From positions 3,660,001 through 3,692,000 of the forward strand of contig NC_010814.1 in assembly GCF_000020385.1 (NCBI RefSeq): a DNA stretch of 32,000 nt, in the 5' to 3' direction. The notes beneath the pieces are model-generated. The model saw nothing but the letters and a program-made list of their open reading frames with translations, was not told the origin of the DNA and made no database searches. Shown in pieces: positions 1 to 32,000 of the stretch (positions are counted from its first letter, which is position 1; every line of letters starts with the position of its first letter). A program made the position numbers and the translations under genes. This stretch comes from Trichlorobacter lovleyi SZ. Its GTDB lineage: Bacteria; Desulfobacterota; Desulfuromonadia; Geobacterales; Pseudopelobacteraceae.

Positions 1-147
1 TCATTCAGCCTATGTGTTTATCAACTAAACTCCAAAAACCTTTTCCAGCAGACACTCCATCTCATCGTCTATCCCCACATGCCCTGTGTATCATGACATG
101 AATGCCATACCTCCATATAGTCGGCATTGGAGACGCTCCCCATTTTA

Positions 148-1038
148 TCAATGCGGTGCAGCAATTTTTGTCAGCACTGCGGTAAATTCCTGGCGGCCAC
201 AGGGTGTATCGTAAACCACCACCGGATAGAGATCCAGCAACTCAAGCGAATGAAGCAGAGTTACAATAGACCTGAATGTATCAGGAACAAATTGCCATGC
301 ATGGACATCAATATATGAACCTTGCGCATTCTTGTATAGCTCTATCGCTGCGTGTATCCGATTAACCAATGCATCTCTGAAGCCCGGATCTTCGTGATCG
401 CCCTCCCAATGCCGTTGGATGTCATTGTGAGTGGCAAGGGCACCATATTCAATAACACTGGCAAGTATGTGCCTGGTTCTCTGTTCCTGAAATGCATATA
501 AAACGTCAGCGATAGTCGACTCAGGGATAAAGTGATCGAAACAATACCGTTTATCCGGAATGGCCAGGAAGTAAAAGCCGCCGGGGGGGAGAAGCTGTGC
601 CACCTGCCTGAGATGCGACAGAAGGCACGGCTGATGCTCAATGACATGTGCGCTGAATACCGCCTGAAAGGTATCACATATGGTTGAAAGATCTCCGTCA
701 GGAGATACATAGTGAATATGCGGAATTTCTGTTACAGGAAGGTTATGTTCACGGGCGCGTTCACAGAGTCCGTCGTAATCCAGGACATCAAAGTAGCGCA
801 CATTCGGTCCGACAAGTGACGGCCTGTAAAAGGGACCGATTTCTAAAATGCTCTCCAGTTGGCCGGCAATCTGGACCAGGACCTCCCTGAAGGCGGCAGC
901 GGCAGCAGGCCGCCCTTCTGCCCTGCCGATACTCTCATAATGATGATAGAGCTCATCATCACCCAGCAGGCCAAGATCTGGATTTGTTGATCGATAGTAT
1001 TCCGGATCAAATTCATCCGGGCGTATCGGATGTGCCAT
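148..1038 (-). CDS. class I SAM-dependent methyltransferase
   Basis: 296-aa ORF. It has a motif-I-like ILEIGPFYRP and downstream AHVIEHQP...LLPPGGFYFLAIPDK blocks typical of Methyltransf_11/23-type enzymes. Family-level call only. Confidence 0.6.
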   Translation of the reverse strand: MAHPIRPDEFDPEYYRSTNPDLGLLGDDELYHHYESIGRAEGRPAAAAAFREVLVQIAGQLESILEIGPFYRPSLVGPNVRYFDVLDYDGLCERAREHNLPVTEIPHIHYVSPDGDLSTICDTFQAVFSAHVIEHQPCLLSHLRQVAQLLPPGGFYFLAIPDKRYCFDHFIPESTIADVLYAFQEQRTRHILASVIEYGALATHNDIQRHWEGDHEDPGFRDALVNRIHAAIELYKNAQGSYIDVHAWQFVPDTFRSIVTLLHSLELLDLYPVVVYDTPCGRQEFTAVLTKIAAPH

Positions 1039-1089
1039 ACCGTCCTCACAACGTGCGTTTCATCACCAGTTAATACCGGTTTCAGACTG

Positions 1090-2466
1090 TTACCGCCCTC
1101 GTTTCTCCGGCTTCTCGATCCCGTGTTTATCCAGACGGTACTGCAACGTTTTATAGGAAAGTCCCAGGATCGGCGCGGCCTTGCCGATCACCCAGTCGGC
1201 CCGTTCCATTGCCTTCAGGATCAGCGCCTTTTCCATCTCCTCAAAATTAATCCCCTCCGGCGGCAGTTCAAAGGGAACCATAACCCCCTCGCTCAGACTG
1301 CTGATTTCACTTGGCAGGTCCTCCGGCTGGATGATACTGCCTTCTGCCATCAGGACAGCCCGCTCAATGACCGACTCCAGCTGGCGTACGTTGCCAGGCC
1401 AGGTATAGTTCATCAGCTGTTTGAGTGCCGCCTTGGAGATCCCTTCCACGGCAATGCCGGATGCCTCCCGGTATTTTGCGACAAAGAAGTTTGCCAGGGT
1501 GGCGATATCGCTGCCTCGCTCCCGCAACGGCGGTAGATTGATCCGGATCACGTTCAGCCGGTAGTAGAGATCCTCACGGAAGGTGCCGCGCTTGATCTCC
1601 TGTTCCAGATCCCGGTTGGTAGCTGATATAATCCGCACATCCAGCGGCAGGTTGACCTTGCCTCCCACCCGGCGAATCTCCTTTTCCTGGATAGCCCGCA
1701 ACAGTTTGGCCTGCATGGAGACGTTCATCTCGCCGATTTCATCCAGAAAAACCGTCCCGCCGTTGGCAGCCTCAAGGATACCGATCTCTCGGGCATTGGC
1801 TCCGGTAAAACTGCCTTTTTCATGACCAAACAGTTCACTTTCAATCAGGGTTTCAGGTATGGCCGCACAGTTGATTGCCATAAAGGGGCAATCCTTGCGG
1901 GGCGAACGGTCATGCACCGCCCGTGCAACCAACTCCTTGCCGGTACCCGACTCACCATAGACCAGTACGGTGGATGAGGTGGCGGCAATCTTGGTGACAA
2001 CCCGGTAGACCTCCTTCATTTTGGGATGTTCTCCAATGATTGAGGAGATCCGTTCGATCTCAGCCACCCGTTTTTGCAACACCCGGTTCTCCCGCACCAG
2101 GGTGATCCGCTCGAAGGCCCGTTTCAGGGTCAGGAGCAGATTTTCCCGTTCAAGCGGCTTTTCAAGATAATCAAAGGCACCGCGCTTCATGGCCCCAACC
2201 GCCGTATCAACGGTACCATGGGCGGTCATCATGATCACACACTGCTGCGGATCATCGGCCATGACCTGTTCCAGCAGATCAAGACCGGACTGGCCCTGCA
2301 TCTTCAGGTCGGTCAGGATCAGATCAAATTCACGTTTTCCCAGCATAGCAAGAGCTTCCTGCACGCCGGAGGCCTCAGCGGTATCATAACCGACCCCCTG
2401 CAGGATCATGGTCAGGATCTCACGTTGGCTTTTTTCATCATCAACGATCAGAATACTTCCGCTCAT
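1090..2466 (-). CDS. sigma-54-dependent response regulator (NtrC/AtoC-family enhancer-binding protein)
   Basis: 458 aa. N-terminal receiver domain (ILIVDDE...DLILTDLKM), AAA+ core with Walker A GESGTGKE and the sigma-54 contact loop GSFTGA, and a C-terminal Fis-type HTH. Its start overlaps the kinase stop (ATGA at 2463-2466). Confidence 0.93.
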   Translation of the reverse strand: MSGSILIVDDEKSQREILTMILQGVGYDTAEASGVQEALAMLGKREFDLILTDLKMQGQSGLDLLEQVMADDPQQCVIMMTAHGTVDTAVGAMKRGAFDYLEKPLERENLLLTLKRAFERITLVRENRVLQKRVAEIERISSIIGEHPKMKEVYRVVTKIAATSSTVLVYGESGTGKELVARAVHDRSPRKDCPFMAINCAAIPETLIESELFGHEKGSFTGANAREIGILEAANGGTVFLDEIGEMNVSMQAKLLRAIQEKEIRRVGGKVNLPLDVRIISATNRDLEQEIKRGTFREDLYYRLNVIRINLPPLRERGSDIATLANFFVAKYREASGIAVEGISKAALKQLMNYTWPGNVRQLESVIERAVLMAEGSIIQPEDLPSEISSLSEGVMVPFELPPEGINFEEMEKALILKAMERADWVIGKAAPILGLSYKTLQYRLDKHGIEKPEKRGR

Positions 2467-3887
2467 CCCTTCAGCTCCTCCATCGGCAACCGTACCGAAA
2501 ATGTTGTCCCTTCACCGGGACTGCTGGCCACCAGTATTTCACCACCGTGGGCCTTGACAATCCGTTCGGTAATGGCAAGCCCCAGGCCGATCCCCACGTC
2601 CTTGGTGGTAAAGTAGGGCTGGAAGACCTTTTCCTGATCTTCAACAGCAATGCCGCAACCCTGATCCTTGAAGCCGAGCCGCACCCAGCCGGGCTCATCA
2701 TCGAGTTCCCCCTCCAGCACAATCGTGCCGCCATTGGGCATGGCCTGGGCCGCGTTGGTAATAAAGTTGGTAATACAGTTACGCATCAACTCAGGATCAA
2801 GCAGCAACACGGGCAAATCAGGTGAAATCCTCTGTTCAATCGTCACCTGCTGTGCAGCCAGACGCTCATACAGCACCGAAAGCGTACGCTCCAGCAGTTC
2901 TGAATAGGTGATCTCGCTCTTGCGCAACTTCAGTGGGCGGCCATAGTTCATGAAGTTGATCACCATGTAGTTGGCACGCCGGACCTCTTCCCGGATCTTA
3001 TCAGCCAGCGCCGTCACCTCACCGGCCCGTTCAGGACACTGCTCCACCACTTCGCTGCGCAGGTGATCGATGGCCAGACTGATGTAGTTAAGCGGATTGC
3101 GGATTTCATGGGCAATACCGGAGGCCAGCTGCCCGACCCTCGAGAGATGTTCAGCCTCGTACAGACGCTTTTCCAGGGTTTCCCGCTCCCGCAGTTTCTC
3201 CACCATTTCGTTAAAGCCCTTGGCAAGCTCGCCAACTTCGTCAGTGCTTTCAACCGGAATGGTGACCGACAGATCTCCGCTGGAGACCTTCTTGAAATCC
3301 TGGACCAGGCGGTGAATCGGATCGGTATAGCGTCGGGAGAGGTAGATTGAAAAGGCGATGCCAACGGTAAAGACCATGGCCGTTGCGGCCAGACGTTTGA
3401 TAAAATTGGAATGCTGGATATTCTGGATATTGTCCAGCAGCATGTTGACCTGGACATAGCCCAGGTGCTCGTCTCCGACAATAACCGGTACCACGACATC
3501 ATACGGCTTCTGCGACAGGATTGTACCGCCCTCGGATTTTCGCGGCGCAGACCTGACCCCTTTTTCCAGCTTTTTCAGATCCTTGATCTTACCGATTTTC
3601 TCCGGATTGGTGGAATCAATGATCTCGCCTTCACTATTAATGATGTTGATTTCATTAATCCCTTTTTGGCGGGCACCTTCAAAATATTCCGTCAATCTTG
3701 ATGTTTCTGCCTCTGAGGTAAGGTCTGCAATACTCAGCTGTACCGCCTTCGAGATTTCCTGCGAACTATCCTGAATCTCCCGGACCAGCGTATTCTGCGA
3801 AAACTGGTTCAGCGAGAAAAGCGTCATCACCGCCAGGACCAGCAGCGAGATCATGATCAATACCAGACGGGTATTCAGGTTCATCAA
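2463..3887 (-). CDS. HAMP-domain sensor histidine kinase
   Basis: 474 aa. N-terminal TM helix, extracytoplasmic segment, second TM helix, HAMP domain, H-box HEIRNPLN, N-box NAAQAM, G-boxes DQGCGI and GIGLGLAI. Translationally coupled to the downstream response regulator. Confidence 0.9.
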   Translation of the reverse strand: MMNLNTRLVLIMISLLVLAVMTLFSLNQFSQNTLVREIQDSSQEISKAVQLSIADLTSEAETSRLTEYFEGARQKGINEINIINSEGEIIDSTNPEKIGKIKDLKKLEKGVRSAPRKSEGGTILSQKPYDVVVPVIVGDEHLGYVQVNMLLDNIQNIQHSNFIKRLAATAMVFTVGIAFSIYLSRRYTDPIHRLVQDFKKVSSGDLSVTIPVESTDEVGELAKGFNEMVEKLRERETLEKRLYEAEHLSRVGQLASGIAHEIRNPLNYISLAIDHLRSEVVEQCPERAGEVTALADKIREEVRRANYMVINFMNYGRPLKLRKSEITYSELLERTLSVLYERLAAQQVTIEQRISPDLPVLLLDPELMRNCITNFITNAAQAMPNGGTIVLEGELDDEPGWVRLGFKDQGCGIAVEDQEKVFQPYFTTKDVGIGLGLAITERIVKAHGGEILVASSPGEGTTFSVRLPMEELKG

Positions 3888-4003
3888 ACGACTCCAGCCG
3901 GAAAAGTGTTGTCAGAGTAGCAGTAAAGCCCTGCTCTTGCAAGGGAACGCTCTGACGAGCGAAATTATTGACACCCTTCCGCAGGCGGTGTAGAACCTCC
4001 TCG

Positions 4004-5296
4004 ATGAAAACGTTACGCTCCGATAGCCAACACCCTTGGCACCGCTTTCCCGGCAGGTCATTCATACTCGCCTTACTCATTCTGGCAAGCGGTTGTACCA
4101 CCACCATTCCCCGCACCGACCTGCCGCTGATCACCAATGAATCCTGCGGCGATCAGGTCAAGGTGGTCACGGTGCCGCTACCGGTGATCGCTTCCTCTCC
4201 AAATGAGGGTATTACGGCCGGTGCCCTGTCAGCCTTCCTGATCCATGACACGCGGGATGAGATCTATTCCCTGCTGGCACCTCAGCTCAACTACAACCAG
4301 AATTTCGGGTTTACCGGCACCCTCTACGGCTCTGTCAACCCGTCACCTGAGCAGAACATTGAATTCAACCTCTCCCAGTCCCAGAAAAAAAACTTCGACT
4401 ATGAGGCCCGAATCCGTGATATCAGCCTGATGAACGGCAATCTTGAACTGAAAGGTTTTCTGGGCTGGTTTGCCGACGGCTCATCCCGTTTTTTTGGTTT
4501 TCATGCCCGCACACCGGGTGAACAGGAAACCAACTACACCAACCGCGAGATTACGTACAACCTGTCCGCCACCTGGTTTCTGGGACGGCACTACTATCTG
4601 GAGCTGGGGCACCGTTTCCGCTCTGTCTCCATTGGCCAGGGTGCGATCACCTCAGTACCCTTTATTACAGAGAAGTTTGCCAAGCAGGACGTCCCGGGGG
4701 TGGAAGGATTTACCACCCATGCCCCCCGCATCTCACTGATCTACAGCACCTATGACAGCAAGACCCTGCCCACCTATGGCGGCTATGCCCGGATTACCTT
4801 TGAGCCCACCATCAAGCTGCTGGGAGGGGCTGAGGACTACCGTCACTATGAGGTGGAAGCAAAGGGCTACCTGCCCCATGACCAGGAAAAGCGATTTATC
4901 TCGGTCTTCCGGCTGATGTACAACCAGACCCTGGGTGACACCGACAACAGCAAGGTACCGTTTCTTGAGCAAAGTATCCTGGGGGGGGAGAACACGCTGC
5001 GGGGCTACGGGAAAAACCGTTTCATTGACAACAGCTTCCTGCTCTTGAACCTGGAAGAACGTATCCGCTTGTTTCGCTGGGAGATTTTCAACGTCACAGC
5101 GGATTGGGAAGTGGCCCCCTTCATTGATCTGGGGGCGGTGATGGAGAGCTTTGACAAGGCCAGCTCCCGTAATTTCGAGTTTAACCCCGGCGTCGGCTTC
5201 AGAGCAACGGTACGCCCCAATATCGTTGGCCGTGTGGATATCGGCGTAGGCAAGGATGGACCGGCAGTGTACGTGGGTTTAGGATACCCCTTCTAA
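4004..5296 (+). CDS. Omp85/BamA-family (Bac_surface_Ag) outer-membrane lipoprotein
   Basis: Lipobox LILASGC after a basic N-terminus, the GGENTLRGYGKNRF block typical of surface-antigen barrels, and a C-terminal ...VGLGYPF ending in Phe. The start is ambiguous: ATG at 4004 is preferred over the TTG at 3968 used by the ORF track. Confidence 0.72.
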   Translation: MKTLRSDSQHPWHRFPGRSFILALLILASGCTTTIPRTDLPLITNESCGDQVKVVTVPLPVIASSPNEGITAGALSAFLIHDTRDEIYSLLAPQLNYNQNFGFTGTLYGSVNPSPEQNIEFNLSQSQKKNFDYEARIRDISLMNGNLELKGFLGWFADGSSRFFGFHARTPGEQETNYTNREITYNLSATWFLGRHYYLELGHRFRSVSIGQGAITSVPFITEKFAKQDVPGVEGFTTHAPRISLIYSTYDSKTLPTYGGYARITFEPTIKLLGGAEDYRHYEVEAKGYLPHDQEKRFISVFRLMYNQTLGDTDNSKVPFLEQSILGGENTLRGYGKNRFIDNSFLLLNLEERIRLFRWEIFNVTADWEVAPFIDLGAVMESFDKASSRNFEFNPGVGFRATVRPNIVGRVDIGVGKDGPAVYVGLGYPF

Positions 5297-7045
5297 CTTC
5301 ACTCTTCTAACTTCACTCTTCAGCATTCCCTGCATCCTTGCCAGCTCGGCATAACGGCCTCCCAGCTGCAGCAGTTCATCAGGCGTCCCCTGTTCCACAA
5401 TCCTGCCCTCATCAAGCACCAGCACCCGCTGGCAATCCCGAAAGGCCGATAAACGCTGCGAAACCATCAACACCGTCTTGCCCTGCCAGCTTTCAGCCAA
5501 TGCCCCCAGAATCTCATCCTCCCGGCCGGCATCCACCGAGGCCAATGGATCATCCAGCAGCAGCAGCTCAGGCTCCCGCACCAGAGACCGGGCCAGGGCA
5601 ACCCGCTGACGCTGTCCGCCGGAGAGGGTTACCCCCCGTTCTCCCACCACGGTTGCCAGACCGGCGCTGAAACTTTGCAGATCCGCTGCAAGACCGGCCC
5701 GCTGTACCGCTGTTGCAACGTCACCATTGCCGCCGTAGGCAACATTGTCCGCAATGCTGCGTGAGAAAAGAGTCGTTTCCTGAGGCACATACCCCATCAA
5801 GCGGCGCAGCGAGGCAAGTTCCAGCGAATTGACATCCTGGCCGTCCAGAAACAGCATGCTGTCAGGCAGTGGCAACAGACGTGGTATCAGACGCAGCAAG
5901 GTTGATTTGCCACATCCCACCGGCCCCGTGATCCCGACCCGTTCGCCGGGAGCAATTGAAAATGAGATACCGTCCAGTATCCGACGTTCGCCATAACTGA
6001 AGCGAAGCTCACGCAGTTCCAGCCCCTTGCCGATACCGCCAAGCGGGCGGGCTTCCGGGTCTTCCACAACCGCGGGAATGCTCTGCAGCAGCTCATTCAG
6101 GCGGGCCATGGAGGCCGCACCCCGCTGCACCAGGGTCAGGATCCAGCCCAGCACCGCTGTCGGCCAGGCCAACAGCGCCAGATAACCGGAAAAGGCCACA
6201 AACTGCCCCAGGCTGATCTGATTGGTAATCACCAGGCGGCCGCCAAGATAGAGGACCGCCAGGGTTCCTGCCCCGGTTGCCAGGGCCATGACCGGCATCA
6301 CCAGCCCACGCAGCCGGGCAAGCTCGAGGTTCTTTGCAAGACAGTGGTCCGAGATGCGGTCAAACTGCCCGGCAACATACGCCTCCCGGCAATAGCTTTT
6401 GATCAGCCGGATAGCGCCGACAGACTCCTCGGTCAGACTGGAAAGCCGGGCAAGTTCGTCCTGAGCCTGCCGGGAAACCGAAAAAATCCTGCTGCTCATT
6501 GCCCTGACCGCAAGTACCATTAAAGGCAGTGGTGCCACCGCCGCCACGGTCAGCCAGAGATTGATCTGAAGCATCAGCCAGAGTCCTGCCAGATACAGCA
6601 CAACCGTATTCAGGAGGCTCATCACCCCGAATCCGGTCAACATCCGCAGATTGGTCAGGTCATTGGCAAAACGGGAAAGGATATCCCCCGAGCGTTCGCG
6701 GGAGAAAAAGACCAGATCAAGGGTCATCAGACGGGCAAACAGTGCTTCACGGATCTGAAACTCAAGCAAACGGGCCGCATTGAGTATAACCGTGCGAGAA
6801 AAGATACGGACCAGGGCGTACCCAACCGCAATCAATCCGATCAGCAGCGCAGCCTTGCCGGATGACAAAAGCGCGTGCTCAGGATGCTGCAATCCGTCAA
6901 TCACCAGTTTCAGCAGCCAGGGGATCAGCAGGGCACAGGCGTTGGTAAGCACCAGCAGAAAGGCTCCGACGGCATAACGCCAGCGGAGCCCGTCAAGAAA
7001 TGGTACAAGGGTTTTCAGGTGCTGCAATGAAGAAGAGTAACCCAT
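5279..7045 (-). CDS. ABC exporter, fused permease/ATPase (MsbA/lipid-export-like type)
   Basis: Six-TM N-terminal domain, then Walker A GPVGCGKST, signature LSGGQRQR and Walker B LLLLDDPL. The start is set at ATG 7045 (MGYSSSLQHLK...), 13 nt after the ssb stop. The longer track ORF (to 7168) runs into ssb. Confidence 0.88.
   Translation of the reverse strand: MGYSSSLQHLKTLVPFLDGLRWRYAVGAFLLVLTNACALLIPWLLKLVIDGLQHPEHALLSSGKAALLIGLIAVGYALVRIFSRTVILNAARLLEFQIREALFARLMTLDLVFFSRERSGDILSRFANDLTNLRMLTGFGVMSLLNTVVLYLAGLWLMLQINLWLTVAAVAPLPLMVLAVRAMSSRIFSVSRQAQDELARLSSLTEESVGAIRLIKSYCREAYVAGQFDRISDHCLAKNLELARLRGLVMPVMALATGAGTLAVLYLGGRLVITNQISLGQFVAFSGYLALLAWPTAVLGWILTLVQRGAASMARLNELLQSIPAVVEDPEARPLGGIGKGLELRELRFSYGERRILDGISFSIAPGERVGITGPVGCGKSTLLRLIPRLLPLPDSMLFLDGQDVNSLELASLRRLMGYVPQETTLFSRSIADNVAYGGNGDVATAVQRAGLAADLQSFSAGLATVVGERGVTLSGGQRQRVALARSLVREPELLLLDDPLASVDAGREDEILGALAESWQGKTVLMVSQRLSAFRDCQRVLVLDEGRIVEQGTPDELLQLGGRYAELARMQGMLKSEVRRVKLEGVS
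5291..5318. repeat. perfect tandem duplication, 2 x 14 bp (ttctaacttcactc)
   Basis: Read directly: 5291-5304 equals 5305-5318, followed by a partial third unit ttc. It lies at the 18-bp overlap of the convergent genes ending at 5296 (+) and 5279 (-). Confidence 0.9.
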
Positions 7046-7058
7046 CTCAATCAGCGGA

Positions 7059-7499
7059 TCAGAACGGGATGTCGTCGTCCTGGAAGGGAGGCTCATCGTA
7101 GCTGACCGTGGTATCGGCCACACCGCCGGCTGCCGGACGGCGGGCGCCGCCACCACCACCGCCATCACCCTTGCCGCTCAGCATCTGCATCCGGTCACCA
7201 ACAATCTCAGTGGTATATTTATCATTGCCGTCACGGTCAGTCCACTTGCGGGTCTGCAAGCGTCCCTCGATATAGACGGTCTTGCCCTTGGCCAGATATT
7301 CACCAGCAATTTCGGCCAGTTTACCCCACAGCGTCACCCGGTGCCATTCAGTCCGCTCTTCCCAGTCACCGCTCTTGTTCTTGAACTTCTCACTGGTGGC
7401 CAGGTTAAAACTTGCCACCGCCTGGCCCGAAGTGGTGTAGCGCACCTCCGGGTCTTTCCCCAGATTTCCGATCAGCATTACCTTATTAAGACTGGCCAT
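7059..7499 (-). CDS. ssb: single-stranded DNA-binding protein
   Basis: [24 protein letters not shown]-fold N-terminus, a Gly-rich linker and the acidic tail DDDIPF. GGAGGA lies upstream of ATG 7499. Confidence 0.93.
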
Positions 7500-7536
7500 A
7501 GGATTCCTCCTGAATTCTTGGTCTGTGTGGAAGGAC

Positions 7537-7565
7537 GTTATAGCATCGCCATGAGAGGGGTGCAA
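7537..7565 (-). promoter_or_regulatory. candidate sigma-70 promoter for ssb (TTGCAC-17-TATAAC)
   Basis: -35 at 7560-7565 and -10 at 7537-7542 on the minus strand, with a 17-nt spacer, ~38 nt upstream of ATG 7499. Sequence match only. Confidence 0.25.
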
Positions 7566-7582
7566 GGTAAAGAGGGCGCTGC

Positions 7583-7611
7583 TTGACCTGATGCATTAAA
7601 ATAGCTAAACT
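7583..7611 (+). promoter_or_regulatory. candidate sigma-70 promoter for plsC (TTGACC-17-TAAACT)
   Basis: -35 at 7583-7588 and -10 at 7606-7611, with a 17-nt spacer, ~28 nt upstream of GTG 7639, which is preceded by AGGGG. Sequence match only. Confidence 0.35.
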
Positions 7612-7638
7612 CACGCAGATTTTTCAAGGGGTGGTACT

Positions 7639-8343
7639 GTGGCGCTGATCCGTGGCTTGCTTTATATGTCTGTCTTTTTCCCCCTGACCTTCCTGATTGC
7701 CGCTGTTGCAATCCTGTCGACGCTTATTGATCGTCGCTATTACGCATGGTTTGCCCGTTTCTGGGGACGCCTGGGGATCACCATGGCCGGCATCAGCGTA
7801 ACGGTCAGTGGTGGGGAACAGCTCCCTGACGGCCCGATCATCGTGATGAGCAACCATGCCAGCAACTTTGATATCCTGGCCATGCAAGGCTATTTCCCCC
7901 GCCCGCTTTCCTGGATCGCCAAAAAAGAACTGTTTTCAATTCCGGTCTTTGGCTGGTCCATGCGACGGGGCGGCTATATCGCCCTGGATCGCGGTGATGG
8001 CCGCAAGGCCCTGAAAAGCATGGACGAAGCTGCCGCCCAGATTAAAGGCGGCACCAGCGTGATCATCTTCCCCGAAGGAACCCGCACCAGAGATGGTCAG
8101 CTGCTGCCGTTCAAACGGGGTGGTTTCCTGCTGGCTGTGAAAGCAGGCGTGCCGGTGGTGCCGGTCAGTATCGTGGGCAGCTTTGCCATCAATCCCGGCG
8201 GCAGCCTGGGGTTGAATCTCGGACGATCGGTCCAGCTCACGATCCATGCGCCTATTACCCTGCCTGCAGGCCTGAAGCGGGCGGAGGCGGAAGAACTGTT
8301 GATGCAGCAGGTGCATACTGCCGTTACAGGCGGGTTGCCATGA
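7639..8343 (+). CDS. plsC: 1-acyl-sn-glycerol-3-phosphate acyltransferase
   Basis: 234 aa with an N-terminal TM helix, the acyltransferase HX4D motif NHASNFD and the FPEGTR block. GTG start. Confidence 0.88.
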   Translation: MALIRGLLYMSVFFPLTFLIAAVAILSTLIDRRYYAWFARFWGRLGITMAGISVTVSGGEQLPDGPIIVMSNHASNFDILAMQGYFPRPLSWIAKKELFSIPVFGWSMRRGGYIALDRGDGRKALKSMDEAAAQIKGGTSVIIFPEGTRTRDGQLLPFKRGGFLLAVKAGVPVVPVSIVGSFAINPGGSLGLNLGRSVQLTIHAPITLPAGLKRAEAEELLMQQVHTAVTGGLP

Positions 8344-8525
8344 AGGGACCTCAGTACCTGCTGCTGGTCCTGGCCGGTCTGGTTGCTCTCGGCTGGGGCC
8401 TGCCGGCTGCCCACCGCTGGCCCTCGCCCCGCAACCTGTTGCCCAGCCTGCTGGCCCTGCTGGGGATTGTCATGATGCTGCTGGGGGCGCTGCTCACCTT
8501 TCTGCCCCGTTTTTTTCTGGAGTAA
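8340..8525 (+). CDS. small two-TM membrane protein, function unknown
   Basis: 61 aa with two hydrophobic helices. Its ATG overlaps the plsC stop (ATGA at 8340-8343). Confidence 0.45.
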   Translation: MKGPQYLLLVLAGLVALGWGLPAAHRWPSPRNLLPSLLALLGIVMMLLGALLTFLPRFFLE

Positions 8526-8528
8526 ACG

Positions 8529-8924
8529 ATGGCCCGCCCCCTGATTACCATCCTGATCGCCCTGCTACTGAGCCTGCTGCTGTTGGTTGTCAACGTCAAC
8601 CAGCGCCAGAAGACCCAGTATCTTGAAGGGGTCAAGGGTGAAAAAACCGGCAACTTCATGGTGGCCCTGACCGGCTATGAATCAGCTATCAGGATGTACC
8701 TTCCCTTCTCATCCCGCGTTGAAACAGCTGCAGCACGCATCTGGGCCCTGGGCGAGACTGCCGAACAGCGTGGTGATCTTGACCAGGCACTGGCGGCCTA
8801 TCGCTCGCTACGCAGCGCCTTCTACGGCACCCGCTGGCTGCAACAGCCCGGTACAGACTGGATCAGCCGCTGCGATAAAAAAATTGCGGCACTGGTGCCG
8901 CTGCGCAAAGGAAATCAACCATGA
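8529..8924 (+). CDS. membrane-anchored hypothetical protein
   Basis: 131 aa with an N-terminal TM anchor (LITILIALLLSLLLLVV) and a helical soluble part. Its stop overlaps the rnj ATG (ATGA at 8921-8924). Confidence 0.5.
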   Translation: MARPLITILIALLLSLLLLVVNVNQRQKTQYLEGVKGEKTGNFMVALTGYESAIRMYLPFSSRVETAAARIWALGETAEQRGDLDQALAAYRSLRSAFYGTRWLQQPGTDWISRCDKKIAALVPLRKGNQP

Positions 8925-10702
8925 ATGCTGACAGAGAAGAAATAGCAGCGGTGTATTCGGGTGGCGAGCAAGGCGGCAAGGAAGAGGCGACGCAGGCGTA
9001 CACAGCAGTACGTCGAGGAGCCTCTGACGAAACCAACGCAGCTCCCCGTTCGAATTCGCCGCTGCGGATAGTTGCATTAGGAGGCCTTGGTGAAATCGGC
9101 ATCAACTGCATGGCCTATGAATATGGCGATGATCTGATTCTGGTGGATGCCGGCCTGATGTTCCCTGATGCTGACATGCCCGGTGTGGACTATGTCATCC
9201 CTGATTTCAGCTGGCTGCGGGAGCGGGCTGACAAACTGCGCGGCATCCTGCTGACCCACGGCCACGAAGACCATATCGGCGCCCTGCCATTCCTGCTGCG
9301 TGAATTTCCGGCCCCGATCTACGGCACCGCCCTGACCCTGGGAATTCTGGAAGGCAAACTGCTGGAATACAAGGTCGAGGCGGATCTGAACCCGGTTAAG
9401 CCCCGGGACACCGTCACTCTGGGCAGTTTTCAGGTTGAATTCATCCGGGTCGCCCACTCGGTGGTGGATGGCTGTGCCCTGGCGATCCGCTCACCGGAAG
9501 GAGTGGTGATCCATACCGGCGATTTCAAGCTGGATCAGACCCCGGTGGATGGCGAGGTGACCGACCTGGCCACCTTTGCCCGCTACGGCGACCAGGGCGT
9601 CCTGGCGCTGCTGTCCGACTCCACCAACGTGGAGCGGGAGGGTTACACCATCTCGGAACGTTATGTTGGCGAGGCCCTCTCCGATCTGTTCCCCAAATGC
9701 AAGGGCAGGATCATTGTAGCTGCCTTTTCCAGTAATATCCACAGGGTACAGCAGGTGGCCGATGTGGCTGCCGCCTCTGGCCGCAAGGTGTTGCTGAATG
9801 GCCGTTCCATGATCGCCAACGTCAGGATCGCCCGCCAGCTGGGTTACCTGAAGATCAGTGACGACCTGTTGATGGACATTCGCGAACTGCCCCACATCCC
9901 CCGTGAACAGGTCTGCATGATCACCACCGGCAGTCAGGGAGAACCGCTCTCAGCCCTTTCCCGGATCGCCATGGATGATCACAAACAGATCAAACTGGAA
10001 AAGGGTGACACCGTCATCCTCTCCTCCCGCTATATCCCCGGCAACGAGCGGACCATTTCGGAACTGATCAACCACCTCTACCGCCGTGGCGCCGATGTCC
10101 ACCATGAAAAGGTCTCCGAGGTGCATGTCTCCGGCCACGCCTCCCAGGAAGAGCTGAAACTGATGATGAACATCACCCGGCCCCGCTTTTTCCTGCCGAT
10201 TCACGGCGAATACCGCCACCTGGTACTGCACCGCCGATTGGCCATGAAGGTAGGGATACCGGAAGAGCGCTGCCTGCTGGCGATCAACGGAGAGGTGGTC
10301 AACTTTTACAATGAAACCGCCTGTATTGAAGAAACCGTGGAGACCGGTCGGGTCTTTGTGGATGGCAAAGGGGTCGGTGATGTGGGAGAGGTGGTGCTGA
10401 AGGACCGACGCCACCTCTCTGAAGACGGCATGGTACTGGTGATCCTGGGGGTCAACCAGCACACCGGCGAGTTCATCTACGGCCCGGAGATCGTCTCACG
10501 GGGCTTTGTGTTTGAGGATGAAAGCCAGGCCTACCTGCAGACCGCCAGGGAGATGGTCCGGGAGGCCCTGAAAGAGTTGAGCGTTGAATTTCTGGCTGAC
10601 CGGGATGAGGTGCGCCAGATCGTACGTCAGACCCTGAAGCGGTTCTTCAAGAAGAGTATCGAGCGTCGACCGATGGTGCTGCCGGTGATATTGGAGATGT
10701 AA
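8921..10702 (+). CDS. rnj: ribonuclease J (metallo-beta-lactamase/beta-CASP RNase)
   Basis: The conserved core starts at LRIVALGGLGEIGINCM (about 9061). It has the HGHEDHIG zinc motif and beta-CASP and C-terminal domains. The first ~47 codons are a low-complexity extension that contains repeat copy A. Confidence 0.9.
   Translation: MNADREEIAAVYSGGEQGGKEEATQAYTAVRRGASDETNAAPRSNSPLRIVALGGLGEIGINCMAYEYGDDLILVDAGLMFPDADMPGVDYVIPDFSWLRERADKLRGILLTHGHEDHIGALPFLLREFPAPIYGTALTLGILEGKLLEYKVEADLNPVKPRDTVTLGSFQVEFIRVAHSVVDGCALAIRSPEGVVIHTGDFKLDQTPVDGEVTDLATFARYGDQGVLALLSDSTNVEREGYTISERYVGEALSDLFPKCKGRIIVAAFSSNIHRVQQVADVAAASGRKVLLNGRSMIANVRIARQLGYLKISDDLLMDIRELPHIPREQVCMITTGSQGEPLSALSRIAMDDHKQIKLEKGDTVILSSRYIPGNERTISELINHLYRRGADVHHEKVSEVHVSGHASQEELKLMMNITRPRFFLPIHGEYRHLVLHRRLAMKVGIPEERCLLAINGEVVNFYNETACIEETVETGRVFVDGKGVGDVGEVVLKDRRHLSEDGMVLVILGVNQHTGEFIYGPEIVSRGFVFEDESQAYLQTAREMVREALKELSVEFLADRDEVRQIVRQTLKRFFKKSIERRPMVLPVILEM
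8957..9050 (+). repeat. dispersed repeat, copy A (inside the rnj 5' coding region)
   Basis: The 35-nt core ggcgacgcaggcgtacacagcagtacgtcgaggag at 8986-9020 is identical to 10782-10816. The flanks are similar for ~25-30 nt on each side with one indel. Outer boundaries are approximate. Confidence 0.85.
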
Positions 10703-10750
10703 AATCCATCACCGGAATCAGCACAATTGCTCCCTTAGTCCGGTTTCAGT

Positions 10751-10847
10751 TCTGGGATGATAGCAAGGCGGCGAGGAATTCGGCGACGCAGGCGTACACA
10801 GCAGTACGTCGAGGAGACGAAGACGAGCCAACGAAGCTAGCGCCCTT
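10751..10847 (+). repeat. dispersed repeat, copy B (intergenic, between the convergent rnj and acyl-CoA synthetase genes)
   Basis: Same orientation as copy A, with the identical 35-nt core at 10782-10816. It contains the small hairpin cgtac-acagca-gtacg (10793-10808). Confidence 0.85.
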
Positions 10848-10861
10848 AAATGGAAGCGGCA

Positions 10862-12499
10862 CTACAGATATTTCTCCCGCAGCGCCACCTTGTTGACCTT
10901 GCCCACACTGGTCTTGTCAATCGCCTCCACCAGCTTGACCTTCAGCAGCACCACCTGCTTGGTAACCACCCCTTTATCGGCATATTCCCGCACCAGATGG
11001 GTCAGCTCCTTCTCGGTTACCGGATTATCAGGCTTGGCCACCACCAGGGCCAATGGGCGCTCACCCCATTTTTCATCCGGCTGACCGATCACCGCCACTT
11101 CAGCCACACCGGGATGGTGAGCAATGATATCCTCCAGTTCCAGTGATGAAACCCATTCCCCCGACACCTTCAGCACATCCTTGGTCCGGTCGGTGATCTT
11201 GACGTAACCCTGTTCATCCCGCACCGCCACATCACCGGTGTGCAGGTAGCCGCCTTCCCAGAGCCGTTCCGATGCCTTGTGATCCTTCAGGTAGCCCTGG
11301 GTCAGCCAGGGTGCCCGTACCACGATCTCACCGGTACTCTTGCCGTCGCGAGGCTGCTCCTGACGGGCACTGTCCACAATCTTCAGATCCACCAGCGGCA
11401 AAGAGCGACCGGTCTTGCAGCGGATAACCGCCTGTTCTTCAGGTGAAAGCTCCAGCATTTCCGGCGTCAGATGGGAGATGGTCAGGATCGGGCAGGTCTC
11501 GGACATACCGTAGCCGGTAAACAGGTCAATCCCGCGCTGCAGGGCATCAAGACACAACGCCCGCGACATGGCAGCCCCGCCGATGATCACCTTCCAGCCG
11601 GACAGATCCATCCTCCCGGCATGGGGATGTTTCAGCAGCATATGCAGGATGGTGGGGACGCAGTGAGAGAAGGTGACCTTTTCCCTGTCAATCAGTTCCA
11701 GCAGGTGATCCGGCAGATAACGGCCAGGATAGACCTGTTTGACCCCCAGCATGGTGGCCACGTAAGGCAGCCCCCAGGCATGGACATGGAACATCGGGGT
11801 GATCGGCATGTAGACATCCTGGCGGTTGAAACCGCCGTGGCTGACCGACGACCCCAGCACCGCAAGCACCCCGAGGGTGTGCAGCACCAGCTGGCGATGG
11901 CTGAAGTAGACCCCCTTGGGCATGCCGGTGGTACCGGTGGTGTAGAAGGTGGTGGCACGGGTGTTTTCATCAAAATCCGCAAAGTTGAACTGATCTGAGG
12001 CTGCTGCCAGCAACGCCTCATATTCACCGCTAAAGGGGATGTGGCTTTCAGGCACTGTCGGCTCATCATTCAGCAGCACAAAGCTCTTGACCGTATCCAT
12101 CCGGCCCCGGATCTGCTCCAGAATCGGCAGAAACTCACTGTTGACCAGCAGCACATCATCTTCGGCATGGTCAATGGTATAGAGGATCTGCTCCGGCGAG
12201 AGCCTGACATTGATGGTATGCAGCACCGCGCCGATCATCGGCACGGCAAAGAAGCATTCCAGATAACGGTTTGAATCCCAGTCCATCACCGCCACCGTAT
12301 CCCCGCGCTTGACGCCGAGATCGGTCAGGGCATTGGCCAGCCGCGCCACCCGCTGCCGCAGGTCGCGGTAGCTGAAGCGATGGTCGCGGTAGACAATCTC
12401 CTGGTCCGGGGTATCAACCACCGGGCAGAACAGCAGATTCTTGATCAGCAGCGGATATTCATAGGCAGAAGGGGTACGGGTAATCAGGGCATCGGGCAT
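10862..12499 (-). CDS. AMP-dependent acyl-CoA synthetase (fatty-acid--CoA ligase family)
   Basis: AMP-binding motif YTTGTTGMPKG and the GYGMSE and GYLHTGD...ITDRTKD blocks. ATG at 12499 (MPDALI...) with an upstream GGAG is preferred over the TTG at 12511. Confidence 0.9.
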   Translation of the reverse strand: MPDALITRTPSAYEYPLLIKNLLFCPVVDTPDQEIVYRDHRFSYRDLRQRVARLANALTDLGVKRGDTVAVMDWDSNRYLECFFAVPMIGAVLHTINVRLSPEQILYTIDHAEDDVLLVNSEFLPILEQIRGRMDTVKSFVLLNDEPTVPESHIPFSGEYEALLAAASDQFNFADFDENTRATTFYTTGTTGMPKGVYFSHRQLVLHTLGVLAVLGSSVSHGGFNRQDVYMPITPMFHVHAWGLPYVATMLGVKQVYPGRYLPDHLLELIDREKVTFSHCVPTILHMLLKHPHAGRMDLSGWKVIIGGAAMSRALCLDALQRGIDLFTGYGMSETCPILTISHLTPEMLELSPEEQAVIRCKTGRSLPLVDLKIVDSARQEQPRDGKSTGEIVVRAPWLTQGYLKDHKASERLWEGGYLHTGDVAVRDEQGYVKITDRTKDVLKVSGEWVSSLELEDIIAHHPGVAEVAVIGQPDEKWGERPLALVVAKPDNPVTEKELTHLVREYADKGVVTKQVVLLKVKLVEAIDKTSVGKVNKVALREKYL

Positions 12500-12524
12500 G
12501 GGAAACTCCAAGGCAAATTAATCG

Positions 12525-12662
12525 GGATTTTGAAAAACGTAATGAGGAAGGCCGGATACTAGGCGCACGGAGCACAGCGACCGAGACATAACCTTTTGTT
12601 AGGCGAGGAAGCGAGCACCGCGCAACGACGTAGACGGCCTCCGGAGTAGATTTTCAAAATCC
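12525..12662. repeat. 138-bp imperfect palindrome with 12-bp perfect terminal inverted repeats (MITE/REP-like)
   Basis: GGATTTTGAAAA (12525-12536) is the exact reverse complement of TTTTCAAAATCC (12651-12662). The arms are partly complementary (ggaaggccg / cggcctcc, gcgc..gg.gc). It fills almost the whole spacer between the cobL stop (12665) and the synthetase start (12499). Confidence 0.8.
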
Positions 12663-12664
12663 TG

Positions 12665-13882
12665 CTATTCGGCGCCTTTCCAGGCGGTGATAACATACAC
12701 CGGATTCTGGGCCTCAAACAGTTTGAATTCAGTCAGCGGCTTGGTGCGGGAGACGTTGATACAGACCACCTCGATCTGATAGCCGTGGTACTCAAGTGCC
12801 TCAACACTCTTGGTCAGGGTATCCAGCGTAACCGCGTTGATCACGATCAGGCCGTCTCCCTTCAACCGCCGGTCGACCTGTTCGATGATCTCTTCCAGAT
12901 TGCCGCCTGCCCCGCCGATAAAAACCCGGTCCGGGTCAGGCAGATCATCCAGCCCGTCCGGTGCATAGGCCTCAACCAGCTTGACGTTGCGGGCACAGAA
13001 CTTGTCAAGATTCTGCTTCAGGAAGGTGATGTACTGGCTGTTTTTCTCGATGGCAAACAGCTTGCCGTTGGGGATCAGGTTGGATGCCTCGATGGAAACC
13101 GAGCCGGAACCGGCGCCGATGTCCCACAAGACCAGATCATTCTGCAGCTTGAGCTTGGCCAGGGTGACGGCACGCACCTCCTGATGGGTAAAGTGCTTCT
13201 TCATGGAAGCGAACTCATCGTCATCAACGCCGATCAGGGGGTAACGGGTCAAGGTCGGTTCCCAGGCCCGTACCAGGATCAGGATATTCAACTCGGAGTG
13301 CTGCAGGGTCAGAAGCCCCTTGATGGTGGTACGGGTAAACTTCTCCGTCGGCATCCCCAGGTCTTCGCAGAGCCAGGCATCGTACCCCTCTGCCCCCCGG
13401 TCGATCAGCTCACGGGCGATCAGGGCCGGGGTGTTGACCGCATCGGTCAGGATACAGGCCTTTTCGGCAGCAATGATCTTGTCTATGGAGCGGGCCATGC
13501 CGCGTCCCTGGATTGACAGAAAGATGGCGTCATCCCAGGGTTCCTTGATCCGGGCAAAGGCATACTGCATGCTGGTGACATTGGCAAAGATCTCCAGCCG
13601 CTGCTTGGGCAGGTTGCGCAGCAGAAAACGGCCGGTGCCGAAAAAGTTCGGGTCGCCGGTGGCCAGCACCACCACCCGTTTGTCGGTAGCCTGCAAAAAG
13701 GCCAGCAGCGGAGCCAGTTCCCCCAGCACCATTTTTTCTCCGGCAAAGTCGGGAAAACGGTCAAGGTGACGCTGACGCCCCACCAGCACCTCGGCATGAA
13801 CAATAACTTCCAGCGCCTTATCGCTTAACCCCTCACAACCTGCAATGCCGGCCCCGATCAGATAAATGGTGTTCTGTGCCAT
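12665..13882 (-). CDS. cobL: precorrin-6Y C5,15-methyltransferase (decarboxylating), fused CbiE/CbiT
   Basis: 405 aa. N-terminal tetrapyrrole methylase half (IYLIGAGIAG...VVLATGDPNFFG) plus a C-terminal class I methyltransferase half (LWDIGAGSGSVSIE). Confidence 0.87.
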   Translation of the reverse strand: MAQNTIYLIGAGIAGCEGLSDKALEVIVHAEVLVGRQRHLDRFPDFAGEKMVLGELAPLLAFLQATDKRVVVLATGDPNFFGTGRFLLRNLPKQRLEIFANVTSMQYAFARIKEPWDDAIFLSIQGRGMARSIDKIIAAEKACILTDAVNTPALIARELIDRGAEGYDAWLCEDLGMPTEKFTRTTIKGLLTLQHSELNILILVRAWEPTLTRYPLIGVDDDEFASMKKHFTHQEVRAVTLAKLKLQNDLVLWDIGAGSGSVSIEASNLIPNGKLFAIEKNSQYITFLKQNLDKFCARNVKLVEAYAPDGLDDLPDPDRVFIGGAGGNLEEIIEQVDRRLKGDGLIVINAVTLDTLTKSVEALEYHGYQIEVVCINVSRTKPLTEFKLFEAQNPVYVITAWKGAE

Positions 13883-13917
13883 GGCTGTTCCTCCCGTACT
13901 ATCCTGCTGTGGAGCGC

Positions 13918-13946
13918 AGTATAGTGCATCTTTCGGCAGGCGGCAA
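13918..13946 (-). promoter_or_regulatory. candidate sigma-70 promoter for cobL (TTGCCG-17-TATACT)
   Basis: -35 at 13941-13946 and -10 at 13918-13923 on the minus strand, with a 17-nt spacer, ~36 nt upstream of ATG 13882. Sequence match only. Confidence 0.3.
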
Positions 13947-13982
13947 ACGGAGATTCGAGAAAAGGGAAGGATGGGCAGCAGT

Positions 13983-15104
13983 CTAGACCATGGTGGTGAT
14001 GGTCTTGCGGAAACGGGCCAGCGAAAGACTGAACAGGAGGGAGCCGATCAGGGCCAGGGAGATTAACTGGGGCCAGACCACCGCCAGTCCAGCTCCGCGA
14101 TACAGAATGGCCTGCGCCAATATGACGAAATGTGTATTCGGTGCAGCCAGCATGATCCACTGGACAGCGTCTGGCATGCTTTCGCGCGGCGTGGTGCTGC
14201 CAGAAAGAATCTGCAACGGCAGCAGCACCAGCATCATCAACAGGCCGAACTGCGGCATGGAGCGGGCGATGGTACCGAGGAAGATACCAAGAGAGGTGGT
14301 GGCAAACAGGTGCAGGGCGGTGCCGACCAGAAAGAGGGTGACGGAACCTTCGATAGGCACCCTGAGCAATCCCTGGACAACCAGGGTCAGCGAGCAGGCA
14401 GTGGTTGTCAGCACCACCAATGCCATGGCCCAGACCTTGGCAGCCATGATCTCGAACGGGGTAACCGGCATCACCAGCAGATGTTCCACCGTGCCATGCT
14501 CCCGCTCACGAATCAGGGCCGCACCGGTCAGGATAATGGAAAGCATGGTAACACTATTGATAATCTGCATCACCGAACCGAACCAGAACTGGTTCAATTC
14601 GGGGTTGAAGCGCGCCCGGAGGTTCAGTGCGACAGTCGCAACAGTGTCGGCTCGGTGGCCTTGCAGAAAGGCGCTTGTTTCAGTGGTAATGATGGACTGG
14701 ATGTAGCCGCTGCCGGTGAAGGCCTGACTCATCCGGGTGGCGTCCACATTAAGTTGAATGGCCGGTGAGCGACCGGCCAGGACATCCCGTTGGAAGTTTG
14801 GAGGAATATTGATAGCAAAAGTATCGAGACCGGCATCCATGCGTCTGTCCATCTCGGTACGCGTAATCATCGCCGGTGGATTGAAATGCGGGGCGATAAA
14901 GGCATCGGCAATACGGATCGAGAGTTGCGAACGGTCCTCGTCAACAATGGCAATCGGTGCCTTGTGCAGTGTTTCAGGCATCGCCTTGGCAGCTGAATAG
15001 ACCTCAAAGCTGAAGGCATACACAATCAGTGTCAGCAGCATCGGGTCGCCCAGCAGGCTGCGCAGTTCTTTGACACCCAGGTGCAGGATATTGGCGGCAC
15101 GCAT
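13983..15104 (-). CDS. yhhJ: ABC-2 type transporter permease (YhhJ-like)
   Basis: 373 aa with one N-terminal TM helix, a large extracytoplasmic loop and five C-terminal TM helices (ABC2_membrane architecture). Its start directly abuts the stop of the upstream fused ATPase gene. Confidence 0.82.
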   Translation of the reverse strand: MRAANILHLGVKELRSLLGDPMLLTLIVYAFSFEVYSAAKAMPETLHKAPIAIVDEDRSQLSIRIADAFIAPHFNPPAMITRTEMDRRMDAGLDTFAINIPPNFQRDVLAGRSPAIQLNVDATRMSQAFTGSGYIQSIITTETSAFLQGHRADTVATVALNLRARFNPELNQFWFGSVMQIINSVTMLSIILTGAALIREREHGTVEHLLVMPVTPFEIMAAKVWAMALVVLTTTACSLTLVVQGLLRVPIEGSVTLFLVGTALHLFATTSLGIFLGTIARSMPQFGLLMMLVLLPLQILSGSTTPRESMPDAVQWIMLAAPNTHFVILAQAILYRGAGLAVVWPQLISLALIGSLLFSLSLARFRKTITTMV

Positions 15105-17894
15105 TCAGCGTTCCTGTTTCCTGAGCAGGGCCGTGGCCAGGGCCAGCAGAAGAGGCACAGCCAGCAACAGGGGCACAAATGATGCTTGGAGATCAGCAAA
15201 GCCGAGTCCCTTGGAAAACGCACCACGGGCGATAATCAGAAAGTAGGTTGTCGGATAAACGCTGCCGATTGCGGCCCCGGCACCTTCCAGCGAGGAAACC
15301 GGATGAGTCAGGCCAGAGAACTGCACTGCCGGCAGGAGGGTCAGAATAGCGGTGCCGAACAGGGCAGCGATCTGGCTGCGCATAAAGCTTGAAATTACCA
15401 GACCAAAGGCGGTTGCCGCAACCACGTACAAAAATGCTCCAGCCGTCAGGGCTGCAAAACTGCCTTTCAACGGCACCCCGAAGATAAAAATCGCCTGCAG
15501 GGTCAGCATCAGAAAGCTCAGCATGGCCAGTGTCAGGTAGGGGAGTTGTTTGCCCAGCAGAAACTCCAGCCGGGTCACCGGGGTGACATAGAGATTGACA
15601 ATCGAGCCCAACTCCTTTTCACGCACCACTGAAAGAGCGCTCAACATGGCCGGAATCAGCATCAAAAGGAGCGGAATGACTGCCGGCACCATTGCCACCA
15701 AGCTCTTGACATCAGGATTGTAGCGATAGCGGATCTCGATCTCAGCTGCGGAGGCCGTGGCCGATGCGCCCCGTTTTTCCCGGGCCAGGGACGTCAACCA
15801 CTGGGCATGCATCCCCTGCACATAACCTCGGATTGTTTCAGCCCGTTGCGGCATGGCGCCATCGATCCAGGCGCCAACGCTGACCGGTGTGCCCCGTTGC
15901 AGATCACGGGCAAAACCGGGCGGGATTTCGATGGCCAGGCTGATTTCACCGGCACGCATGCGGCGATCCAGATCTGCATAATCCTTAAGGGCCGGCCGCT
16001 CACTGAAGTAGCGTGAACCGGCAAGGTTGAGCAGATAATCACGACTGATCGGCGTCTGATCCCGGTCGAGCACGGCAAAGGTCAGGTTCTCCACATCCAT
16101 GGTAATGCCGTAGCCCATCACAAACATCAGGATCACGTTCCCCAGCAGGGCCAGGGTCAGTCGGATCGGATCACGCATGAGCTCCAGCGCCTCACGCCGG
16201 GCATAACTGAACAGACGCTGCAGACTGAAGAAGCCTGATTGGGCTGTTGGAATACCGGACTGAGAATGATTGAAGGCAAGAGAAGCATCGAGCGGTCCGG
16301 CAACGGCTTCAGTGGAGGCAGGTATTACCGTATCAATGGCCTCTTTCAGGTAGCCGATAAACGCCTCTTCCAACGTGTCTGCACCGCGAGCCGCCCTCAG
16401 CGCCGCCGGTGTGTCACTGACCAGCACCCGGCCGGCGTGCATCAGTGAGATCCGGTCGCAGCGTTCCGCCTCGTTCATGAAGTGGGTCGAGATAAAGATG
16501 GTGACCTTGTCCTGACGGGCAAGGTCGACCATGATCTGCCAGAAGGCGTCCCGGGCCACCGGATCAACCCCCGAGGTCGGTTCATCGAGGATCAACATCT
16601 CCGGGCCATGAATCATGGCCACCGCCAGCGAAAGGCGTTGGCGCTGCCCCAGCGGCAGGGCATCGGGCAAACTCTCCATCACCTGATTCAGCCCGAAGCG
16701 CTCCGCCATCCCGATAACACGGGCAGGGATCTCCGCTTCCGGCATACTGAAGAGACGTGCGTGCAGAACCAGATTCTGCCGCACCGTCAGCTCGCTGTAA
16801 AGCGAGAAGGACTGGGTCATGTAACCAACCCGGCGACGGGTTTCGATGTCGCGGGGATCCACTGGACGGCCAAAGAGCCAGGCTTCACCTGCGCTGGCCT
16901 GCAGCAGTCCGGTCAACATTTTCATGGTGGTGGTCTTGCCACAGCCGTTTGAGCCGAGAAAGCCGAAGATCTCCCCCTGGCCGATGCGGAAGCTGACCTG
17001 GTCAACAGCAACAAAATCACCGAAACGCATGGTCAGACCCTGGGCCTCAATGGCGGCCTCACCGTCGTCTTCAGCCTCCCGTGGCGGGATGCTGACCGGC
17101 CGGTACCCCTCACGCTGTACCTGGGGCAGCAGGGCAATGAACGCCTCTTCCAGGGTTGTGCTGCCGGTCTTTGCCAGCAGCTCTTGTGGGGTACCGCTGG
17201 CCAGCAGTTGACCGGCATTCATGGCGACCAGCCAGTCAAACCGGGCTGCCTCTTCCATGTAGGCCGTGGCAACCAGCACACTCATGCCGGGCCGACCGGT
17301 CCTGATCCGCTCAATCAGCTCCCAAAACTGGCGACGCGACAGGGGGTCAACACCGGTGGTGGGTTCATCCAGGATCAAGAGGTCGGGATCGTGGATCAGG
17401 GCACAGCAGAGCCCCAGTTTCTGTTTCATCCCCCCGGAGAGCTTACCGGCAGGCCGGTCTGCAAAGGGTGCCAGCCCGGTGGCCTGCAGCAGTTCGGCAA
17501 TGCGTCGTTCACGCTCCCGGCGGTCATGGCCGAACAGCCGGGCAAAGAACTCCACATTTTCAAAGACGGAGAGGGTTGGATAGAGGTTTTTACCCAACCC
17601 CTGCGGCATAAAGGCGATCCGGGGGCAGATCTCCCGGCGGTGCCGCCGGTCAGCCATGCTGCCGCCCAGCACCTCAGCCTGACCGGCCTGGATGGCCCGT
17701 GAACCGGCAATCAGAGAGAAGAGGCTGGATTTACCCACGCCGTCAGGGCCGATCACACCGACCAGACAGCCGGCCGGCAGTTCCAGGCTGATATCTGTCA
17801 ACGCCACCGTCTTGCCGTAGCGCAGACTGATCCCCTGCAGCCGTGCTACAGGCGGCAAAATCAGATGCCTGCTTGGTGTGGCAGCTCCGTTCAT
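15105..17894 (-). CDS. rbbA: fused double-ATPase/ABC-2 permease (RbbA/YhiH-like)
   Basis: Two ABC cassettes (Walker [10 protein letters not shown] and GSNGCGKTT; signatures LSGGMKQK and LPLGQRQR) followed by an ABC-2 membrane domain. ATG 17894 overlaps the HlyD-family stop (ATGA). Same architecture and neighbours as E. coli yhiI-rbbA-yhhJ. Confidence 0.85.
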
Positions 17895-18964
17895 TGCGGC
17901 AGTTTGATCTGCAGACGGGCTGGCCATGGCTTAGTGGCATCAAGCCGCACCCAGGCCACGCCGGGAAGTCCGGTCTTGACCTGGGTGATATGTTTTTTTA
18001 GCAACTCTACAGGAATCTGGGCCCTGATGCGGAACATCAGCTTTTCCCGTTCGCTGGTTGTTTCCACGGTTTTCGGAGTAAATTGGGCTACGTCGGCAAT
18101 AAAGGATGCCTTTGCCGGTATCACATACTGGGGAGCGGCATCCAGTACCAGCCGCACCTCACTGCCCAAGGCTACCTTGCCAGCCGCAGCCGTGGGTAGG
18201 AAAAAGGTCATGTAGACATCACTTAAGTCAACCAGGCTCAACACCCGGCCACCGGCGCCGACCACCTCGCCCAGCTGGGCCACCTTGTACTGCACCCGGC
18301 CGTCGCGGGGAGCTTTGAGGGCACTGTCCCGGATATCAGCCTGAATCCGTTCCGTATTTGCTTTTGCTGCACCAACAGCCGACTGCGCCCCAGCGATCTG
18401 GCTACGTGCCGTTATGATGGTTGCCTCGCTGGCGGCAATCTGAGCGCGAACCGCGTTTACTACAGCTTCTGCGCTTCTGAGCTGGGCACGATCATCATCG
18501 GCATCCTGTTGTGCTATTGCCCCATTGCCAACCAGCACTGATGAACGCTTTGCATGCTTGCGTGCTTTGTCAAGATCTGCTTCACGTTGTGCCAGTAACG
18601 CCAGTGCCGCTGATTTTTCACTTTCCCGTTGTGCCAGTTGGCTCTGTGCGGTAACCACCGAACTTTGCGCCTGTTGACGTTGCGCCACCGCTTCCCGGAA
18701 CTGGGCTTCAAGGGTATCGGTGTCCATTCTTGCAACCACCTGCCCGGCGGTCACAAACTCGCCCTCACGAACTAGAATCTCCTTTATTCGCCCGGCTATC
18801 TTGGCGGCAACGTCGATCTCAACCGCCTCTATACGACCGTTGCCGCTGACCAGACCTTCGTCATTGTCATGACGGAGAAACTTCTGCCAGACAACTACAC
18901 CAAGCACGCCTAAAACCAGTATTATTAAAGCCCTGATTAGCCATTTTTTCTGTTGTCCGGTCAT
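17891..18964 (-). CDS. HlyD-family membrane fusion protein (YhiI/YbhG-like)
   Basis: 357 aa with an N-terminal TM anchor, a lipoyl-like hairpin, a long Ala/Gln-rich coiled coil and a beta-barrel domain. GAGGGAGGG lies upstream of the ATG. Confidence 0.87.
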
Positions 18965-19000
18965 GGGAGCCCTCCCTCATTTCAGGTTCATCGATATTAC

Positions 19001-19006
19001 ATTATA
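19001..19006 (-). promoter_or_regulatory. candidate -10 box (TATAAT) for the HlyD-RbbA-YhhJ operon
   Basis: Perfect TATAAT on the minus strand 37 nt upstream of ATG 18964. No convincing -35 was found. Confidence 0.22.
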
Positions 19007-19022
19007 CTACTAAATTACCTTT

Positions 19023-20048
19023 TTACTCAGGAGCCAACAGATATCCGTTTTTGAATACCGTCAGACAGGCATCAACAATACGGGAGTCATAGGCGCTGCC
19101 GCGCCCCCGTTCAATTTCCTGCAAGGCGCACTCCGCTCCCTTGCCAGGGCGGTACGGCCGGTGGGACGACATGGCTTCAACCACATCAGCAACCCCCACT
19201 ATACGCGCTTCAAGGAGGATATCATCGCCAATCAGCCCTGCTGGATACCCGCTGCCGTCCATCCGTTCATGGTGCTGCTGAACAGCTTGTGCAATGGGCC
19301 AGGGGAACTCTATTTCCTGCAAAATTTCGTAACCGGCTTGTGGATGGGTCTTTATCAGTCCGAACTCCAGATCCGTCAACCGACCAGGCTTGCTCAATAT
19401 CTCGTTTGGCACATACAGCTTACCGATATCGTGGATCATTCCCGCTGTCAGGATGCCTTTAATCTGGTCATAGTCAAAACAGCCCATTTCGATAGCAATA
19501 GTCTTAGCCAGCTGTGCAACCCGCTCTTGATGGCCTGCCGTATAACGATCTCTTTTTTCTATTGCTGTGGCCAAGGCATGAACCGTTTCATCCACCACCC
19601 TCTTCATCTTTTCCAGGCTGCCTTTGAGCGCCGTTTCCAACGTTATTTTCTCTGTGATGTCAAAGAGAATAGCCACGGTACCGATAATACTGTTTTCAGA
19701 ATCAAATAAAGGCGCTGCCGAATAACTGATGCATATAGCCGAACCGTCCCGCCTGGTAGCGCTTAGCGGCATTGAGGTGAATACCTGCTTCTGCAACGTC
19801 TGTCTGCGAAGCTCCTCATATGCCTCCCCGGCATCAGCAGAAAGCACCTTGATTGAACGGCCAATTACCTCTTCTTCCCGATAGCCGGTGGACTCTTCAG
19901 CTGCTTTATTCCAAAATTGTATCTTGCCATCAAGGTCGATGCCAATAATGCCGAGGGGCGAGGACTTCAGCAATGCCGACAGGCCTTGGGTATTCATTCT
20001 GAGATCAGGTTGCCAGATTCCCGTATTTTCAAAATGTTCTATTTTCAT
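19023..20048 (-). CDS. PAS-domain HD-GYP phosphodiesterase (c-di-GMP signalling)
   Basis: 341 aa with an N-terminal PAS domain (IGIDLDGKIQFWNKAAEESTGY), then HD (GMIHDIGK) and HHERMDGSGYP motifs. Confidence 0.88.
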   Translation of the reverse strand: MKIEHFENTGIWQPDLRMNTQGLSALLKSSPLGIIGIDLDGKIQFWNKAAEESTGYREEEVIGRSIKVLSADAGEAYEELRRQTLQKQVFTSMPLSATRRDGSAICISYSAAPLFDSENSIIGTVAILFDITEKITLETALKGSLEKMKRVVDETVHALATAIEKRDRYTAGHQERVAQLAKTIAIEMGCFDYDQIKGILTAGMIHDIGKLYVPNEILSKPGRLTDLEFGLIKTHPQAGYEILQEIEFPWPIAQAVQQHHERMDGSGYPAGLIGDDILLEARIVGVADVVEAMSSHRPYRPGKGAECALQEIERGRGSAYDSRIVDACLTVFKNGYLLAPE

Positions 20049-20075
20049 AGACGCCCCAGAGCTTAACCAGTTCTC

Positions 20076-20207
20076 TTAGTGCTTTAAAAGCAGATAAATC
20101 AGATTTATCGGCCAACCGGGCGACGGTTCTTGCGCCAAATGCCAGATGGCAGTTCCAGCTGCCAGCAGTGCAATGATAATATAAACTACCATTCTCGATG
20201 GTTTCAC
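20076..20207 (-). CDS. possible 43-aa single-TM small protein
   Basis: A GTG at 20207 is preceded by GGAGG at 7-nt spacing. The product is (M)KPSRMVVYIIIALLAAGTAIWHLAQEPSPGWPINLIYLLLKH. It is below the ORF-track cutoff and has no homology evidence. Confidence 0.22.
   Translation of the reverse strand: MKPSRMVVYIIIALLAAGTAIWHLAQEPSPGWPINLIYLLLKH
20093..20109. promoter_or_regulatory. perfect 8-1-8 palindrome GATAAATC-A-GATTTATC, candidate operator
   Basis: Read directly. It lies 45 nt upstream of the HD-GYP start codon in a 222-bp spacer. Confidence 0.3.
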
Positions 20208-20270
20208 TGTATCGCCTCCTGTCTTTCCTTGCCATTCAGTCTGACCTGGTTTCAAAAGTTAGAATCAGGT

Positions 20271-21041
20271 TTACGCTCCGATCACGTTGTAACCACTGTC
20301 CACATAGTGGATCTCGCCGGTAACGCTGCAGGCCAGATCACTACAGAGATACACTGCTGATCGGGCGATATCTCCTTGGGTGATATTACGGCAAAGGGGA
20401 GCCTTTGCCGCAACATGACCAAACACCTGGCTAAAGCCAGTTATACCAAATGAGGCCAATGTACGGACCGGACCTGCAGAAATTGCATTCACCCGAATTC
20501 CTTCACTACCGGCTGCCACAGCCAAATACCGCACCAGGGCTTCAAGTGCCGCTTTTGCCACACCCATGACATTGTAGTTCGGAAAAACCTTTGCAGCGCC
20601 GTAATAACTGAGTGTTAGAACAGCAGTATTTCGTCCCCGCATGACAGGCAATGCTTCTTTCATGATGCCTAGAAGAGAATAGACGCTGATATCCAGCGTG
20701 GCGGCAAACCCTTCACGGCTGGTATTAAGGATAGTTCCCGCCAGTTCACTTTTTTCAGCAAAGGCAACCGCATGGATAATGATATCCAGAGCCCCCCATA
20801 ACACTTCAATTTTACGGAGAACCTCTTTTATCTCTTCATCGTTTGTAATGTTACAGGGATGTATCAGTTTTGCATCCAATGATTCAGCCAACAAACGCAC
20901 CCGCTTCTCATGGGCTTTATCAGCGTAGGTAATGGCCAGTTCCGCGCCTTGTTCATGAAAGGCCTGTGCAATTTCCCAAGCGATACTCTTGTCATTAAGC
21001 ACACCGAAAACAAGCGCCTTTTTACCTTGTAGCAAGAGCAT
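20271..21041 (-). CDS. fabI: enoyl-[acyl-carrier-protein] reductase (NADH)
   Basis: 256 aa with GKKALVFGVLNDKSIAW, the catalytic region SYYGAAKVFPNYNVMGVAKAALE, and RVNAISAGPVRTLA. Confidence 0.92.
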   Translation of the reverse strand: MLLLQGKKALVFGVLNDKSIAWEIAQAFHEQGAELAITYADKAHEKRVRLLAESLDAKLIHPCNITNDEEIKEVLRKIEVLWGALDIIIHAVAFAEKSELAGTILNTSREGFAATLDISVYSLLGIMKEALPVMRGRNTAVLTLSYYGAAKVFPNYNVMGVAKAALEALVRYLAVAAGSEGIRVNAISAGPVRTLASFGITGFSQVFGHVAAKAPLCRNITQGDIARSAVYLCSDLACSVTGEIHYVDSGYNVIGA

Positions 21042-21114
21042 AGAAAGTCACCTCAAGTCTCTCTTCAACGCACCTTAATTCCATGTAACCTGCCTCAGCT
21101 ACAGCATGTTATCA

Positions 21115-22167
21115 TTAAAATCTATAGCCGACGCCGCCCATGATAACGTCGGTATCCCTGTCATAGTTGGTTACAATCCGATTCCAGGAGGCGCGTAAGG
21201 ACCAACGTGATGTAAGATGATAGCTCCCCGTAAGAGTGCTTATTGCTGAGATGACCCGGTCACTGTCCTGATAGTGGTTCGCCTGCTGGTCTATGGCAAG
21301 ATATGCGCCTGCACCAAGACCTAGACTTATTCGTTCATCCATAAAATTCTTGACCACCCAGAGCTGACTGGCCACGCCATCCCGCCTGATCAAACGGTTA
21401 TCTCCCTCGTGGAGCCAGGACAGGGTCCAGTCCAGATAGTTAAGGAGCCTGCGCCGATACTCAATGCTCAGCGCTGTTGAACGTTCAGAGTCAAAACTGT
21501 TGGTGATAGTCCGGCCGACAAGCAACGTTATTTCATTATTACATGTCTGATCCCAACGTTCCTGCCGATCATAAGAAGGTTTTGGCTGGCTTGGTTTGTC
21601 CAGTTGATAGCCGACCCCCACAAGGGCCGACACGGTATTCATCCGACCGAAGGTTTGTATCCAGTTGGCGCGCAGCTGAAAAAGCCAGGGTGTTTCTGTC
21701 CTCAGAATCGACGCAAGGCTGAATGCGGCTCCAAATCCATGTTCATTTGTATAGGCGGTACTGCTGGTTGACGGGACTGTTGTATCAAAATAATAATAGG
21801 GACCAACACCTACTGACAACGCCAGACGCCGCTCAACGACATCCGTATTCATCCATAGTTGCAGAGAATGGCCGTCTCGATGGTGTGCAGGGATATGTCC
21901 TTCGTTCAGATAGGATAGGCTTGCAGTAAAATGTTCGTTAAGTTGTTCTCGGTATTCCAGTTGCCAGGAGTACGACGAATCGTTTTTCTCCACATTCTGA
22001 CTCTGTACCATTCCACCAAGACCAAACAGCTCATCAGCAATGGCCGCAGTAGCCGTGCATTGAAAAAGAAGGACCGTCAGGGCACAGCTCACACCATATA
22101 ACGCGGGCTTGCACAGTCGCAGATGACAAGCGTGCTGGTGAAATAAATTGAGGTTGCTCTCTGTCAT
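21115..22167 (-). CDS. outer-membrane beta-barrel protein with an internal tandem duplication, function unknown
   Basis: Signal peptide ending AIA/DE. There are two homologous ~140-aa halves (residues ~46-189 and ~212-350), each ending in an OMP-type terminal strand (VGVGYQL and GGVGYRF). Confidence 0.6.
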   Translation of the reverse strand: MTESNLNLFHQHACHLRLCKPALYGVSCALTVLLFQCTATAAIADELFGLGGMVQSQNVEKNDSSYSWQLEYREQLNEHFTASLSYLNEGHIPAHHRDGHSLQLWMNTDVVERRLALSVGVGPYYYFDTTVPSTSSTAYTNEHGFGAAFSLASILRTETPWLFQLRANWIQTFGRMNTVSALVGVGYQLDKPSQPKPSYDRQERWDQTCNNEITLLVGRTITNSFDSERSTALSIEYRRRLLNYLDWTLSWLHEGDNRLIRRDGVASQLWVVKNFMDERISLGLGAGAYLAIDQQANHYQDSDRVISAISTLTGSYHLTSRWSLRASWNRIVTNYDRDTDVIMGGVGYRF

Positions 22168-22207
22168 TTGGCTCCCTCGATGTCACTGGTGAGGAAACTT
22201 GCAGCTG

Positions 22208-22762
22208 CTAAAAATTCCAACTGATCCCGATCATATGCATATCGACTCCGGGATTTGGAGTGCAGCTGGTATAGAGTATGCGATTATTCGACAGGTGCTG
22301 GAGACGATAGCTTACCCCAAGCCCCCCCGTAAACCGGTAAGAAAGCCCCACATAGGCACCCCATAAAAGGATACTTCCGAAATCCTGTTGGCCGAACTGA
22401 CGTCTGTCCAGAAGATTGATATTGACGCCCGCCTCCAGCGCTATGCCATTTCCCGGCCTGTTGAAGGAGAGACCTGTTCCTGCTGAACCAATGAAGCCGG
22501 TTTCATTGCCGCCAATCAGAGCCCCAGCTGCTGTGTTTAGCTGAGGTTCCAGGCCCCAACCTGAAGATGTCCGCCAGCTCCAGGGCAGGCCATATACGGC
22601 AAAGACTTCATACTGATGGAAATATTCGCGTTTTGGACCAGCCTGAATACCCAACCGCACACCGGCCTCCTGCCAGTCTGCCTGTACAGTTAGCGCTGCA
22701 AGTGTCACACAAATGTGTATTACGAACAGAATGGTGAACCGCACCCGCTTTCTCTTAAACAT
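22208..22762 (-). CDS. pagL: PagL-like lipid A deacylase / acyloxyacyl hydrolase family outer-membrane protein
   Basis: 184 aa with a signal peptide, a small barrel, the catalytic-type motif YRLQHLSNN (His-x-Ser-Asn), NPGVD and a terminal ...GISWNF. Confidence 0.68.
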   Translation of the reverse strand: MFKRKRVRFTILFVIHICVTLAALTVQADWQEAGVRLGIQAGPKREYFHQYEVFAVYGLPWSWRTSSGWGLEPQLNTAAGALIGGNETGFIGSAGTGLSFNRPGNGIALEAGVNINLLDRRQFGQQDFGSILLWGAYVGLSYRFTGGLGVSYRLQHLSNNRILYTSCTPNPGVDMHMIGISWNF

Positions 22763-22827
22763 AGTGCTGGACCTTTCCGTAAACTACGGTATCTTTGGTT
22801 TTCAGCAGCTCACATCATAGACATCAG

Positions 22828-23638
22828 TCAGTTCTTGGTAATTCGCTCAGAGCTCGCGAGGCGCTTATTGGTTATCAACAGTTTTTTGAATTTTTGTCCT
22901 AATACTGTTGCAGCTGGGTAAAGCGACCCCTCAATCCGTTTCAGCTCGTCCTGTTTTAATAACGCTATGATCTGTCGCTCTCCTTGCCAGAGCTTGATAA
23001 AACGTTCCTCATCAATAAACCAATCAGATTGGTCGCCACGCTTGCTGCCGAATTCAAGCTCCCCCCTGCCCCCAACGACCACGACCCGCTGCCTTGTATA
23101 AAACGGCAGTGATTGTTCATAGCCGAAACTCACCAATACACCCTCTTTTCTCAGCAGTTGTCCTGCCTTTTGGCCCAATTCTCGTGATGATTTTTTTAAC
23201 GCAATCCGCTCCAGCACAAACTGCTGCCCCACCACCTCCAACAGGTAGGAACCACACAAAAGCCCGATGAGCAACAGCACGACACTTTGTTTGCGGGAAG
23301 CCAAAAACACGGTCATAGCCATACCAATAAAGATCAAGCCCAATATCCCACCTGCTGTTGGCGTCAGTATGGCAATTTTCGTAACCAGACGGTTGTCAAC
23401 AGACACCCAGCCCTGACGCACCAATAGCGGAACCAAGGCCGGCAACCAGGAGTAAATCACACACCCAACCGCACCAACTGTCAGCACCACCATCAGGCTC
23501 AGGTTTTCCGCCTTAAATGTTGTTGACGTCTCACCGTTTGCGAGCCGAACAAACATGATGCCAATCAGCATGGCAACCGGCGGGAATATCGGCAAAATGT
23601 AGGGAATCAGTTTTGAGTGTGATGCTGAAAAAAAGACA
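22828..23638 (-). pseudogene. arnT: ArnT-like (GT83/PMT-family) lipid A glycosyltransferase, C-terminal fragment
   Basis: This frame, read from the left direct-repeat copy, gives VFFSASHSKLIPYILPIFPPVAMLIG..., matching the E. coli ArnT block FFSxxKGKLPTYIL, and a C-terminal GELEFG... soluble domain. It is separated from its N-terminal part by the IS element. Confidence 0.85.
23623..23638. repeat. 16-bp direct repeat (target-site duplication), left copy: tgctgaaaaaaagaca
   Basis: Identical to 24968-24983 and immediately flanks the IS inverted repeat. Confidence 0.88.
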
Positions 23639-24967
23639 GCATTGTCCGGTTAGGGACTTGCATGTGCTGGGTATTCTGTTGAAGTTTCTGTTTTTGCATC
23701 GTTTTCATATTCAGCCATCATTTGTATGATTTCGTTGTGTATGGCAATTCTCAGTTCTCTGACACGTTGAATACTGACTTTTTCCTGATGTTCTTCATGG
23801 CAGTAAATGGCCAGTAACAGATAGGTGATCAATCCACCCATAATCTGCGCCATCAAGCCATTGGGACTGCGAGCTATCAGGTGGTACACCTTGAGGTGCT
23901 GCTTCCACCAGCCAAAGAAGATCTCAATGTCCCATCTGAGCTTGTAGATGAGGGCTATTTCTTCAGCTTTCAGGTCAAACCGGTCTGTGGCAACATAGAA
24001 ATCCTTGTTCTCCACCTTGTAGCCGATGACACGAACTGGCTTTTCTGTCTGGTTTTGTCCTTTGGTTCCCAGAAGGCATTCTACGTCCAGAAAGACATGG
24101 CTGCCTTCAAGAAGTTCCCGCTCTTTCAGAACCGTCTTTCTGGTGGCCTTTCTGATACGGCAGACAAAGTGTTTCTCAGCCTCCTGCCACTCATCGAAGT
24201 TCTTGTGGCACTGGTAGTAGCGATCCATAACGCCGGTCTGCCCAGACTTCAGGATCTTGGCAACAAAGGGGCGTTCATCAGCCTTGCCTGCAGACAGAAA
24301 GAGCTTTTCAGGAATGCCTCTATTCAGGTCAAAACCAACATGTACCTTGGCCTTGTGTGCGCCGTCCCGGTAATCAGCCCACTGCATGGAGGCCATGGCA
24401 TCGATCAGTGAGCCGTCAATGCCGATCAGGTCACCCCATTCTGGATGGGCAGCAGGAAGCAACTTCTTTGCCTGGCCTTGCAGATAGTGATACATCTCGA
24501 TCAACTGCTGCACCCCACGGGTATTCATGGCCTCAAAAAAGGCGCCCCGACTTACCCCTTCGGGTGGTGCAATATGGTCCTTGGCAAAAGCATCTTGATC
24601 GAGCACCTGCAGTAACTCACGTCCTGACTGGTGGTCGTGAAGATGGAACCAGGTAAGTGAAGACAATTGGTGTTCAAAGGTAAAGGTCAATGGGCGGTTA
24701 CTCCTTGATTTCAGAGGTGTCAAAGAGGGTAACCCATCAACCAGCGGTTTGAATAGTCTTGAGTACACAAGCGGCTTTCCATGACGGCAGAATGGTCTGA
24801 AATGACGTGGCATACACAACCTCGCAATATCAATATCTTACGAGGTGGCGGCGCGCCGATTTTGCACTCAAAGTCAAGCAAAATGTACTTCATCATACTA
24901 TTTTTATTGATGTTTTAAAGAACCATTCTACTGCCGTGCTTATGAATGCATATTTCTAACCGGACAC
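23639..24967 (-). mobile_element. IS4-family insertion sequence (about 1.33 kb)
   Basis: Imperfect terminal inverted repeats share the TGTCCGGTTAG core: left 23639-23662 (gcattgtccggttagggacttgca), and right 24947-24967 (reverse complement gtgtccggttagaaatatgca). It carries a single DDE transposase ORF, is flanked by a 16-bp direct repeat, and interrupts the arnT-like gene in frame. Confidence 0.87.
23650..24819 (-). CDS. IS4-family DDE transposase
   Basis: 389 aa with candidate DDE residues in IGIDGS and GVMDRYY, and the IS4 Y-2-R-3-E-6-K signature YKLRWDIEIFFGWWK. The stop codon lies within the left inverted repeat. Confidence 0.88.
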   Translation of the reverse strand: MCMPRHFRPFCRHGKPLVYSRLFKPLVDGLPSLTPLKSRSNRPLTFTFEHQLSSLTWFHLHDHQSGRELLQVLDQDAFAKDHIAPPEGVSRGAFFEAMNTRGVQQLIEMYHYLQGQAKKLLPAAHPEWGDLIGIDGSLIDAMASMQWADYRDGAHKAKVHVGFDLNRGIPEKLFLSAGKADERPFVAKILKSGQTGVMDRYYQCHKNFDEWQEAEKHFVCRIRKATRKTVLKERELLEGSHVFLDVECLLGTKGQNQTEKPVRVIGYKVENKDFYVATDRFDLKAEEIALIYKLRWDIEIFFGWWKQHLKVYHLIARSPNGLMAQIMGGLITYLLLAIYCHEEHQEKVSIQRVRELRIAIHNEIIQMMAEYENDAKTETSTEYPAHASP

Positions 24968-25927
24968 TGCTGAAAAAAAGACAAAGATGAAGGTAACCCA
25001 GATAAATAAAAAGAATCGTGGGTCCGTCTCTCCCTGAAAGCGGGTCTGCAGACCATGCCAAAGCGCTCTGAAGGCATAGAACGACCAGGGCAACATGGTA
25101 AGCAGAAAGATAGGGACAAAAAACCATAACGGTTGATAGCGACCATGGGCTGTGGTCAGAAATCGCTCAAAATGTTCATGTACAAAGAAGAATTTTGCAA
25201 AATCAGGGTTTTGCTGCGACACCAAGATGAACCAAGGTGATGTCACCACAACCAGCAACAAGATTCCGCCAGGGAGATTCATCTCGCGCAGCAGATGCCA
25301 GGAACGGTTAAACATCAGATATAACAGGATAATGCAGGCAGGGAACAACACGCCTATCAACCCTTTTGTGAGTACGGCCAGTCCACAGAAGAGATAGAAA
25401 AGATAGTAATACATTTTCTTACGTTGGTGCTTATATGATGCAATCATAAAACTGCAAAGTGCAGCAGTCAGGCAGAATGTTAGCGTCATATCGGTCAGAT
25501 TGATACGCGATTGCACCACAAATCCGGTAGATGCACCTAATACAATTGCCGAGTTGATTGCCTCACTGCGCCCCCAAATGGCACGTACCGTACCGTATAC
25601 CAGCAGGACCGTCATTAAACCCGCCAGAGCACCTGGAAGGCGCGCAGCAAACTCATTCATTCCAATAAGCTTCAGCGACAGTGCTGTCAGCCAATAATGG
25701 AGGGGTGGTTTTTCAAAGTAGGCGACGTAATTGAGAGTTGGCGTAATAAAGTCGCACCGTTCAAGCATTTCCCGAGGGATTTCTGCATAGCGACCTTCAT
25801 CTGGCTCAATCAGCCCAATCCGTCCCAGCAGCAAAAAAAAGGCACTTCCAAAGACTGAACAAACAACTAAAAGGTCACTCCAAACCGGATAATTACGTGC
25901 AAACAAATATGATTTGATCACTTTCAT
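24956..25927 (-). pseudogene. arnT: ArnT-like (GT83/PMT-family) glycosyltransferase, N-terminal fragment
   Basis: PDEGRYAEIPREML and YFEKPPLHYW match the ArnT blocks PDETRYAEISREML and YFEKP, along with NPDF...FFVHEHFERF and PLWFFVP. The reading frame runs 3 codons into the IS (..FFSA-VSG-stop). Confidence 0.87.
24968..24983. repeat. 16-bp direct repeat (target-site duplication), right copy
   Basis: tgctgaaaaaaagaca, identical to 23623-23638. Confidence 0.88.
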
Positions 25928-25943
25928 TGTTACACCATCTTCG

Positions 25944-26171
25944 TTAGCTGTTTAAATTTTTGGTGCTACATCCAATTGCCTGTTCGTTAAACCCGTAAGC
26001 CTTTCTGACCACATAGCGTGGGCGCTTACGTACTTCCTGATAGATACGTCCTACATACTCACCCACAATGCCGATCCCGAAGATAACGATGCCAATGAAG
26101 AAAAGCAGGATAGCAAACAGGGTAAAAACGATTTCTCCGTTGCTGCGCCCAAAGGCCGCCAGGATGGTCAT
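25944..26171 (-). pseudogene. C-terminal remnant of an ArnC/DPM1-like GT2 polyprenyl-phosphate glycosyltransferase
   Basis: 75 codons holding only the last TM helix and the tail GEYVGRIYQEVRKRPRYVV (ArnC: GEYIGRIYTDVRARPRYFV). The catalytic GT-A domain (~250 aa) is absent, and the frame is closed immediately upstream by TAG. Confidence 0.7.
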
Positions 26172-26183
26172 ATGCTAGTCCCC

Positions 26184-26747
26184 CTATTTCGTAACGCACT
26201 GTTCCACCTGCATCAGCTCAGACGGATAAGGGCTTGCAATTCGATTTAACTCCTGCAGAATTGGACGCTCACCTCGCAGCCAACTATCCAGTTCTCTCTG
26301 ATGCAACAGCACTGGCATTTTGTTGTAGAGTGGTGCAAGCAACACATTTGCCGCTGTGGTGAGCAGAATAATGCCTTCACGGATGTCACCGCCCTTGCTT
26401 TGCCAGCCCTCGCAAATTGCTGCGCAATGCATTAACGAGCCATCCTTCATTGTGACCTCGTACCAAATATTGCTGCTGCATACACGGTAACCATTTATCG
26501 GGACAATGCACTGGCAGACCTTGAACACGGTTGACTTAAACCATCTTTTATCGATCGTCAGCGCGTCTGCAGCACCCAGCATACGTCTCACCATGGCCTG
26601 ACGCTTCCCACACTGGTCATGCCGTACAATCAGACCCTGTTTGCCATATTTGATGCTGTCGTCGGCGACCCAGTCAGAAGGCAACTGCACCCCATAGACG
26701 GTGTTCAACTGTTCTGTCGGGTCTGTAATGGTAAACTTAAGCTGCAT
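26184..26747 (-). CDS. SRAP (YedK/HMCES, DUF159)-fold protein lacking the catalytic residues
   Basis: 187 aa from ATG 26747. MQLKFT aligns with the family N-terminus MCGRF. The blocks RWFKSTV, CIVPINGY, DGSLMHCAAI and EGIILLTTAANVLLAPLYNKMPVLL are colinear with E. coli YedK. This is a hand alignment from memory. Confidence 0.55.
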   Translation of the reverse strand: MQLKFTITDPTEQLNTVYGVQLPSDWVADDSIKYGKQGLIVRHDQCGKRQAMVRRMLGAADALTIDKRWFKSTVFKVCQCIVPINGYRVCSSNIWYEVTMKDGSLMHCAAICEGWQSKGGDIREGIILLTTAANVLLAPLYNKMPVLLHQRELDSWLRGERPILQELNRIASPYPSELMQVEQCVTK

Positions 26748-26751
26748 AGAG

Positions 26752-26964
26752 TCACGTTGCCTTGCCAAAAGACTCGCCGCTGTATAATTGGCAATCTTCG
26801 CGCCAGAGGCAGTCAATTTGCCCGCACACCGCTGAACTGCCAGTGCCAAAACAGCTCTGATTTCCTTCTGCATGCTGAATTGAGTGAATCAACTCGGCCT
26901 TTGACAGCCTTCCCGCTTTGATACCGCGCTCTTTAGCCATCTCCCTGATAATGCTTACTTTCAT
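26752..26964 (-). CDS. SAP/Rho_N-like mini-protein with a C-x8-C-x4-C-x5-C motif
   Basis: 70 aa. GGGAGGA lies 7 nt upstream of ATG 26964. The N-terminus MKVSIIREMAKERGIKAGRLSKAELIHSIQ resembles SAP/Rho N-terminal helix-loop-helix domains, followed by CFGTGSSAVCGQIDCLWREDC. Confidence 0.6.
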   Translation of the reverse strand: MKVSIIREMAKERGIKAGRLSKAELIHSIQHAEGNQSCFGTGSSAVCGQIDCLWREDCQLYSGESFGKAT

Positions 26965-27016
26965 TGCTATTCCTCCCTTTTCAGGTAATCCTCGGCTGCC
27001 AGCGGCCCACACAATT

Positions 27017-27034
27017 CGATTGAACGTTCATTCG
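27017..27034. promoter_or_regulatory. 18-bp palindromic operator candidate, site 1 (cgattgaacgttcattcg)
   Basis: The perfect 10-bp core TGAACGTTCA sits within a 16/18 palindrome, 52 nt upstream of the mini-gene ATG. Its reverse complement matches site 2 at 16/18 positions. Confidence 0.5.
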
Positions 27035-27077
27035 GCACATTCAAAAGACTATTGCCAATTTTTGTGGCCCATACCTT

Positions 27078-27647
27078 TTAAGGCTTTAGGGCATTCCAAC
27101 AGGCCTCGACTGTTTTTTCAATCAGAAGATCATCAAGTGTTATAAGCCCAAAGATATGATCACGACATATAAGCAGCAAGGGACCAAACGCCAGGGCAAA
27201 AATTACCGGCAAGGGCAAATCTTTAATAAGACCCTGTTGTCGGGCTTCTTCAAAAAGTGAAGAGATAAGGTCGTTTTTTTTTCCCAACATCCTTTCCCGT
27301 CTGCTGGCAACCCCATAGGGAGAATTATGAAACTGTTCAATAAAACGAGATTTCATAGGGAATACGATAAAAGAGCTTACCAGCATCCGTCCGATATGCA
27401 GGAAGCGCTCCTGTACAGAGCTATCTTCGCAATACCCTTGCCTGATGGACTCAAGTAATTGTTCTTCAAGAAGGGCATAGGTAGCCTCAATAAGCGCGTC
27501 TTTGCTTTCAAAGTAATGGTAAATGGTACCTGCTGCCACACCGGCACGCTTGGCAATCCCGGACATCGGTGTCCCATGAAATCCATTTTCAGCAATCAGC
27601 TCCATGGCAGCCTGTATCACGGCCATACGCTTATCAGTGTTCTCCAT
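27078..27647 (-). CDS. TetR/AcrR-family transcriptional regulator
   Basis: 189 aa with an N-terminal HTH (GFHGTPMSGIAKRAGVAAGTIYHYFESKDAL) and a helical ligand-binding domain. GGGAG lies upstream of the ATG. Confidence 0.9.
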   Translation of the reverse strand: MENTDKRMAVIQAAMELIAENGFHGTPMSGIAKRAGVAAGTIYHYFESKDALIEATYALLEEQLLESIRQGYCEDSSVQERFLHIGRMLVSSFIVFPMKSRFIEQFHNSPYGVASRRERMLGKKNDLISSLFEEARQQGLIKDLPLPVIFALAFGPLLLICRDHIFGLITLDDLLIEKTVEACWNALKP

Positions 27648-27667
27648 TGGTCACTCCCACATTTTAC

Positions 27668-27685
27668 CGAATGAACATTCAATCT
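27668..27685. promoter_or_regulatory. operator candidate, site 2 (cgaatgaacattcaatct)
   Basis: Lies 20 nt upstream of the tetR ATG and 2 nt downstream of the candidate -10. Near-identical to the reverse complement of site 1. Confidence 0.5.
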
Positions 27686-27686
27686 A

Positions 27687-27714
27687 AACATATCAAACAA
27701 TGTGGTGGTGTCAA
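27687..27714 (-). promoter_or_regulatory. candidate sigma-70 promoter for tetR (TTGACA-16-TATGTT)
   Basis: -35 at 27709-27714 and -10 at 27687-27692 on the minus strand. The operator candidate covers the predicted transcription start. Confidence 0.35.
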
Positions 27715-27742
27715 GCACCTGTTCCAAAGAATATGTTACTTA

Positions 27743-28678
27743 CTACAGCCAATCCGTCAGCATTACACCGATGCCAATCCGGTTGGTGTGATGGTTATAA
27801 TCCACCAGACTTTCACCATAACCGTTGAAATACTGGACATACCCCTTCAATTTCTTGTGCAGGGGAAAGCTCCAGTCCAACTGTACCGCTCCTTTATTCC
27901 CGGAGGTACGCAGGTTGTTGCGCAGCATCAGTGTCAGGGTATGCTCCCTGATTTTTTGTAACAGCTGTAGTTCTCCGTATCCGTAATATTTTTCCATGTG
28001 GGGATTTTCATCGTCCTTTGCCGCTTCAGGGATGCGGAACCACGGTTTGAGTACGATATAGGTGTCTCCCCTGCTGAACGGAAAGGTGGCCACAATCCGG
28101 TTCCAACTGCGAGAAAGCGGCTTTGAGCGTCCATTGGACTGATGGTTGAAACCAATTGACATCACTTGGCTGGTTACACCGTAAAACTCATAGCCGGTAT
28201 TGAAGGCCAGAAAGAGCTCCGGCTCAAAGTTGATCTCCCTGAACGGGGCTGAAATTTTACTGTTATAGGCCTGCCAAAATGCAAGTTGACTGTAGGCCGC
28301 ATACAGGGTGCCGTTATCGCCGAAGATATTTTCCCAGAGCGGGGTTTTGATACTCAGCTGGAATTTAACTTCAAGATTGTCCAGTGTCTCATTGCTGTCT
28401 GTCAACCCGTTATAGGCGTTGTTGTTCGGGGATGTATTATAGGTAACCGGCAGCAGGTAGTTGGATTTATGGGGCAAAATAGAAAACAGCAGGCCGGAGG
28501 CCTGCTGTTCCTGTTGCATCCGTTTATGCAAAGCGGTCGTGGCAGAGGGGAGCTCCCGTTCCGGTGACAACGGCAACCCGGGTTGGGTGCCCGGACTTGC
28601 ACAATCCGCCTGTCCCGTTTGCAGTGCTGCAAACAAGAGCATCACCATCATCAATCTTAAACGAGGTAAAGGCCTCAC
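27743..28678 (-). CDS. pldA: outer-membrane phospholipase A
   Basis: 311 aa with a signal peptide. The active-site block [20 protein letters not shown] matches E. coli OMPLA NHDSNGRSDPTSRSWNRL. The GTG start overlaps the upstream OMF stop (GTGA at 28675-28678). Confidence 0.9.
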
Positions 28679-30108
28679 TTGGCAGCCCCGCCCCCCAGTA
28701 CCTTGTAGGCGGTGGCCTGATTGGCCAGTCTGGCCAGCCGGACCGTGATCAGGTTCTGCTGGGCAGCATACAGGGCACGTTGTGCAACGATCACGGTCAG
28801 GTAGCTGTCCACTCCCCTGTCGTAGCGGGCCTGCGAAAGACGATGGCTTTCAGCCGTGGCATCGGTCAGCGACTGTTGGGCAGCCAGCTGGTCATTAATA
28901 GTACCACGCTGGGCCAGGGTATCAGCCACCTCCCGGAAGGCGGTCTGGATCGCCTTTTCGTACTGGGCCACGGCAATATCACGATCTGCCTTGCTGACAT
29001 CCAGACCGGCAATATTCCGGCCGGTGTCGAACAGCGGCACACTGATCTGGGGCACAAAATTCCAGGCCACCGAACCGGGCTGGAACAGATCGGTCAGCTT
29101 GGCACTGGCCGTACCAAAACCGGCACTCAGGCCAATCCGGGGGAAGAAGGCGGCCCGGGCAGCGCCAATGTTGGCGTTGGCCCCTTTCAGCCGATGTTCG
29201 GCAGCCAGGATGTCAGGCCGTTTCAGCAGCACCTCGGACGGCAGCCCCACCGACAGTTCCTGCACTGCCGTCAGGCTGCCCAGCTCTGTTGGCAACAGGT
29301 CGGCCGCTACCGGTCTGCCCACCAGCAGGCCAAGGGCATTCTCATCCTGAGCCACCAGAGTGGTGTAGCGGGCGATATCCACCCGGGCCGCATCCACGGC
29401 GGTTTGGGCCTGATAGAGGTCAAGGGCCGAGGTAATCCCGGCATCATAGCGATGTTTGATGAGCTGGTAGTACTCCTGCTGACTTGCCAGGGTATCACGG
29501 GTAATCTTGAGCCGCTCCCGGTCAGCGGCCAGGGTCAGCCAGGCATTGGCCACTTCGGCCACCAGGCTGATCTGGACACTGTTTCTGGCCTGTTCGGTTG
29601 CCAGGTACTGCTCCAGGGCCTGGTCTTTCAGACTCTGCACCCGGCCGAACAGGTCCAGCTCGTAATTGCTGACCCCCAGACCGACGTTATACTGTTCACT
29701 GACACGGGCCCGGCCGGTTGAGGAGAGGTCAGCCGGGGTGCGCTGAATGGTGGCCCCGGCAGTGCCGTTGATGGTCGGCAGCAGGTCGGCCCGCTGAATC
29801 CGGTACTGGGCACGGGTCTTCTCAATGGTCAGGGCTGCCACCCGCAGGTCACGGTTGTTGGCCAGGGCCAGTTCAATCACCTTCTGCAGGCGGGGCTCCA
29901 CAAAAAACTCCCGCCAGGGTACCTCGGCCAGCGGTTTCTGATCAGCCTTGGCAGTCTCGGCCTTATAGGCCTCGCCGCTGGGCCAGCCAGCTGTAACCGG
30001 CGCATCAGGCCGGGTGTAGCTGGGGGCCATGGTGCAACCGGACAAGGCACCGGCCAGGAGTGCTGCACAAAAAACCGAAGCAACAGGAAATGACGCTCGT
30101 TTTTTCAT
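28675..30108 (-). CDS. RND efflux outer-membrane factor lipoprotein (NodT/OprM family)
   Basis: ATG 30108 gives [25 protein letters not shown] (lipobox), followed by two OEP repeats. It starts 2 nt after the RND pump stop. Confidence 0.9.
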
Positions 30109-30109
30109 A

Positions 30110-32000
30110 TCAGTGCCCCTCCTGTACAGCAGTCGGCAGTGCATGGCCCGCATCCTTTTTGTACTTCTTCCGCCCAAACAAGCGCGATACCATCACAAAG
30201 AAAAACGGAATAAAGATCAGGTCAATAAAGGTGGCGGACAACAGACCGCCGGTTACCGCCGTGCCGATGGCGTTCTGGGCGGCCGCCCCCGCCCCTTTGG
30301 TCAACGCCAGCGGCAGGGTGCCGAAGAAGAAGGCCAGCGAGGTCATGATAACCGGACGCAGCCGGATCTTGACTGCCGACAGGGTCGCATCAACCAGTTC
30401 ATGCCCCTGATGCAGCTGCTCCTTGATAAACTGGATGATCAGGATCGCGTTCTTGGTGGAAAGCCCCACCGTGGTCAGCAATCCGATCTGCAAATAGACG
30501 TCGTTGGGCAGCAAACGCAAGGTCACCGCAGTCACCGCACCCACCAGCCCCAGCGGCAGCATCAACAGGTTCACAAATGGGATGGTCCAGCTTTCATACA
30601 GGGCCGCTACTGCCAGGAACACCACCAGGAGCGAGATGGCGTAAAGCGCGGGCGCCTGCGCCCCGGCGTTTTTCTCTTCATAGGAAAGGCCGGTCCATTC
30701 ATAGCCAATACCGGACGGTAGTTTGGCCGCCATCTTTTCCATTTCGGCCATCGCCTCTCCGGTACTGATCCCGGCAGCTGCCTGCCCCATGATCTCAACC
30801 GACGGAATACCGTTGTAACGTTCAAGACGGGGCGAACCGTACTGCCAGCGGGCCGTGGCAAAGGCCGAGAACGGAACCATATCCCCTTTATCATTGCGCA
30901 CATACCATTTACCGATATCCTCAGGCAACATCCGGTACTTGGCATCGGCCTGCAGGTAGACCTTCTTGACCCGGCCATTTTCGATAAAGTCGTTGACATA
31001 GGAACTGCCCCAGACCGTAGCCAACACTTCGTTGATGCTGGCAAGAGAGACCCCCAATGCACCTGCCCGGACATCATCAATATCCAGCTTGAACTGGGGT
31101 GAATCATCCTGCCCGTTGGGACGTACCGCCACCAGCTTCTTGTTCTGCATGGCCATGCCCAAGAGCATGTTGCGGGCCTCCATCAGTTTATCATGGCCAA
31201 GACCGCCGCGATCCTGCAGCTGGAAGTCAAAACCGTTGGCCTGCCCCAACTCCACCACCGCCGGTGGTGAAAAGGCAAAGGCCAGGCCATCCTTGATCTT
31301 TGAGAAAGCCCCCATTGCGCGACCGGCAACGGCTGGCGCCTTCATATCTTTGGTTGGACGCAGCTTCCAGTCCTTCAATTTGACAAAGGCCAGGCCCATA
31401 TTCTGCCCACTACCGGCAAAGCTGAAGCCGGCCACGGTGATGATCGCCTCAACCGTCTTCTTTTCCTTTTCAAGAAAATGCTGCTCAAGCTGCTCGACCA
31501 CCTTCAGGGTTCGCTCCTGGGTAGCCCCGGCAGGCAGCTGCACCTGGCAGATGATAAAGCCCTGGTCTTCATCCGGCAGGAAGGCAGTCGGGAGACGGTG
31601 GAAGAAAAGCATCATGGCTGCCACGATGCAGCCGTACACCACCAGATAGCGGATCGGCTTGTTGAATGAGCGTCCGACAATTCCCTCATATTTCCCTCTG
31701 GCCCAGTCAAATTTGCGGTTAAACCAACGGAAGAATTTGCAGAACGGCCCGCACTCACCCGGTTCATGCCCCTTTTCAACCGGCTTCAACAGCGTTGAGC
31801 AGAGTGCCGGCGTTAGAATCAGGGCCACCAACACCGACAGGATCATGGCCGCGATGATGGTGATTGAAAACTGGCGGTAGATCACGCCGGTGGAGCCGCC
31901 AAAGAAGGCCATCGGCAGGAAGACCGCCGACAGTACCGTGGCGATACCCACCAGGGCGCTGGTGATCTGGCCCATGGATTTGATAGTGGCGTCGTGAGGC
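30110..32000 (-). CDS. RND multidrug efflux permease (AcrB/MexB family), C-terminal ~630 aa; the N-terminus lies beyond the window
   Basis: [41 protein letters not shown] matches the AcrB TM4-5 region. The frame stays open to position 32000. Confidence 0.92.

What the first reader, a model, noticed from the sequence alone, without database searches (positions are those of the whole stretch)
8921..9066. Dispersed repeat embedded in frame in the 5' coding end of RNase J; direct repeats bracket the rnj core
Copy A of an ~85-nt repeat (35-nt identical core at 8986-9020) lies inside the rnj ORF. It encodes part of a low-complexity N-terminal extension (..GGEQGGKEEATQAYTAVRRGASDETNAAPRS..) that precedes the conserved LRIVALGGLGEIG start of the RNase J fold. 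Between the GTG at 8951 and the conserved core I find no in-frame ATG, GTG or TTG. The ATG at 8921 is stop-start coupled (ATGA) to the upstream gene. The repeat is therefore apparently translated, unless a non-canonical start (CTG 9061 or ATA 9067) is used. Copy B (10782-10816 core) lies in the same orientation just past the rnj stop, so the catalytic body of an important RNase is flanked by direct repeats that could mediate deletion or duplication.
Basis: seen in the sequence. Interest (0 to 1): 0.6.

Follow-up and report, generated by a model that had tools for sequence, protein, structure and literature searches.

The report
Hairpin repeat inserted in-frame in RNase J
The repeat is real: it is one copy of a widespread, transposon-like hairpin repeat that has landed in frame just after the start codon of the RNase J gene, where it adds a floppy 33-42-residue tail. 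A second, independently acquired copy lies just past the gene. This is a known kind of event and not a special feature of RNase J.

Summary
An identical 35-nt core lies at 8986-9020 and 10782-10816, inside about 80 nt of 86% similarity.

Copy A is the tip of a 121-nt hairpin (8945-9065, -63 kcal/mol) within the rnj coding sequence. The ATG at 8921 is the orthologous start. Most orthologues have only 4-13 leader residues. Relatives carry intact, partly deleted, decayed or empty versions of the insert, always in frame, so it is translated. AlphaFold gives residues 1-43 as disordered.

Copy B is nearer to copies from other organisms than to A, so it is not a local duplicate. Sister strains carry a different element variant at that site.

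The 28-nt tip motif occurs in more than 119 metagenome loci and in Geobacter sp. OR-1. There it caps long hairpins with unrelated arms that look like classical MITEs, with 4-bp YTAR or 3-bp TNA target duplications. The family matches the unexplained 'Gmet_R1001-R1024' multicopy sequences of Geobacter metallireducens (2009). It is absent from Rfam.

I found no sign of recombination between A and B.

Verdict: a new member of a known kind, of moderate-low interest. What the conserved tip does remains open.

The parts
8529..8924 (+). Upstream 131-aa ORF (weak TPR-like hit). Its stop overlaps the rnj start as ATGA.
   Evidence: The same 4-nt overlap is seen in orthologous loci L129-L132, whether or not the element is present.
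8921..10702 (+). rnj, RNase J, 593 aa including the element-encoded N-terminal extension.
   Evidence: Pfam. Independent gene callers call it from 8921 on 12 contigs. Orthologues are 547-558 aa.
8945..9065 (+). Copy A, the complete long hairpin of 121 nt. The outer stem is GCAGCGG/CCGCTGC. Its 3' end overlaps the host codons for P-L-R.
   Evidence: RNA fold -63.1 kcal/mol, z = -6.5, 0 of 200 shuffles fold as well. Codons 9-49 of rnj.
8951..9049 (+). Minimal inserted block of 99 nt (33 codons), encoding VYSGGEQGGKEEATQAYTAVRRGASDETNAAPR.
   Evidence: Filled versus empty comparison, L130 versus L131. The peptide is hydrophilic, GRAVY -1.09. Residues 1-43 have pLDDT below 50 and no secondary structure.
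8986..9020 (+). The 35-nt core identical to copy B. It contains the 28-nt cap motif CGCAGGCGTAC-N6-GTACGTCGAGG (8991-9018), a 7-bp stem with a G.U pair below a 6-nt loop, sitting on a GCA/GA internal loop.
10744..10855 (+). Copy B, about 112 nt with decayed outer arms. It lies in the 159-nt spacer between the rnj stop and the stop of the convergent AMP-ligase gene.
   Evidence: -35.6 kcal/mol, z = -2.45. Its nearest relatives are L077 and L096. In sister strains the site holds a different variant.
10782..10816 (+). The 35-nt core of copy B (cap motif at 10787-10814).
10862..12511 (-). Convergent AMP-binding (acyl-CoA ligase-like) gene. It marks the right edge of the variable spacer.
   Evidence: Pfam AMP-binding 2e-77. 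Called as 545 aa on related contigs.

Best explanation
**What it is.** Copies A and B are two independently acquired members of a family of non-coding, transposon-like long-hairpin repeats (MITE- or REP-like). The family is common in Geobacter/Trichlorobacter relatives and in many uncultured bacteria.

**Architecture.** Each element is an imperfect palindrome of about 100-180 nt. Its tip carries a strongly conserved, asymmetric 28-35-nt cap:
- a 7-bp stem containing a G.U (G.T) pair;
- a variable 4-6-nt loop;
- a purine-rich GCA/GA internal loop, often preceded by tandem G.A pairs.

**How it spreads (inferred).** The elements are mobilised in trans. Sister subfamilies show the hallmarks of DDE-transposase MITEs.

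**Copy A.**
- It landed downstream of the true rnj start codon, in the short, variable, non-conserved N-terminal leader.
- The inserted length is a multiple of three, and the sense frame is open and encodes a hydrophilic, Gly/Glu/Ala-rich peptide.
- The insertion was therefore tolerated. It is translated as a disordered extension of 33-42 residues ahead of the first beta-strand.
- In related lineages the same insertion has since been kept, partly deleted in frame, or has lost its cap.

**Copy B.** It sits in the 3' spacer between convergent genes. That spacer turns over: sister strains with near-identical flanks carry a homologous element with a different cap there.

**Bracketing of rnj.** The bracketing of rnj by two same-orientation copies is incidental.

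**Shown versus inferred.**
- Shown: dispersion, hairpin, covariation, presence/absence polymorphism, frame conservation, and target-site duplications in sister subfamilies.
- Inferred: trans-mobilisation by a transposase, neutrality of the extension, and whatever the cap binds.
For: **Dispersion**
- One exact hit in 185,579 representative genomes (Geobacter sp. OR-1, between an arnC-like and an arnA-like gene) with a loop-specific 22-mer.
Many lie at contig ends.
- Four Logan contigs break inside copy A.

**Same family as the G. metallireducens elements**
- It matches Gmet_R1001-R1024 in PMC2700814, Additional file 4.

**Hairpin**
- Copy A folds at -63.1 kcal/mol, z = -6.5.
- The helix under the cap covaries: 74 double-change cells versus 31.5 +/- 4.8 in shuffles, 0 of 500 shuffles reaching it, and all slid controls lower.
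- The arms show no G.U versus A.C strand asymmetry, 177 versus 168. This fits a DNA-level palindrome.

**MITE hallmarks in sister subfamilies that share the cap**
- A 177-178-nt family: 19 of 23 distinct sites are flanked TA..TA, and read by eye these extend to 4-bp YTAR direct repeats.
- A 123-nt family: 12 of 17 sites carry identical 3-nt TNA repeats.

**Insertion and translation**
- Most orthologues start MNSSPLRIVALGG.
- L130 has exactly 99 nt more than L131 at the same point.
- P0003 and P0018 have in-frame partial deletions of 87 and 42 nt.
- The start codon and its ATGA overlap are conserved.
- There is no later canonical start.
- Residues 1-43 are predicted disordered.

**Same frame in unrelated host genes**
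- A NifE-like gene with about 45 extra residues inside one Pfam domain.
- The C-terminus of a protein I read as a lytic transglycosylase, by eye and without a Pfam check.
- A protein resembling an AMP-binding enzyme, again by eye only.

**Copy B is independent and its site is polymorphic**
-.
Against: - **No target-site duplication at copy A.** No terminal inverted repeat distinct from the hairpin could be defined for copy A or B either.
- **Ambiguous right junction.** It falls within TCGAAnnCGCC, a sequence the element also carries at an unrelated locus (L081). Yet the peptide it encodes (SNSP) resembles the host leader in orthologues without an element.
- **Unexpected flank complementarity.** The left flank GCAGCGG is the inverted complement of host codons CCGCTGC, and this covaries in L130 as GCAACGG/CCGTTGC. 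A simple cut-and-paste insertion does not predict that.
- **No transposase found.** No autonomous element or transposase was found next to any copy.
- **Unexplained cap conservation.** The cap is identical across subfamilies whose arms cannot be aligned. A purely selfish-DNA model does not explain this.
- **Sampling bias.** The metagenome set was selected with the cap pattern itself, so conservation of the cap cannot be measured from that set.
Confidence: 0.75

Rival explanations
1. The hairpins are co-opted cis-acting RNA elements that control rnj itself. In this view a 5' coding-region hairpin and a 3'-UTR hairpin protect the mRNA from RNase J, RNase E or RNase III, or present it to them. 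That would be an autoregulatory device, and the shared cap would be the recognition site.
For: - Very stable sense-strand hairpin starting 24 nt after the start codon (-63 kcal/mol).
- No intrinsic terminator follows rnj, so copy B could define or protect the 3' end.
- As RNA, the + strand folds better than the - strand in 57 of 65 elements, because of the asymmetric cap with its G.U pair.
- The cap in the window is still identical to the consensus, although the orthologous copy in L130 has decayed.
Against: - The same elements sit beside or inside unrelated genes (nif-like, SLT-like, formyltransferase, radical SAM, between tRNAs) and in both orientations. In co-directional spacers there are 2 sense and 9 antisense copies.
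- In G. metallireducens the two cap classes appear to lie in opposite orientations within one operon. I infer this from the strands, coordinates and '5' of' annotations in the supplement.
- Orthologues 90-94% identical lack the element altogether, and others have deleted or degraded the cap.
- Sister strains have another variant at site B.
Confidence: 0.12
2. The extension is not translated. Translation starts at a non-canonical codon (CTG 9062 or ATA 9068) after the repeat, and copy A is really a 5' leader.
For: - In Geobacter sp. OR-1 the element lies immediately upstream of a good ATG for the downstream gene, so there it may be untranslated.
- CTG 9062 and ATA 9068 are in frame.
Against: - ATG 8921 is the orthologous start, with the same ATGA overlap in loci with and without the insert.
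- It is preceded by AAAGGAAA, which I read by eye as a Shine-Dalgarno-like sequence. I see no such sequence before 9062 or 9068.
- All allelic length changes (6, 42, 87, 99, 105 nt) keep the frame, and no allele has a stop.
Confidence: 0.05
3. Copy B is a local partial duplication of copy A, or the reverse. The pair would then be a two-copy oddity of this locus.
For: The 35-nt core, including the 6-nt loop ACAGCA, is identical between A and B.
Against: - The same core and loop occur in Geobacter sp. OR-1.
- Outside the core, B matches L077 and L096 better than A, and A matches L081 better than B.
- B's arms resemble Gmet_R1010 and R1013.
- There are more than 119 other loci.
Confidence: 0.03

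Closest known systems
[quoted passage not shown] 2009, PMC2700814, Additional files 4 and 5)
   Same: - Same element family. Each is a hairpin of about 110-115 nt.
- R1010, R1013, R1003, R1015 and R1021, read as reverse complement, contain CCGCAGGCGTAGC-AGC-GCTACGTCGAGGAG. The window has CGCAGGCGTAC-ACAGCA-GTACGTCGAGGAG.
- The arms of R1010 and R1013 resemble copy B.
- The majority Gmet type (GCGGAGGCGTAGC..GCTACGCGCACAA) matches the variant found at site B in sister strains (L003).
   Different: - The apical stem is GTAGC/GCTAC there and GTAC/GTAC here, a compensated difference.
- The paper lists them only as intergenic, function unknown. Here one copy is inside a coding sequence.
Rickettsia palindromic elements (RPE) and other intragenic REP/MITE insertions (Di Nocera et al. 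2013, PMC3733652; the RPE in-frame behaviour is cited from my own knowledge of Ogata et al. 2000)
   Same: Small palindromic repeats that insert in frame into protein-coding genes without destroying them. They add hydrophilic segments and are also found between genes.
   Different: - No sequence relationship was tested or is expected.
- RPEs and CGTC-REPs carry an unpaired CGTC tag, AT-starting 8-9-bp stems and a CCA tail. This cap has none of these.
Bacterial MITEs (for example Correia, ERIC, Nezha, and Chunjie of G. uraniireducens; Delihas 2011, PMC3184786)
   Same: Size of 100-200 nt, no coding capacity, long hairpin, many copies, presence/absence polymorphism. Sister subfamilies carry target-site duplications (YTAR 4 bp, TNA 3 bp).
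   Different: - Chunjie is A+T-rich with 9-bp direct repeats, so it is a different element.
- Here the most conserved part is the centre of the hairpin and not the termini. That same centre is shared by subfamilies with different termini and different duplications.
REP/REPIN elements mobilised by RAYT transposases
   Same: Hairpin-forming dispersed repeats near gene ends. According to Di Nocera et al., REPs are sometimes embedded in longer palindromes.
   Different: The cap has no GTAG tag. No RAYT or any other recurrent neighbouring gene was found. The unit is a single asymmetric hairpin, not an inverted doublet.

Membership tests
Gmet_R10xx multicopy family (Aklujkar 2009) | An element of about 110-115 nt with a central palindrome GRCGTAGCGCTGCTACGCC, flanked by CCTCGA../..CCTGCGG or TTGTGCG../..CCTCCGCG. 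| tested here: met
   Alignment of window copies A and B, the OR-1 copy and the L003 spacer with six published sequences. It shows the shared CGCAGGCGTA..TACGTCGAGGAG and shared arm motifs. The apical stem differs by compensated changes.
Gmet_R10xx multicopy family (Aklujkar 2009) | Many copies per genome, at gene boundaries. | tested here: inconclusive
   The window holds 2 copies in 32 kb, and contigs break at the element.
MITE (non-autonomous DDE transposon) | Short (under about 300 bp), non-coding, with terminal inverted repeats. | tested here: met
   Hairpins of 112-178 nt. The arms pair over their full length.
MITE (non-autonomous DDE transposon) | Target-site duplication flanking each copy. 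| tested here: inconclusive
   Met for two sister subfamilies: YTAR at 19 of 23 sites and TNA at 12 of 17 sites. No clear duplication at copy A (filled L130 versus empty L131) or at copy B.
MITE (non-autonomous DDE transposon) | Presence/absence polymorphism at orthologous sites. | tested here: met
   The rnj N-terminus is filled, partly deleted or empty among orthologues 78-95% identical. Site B carries alternative elements between flanks that are 97-99.7% identical.
MITE (non-autonomous DDE transposon) | A cognate autonomous IS with the same termini. | not tested
   No transposase recurs within 2.5 kb of the copies. No IS database was available.
REP/REPIN (RAYT-associated) | A 20-40-nt imperfect palindrome with an unpaired GTAG (or CGTC) tag at one end. 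| tested here: not met
   The cap is CGCA-stem-loop-stem-GAGG. Its CGTC lies inside the stem. GTAG occurs only in the arms of one subfamily.
REP/REPIN (RAYT-associated) | An associated RAYT (IS200/IS605-type) gene flanked by the repeats. | tested here: not met
   Clustering of 1,390 neighbouring ORFs gave no recurrent family.
Described structured RNA families (Rfam 15) | A covariance-model match at or near the gathering score. | tested here: not met
   No match for the window, for 20 and then 9 loci, or for 8930-9075 at E <= 10.
RPE-like in-frame palindromic insertion (functional analogy) | Insertion inside ORFs that preserves the frame and encodes a tolerated hydrophilic segment. | tested here: met
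   Found in rnj, a NifE-like gene and proteins that look SLT-like and AMP-binding-like, all in the same frame. GRAVY -1.09. pLDDT below 50.

The most novel reading that the evidence does not exclude
The conserved asymmetric cap is CGCAGGCGUAC-loop-GUACGUCGAGG(A), with its G.U pair, GCA/GA internal loop and tandem G.A pairs. A sister class is GCGGAGGCGUAGC..GCUACGCGCACAA. The novel reading is that this cap is an undescribed functional nucleic-acid module: a binding site on RNA or single-stranded DNA for a conserved host or transposition factor.

The module would be carried by, or would insert into the tips of, several otherwise unrelated MITE families with different termini and different target duplications, in many bacterial lineages.

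Cap exchange at a fixed site (window-type versus L003-type spacer) would then mean the module moves or converts independently of its arms. So would the inverted-complement flanks at rnj.
Probability: 0.3. Interest if true: 0.6.

Novelty: new member of a known kind. Interest (0 to 1): 0.38.

Why it matters
**For annotation.**
- The 593-aa RNase J is a correct gene call. Its first ~45 residues (two native residues, an ~8-residue leader, then the repeat-derived insert) are not a conserved part of the enzyme, and residues 1-43 are predicted disordered.
- The same repeat creates spurious small ORFs and breaks assemblies.

**For biology.**
- This is a clean, datable example of a palindromic repeat being absorbed into an essential-type gene and then decaying in frame.
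- It ties an unexplained 2009 Geobacter 'predicted short RNA' family to a much wider set of MITE-like elements.

**The open point.** A 28-35-nt asymmetric hairpin tip stays identical across elements whose arms are unrelated. If that tip is a protein-binding RNA or ssDNA motif, it would be a new and testable motif class.

Tried and rejected
- **Rfam.** Four searches (window; 20 loci at gathering score; 9 loci at E <= 1; 8930-9075 at E <= 10) gave nothing relevant.
- **Viral contigs.** No exact cap pattern.
- **Plasmids (PLSDB).** A distant blastn with six element types gave no match.
- **Literature by sequence strings.** Only primer coincidences.
- **G. bemidjiensis supplements.** No match.
- **Neighbouring genes.** Clustering gave no recurrent partner such as a transposase, reverse transcriptase or RAYT.
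- **Class I cap in the window.** None found.
- **Strand-of-function test.**
  - G.U versus A.C counts in the arms show no asymmetry.
  - Orientation relative to genes is mixed, and the ORF calls behind it are heuristic.
- **Unbiased cap conservation.** Copies defined by their arms alone yielded only 2 extra copies, too few to judge.
- **Peptide census.** The word-index search failed for the 43-aa peptide. The exhaustive phmmer search gave only 3 hits.
- **Target-site duplication for copy A.** Two models were tried, and neither could be established:
  - 123 nt plus an ATA/TAG repeat, which conflicts with SNSPLR being host-derived;
  - 129 nt plus GAAT, which conflicts with the hairpin boundaries.
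- **Rejected readings.** Riboswitch or leader (the genes served are unrelated), CRISPR, integron attC, K-turn (four extra nucleotides on the non-bulged strand), and a coding-level conserved peptide (the spacing between the CAAGGCG motif and the cap differs by 1 nt between subfamilies, so the frame is not conserved).
Full report
**1.
- The 35-mer GGCGACGCAGGCGTACACAGCAGTACGTCGAGGAG occurs at 8986-9020 and 10782-10816, both on the + strand. None is expected by chance.
- Similarity extends over 8967-9043 versus 10762-10838, 78 nt at 86%.
- The ORF 8921-10702 is RNase J by four Pfam domains.
- Its ATG overlaps the stop of the upstream ORF as ATGA.
- After ATG 8921 and GTG 8951, the next in-frame canonical start is ATG 9110, which is already inside the fold.

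**2. Copy A is the tip of a much larger hairpin.**
- Positions 8945-9065 fold into a single 121-nt hairpin of -63.1 kcal/mol. The z-score is -6.5 and none of 200 shuffles folds as well.
- Copy B (about 10744-10855) has the same architecture with decayed outer arms: -35.6 kcal/mol, z = -2.45.

**3. The organism and its close relatives.**
- The exact 593-aa protein is encoded on 12 metagenome contigs.
- The nearest named RNase J proteins are from Trichlorobacter, then Oryzomonas and Geobacter.

**4. The N-terminal extension is an insertion, and it is translated.**
- Of the 120 best orthologues, nearly all have 4-13 residues before LRIVALGGLGEIG (for example MNSSPLRIV, 551 aa). Only P0001, P0002 and the window have the full extension.
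- P0033 is 78% identical and 591 aa long. It carries the element at the same point. Its relative P0035 (558 aa) lacks exactly 99 nt there: L130 reads ..GCAACG|GTGTATTCGG...CTCTACGT|TCGAATTCG.. and L131 reads ..GCTACG|TCGAATTCG...
- P0003 (95% identical, 564 aa) keeps the first 16 nt or so and has lost 87 nt. P0018 (579 aa) keeps diverged arms but has lost the cap.
- Every length change is a multiple of three, and no allele has a stop.
- The start codon and its 4-nt overlap with the upstream gene are the same in filled and empty loci.
- AlphaFold2 with 25 homologues gives pLDDT below 50 and no secondary structure for residues 1-43. The first strand is at 48-52.
- The sense frame encodes a hydrophilic peptide (GRAVY -1.09). 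The three antisense frames are hydrophobic or Cys-rich.

**5. It is a dispersed family, not a local oddity.**
- A loop-specific 22-mer found one hit in 185,579 species representatives, in Geobacter sp. OR-1. It lies between an arnC-like glycosyltransferase gene and an arnA-like formyltransferase gene, again in frame with an upstream ATG.
Many are at contig ends.
- Four Logan contigs stop inside copy A.
- No hit in viral contigs or plasmids.

**6. The elements have a conserved cap on variable arms.**
- In all these loci the motif caps a long hairpin whose arms differ completely between subfamilies.
- In ungapped register, the two bases before the motif are GA in 28 of 51 sequences, otherwise NC. 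The base after it is A in more than 90%. This gives tandem G.A pairs, a C-G pair, a GCA/GA internal loop and then the 7-bp stem with its G.U pair.
- The helix below the cap covaries: 74 double-change cells versus 31.5 +/- 4.8 in shuffles, with 0 of 500 shuffles reaching that value. The covariation score is 0.170 versus 0.066, and all slid controls are lower.
- The arms show no strand asymmetry, 177 versus 168 G.U pairs in the two orientations. The whole element folds better as + strand RNA in 57 of 65 cases, because the cap is asymmetric.

**7. Sister subfamilies look like classical MITEs.**
- A 177-178-nt subfamily has termini GCCCGSAYT.../...ARTSCGGGC. Nineteen of 23 distinct sites are flanked by TA..TA. 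Read with the adjacent bases, these are 4-bp direct repeats CTAG, TTAA, CTAA or TTAG.
- A 123-nt subfamily has termini TACCAAGTTGC.../...GACTTGGTA. Twelve of 17 sites carry identical 3-nt TNA repeats, and this repeat is often the stop codon of the neighbouring gene.
- No transposase or other protein family recurs next to the copies.

**8. The same frame turns up in unrelated host genes.**
- A NifE-like nitrogenase-component gene in L011. One Pfam domain spans 441 residues against a 399-position profile, and the insert reads ..SGQGGKEEATQAYTEVRRGDSDAANAG...
- The C-terminal tail of a protein in L081 that I read by eye as a lytic transglycosylase, with no Pfam check.
- A protein, P0122, that resembles an AMP-binding enzyme, again by eye.
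- The leader of the OR-1 formyltransferase.
- A 123-nt-type copy lies inside a radical-SAM gene in another frame.
- The distance from the CAAGGCG motif to the cap differs by 1 nt between subfamilies, so conservation is at the nucleic-acid level and not at the peptide level.

**9. Copy B is independent, and its site is variable.**
- Outside the core, B is closer to L077 and L096 (70/79) than to A (67/78). A is closest to L081 (71/79).
- In L003, L006, L008 and L009 the flanking genes are 97-99.7% identical to the window. Yet the rnj to AMP-ligase spacer is a different 139-nt sequence that blastn cannot align.
- That spacer is a perfect 100-nt hairpin (-51.8 kcal/mol, z = -7.4). Its outer arms are homologous to copy B's (TTTTCGTTCTGGG..), but its cap is different: GTGC-GGA-GGCATAC-AGCCA-GTATGCC-GCAC.

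**10. The family was already recorded.**
- Aklujkar et al. [quoted passage not shown] They have the central palindrome GRCGTAGCGCTGCTACGCC and are mostly annotated as 5' of unrelated genes. [quoted passage not shown]
- Read as reverse complement, R1010, R1013, R1003, R1015 and R1021 carry the window's cap type. The majority carry the L003 cap type.
- In the Gmet_0902-0903 operon the two classes appear to lie in opposite orientations. I infer this from the element strands and coordinates and the '5' of' annotations; gene strands are not given.
- Orientation relative to transcription is therefore not fixed. This agrees with 2 sense versus 9 antisense copies in co-directional spacers in my heuristic survey.
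- Di Nocera et al. 2013 (PMC3733652) describe intragenic REPs, REPs embedded in longer palindromes and CGTC-tagged RPEs. This cap fits neither their GTAG tag nor their CGTC tag.
- Chunjie, the known G. uraniireducens MITE, is different. Rfam has nothing.

**11. Recombination between A and B.**
- None of the 12 contigs with the exact RNase J, and none of the 22 with the upstream gene, shows a deletion or duplication junction.
- A response-regulator gene in L127 is likewise bracketed by two same-orientation copies.

**12. What remains unexplained.**
- The right junction at rnj falls in TCGAATTCGCC. The element carries a similar sequence at L081 (TCGAAGACGCC). Yet SNS(P/A)L is also the host leader in element-free orthologues such as Oryzomonas (TCAAATAGCGCCCTT) and P0013 (AACAGTTCACCATTA).
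- The outermost stem pairs the left flank GCAGCGG with host codons CCGCTGC, and it covaries in L130 as GCAACGG/CCGTTGC. Quasipalindrome template switching, or insertion guided by microhomology, could produce this. That is inference only.
- The cap is identical across subfamilies with unalignable arms and different target duplications, and it has been swapped at a fixed site. This suggests a functional module whose partner is unknown.

**13. Verdict.** This is a real, correctly located repeat. It is a translated in-frame insertion of a MITE/REP-like hairpin element into the dispensable N-terminal leader of RNase J, together with an independent copy in the 3' spacer. It is a new member of a known kind. 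The bracketing of rnj has no demonstrated significance.

Noticed in passing
window 10703-10861; L003 11783-11921 (also L006, L008, L009): The rnj to AMP-ligase spacer exists in two unalignable alleles between flanks that are 97-99.7% identical. The two alleles have homologous outer arms but different caps, class II here and class I in L003. In L003, identity to the window also drops from 98% upstream to 87.5% downstream of the spacer, so a recombination breakpoint sits at the element.
   Followed up: partly
L129 2103-2981; L132 4312-6644: In strains with the P0003 or P0004 RNase J, accessory genes lie directly downstream of rnj. In L129 they are HEPN plus nucleotidyltransferase (toxin-antitoxin-like), inserted between rnj and the AMP-ligase gene. 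In L132 they are RNA ligase plus AAA/DUF3696. The region just downstream of rnj is a hotspot for variable content.
   Followed up: no
window 8945-8951 with 9059-9065; L130 2519-2525 and its partner: The left flank of the insertion is the inverted complement of host codons P-L-R, and it covaries between lineages (GCAGCGG/CCGCTGC versus GCAACGG/CCGTTGC). The hairpin appears to have been extended into host sequence after insertion.
   Followed up: partly
L015, L017, L024, L032, L041 and about 20 other loci: A 177-178-nt MITE subfamily flanked by 4-bp YTAR direct repeats. Both of its arms carry GTAG on the same strand (..CGTAGCGAGG.. and ..CGCAGTAG..), so this internal loop is not complementary.
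   Followed up: partly
L020, L025, L048, L073, L079 and others: A 123-nt subfamily with 3-nt TNA direct repeats. The duplicated triplet is often the stop codon (TAA or TGA) of the adjacent gene, so the element abuts the coding sequence exactly.
   Followed up: partly
L021, L121 and the second copy in L127 (3' arms); L088 and L054 (5' arms): Extra small GC-rich hairpins, for example CACCCGCAAGCGGGTACCCGG, are nested inside the arms of some copies. This suggests secondary insertions into the elements.
   Followed up: no
L031 136-473: One copy lies in the spacer between two tRNA genes, at 136-207 and 401-473.
   Followed up: no
L140-L143, contig ends at locus position 3487: Four independent Logan assemblies end about 91 nt into rnj, inside copy A. 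The repeat breaks short-read assemblies and can truncate rnj gene calls.
   Followed up: no
window 7639-10702: A conserved gene string runs acyltransferase, 61-aa ORF, 131-aa TPR-like ORF, rnj. Its genes overlap or abut at their stops and starts, and the string is kept in Trichlorobacter-like relatives and partly in Oryzomonas.
   Followed up: no
L127 108-1041: A response-regulator (REC) gene is bracketed by two same-orientation copies about 900 nt apart. This mirrors the rnj arrangement.
   Followed up: partly
P0001/P0002 N-terminus, corresponding to window 8995: Close relatives read ATQTY instead of ATQAY. I infer a GCG to ACG change, which would turn the cap's G.U pair into A-U. In G. metallireducens the same position is G-C or A-U. 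The pair is maintained, so the wobble is not obligatory.
   Followed up: no

Follow-up and report, generated by a model that had tools for sequence, protein, structure and literature searches.

To our knowledge, everything learned about SRAP proteins concerns the shielding of abasic sites. The nucleophile that forms the thiazolidine in this family is a Cys at residue 2, whose amine is freed by removal of the Met. What, then, does a SRAP-like protein do that has lost this Cys together with the other catalytic residues, and whose gene lies in an efflux and envelope locus? We addressed this question for a gene of Trichlorobacter lovleyi SZ, within a stretch of DNA of 32 kb that was analysed as a whole (hereafter the window). 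The genes to which the analysis refers are the following:

26184..26747, minus strand: SRAP-like CDS, 187 aa (ACD97133.1 / WP_012471454.1 / B3E230)
26752..26964, minus strand: 70-aa gene (ACD97134.1), with a SAP/Rho_N-like helix-extension-helix N-terminus and a four-Cys tail
27078..27647, minus strand: TetR-family regulator (ACD97135.1), TetR_N + TetR_C_10/HI_0893_C
25944..26171, minus strand: arnC remnant, reduced to its last 75 codons and situated 12 nt beyond the SRAP-like stop
22208..25927, minus strand: IS-split arnT then pagL (context), with the arnT N-terminal part at 24956-25927, a DDE transposase at 23650-24819 and the arnT C-terminal part at 22828-23595
22208-22762, minus strand: pagL, after arnT

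The SRAP-like gene and its homology

The SRAP-like ORF is uninterrupted over 187 codons, its product begins with MQLKFTIT and 4 nt separate its ATG from the TGA of the preceding 70-aa gene (tgaCTCTatg), so that the coordinates, strand and start of the original prediction are confirmed. The 70-aa gene has a strong RBS and, since its stop falls so close to the SRAP-like ATG, translational coupling of the two genes is likely. A longer ORF of 229 aa starting at 26873 was rejected: it leaves the Pfam score unchanged, gives no N-terminal match and regains none of the Cys, Glu and His that this start might have supplied. The extension is open in the window clade only and runs into the 70-aa gene. The frame of the latter is the better conserved, with 85% identity to the related locus L001 as against 76% for the extension frame. 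The string 'RCAGKLTAS' within the extension, similar to MCGRxTLTAS, was taken as a chance resemblance.

B3E230 is labelled "Abasic site processing protein" in UniProt/UniRef, and the NCBI name for WP_012471454.1/ACD97133.1 is "SOS response-associated peptidase family protein". The SRAP family is already assigned in both databases, hence the family assignment itself is not new.

The window protein passes the gathering score of the Pfam SRAP profile (PF02586; 62 bits against a cutoff of 27.1, E 7.4e-17) with a local match that covers profile positions 69-206 only. In a profile-profile comparison with hhalign, 12 clade members aligned to 40 canonical SRAPs over 184 columns (99.93%, E 1.4e-35); this alignment begins with M1 opposite M1, which places Gln2 opposite Cys2. 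Both the homology and the N-terminal colinearity proposed earlier are therefore well founded, and the blocks that had been recognised by eye (RWFKSTV, CQCIVPINGY, DGSLMHCAAI and EGIILLTTAAN...KMPVLL...W) were recovered by MAFFT, HMMER and hhalign. A single-sequence phmmer search found PDB entry 2f20 at E 3.4e-08 and YedK and HMCES weakly, and the family profile run against PDB found 2f20 at E 2.6e-22, HMCES at 1.8e-12 and YedK at about 3e-09. The sole PHROGs match of the window protein was an unnamed SRAP-type family, and neither the SRAP-like protein nor the 70-aa product matched any of the PADLOC defence models.

AF2, supplied with nine clade members aligned to three canonical SRAPs, produced a model with pLDDT 85.7 and pTM 0.84. 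The best 21 Foldseek matches of this model in PDB were all SRAP structures (TMq 0.65-0.81), among them 1zn6, YedK, 2f20 (TMq 0.81), HMCES, 2aeg and 2bdv, after which the following match dropped to E 0.1. On a clade-only alignment the pLDDT was 39.5. Since AF2 is confident only with canonical SRAPs in the alignment, the 3D model does not count as evidence apart from the sequence homology, and retention of the SRAP fold, a beta-barrel plus a flat sheet, rests mainly on that homology; the two AF2 runs agree on the secondary structure from residue ~78 onwards. The SRAP core appears to be kept in the window protein.

Lost functional residues and purifying selection

For the residue survey, we aligned the clade with YedK (its sequence verified against PDB) and about 130 full-length representatives. 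As a canonical reference set we used 103 Cys2-bearing representatives, in which the key sites are conserved at 87-100%. Sites are given below in YedK numbering, with their conservation in the canonical set and the residues found in the clade:

C2: canonical 100%; clade Q/L/H/R/Y/V; window Gln2
R4: canonical 93%; clade K/Q/R/D
P40: canonical 98%; clade Y/S/Q/R
N75: canonical 94%; clade G/S/T, or in the hhalign register D in the window protein and N in P0007-P0010
R77: canonical 87%; no Arg in any alignment of the clade, but Ala or a clade-conserved Asp
E105: canonical 96%; within a deletion of 3-4 residues in four of the five alignments, V/I/L in the fifth
W106: canonical 90%; deleted, or C/F/R/M/I in that fifth alignment
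T149: canonical 100%; kept in 12 of 14 clade members
H160 (HxRxP): canonical 93%; clade Y/H/R/Q/E; window Tyr141
R162: canonical 98%; clade K/E/M/T/I/R; window Lys

Thr149 is the sole survivor among the residues checked. The original prediction had named three precise replacements, Cys2 by Gln, Glu by Val and His by Tyr; the losses hold, but the replacements hold in part. Gln is present in the window protein but is not conserved in the clade, and the same is true of the Tyr, which is H/R/Q/E in relatives. The Glu falls in the deletion in most alignments (GFYEW becomes GY---R in MAFFT A2, HMMER and hhalign), and a Val stands opposite it in the large MAFFT alignment alone, where Glu105/Trp106 face Val89/Cys90. 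The Asn and Arg of the INARVE motif had also been described as lost, and rightly so: 16 residues are gone between strand 4 and the NAR helix (the Loop45/NAR region), Arg77 has no counterpart, and Asn75 corresponds to Gly58 (MAFFT) or Asp66 (hhalign). Precisely, MAFFT deletes Loop45 (WGLxPxWAKD...), whereas hhalign keeps a degenerate WGLxPxW and deletes KD...INARSET. W67/W68 of YedK have no counterpart in the window protein, and the conserved C-terminal PVSxxVNxxxNDDP tail is missing from it. The pI ranges from 5.4 to 9.0 across the clade, the window allele being mildly basic (8.5). With its catalytic residues substituted or deleted in the alignments, the protein is a true SRAP homologue from which all of the chemistry has gone, as had been claimed.

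In the founding analysis of the family, the SRAP cysteine was called "absolutely conserved... always the second amino acid" (PMC3765255). In YedK, C2A abolishes crosslinking, and each of the single mutants W67A, W68A, R77A, T149A and R162A loses ssDNA binding (PMC6821365). Because Cys2 is absent, AP-site crosslinking is predicted to be negative for the window protein. YedK-style ssDNA binding is unlikely to judge from the residues lost, and the retained Thr149 and the pI of the window allele may leave room for some nucleic-acid affinity.

Five close homologues came from a word-index search (58-93% identity). To these a profile search added P0007-P0010 (39-53% identity), including a second T. 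lovleyi genome, CP058409; an exhaustive search added P0014 (MYGRL..., with Gly3-Arg4 kept) and P0015; and further searches added P0162/P0163 and three Geobacteraceae MAG loci. All the clade members recovered are from Geobacteraceae. The clade alleles (about 14, down to 37% identity) are all open frames without frameshifts, and even between lineages so divergent that dS is saturated (37-58% identity) the ORF is intact and has no stops. To judge from the MYGRL lineage, a simple Cys-to-Tyr change (TGY to TAY) may have been the first step in the loss of the nucleophile.

Nei-Gojobori pairwise dN/dS was 0.14-0.34 among six distinct alleles, and pN was lower than pS in every pair (Fisher p 3e-4 to 4e-18). 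These rates, together with the orthologs without frameshifts, agree with the original view that the gene is kept by selection and is not decaying. In the comparison with CP058409, the SRAP-like protein is 40% identical with dN 0.54, whereas PagL, SDR and PAS-HD are 61-65% identical with dN 0.25-0.32; omega was 0.30 for the SRAP-like gene and 0.10-0.18 for the neighbours. The purifying rates show the SRAP-like gene to be constrained, yet by dN it changes at about double the pace of the neighbouring genes, as weak constraint would allow.

Along the protein, omega was highest over residues 1-48 (0.42), the end that once bore the nucleophile, and lowest over residues 97-144 (0.16). By residue conservation, the clade is best conserved in its C-terminal helices and last strand (residues ~149-181), and there it exceeds canonical SRAPs; the mean top-residue frequency at residues 154-187 is 0.71-0.73 in the clade versus 0.37-0.46 in canonical SRAPs. 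Clade-specific conserved residues are Q21, P23, W26, G35, R49-Q50-A51, D61, C108, G125, H149, E152, R161, P162, Q165 and R169. Three of them, C108, H149 and E152, do not vary within the clade, and their frequencies at the same columns of canonical SRAPs are 0.02, 0.15 and 0.11, respectively. The 3′ end of the gene varies with downstream deletions.

The envelope locus and a candidate TetR operator

In the fullest locus, the gene order is TetR-MFP-RND-OEP-PLA1-TetR-[70-aa]-SRAP-like-ArnC-ArnT-PagL-OMP-SDR-PAS/HD-MFP-ABC, and a TetR gene is directly upstream of the SRAP-like unit in every recovered locus reaching that far. Only the P0007 lineage and the window clade carry the 70-aa gene, which is absent in L012, L015, L021 and L022, and no remnant of it was found in the lineages without it. 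Its product (ACD97134.1), named "SAP domain-containing protein" in the database, matches Rho_N/SAP weakly (E 0.0011, below the cutoff). On the downstream side, arnC and arnT are pseudogenes in T. lovleyi SZ, and in strain CP058409 a full-length arnC follows the SRAP-like gene. L001 is without arnC/arnT, L007 is without pagL too and L021 is without the genes from arn through SDR, and the SRAP-like gene stays in all of them. Since it is kept while arn, pagL and SDR come and go, the downstream genes are dispensable.

The remaining genes of the window encode envelope and transport proteins (an Omp85-family protein, an ABC exporter, an acyltransferase) and regulators. SOS-associated SRAP neighbourhoods are linked to LexA, DinB, ImuB-C, UmuC or Ku genes (PMC3765255). 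None of these was present in the 32-kb window or in the related loci, and the window held no repair genes. A Geobacter-type LexA box, searched as a pattern, gave chance-level matches in the window and none near the SRAP-like gene. Rfam gave no match in the window. We also scanned JGI metagenomes with the TetR alignment for a canonical Cys2 SRAP in the same slot and found none; only two close orthologous loci carried the SRAP-like gene, dead in both, and TetR homologues at 56% identity or less sit in unrelated contexts.

The regulatory features between and around these genes are as follows:

27018..27033, no strand: operator-like palindrome of 16 bp, GAATGAACGTTCAATC, in the spacer that follows the TetR stop and precedes the 70-aa/SRAP-like unit
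27669..27684, no strand: second palindrome copy GAATGAACATTCAATC (+ strand), over the predicted TetR promoter
27661..27714, minus strand: two overlapping sigma-70-like promoter matches (TTGACA-16-TATGTT and TTTAGA-16-TAAAAT), upstream of TetR

The spacer from TetR to the SRAP-like gene is poorly conserved across lineages save for one block, GAATGAATATTCAATC. The palindrome GAATGAAYRTTCAWTC occurs at the same two positions in the window, L015, L021 and L022 (two per genome). The L022 copy is a perfect 16-mer palindrome, and in the copy at 27018-27033 the central AT is changed to CG, which leaves the palindrome intact. The paralogous TetR-MFP-RND-OEP operon has a third copy in front of it. Shuffled sequences never reached the observed palindrome count in L015, L021 or L022, and did so once in 100 in the window. 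No sigma-70-like promoter was detected at the palindrome in front of the SRAP-like unit, which may act as a roadblock or in promoter control. The stretch from the TetR promoter region to the SRAP-like end contained no terminator-like site, nor did the intergenic stretches from TetR to pagL in L015. A palindrome common to a regulator's own promoter and its target gene is what a TetR regulon would show, and both sites carry it here. The CecR/YbiH literature offered nothing informative as a comparable operator. From the position and conservation of the palindrome, we infer that it is a candidate operator by which the TetR protein would control the SRAP-like unit. In T. lovleyi such an operator and its regulon would link efflux, OMPLA and lipid-A modification genes.

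Possible roles and known systems compared

On balance we favour, as probable, a selected pseudoenzyme that belongs to a TetR-controlled envelope/efflux unit and acts by binding rather than by DNA chemistry. In this reading, a canonical SRAP/YedK-type ancestor gave rise to a protein that can no longer make the Cys2 thiazolidine crosslink to abasic sites, that has also lost most of the ssDNA-holding determinants of YedK and that is kept by purifying selection in a Geobacteraceae (Trichlorobacter) lineage. The unit would comprise TetR, the operator, the 70-aa gene where present, the SRAP-like gene and sometimes arnC-arnT-pagL, perhaps co-transcribed, inside an efflux, outer-membrane and lipid-A-remodelling locus. 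A TetR dimer would bind both palindromes, the one over its own promoter and the one that precedes the SRAP-like unit; an envelope or toxic-compound signal would induce the unit, and the SRAP-like protein so made would bind a protein partner or a small ligand, possibly via the C-terminal helices and last strand as its most conserved surface. The repurposed domain that the original prediction had offered as one option is the better fit, given the TetR-operator and envelope-locus context, which that prediction had not taken into account. That the protein acts as an anti-repressor or regulator accessory is a tentative idea, which we would not expect to hold. Slightly more doubtful is the wider proposal that the SRAP scaffold was reused in Geobacteraceae as a non-DNA part of a TetR-controlled envelope/efflux stress response, whether as an anti-repressor or adaptor of a TetR paralogue or as a ligand-binding or catalytic protein around Trp26, Cys108, His149, Glu152, Arg161 and Arg169.

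The other option of the original prediction was a non-covalent binder of ssDNA or lesions. Extended to RNA, and possibly to a joint action with the coupled 70-aa SAP/Rho_N-like protein, such binding without a crosslink would find support in the retained Thr149 and TTxxN strand, in the basic pI of the window allele and in the sub-cutoff Rho_N/SAP likeness of the 70-aa protein, which UniRef lists as SAP domain-containing. We nevertheless hold it to be improbable, since the loss of the YedK ssDNA-binding residues argues against it: the protein has neither Loop45 (W67/W68) nor Arg77, the place of the latter being taken by Ala or by an Asp conserved in the clade, Arg162 is variable, and YedK mutants at these positions do not bind ssDNA. 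Moreover, the charge is not conserved, as seen from the pI spread of the clade, the 70-aa gene is missing from four lineages that have the SRAP-like gene, and there is no repair/SOS context.

Clearly less probable still is a new chemistry, in which Cys108, His149 and Glu152 with the inherited Cys80 would form a new active or ligand site for a non-DNA substrate tied to the nearby lipid-A, phospholipid or efflux genes. The clade invariance of the first three residues, rare in canonical SRAPs, and the position of the gene within a PLA1/ArnC/ArnT/PagL/RND locus point in its direction; however, C108 stands in a core strand in the place of a Phe/Met of buried type and is therefore probably structural, and the proposal has neither a precedent nor a cofactor motif. 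The best-refuted rival, to which we give the smallest chance, is a functionless relic, an ORF surviving by chance or as a spacer or leader and heading for pseudogene. All the ancestral functional residues are lost, the gene evolves faster than its neighbours, it adjoins the arnC/arnT pseudogenes in T. lovleyi SZ and its 3′ end shifts with downstream deletions, all as a relic might. Against this, pN is far below pS in all pairs, the frame has neither stops nor frameshifts across saturated-dS divergences, the gene is kept where arn, pagL and SDR are deleted, and residues 154-187 are the most conserved blocks of the clade and surpass their canonical counterparts.

The selected pseudoenzyme also bears on annotation. 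Because the cysteine and nearly all the DNA-contact residues are lost and the gene is selected in a TetR/envelope locus, it is almost certainly an error to call the protein "abasic site processing protein", and abasic-site or SOS names would spread to all the genomes carrying the clade; this over-annotation is now exposed. In the paper library searched, no Cys-less, non-catalytic or pseudoenzyme SRAP was retrieved, nor the accession B3E230/ACD97133.1, in agreement with the original remark that a described subfamily of this kind was not known to its author. What is new is the conserved non-catalytic SRAP clade, its TetR/envelope context and the likely mis-annotation. A selected clade without the Cys, the Glu/His/Asn set and the main ssDNA contacts suggests that the SRAP fold has at least one other use, and it provides a natural "dead" control for SRAP biochemistry.

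Among known systems, SRAP/DUF159 (PF02586; YedK, HMCES) is homologous over the whole length (hhalign 99.9%), with the core motifs RC-I/V-P-x-G, DGS...AG, TTxxN, MP-V-L-L, WL and PYPSELM in common and a matching predicted order of strands and helices. Unlike that family, the window protein has no Cys2, Asn75, Glu105, His160, Arg77, Arg162 or Pro40, carries the 16-residue Loop45/NAR and 3-4-residue beta-thumb deletions, is without the PVSxxVN tail, and is encoded in a TetR-linked envelope locus instead of a SOS/repair neighbourhood. The best solved relative, by sequence and by superposition of the predicted model (TMq 0.81, rmsd 3.0), is BT_1218 of Bacteroides thetaiotaomicron (2f20), which in contrast keeps LNAR, GYFEW and H-R-MP in the aligned stretches, at an identity of ~20%. 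Metagenome SRAPs without Cys2 also exist, namely P0024 (MIGRF...), P0034 (MFSRF...) and P0061 (MSDRF...), and they too are without at least two of Asn/Glu/His; these, however, are of full length (220-224 aa), fall outside the clade and are single representatives.

For the regulatory layout, the NalC-PA3720-ArmR system of Pseudomonas aeruginosa may serve as an analogy. There a TetR-family repressor controls an adjacent small operon, and the protein that this operon encodes is an anti-repressor directed at a second efflux regulator. In the window, an operator type appears to be shared by two paralogous TetRs, one of which precedes the 70-aa/SRAP-like unit; the likeness is one of layout alone, with no sequence relationship to the window unit. 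For the fate of the protein, the closest parallels are SulA and ImuA, which are inactive RecA paralogues, and ImuB, an inactive Y-family polymerase (PMC3765255). In these, as in the window protein, a scaffold has been selected after the loss of its catalytic residues, presumably for binding or regulation, but SulA, ImuA and ImuB stay in DNA-damage pathways, whereas the window protein is found in a TetR/efflux/lipid-A locus.

The small upstream gene and the start of the SRAP-like frame

The 70-aa protein encoded directly upstream of the SRAP-like gene (window 26752-26964) combines a SAP/Rho_N-like N-terminus with a conserved four-Cys tail (CFGT...C...C.W.E.C), and its stop codon is separated from the SRAP-like start by 4 nt in the window and by 3 nt in L018, another locus with an SRAP-like gene. 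This small gene is missing from four lineages, in which we looked for a remnant and none was detectable. In all the loci of the window clade, that is, the closest relatives of the SRAP-like gene, the SRAP frame is open for 42 codons 5′ of the ATG (window 26748-26873), giving an ORF of 229 aa; its extension and the 70-aa gene overlap, the latter at its 3′ end. Conservation of this extension is lower than that of the 70-aa frame, and the extension is missing from other lineages, so we consider it as probably not translated.

Naming and other homologues lacking Cys2

In UniRef, the SRAP-like protein (B3E230) is named 'Abasic site processing protein', a name that is not tenable because Cys2 is absent. 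One member of its 90%-cluster, HRG14116.1, is attributed to a MAG of 'Macellibacteroides fermentans'; the 3.6-kb contig on which it lies probably belongs to Geobacteraceae and was mis-binned.

Other isolated SRAP homologues from metagenomes also lack Cys2 (P0024, P0034, P0061 and P0044, with N-termini MIGRF, MFSRF, MSDRF and MVARL, respectively). As for the representative P0017, which lacks the Glu, its Cys2 may be hidden behind a mis-called start (…NVCEGF).

Mosaic structure and gene remnants

Compared with L015, the locus in the second T. lovleyi genome (CP058409.1), window 15500-32000 is a mosaic that arose by recombination between Trichlorobacter genomes. Protein identity is 96-97% for OEP and TetR (dS about 0.1), 69% for PLA1, 61-65% for PagL/SDR/PAS-HD and 40% for the SRAP-like gene, for which no nucleotide alignment was detectable. 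Both arnC and arnT come after the SRAP-like gene in CP058409, and in strain SZ they are pseudogenes (window 22763-26183), as follows:

25944-26171, arnC remnant, last 75 codons only
24956-25927, arnT N-terminal part, gene split by IS
23650-24819, IS transposase (DDE_Tnp_1) interrupting arnT
22828-23595, arnT C-terminal part, gene split by IS

A shared palindrome and the 32-kb surroundings

A 16-bp palindrome, GAATGAAYRTTCAWTC, occurs in the promoter of each of two TetR paralogues and also in the spacer ahead of the SRAP-like unit, at the following sites:

window 27018-27033
window 27669-27684
L015 1689-1704
L022 (another locus with an SRAP-like gene) 1724-1739

It is a candidate operator, which would define a small efflux and envelope regulon. 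The flanks of the locus (window 15105-18964 and 30110-31975) carry a YbhG/YbhF/YbhS-type system, consisting of an MFP, a double-ATPase ABC and an ABC2-permease, as well as an RND pump and its OEP; further along the window there are an Omp85-family gene, an ABC exporter (ABC_membrane and ABC_tran) and an acyltransferase. Taken as a whole, the 32 kb resembles a region devoted to envelope maintenance.
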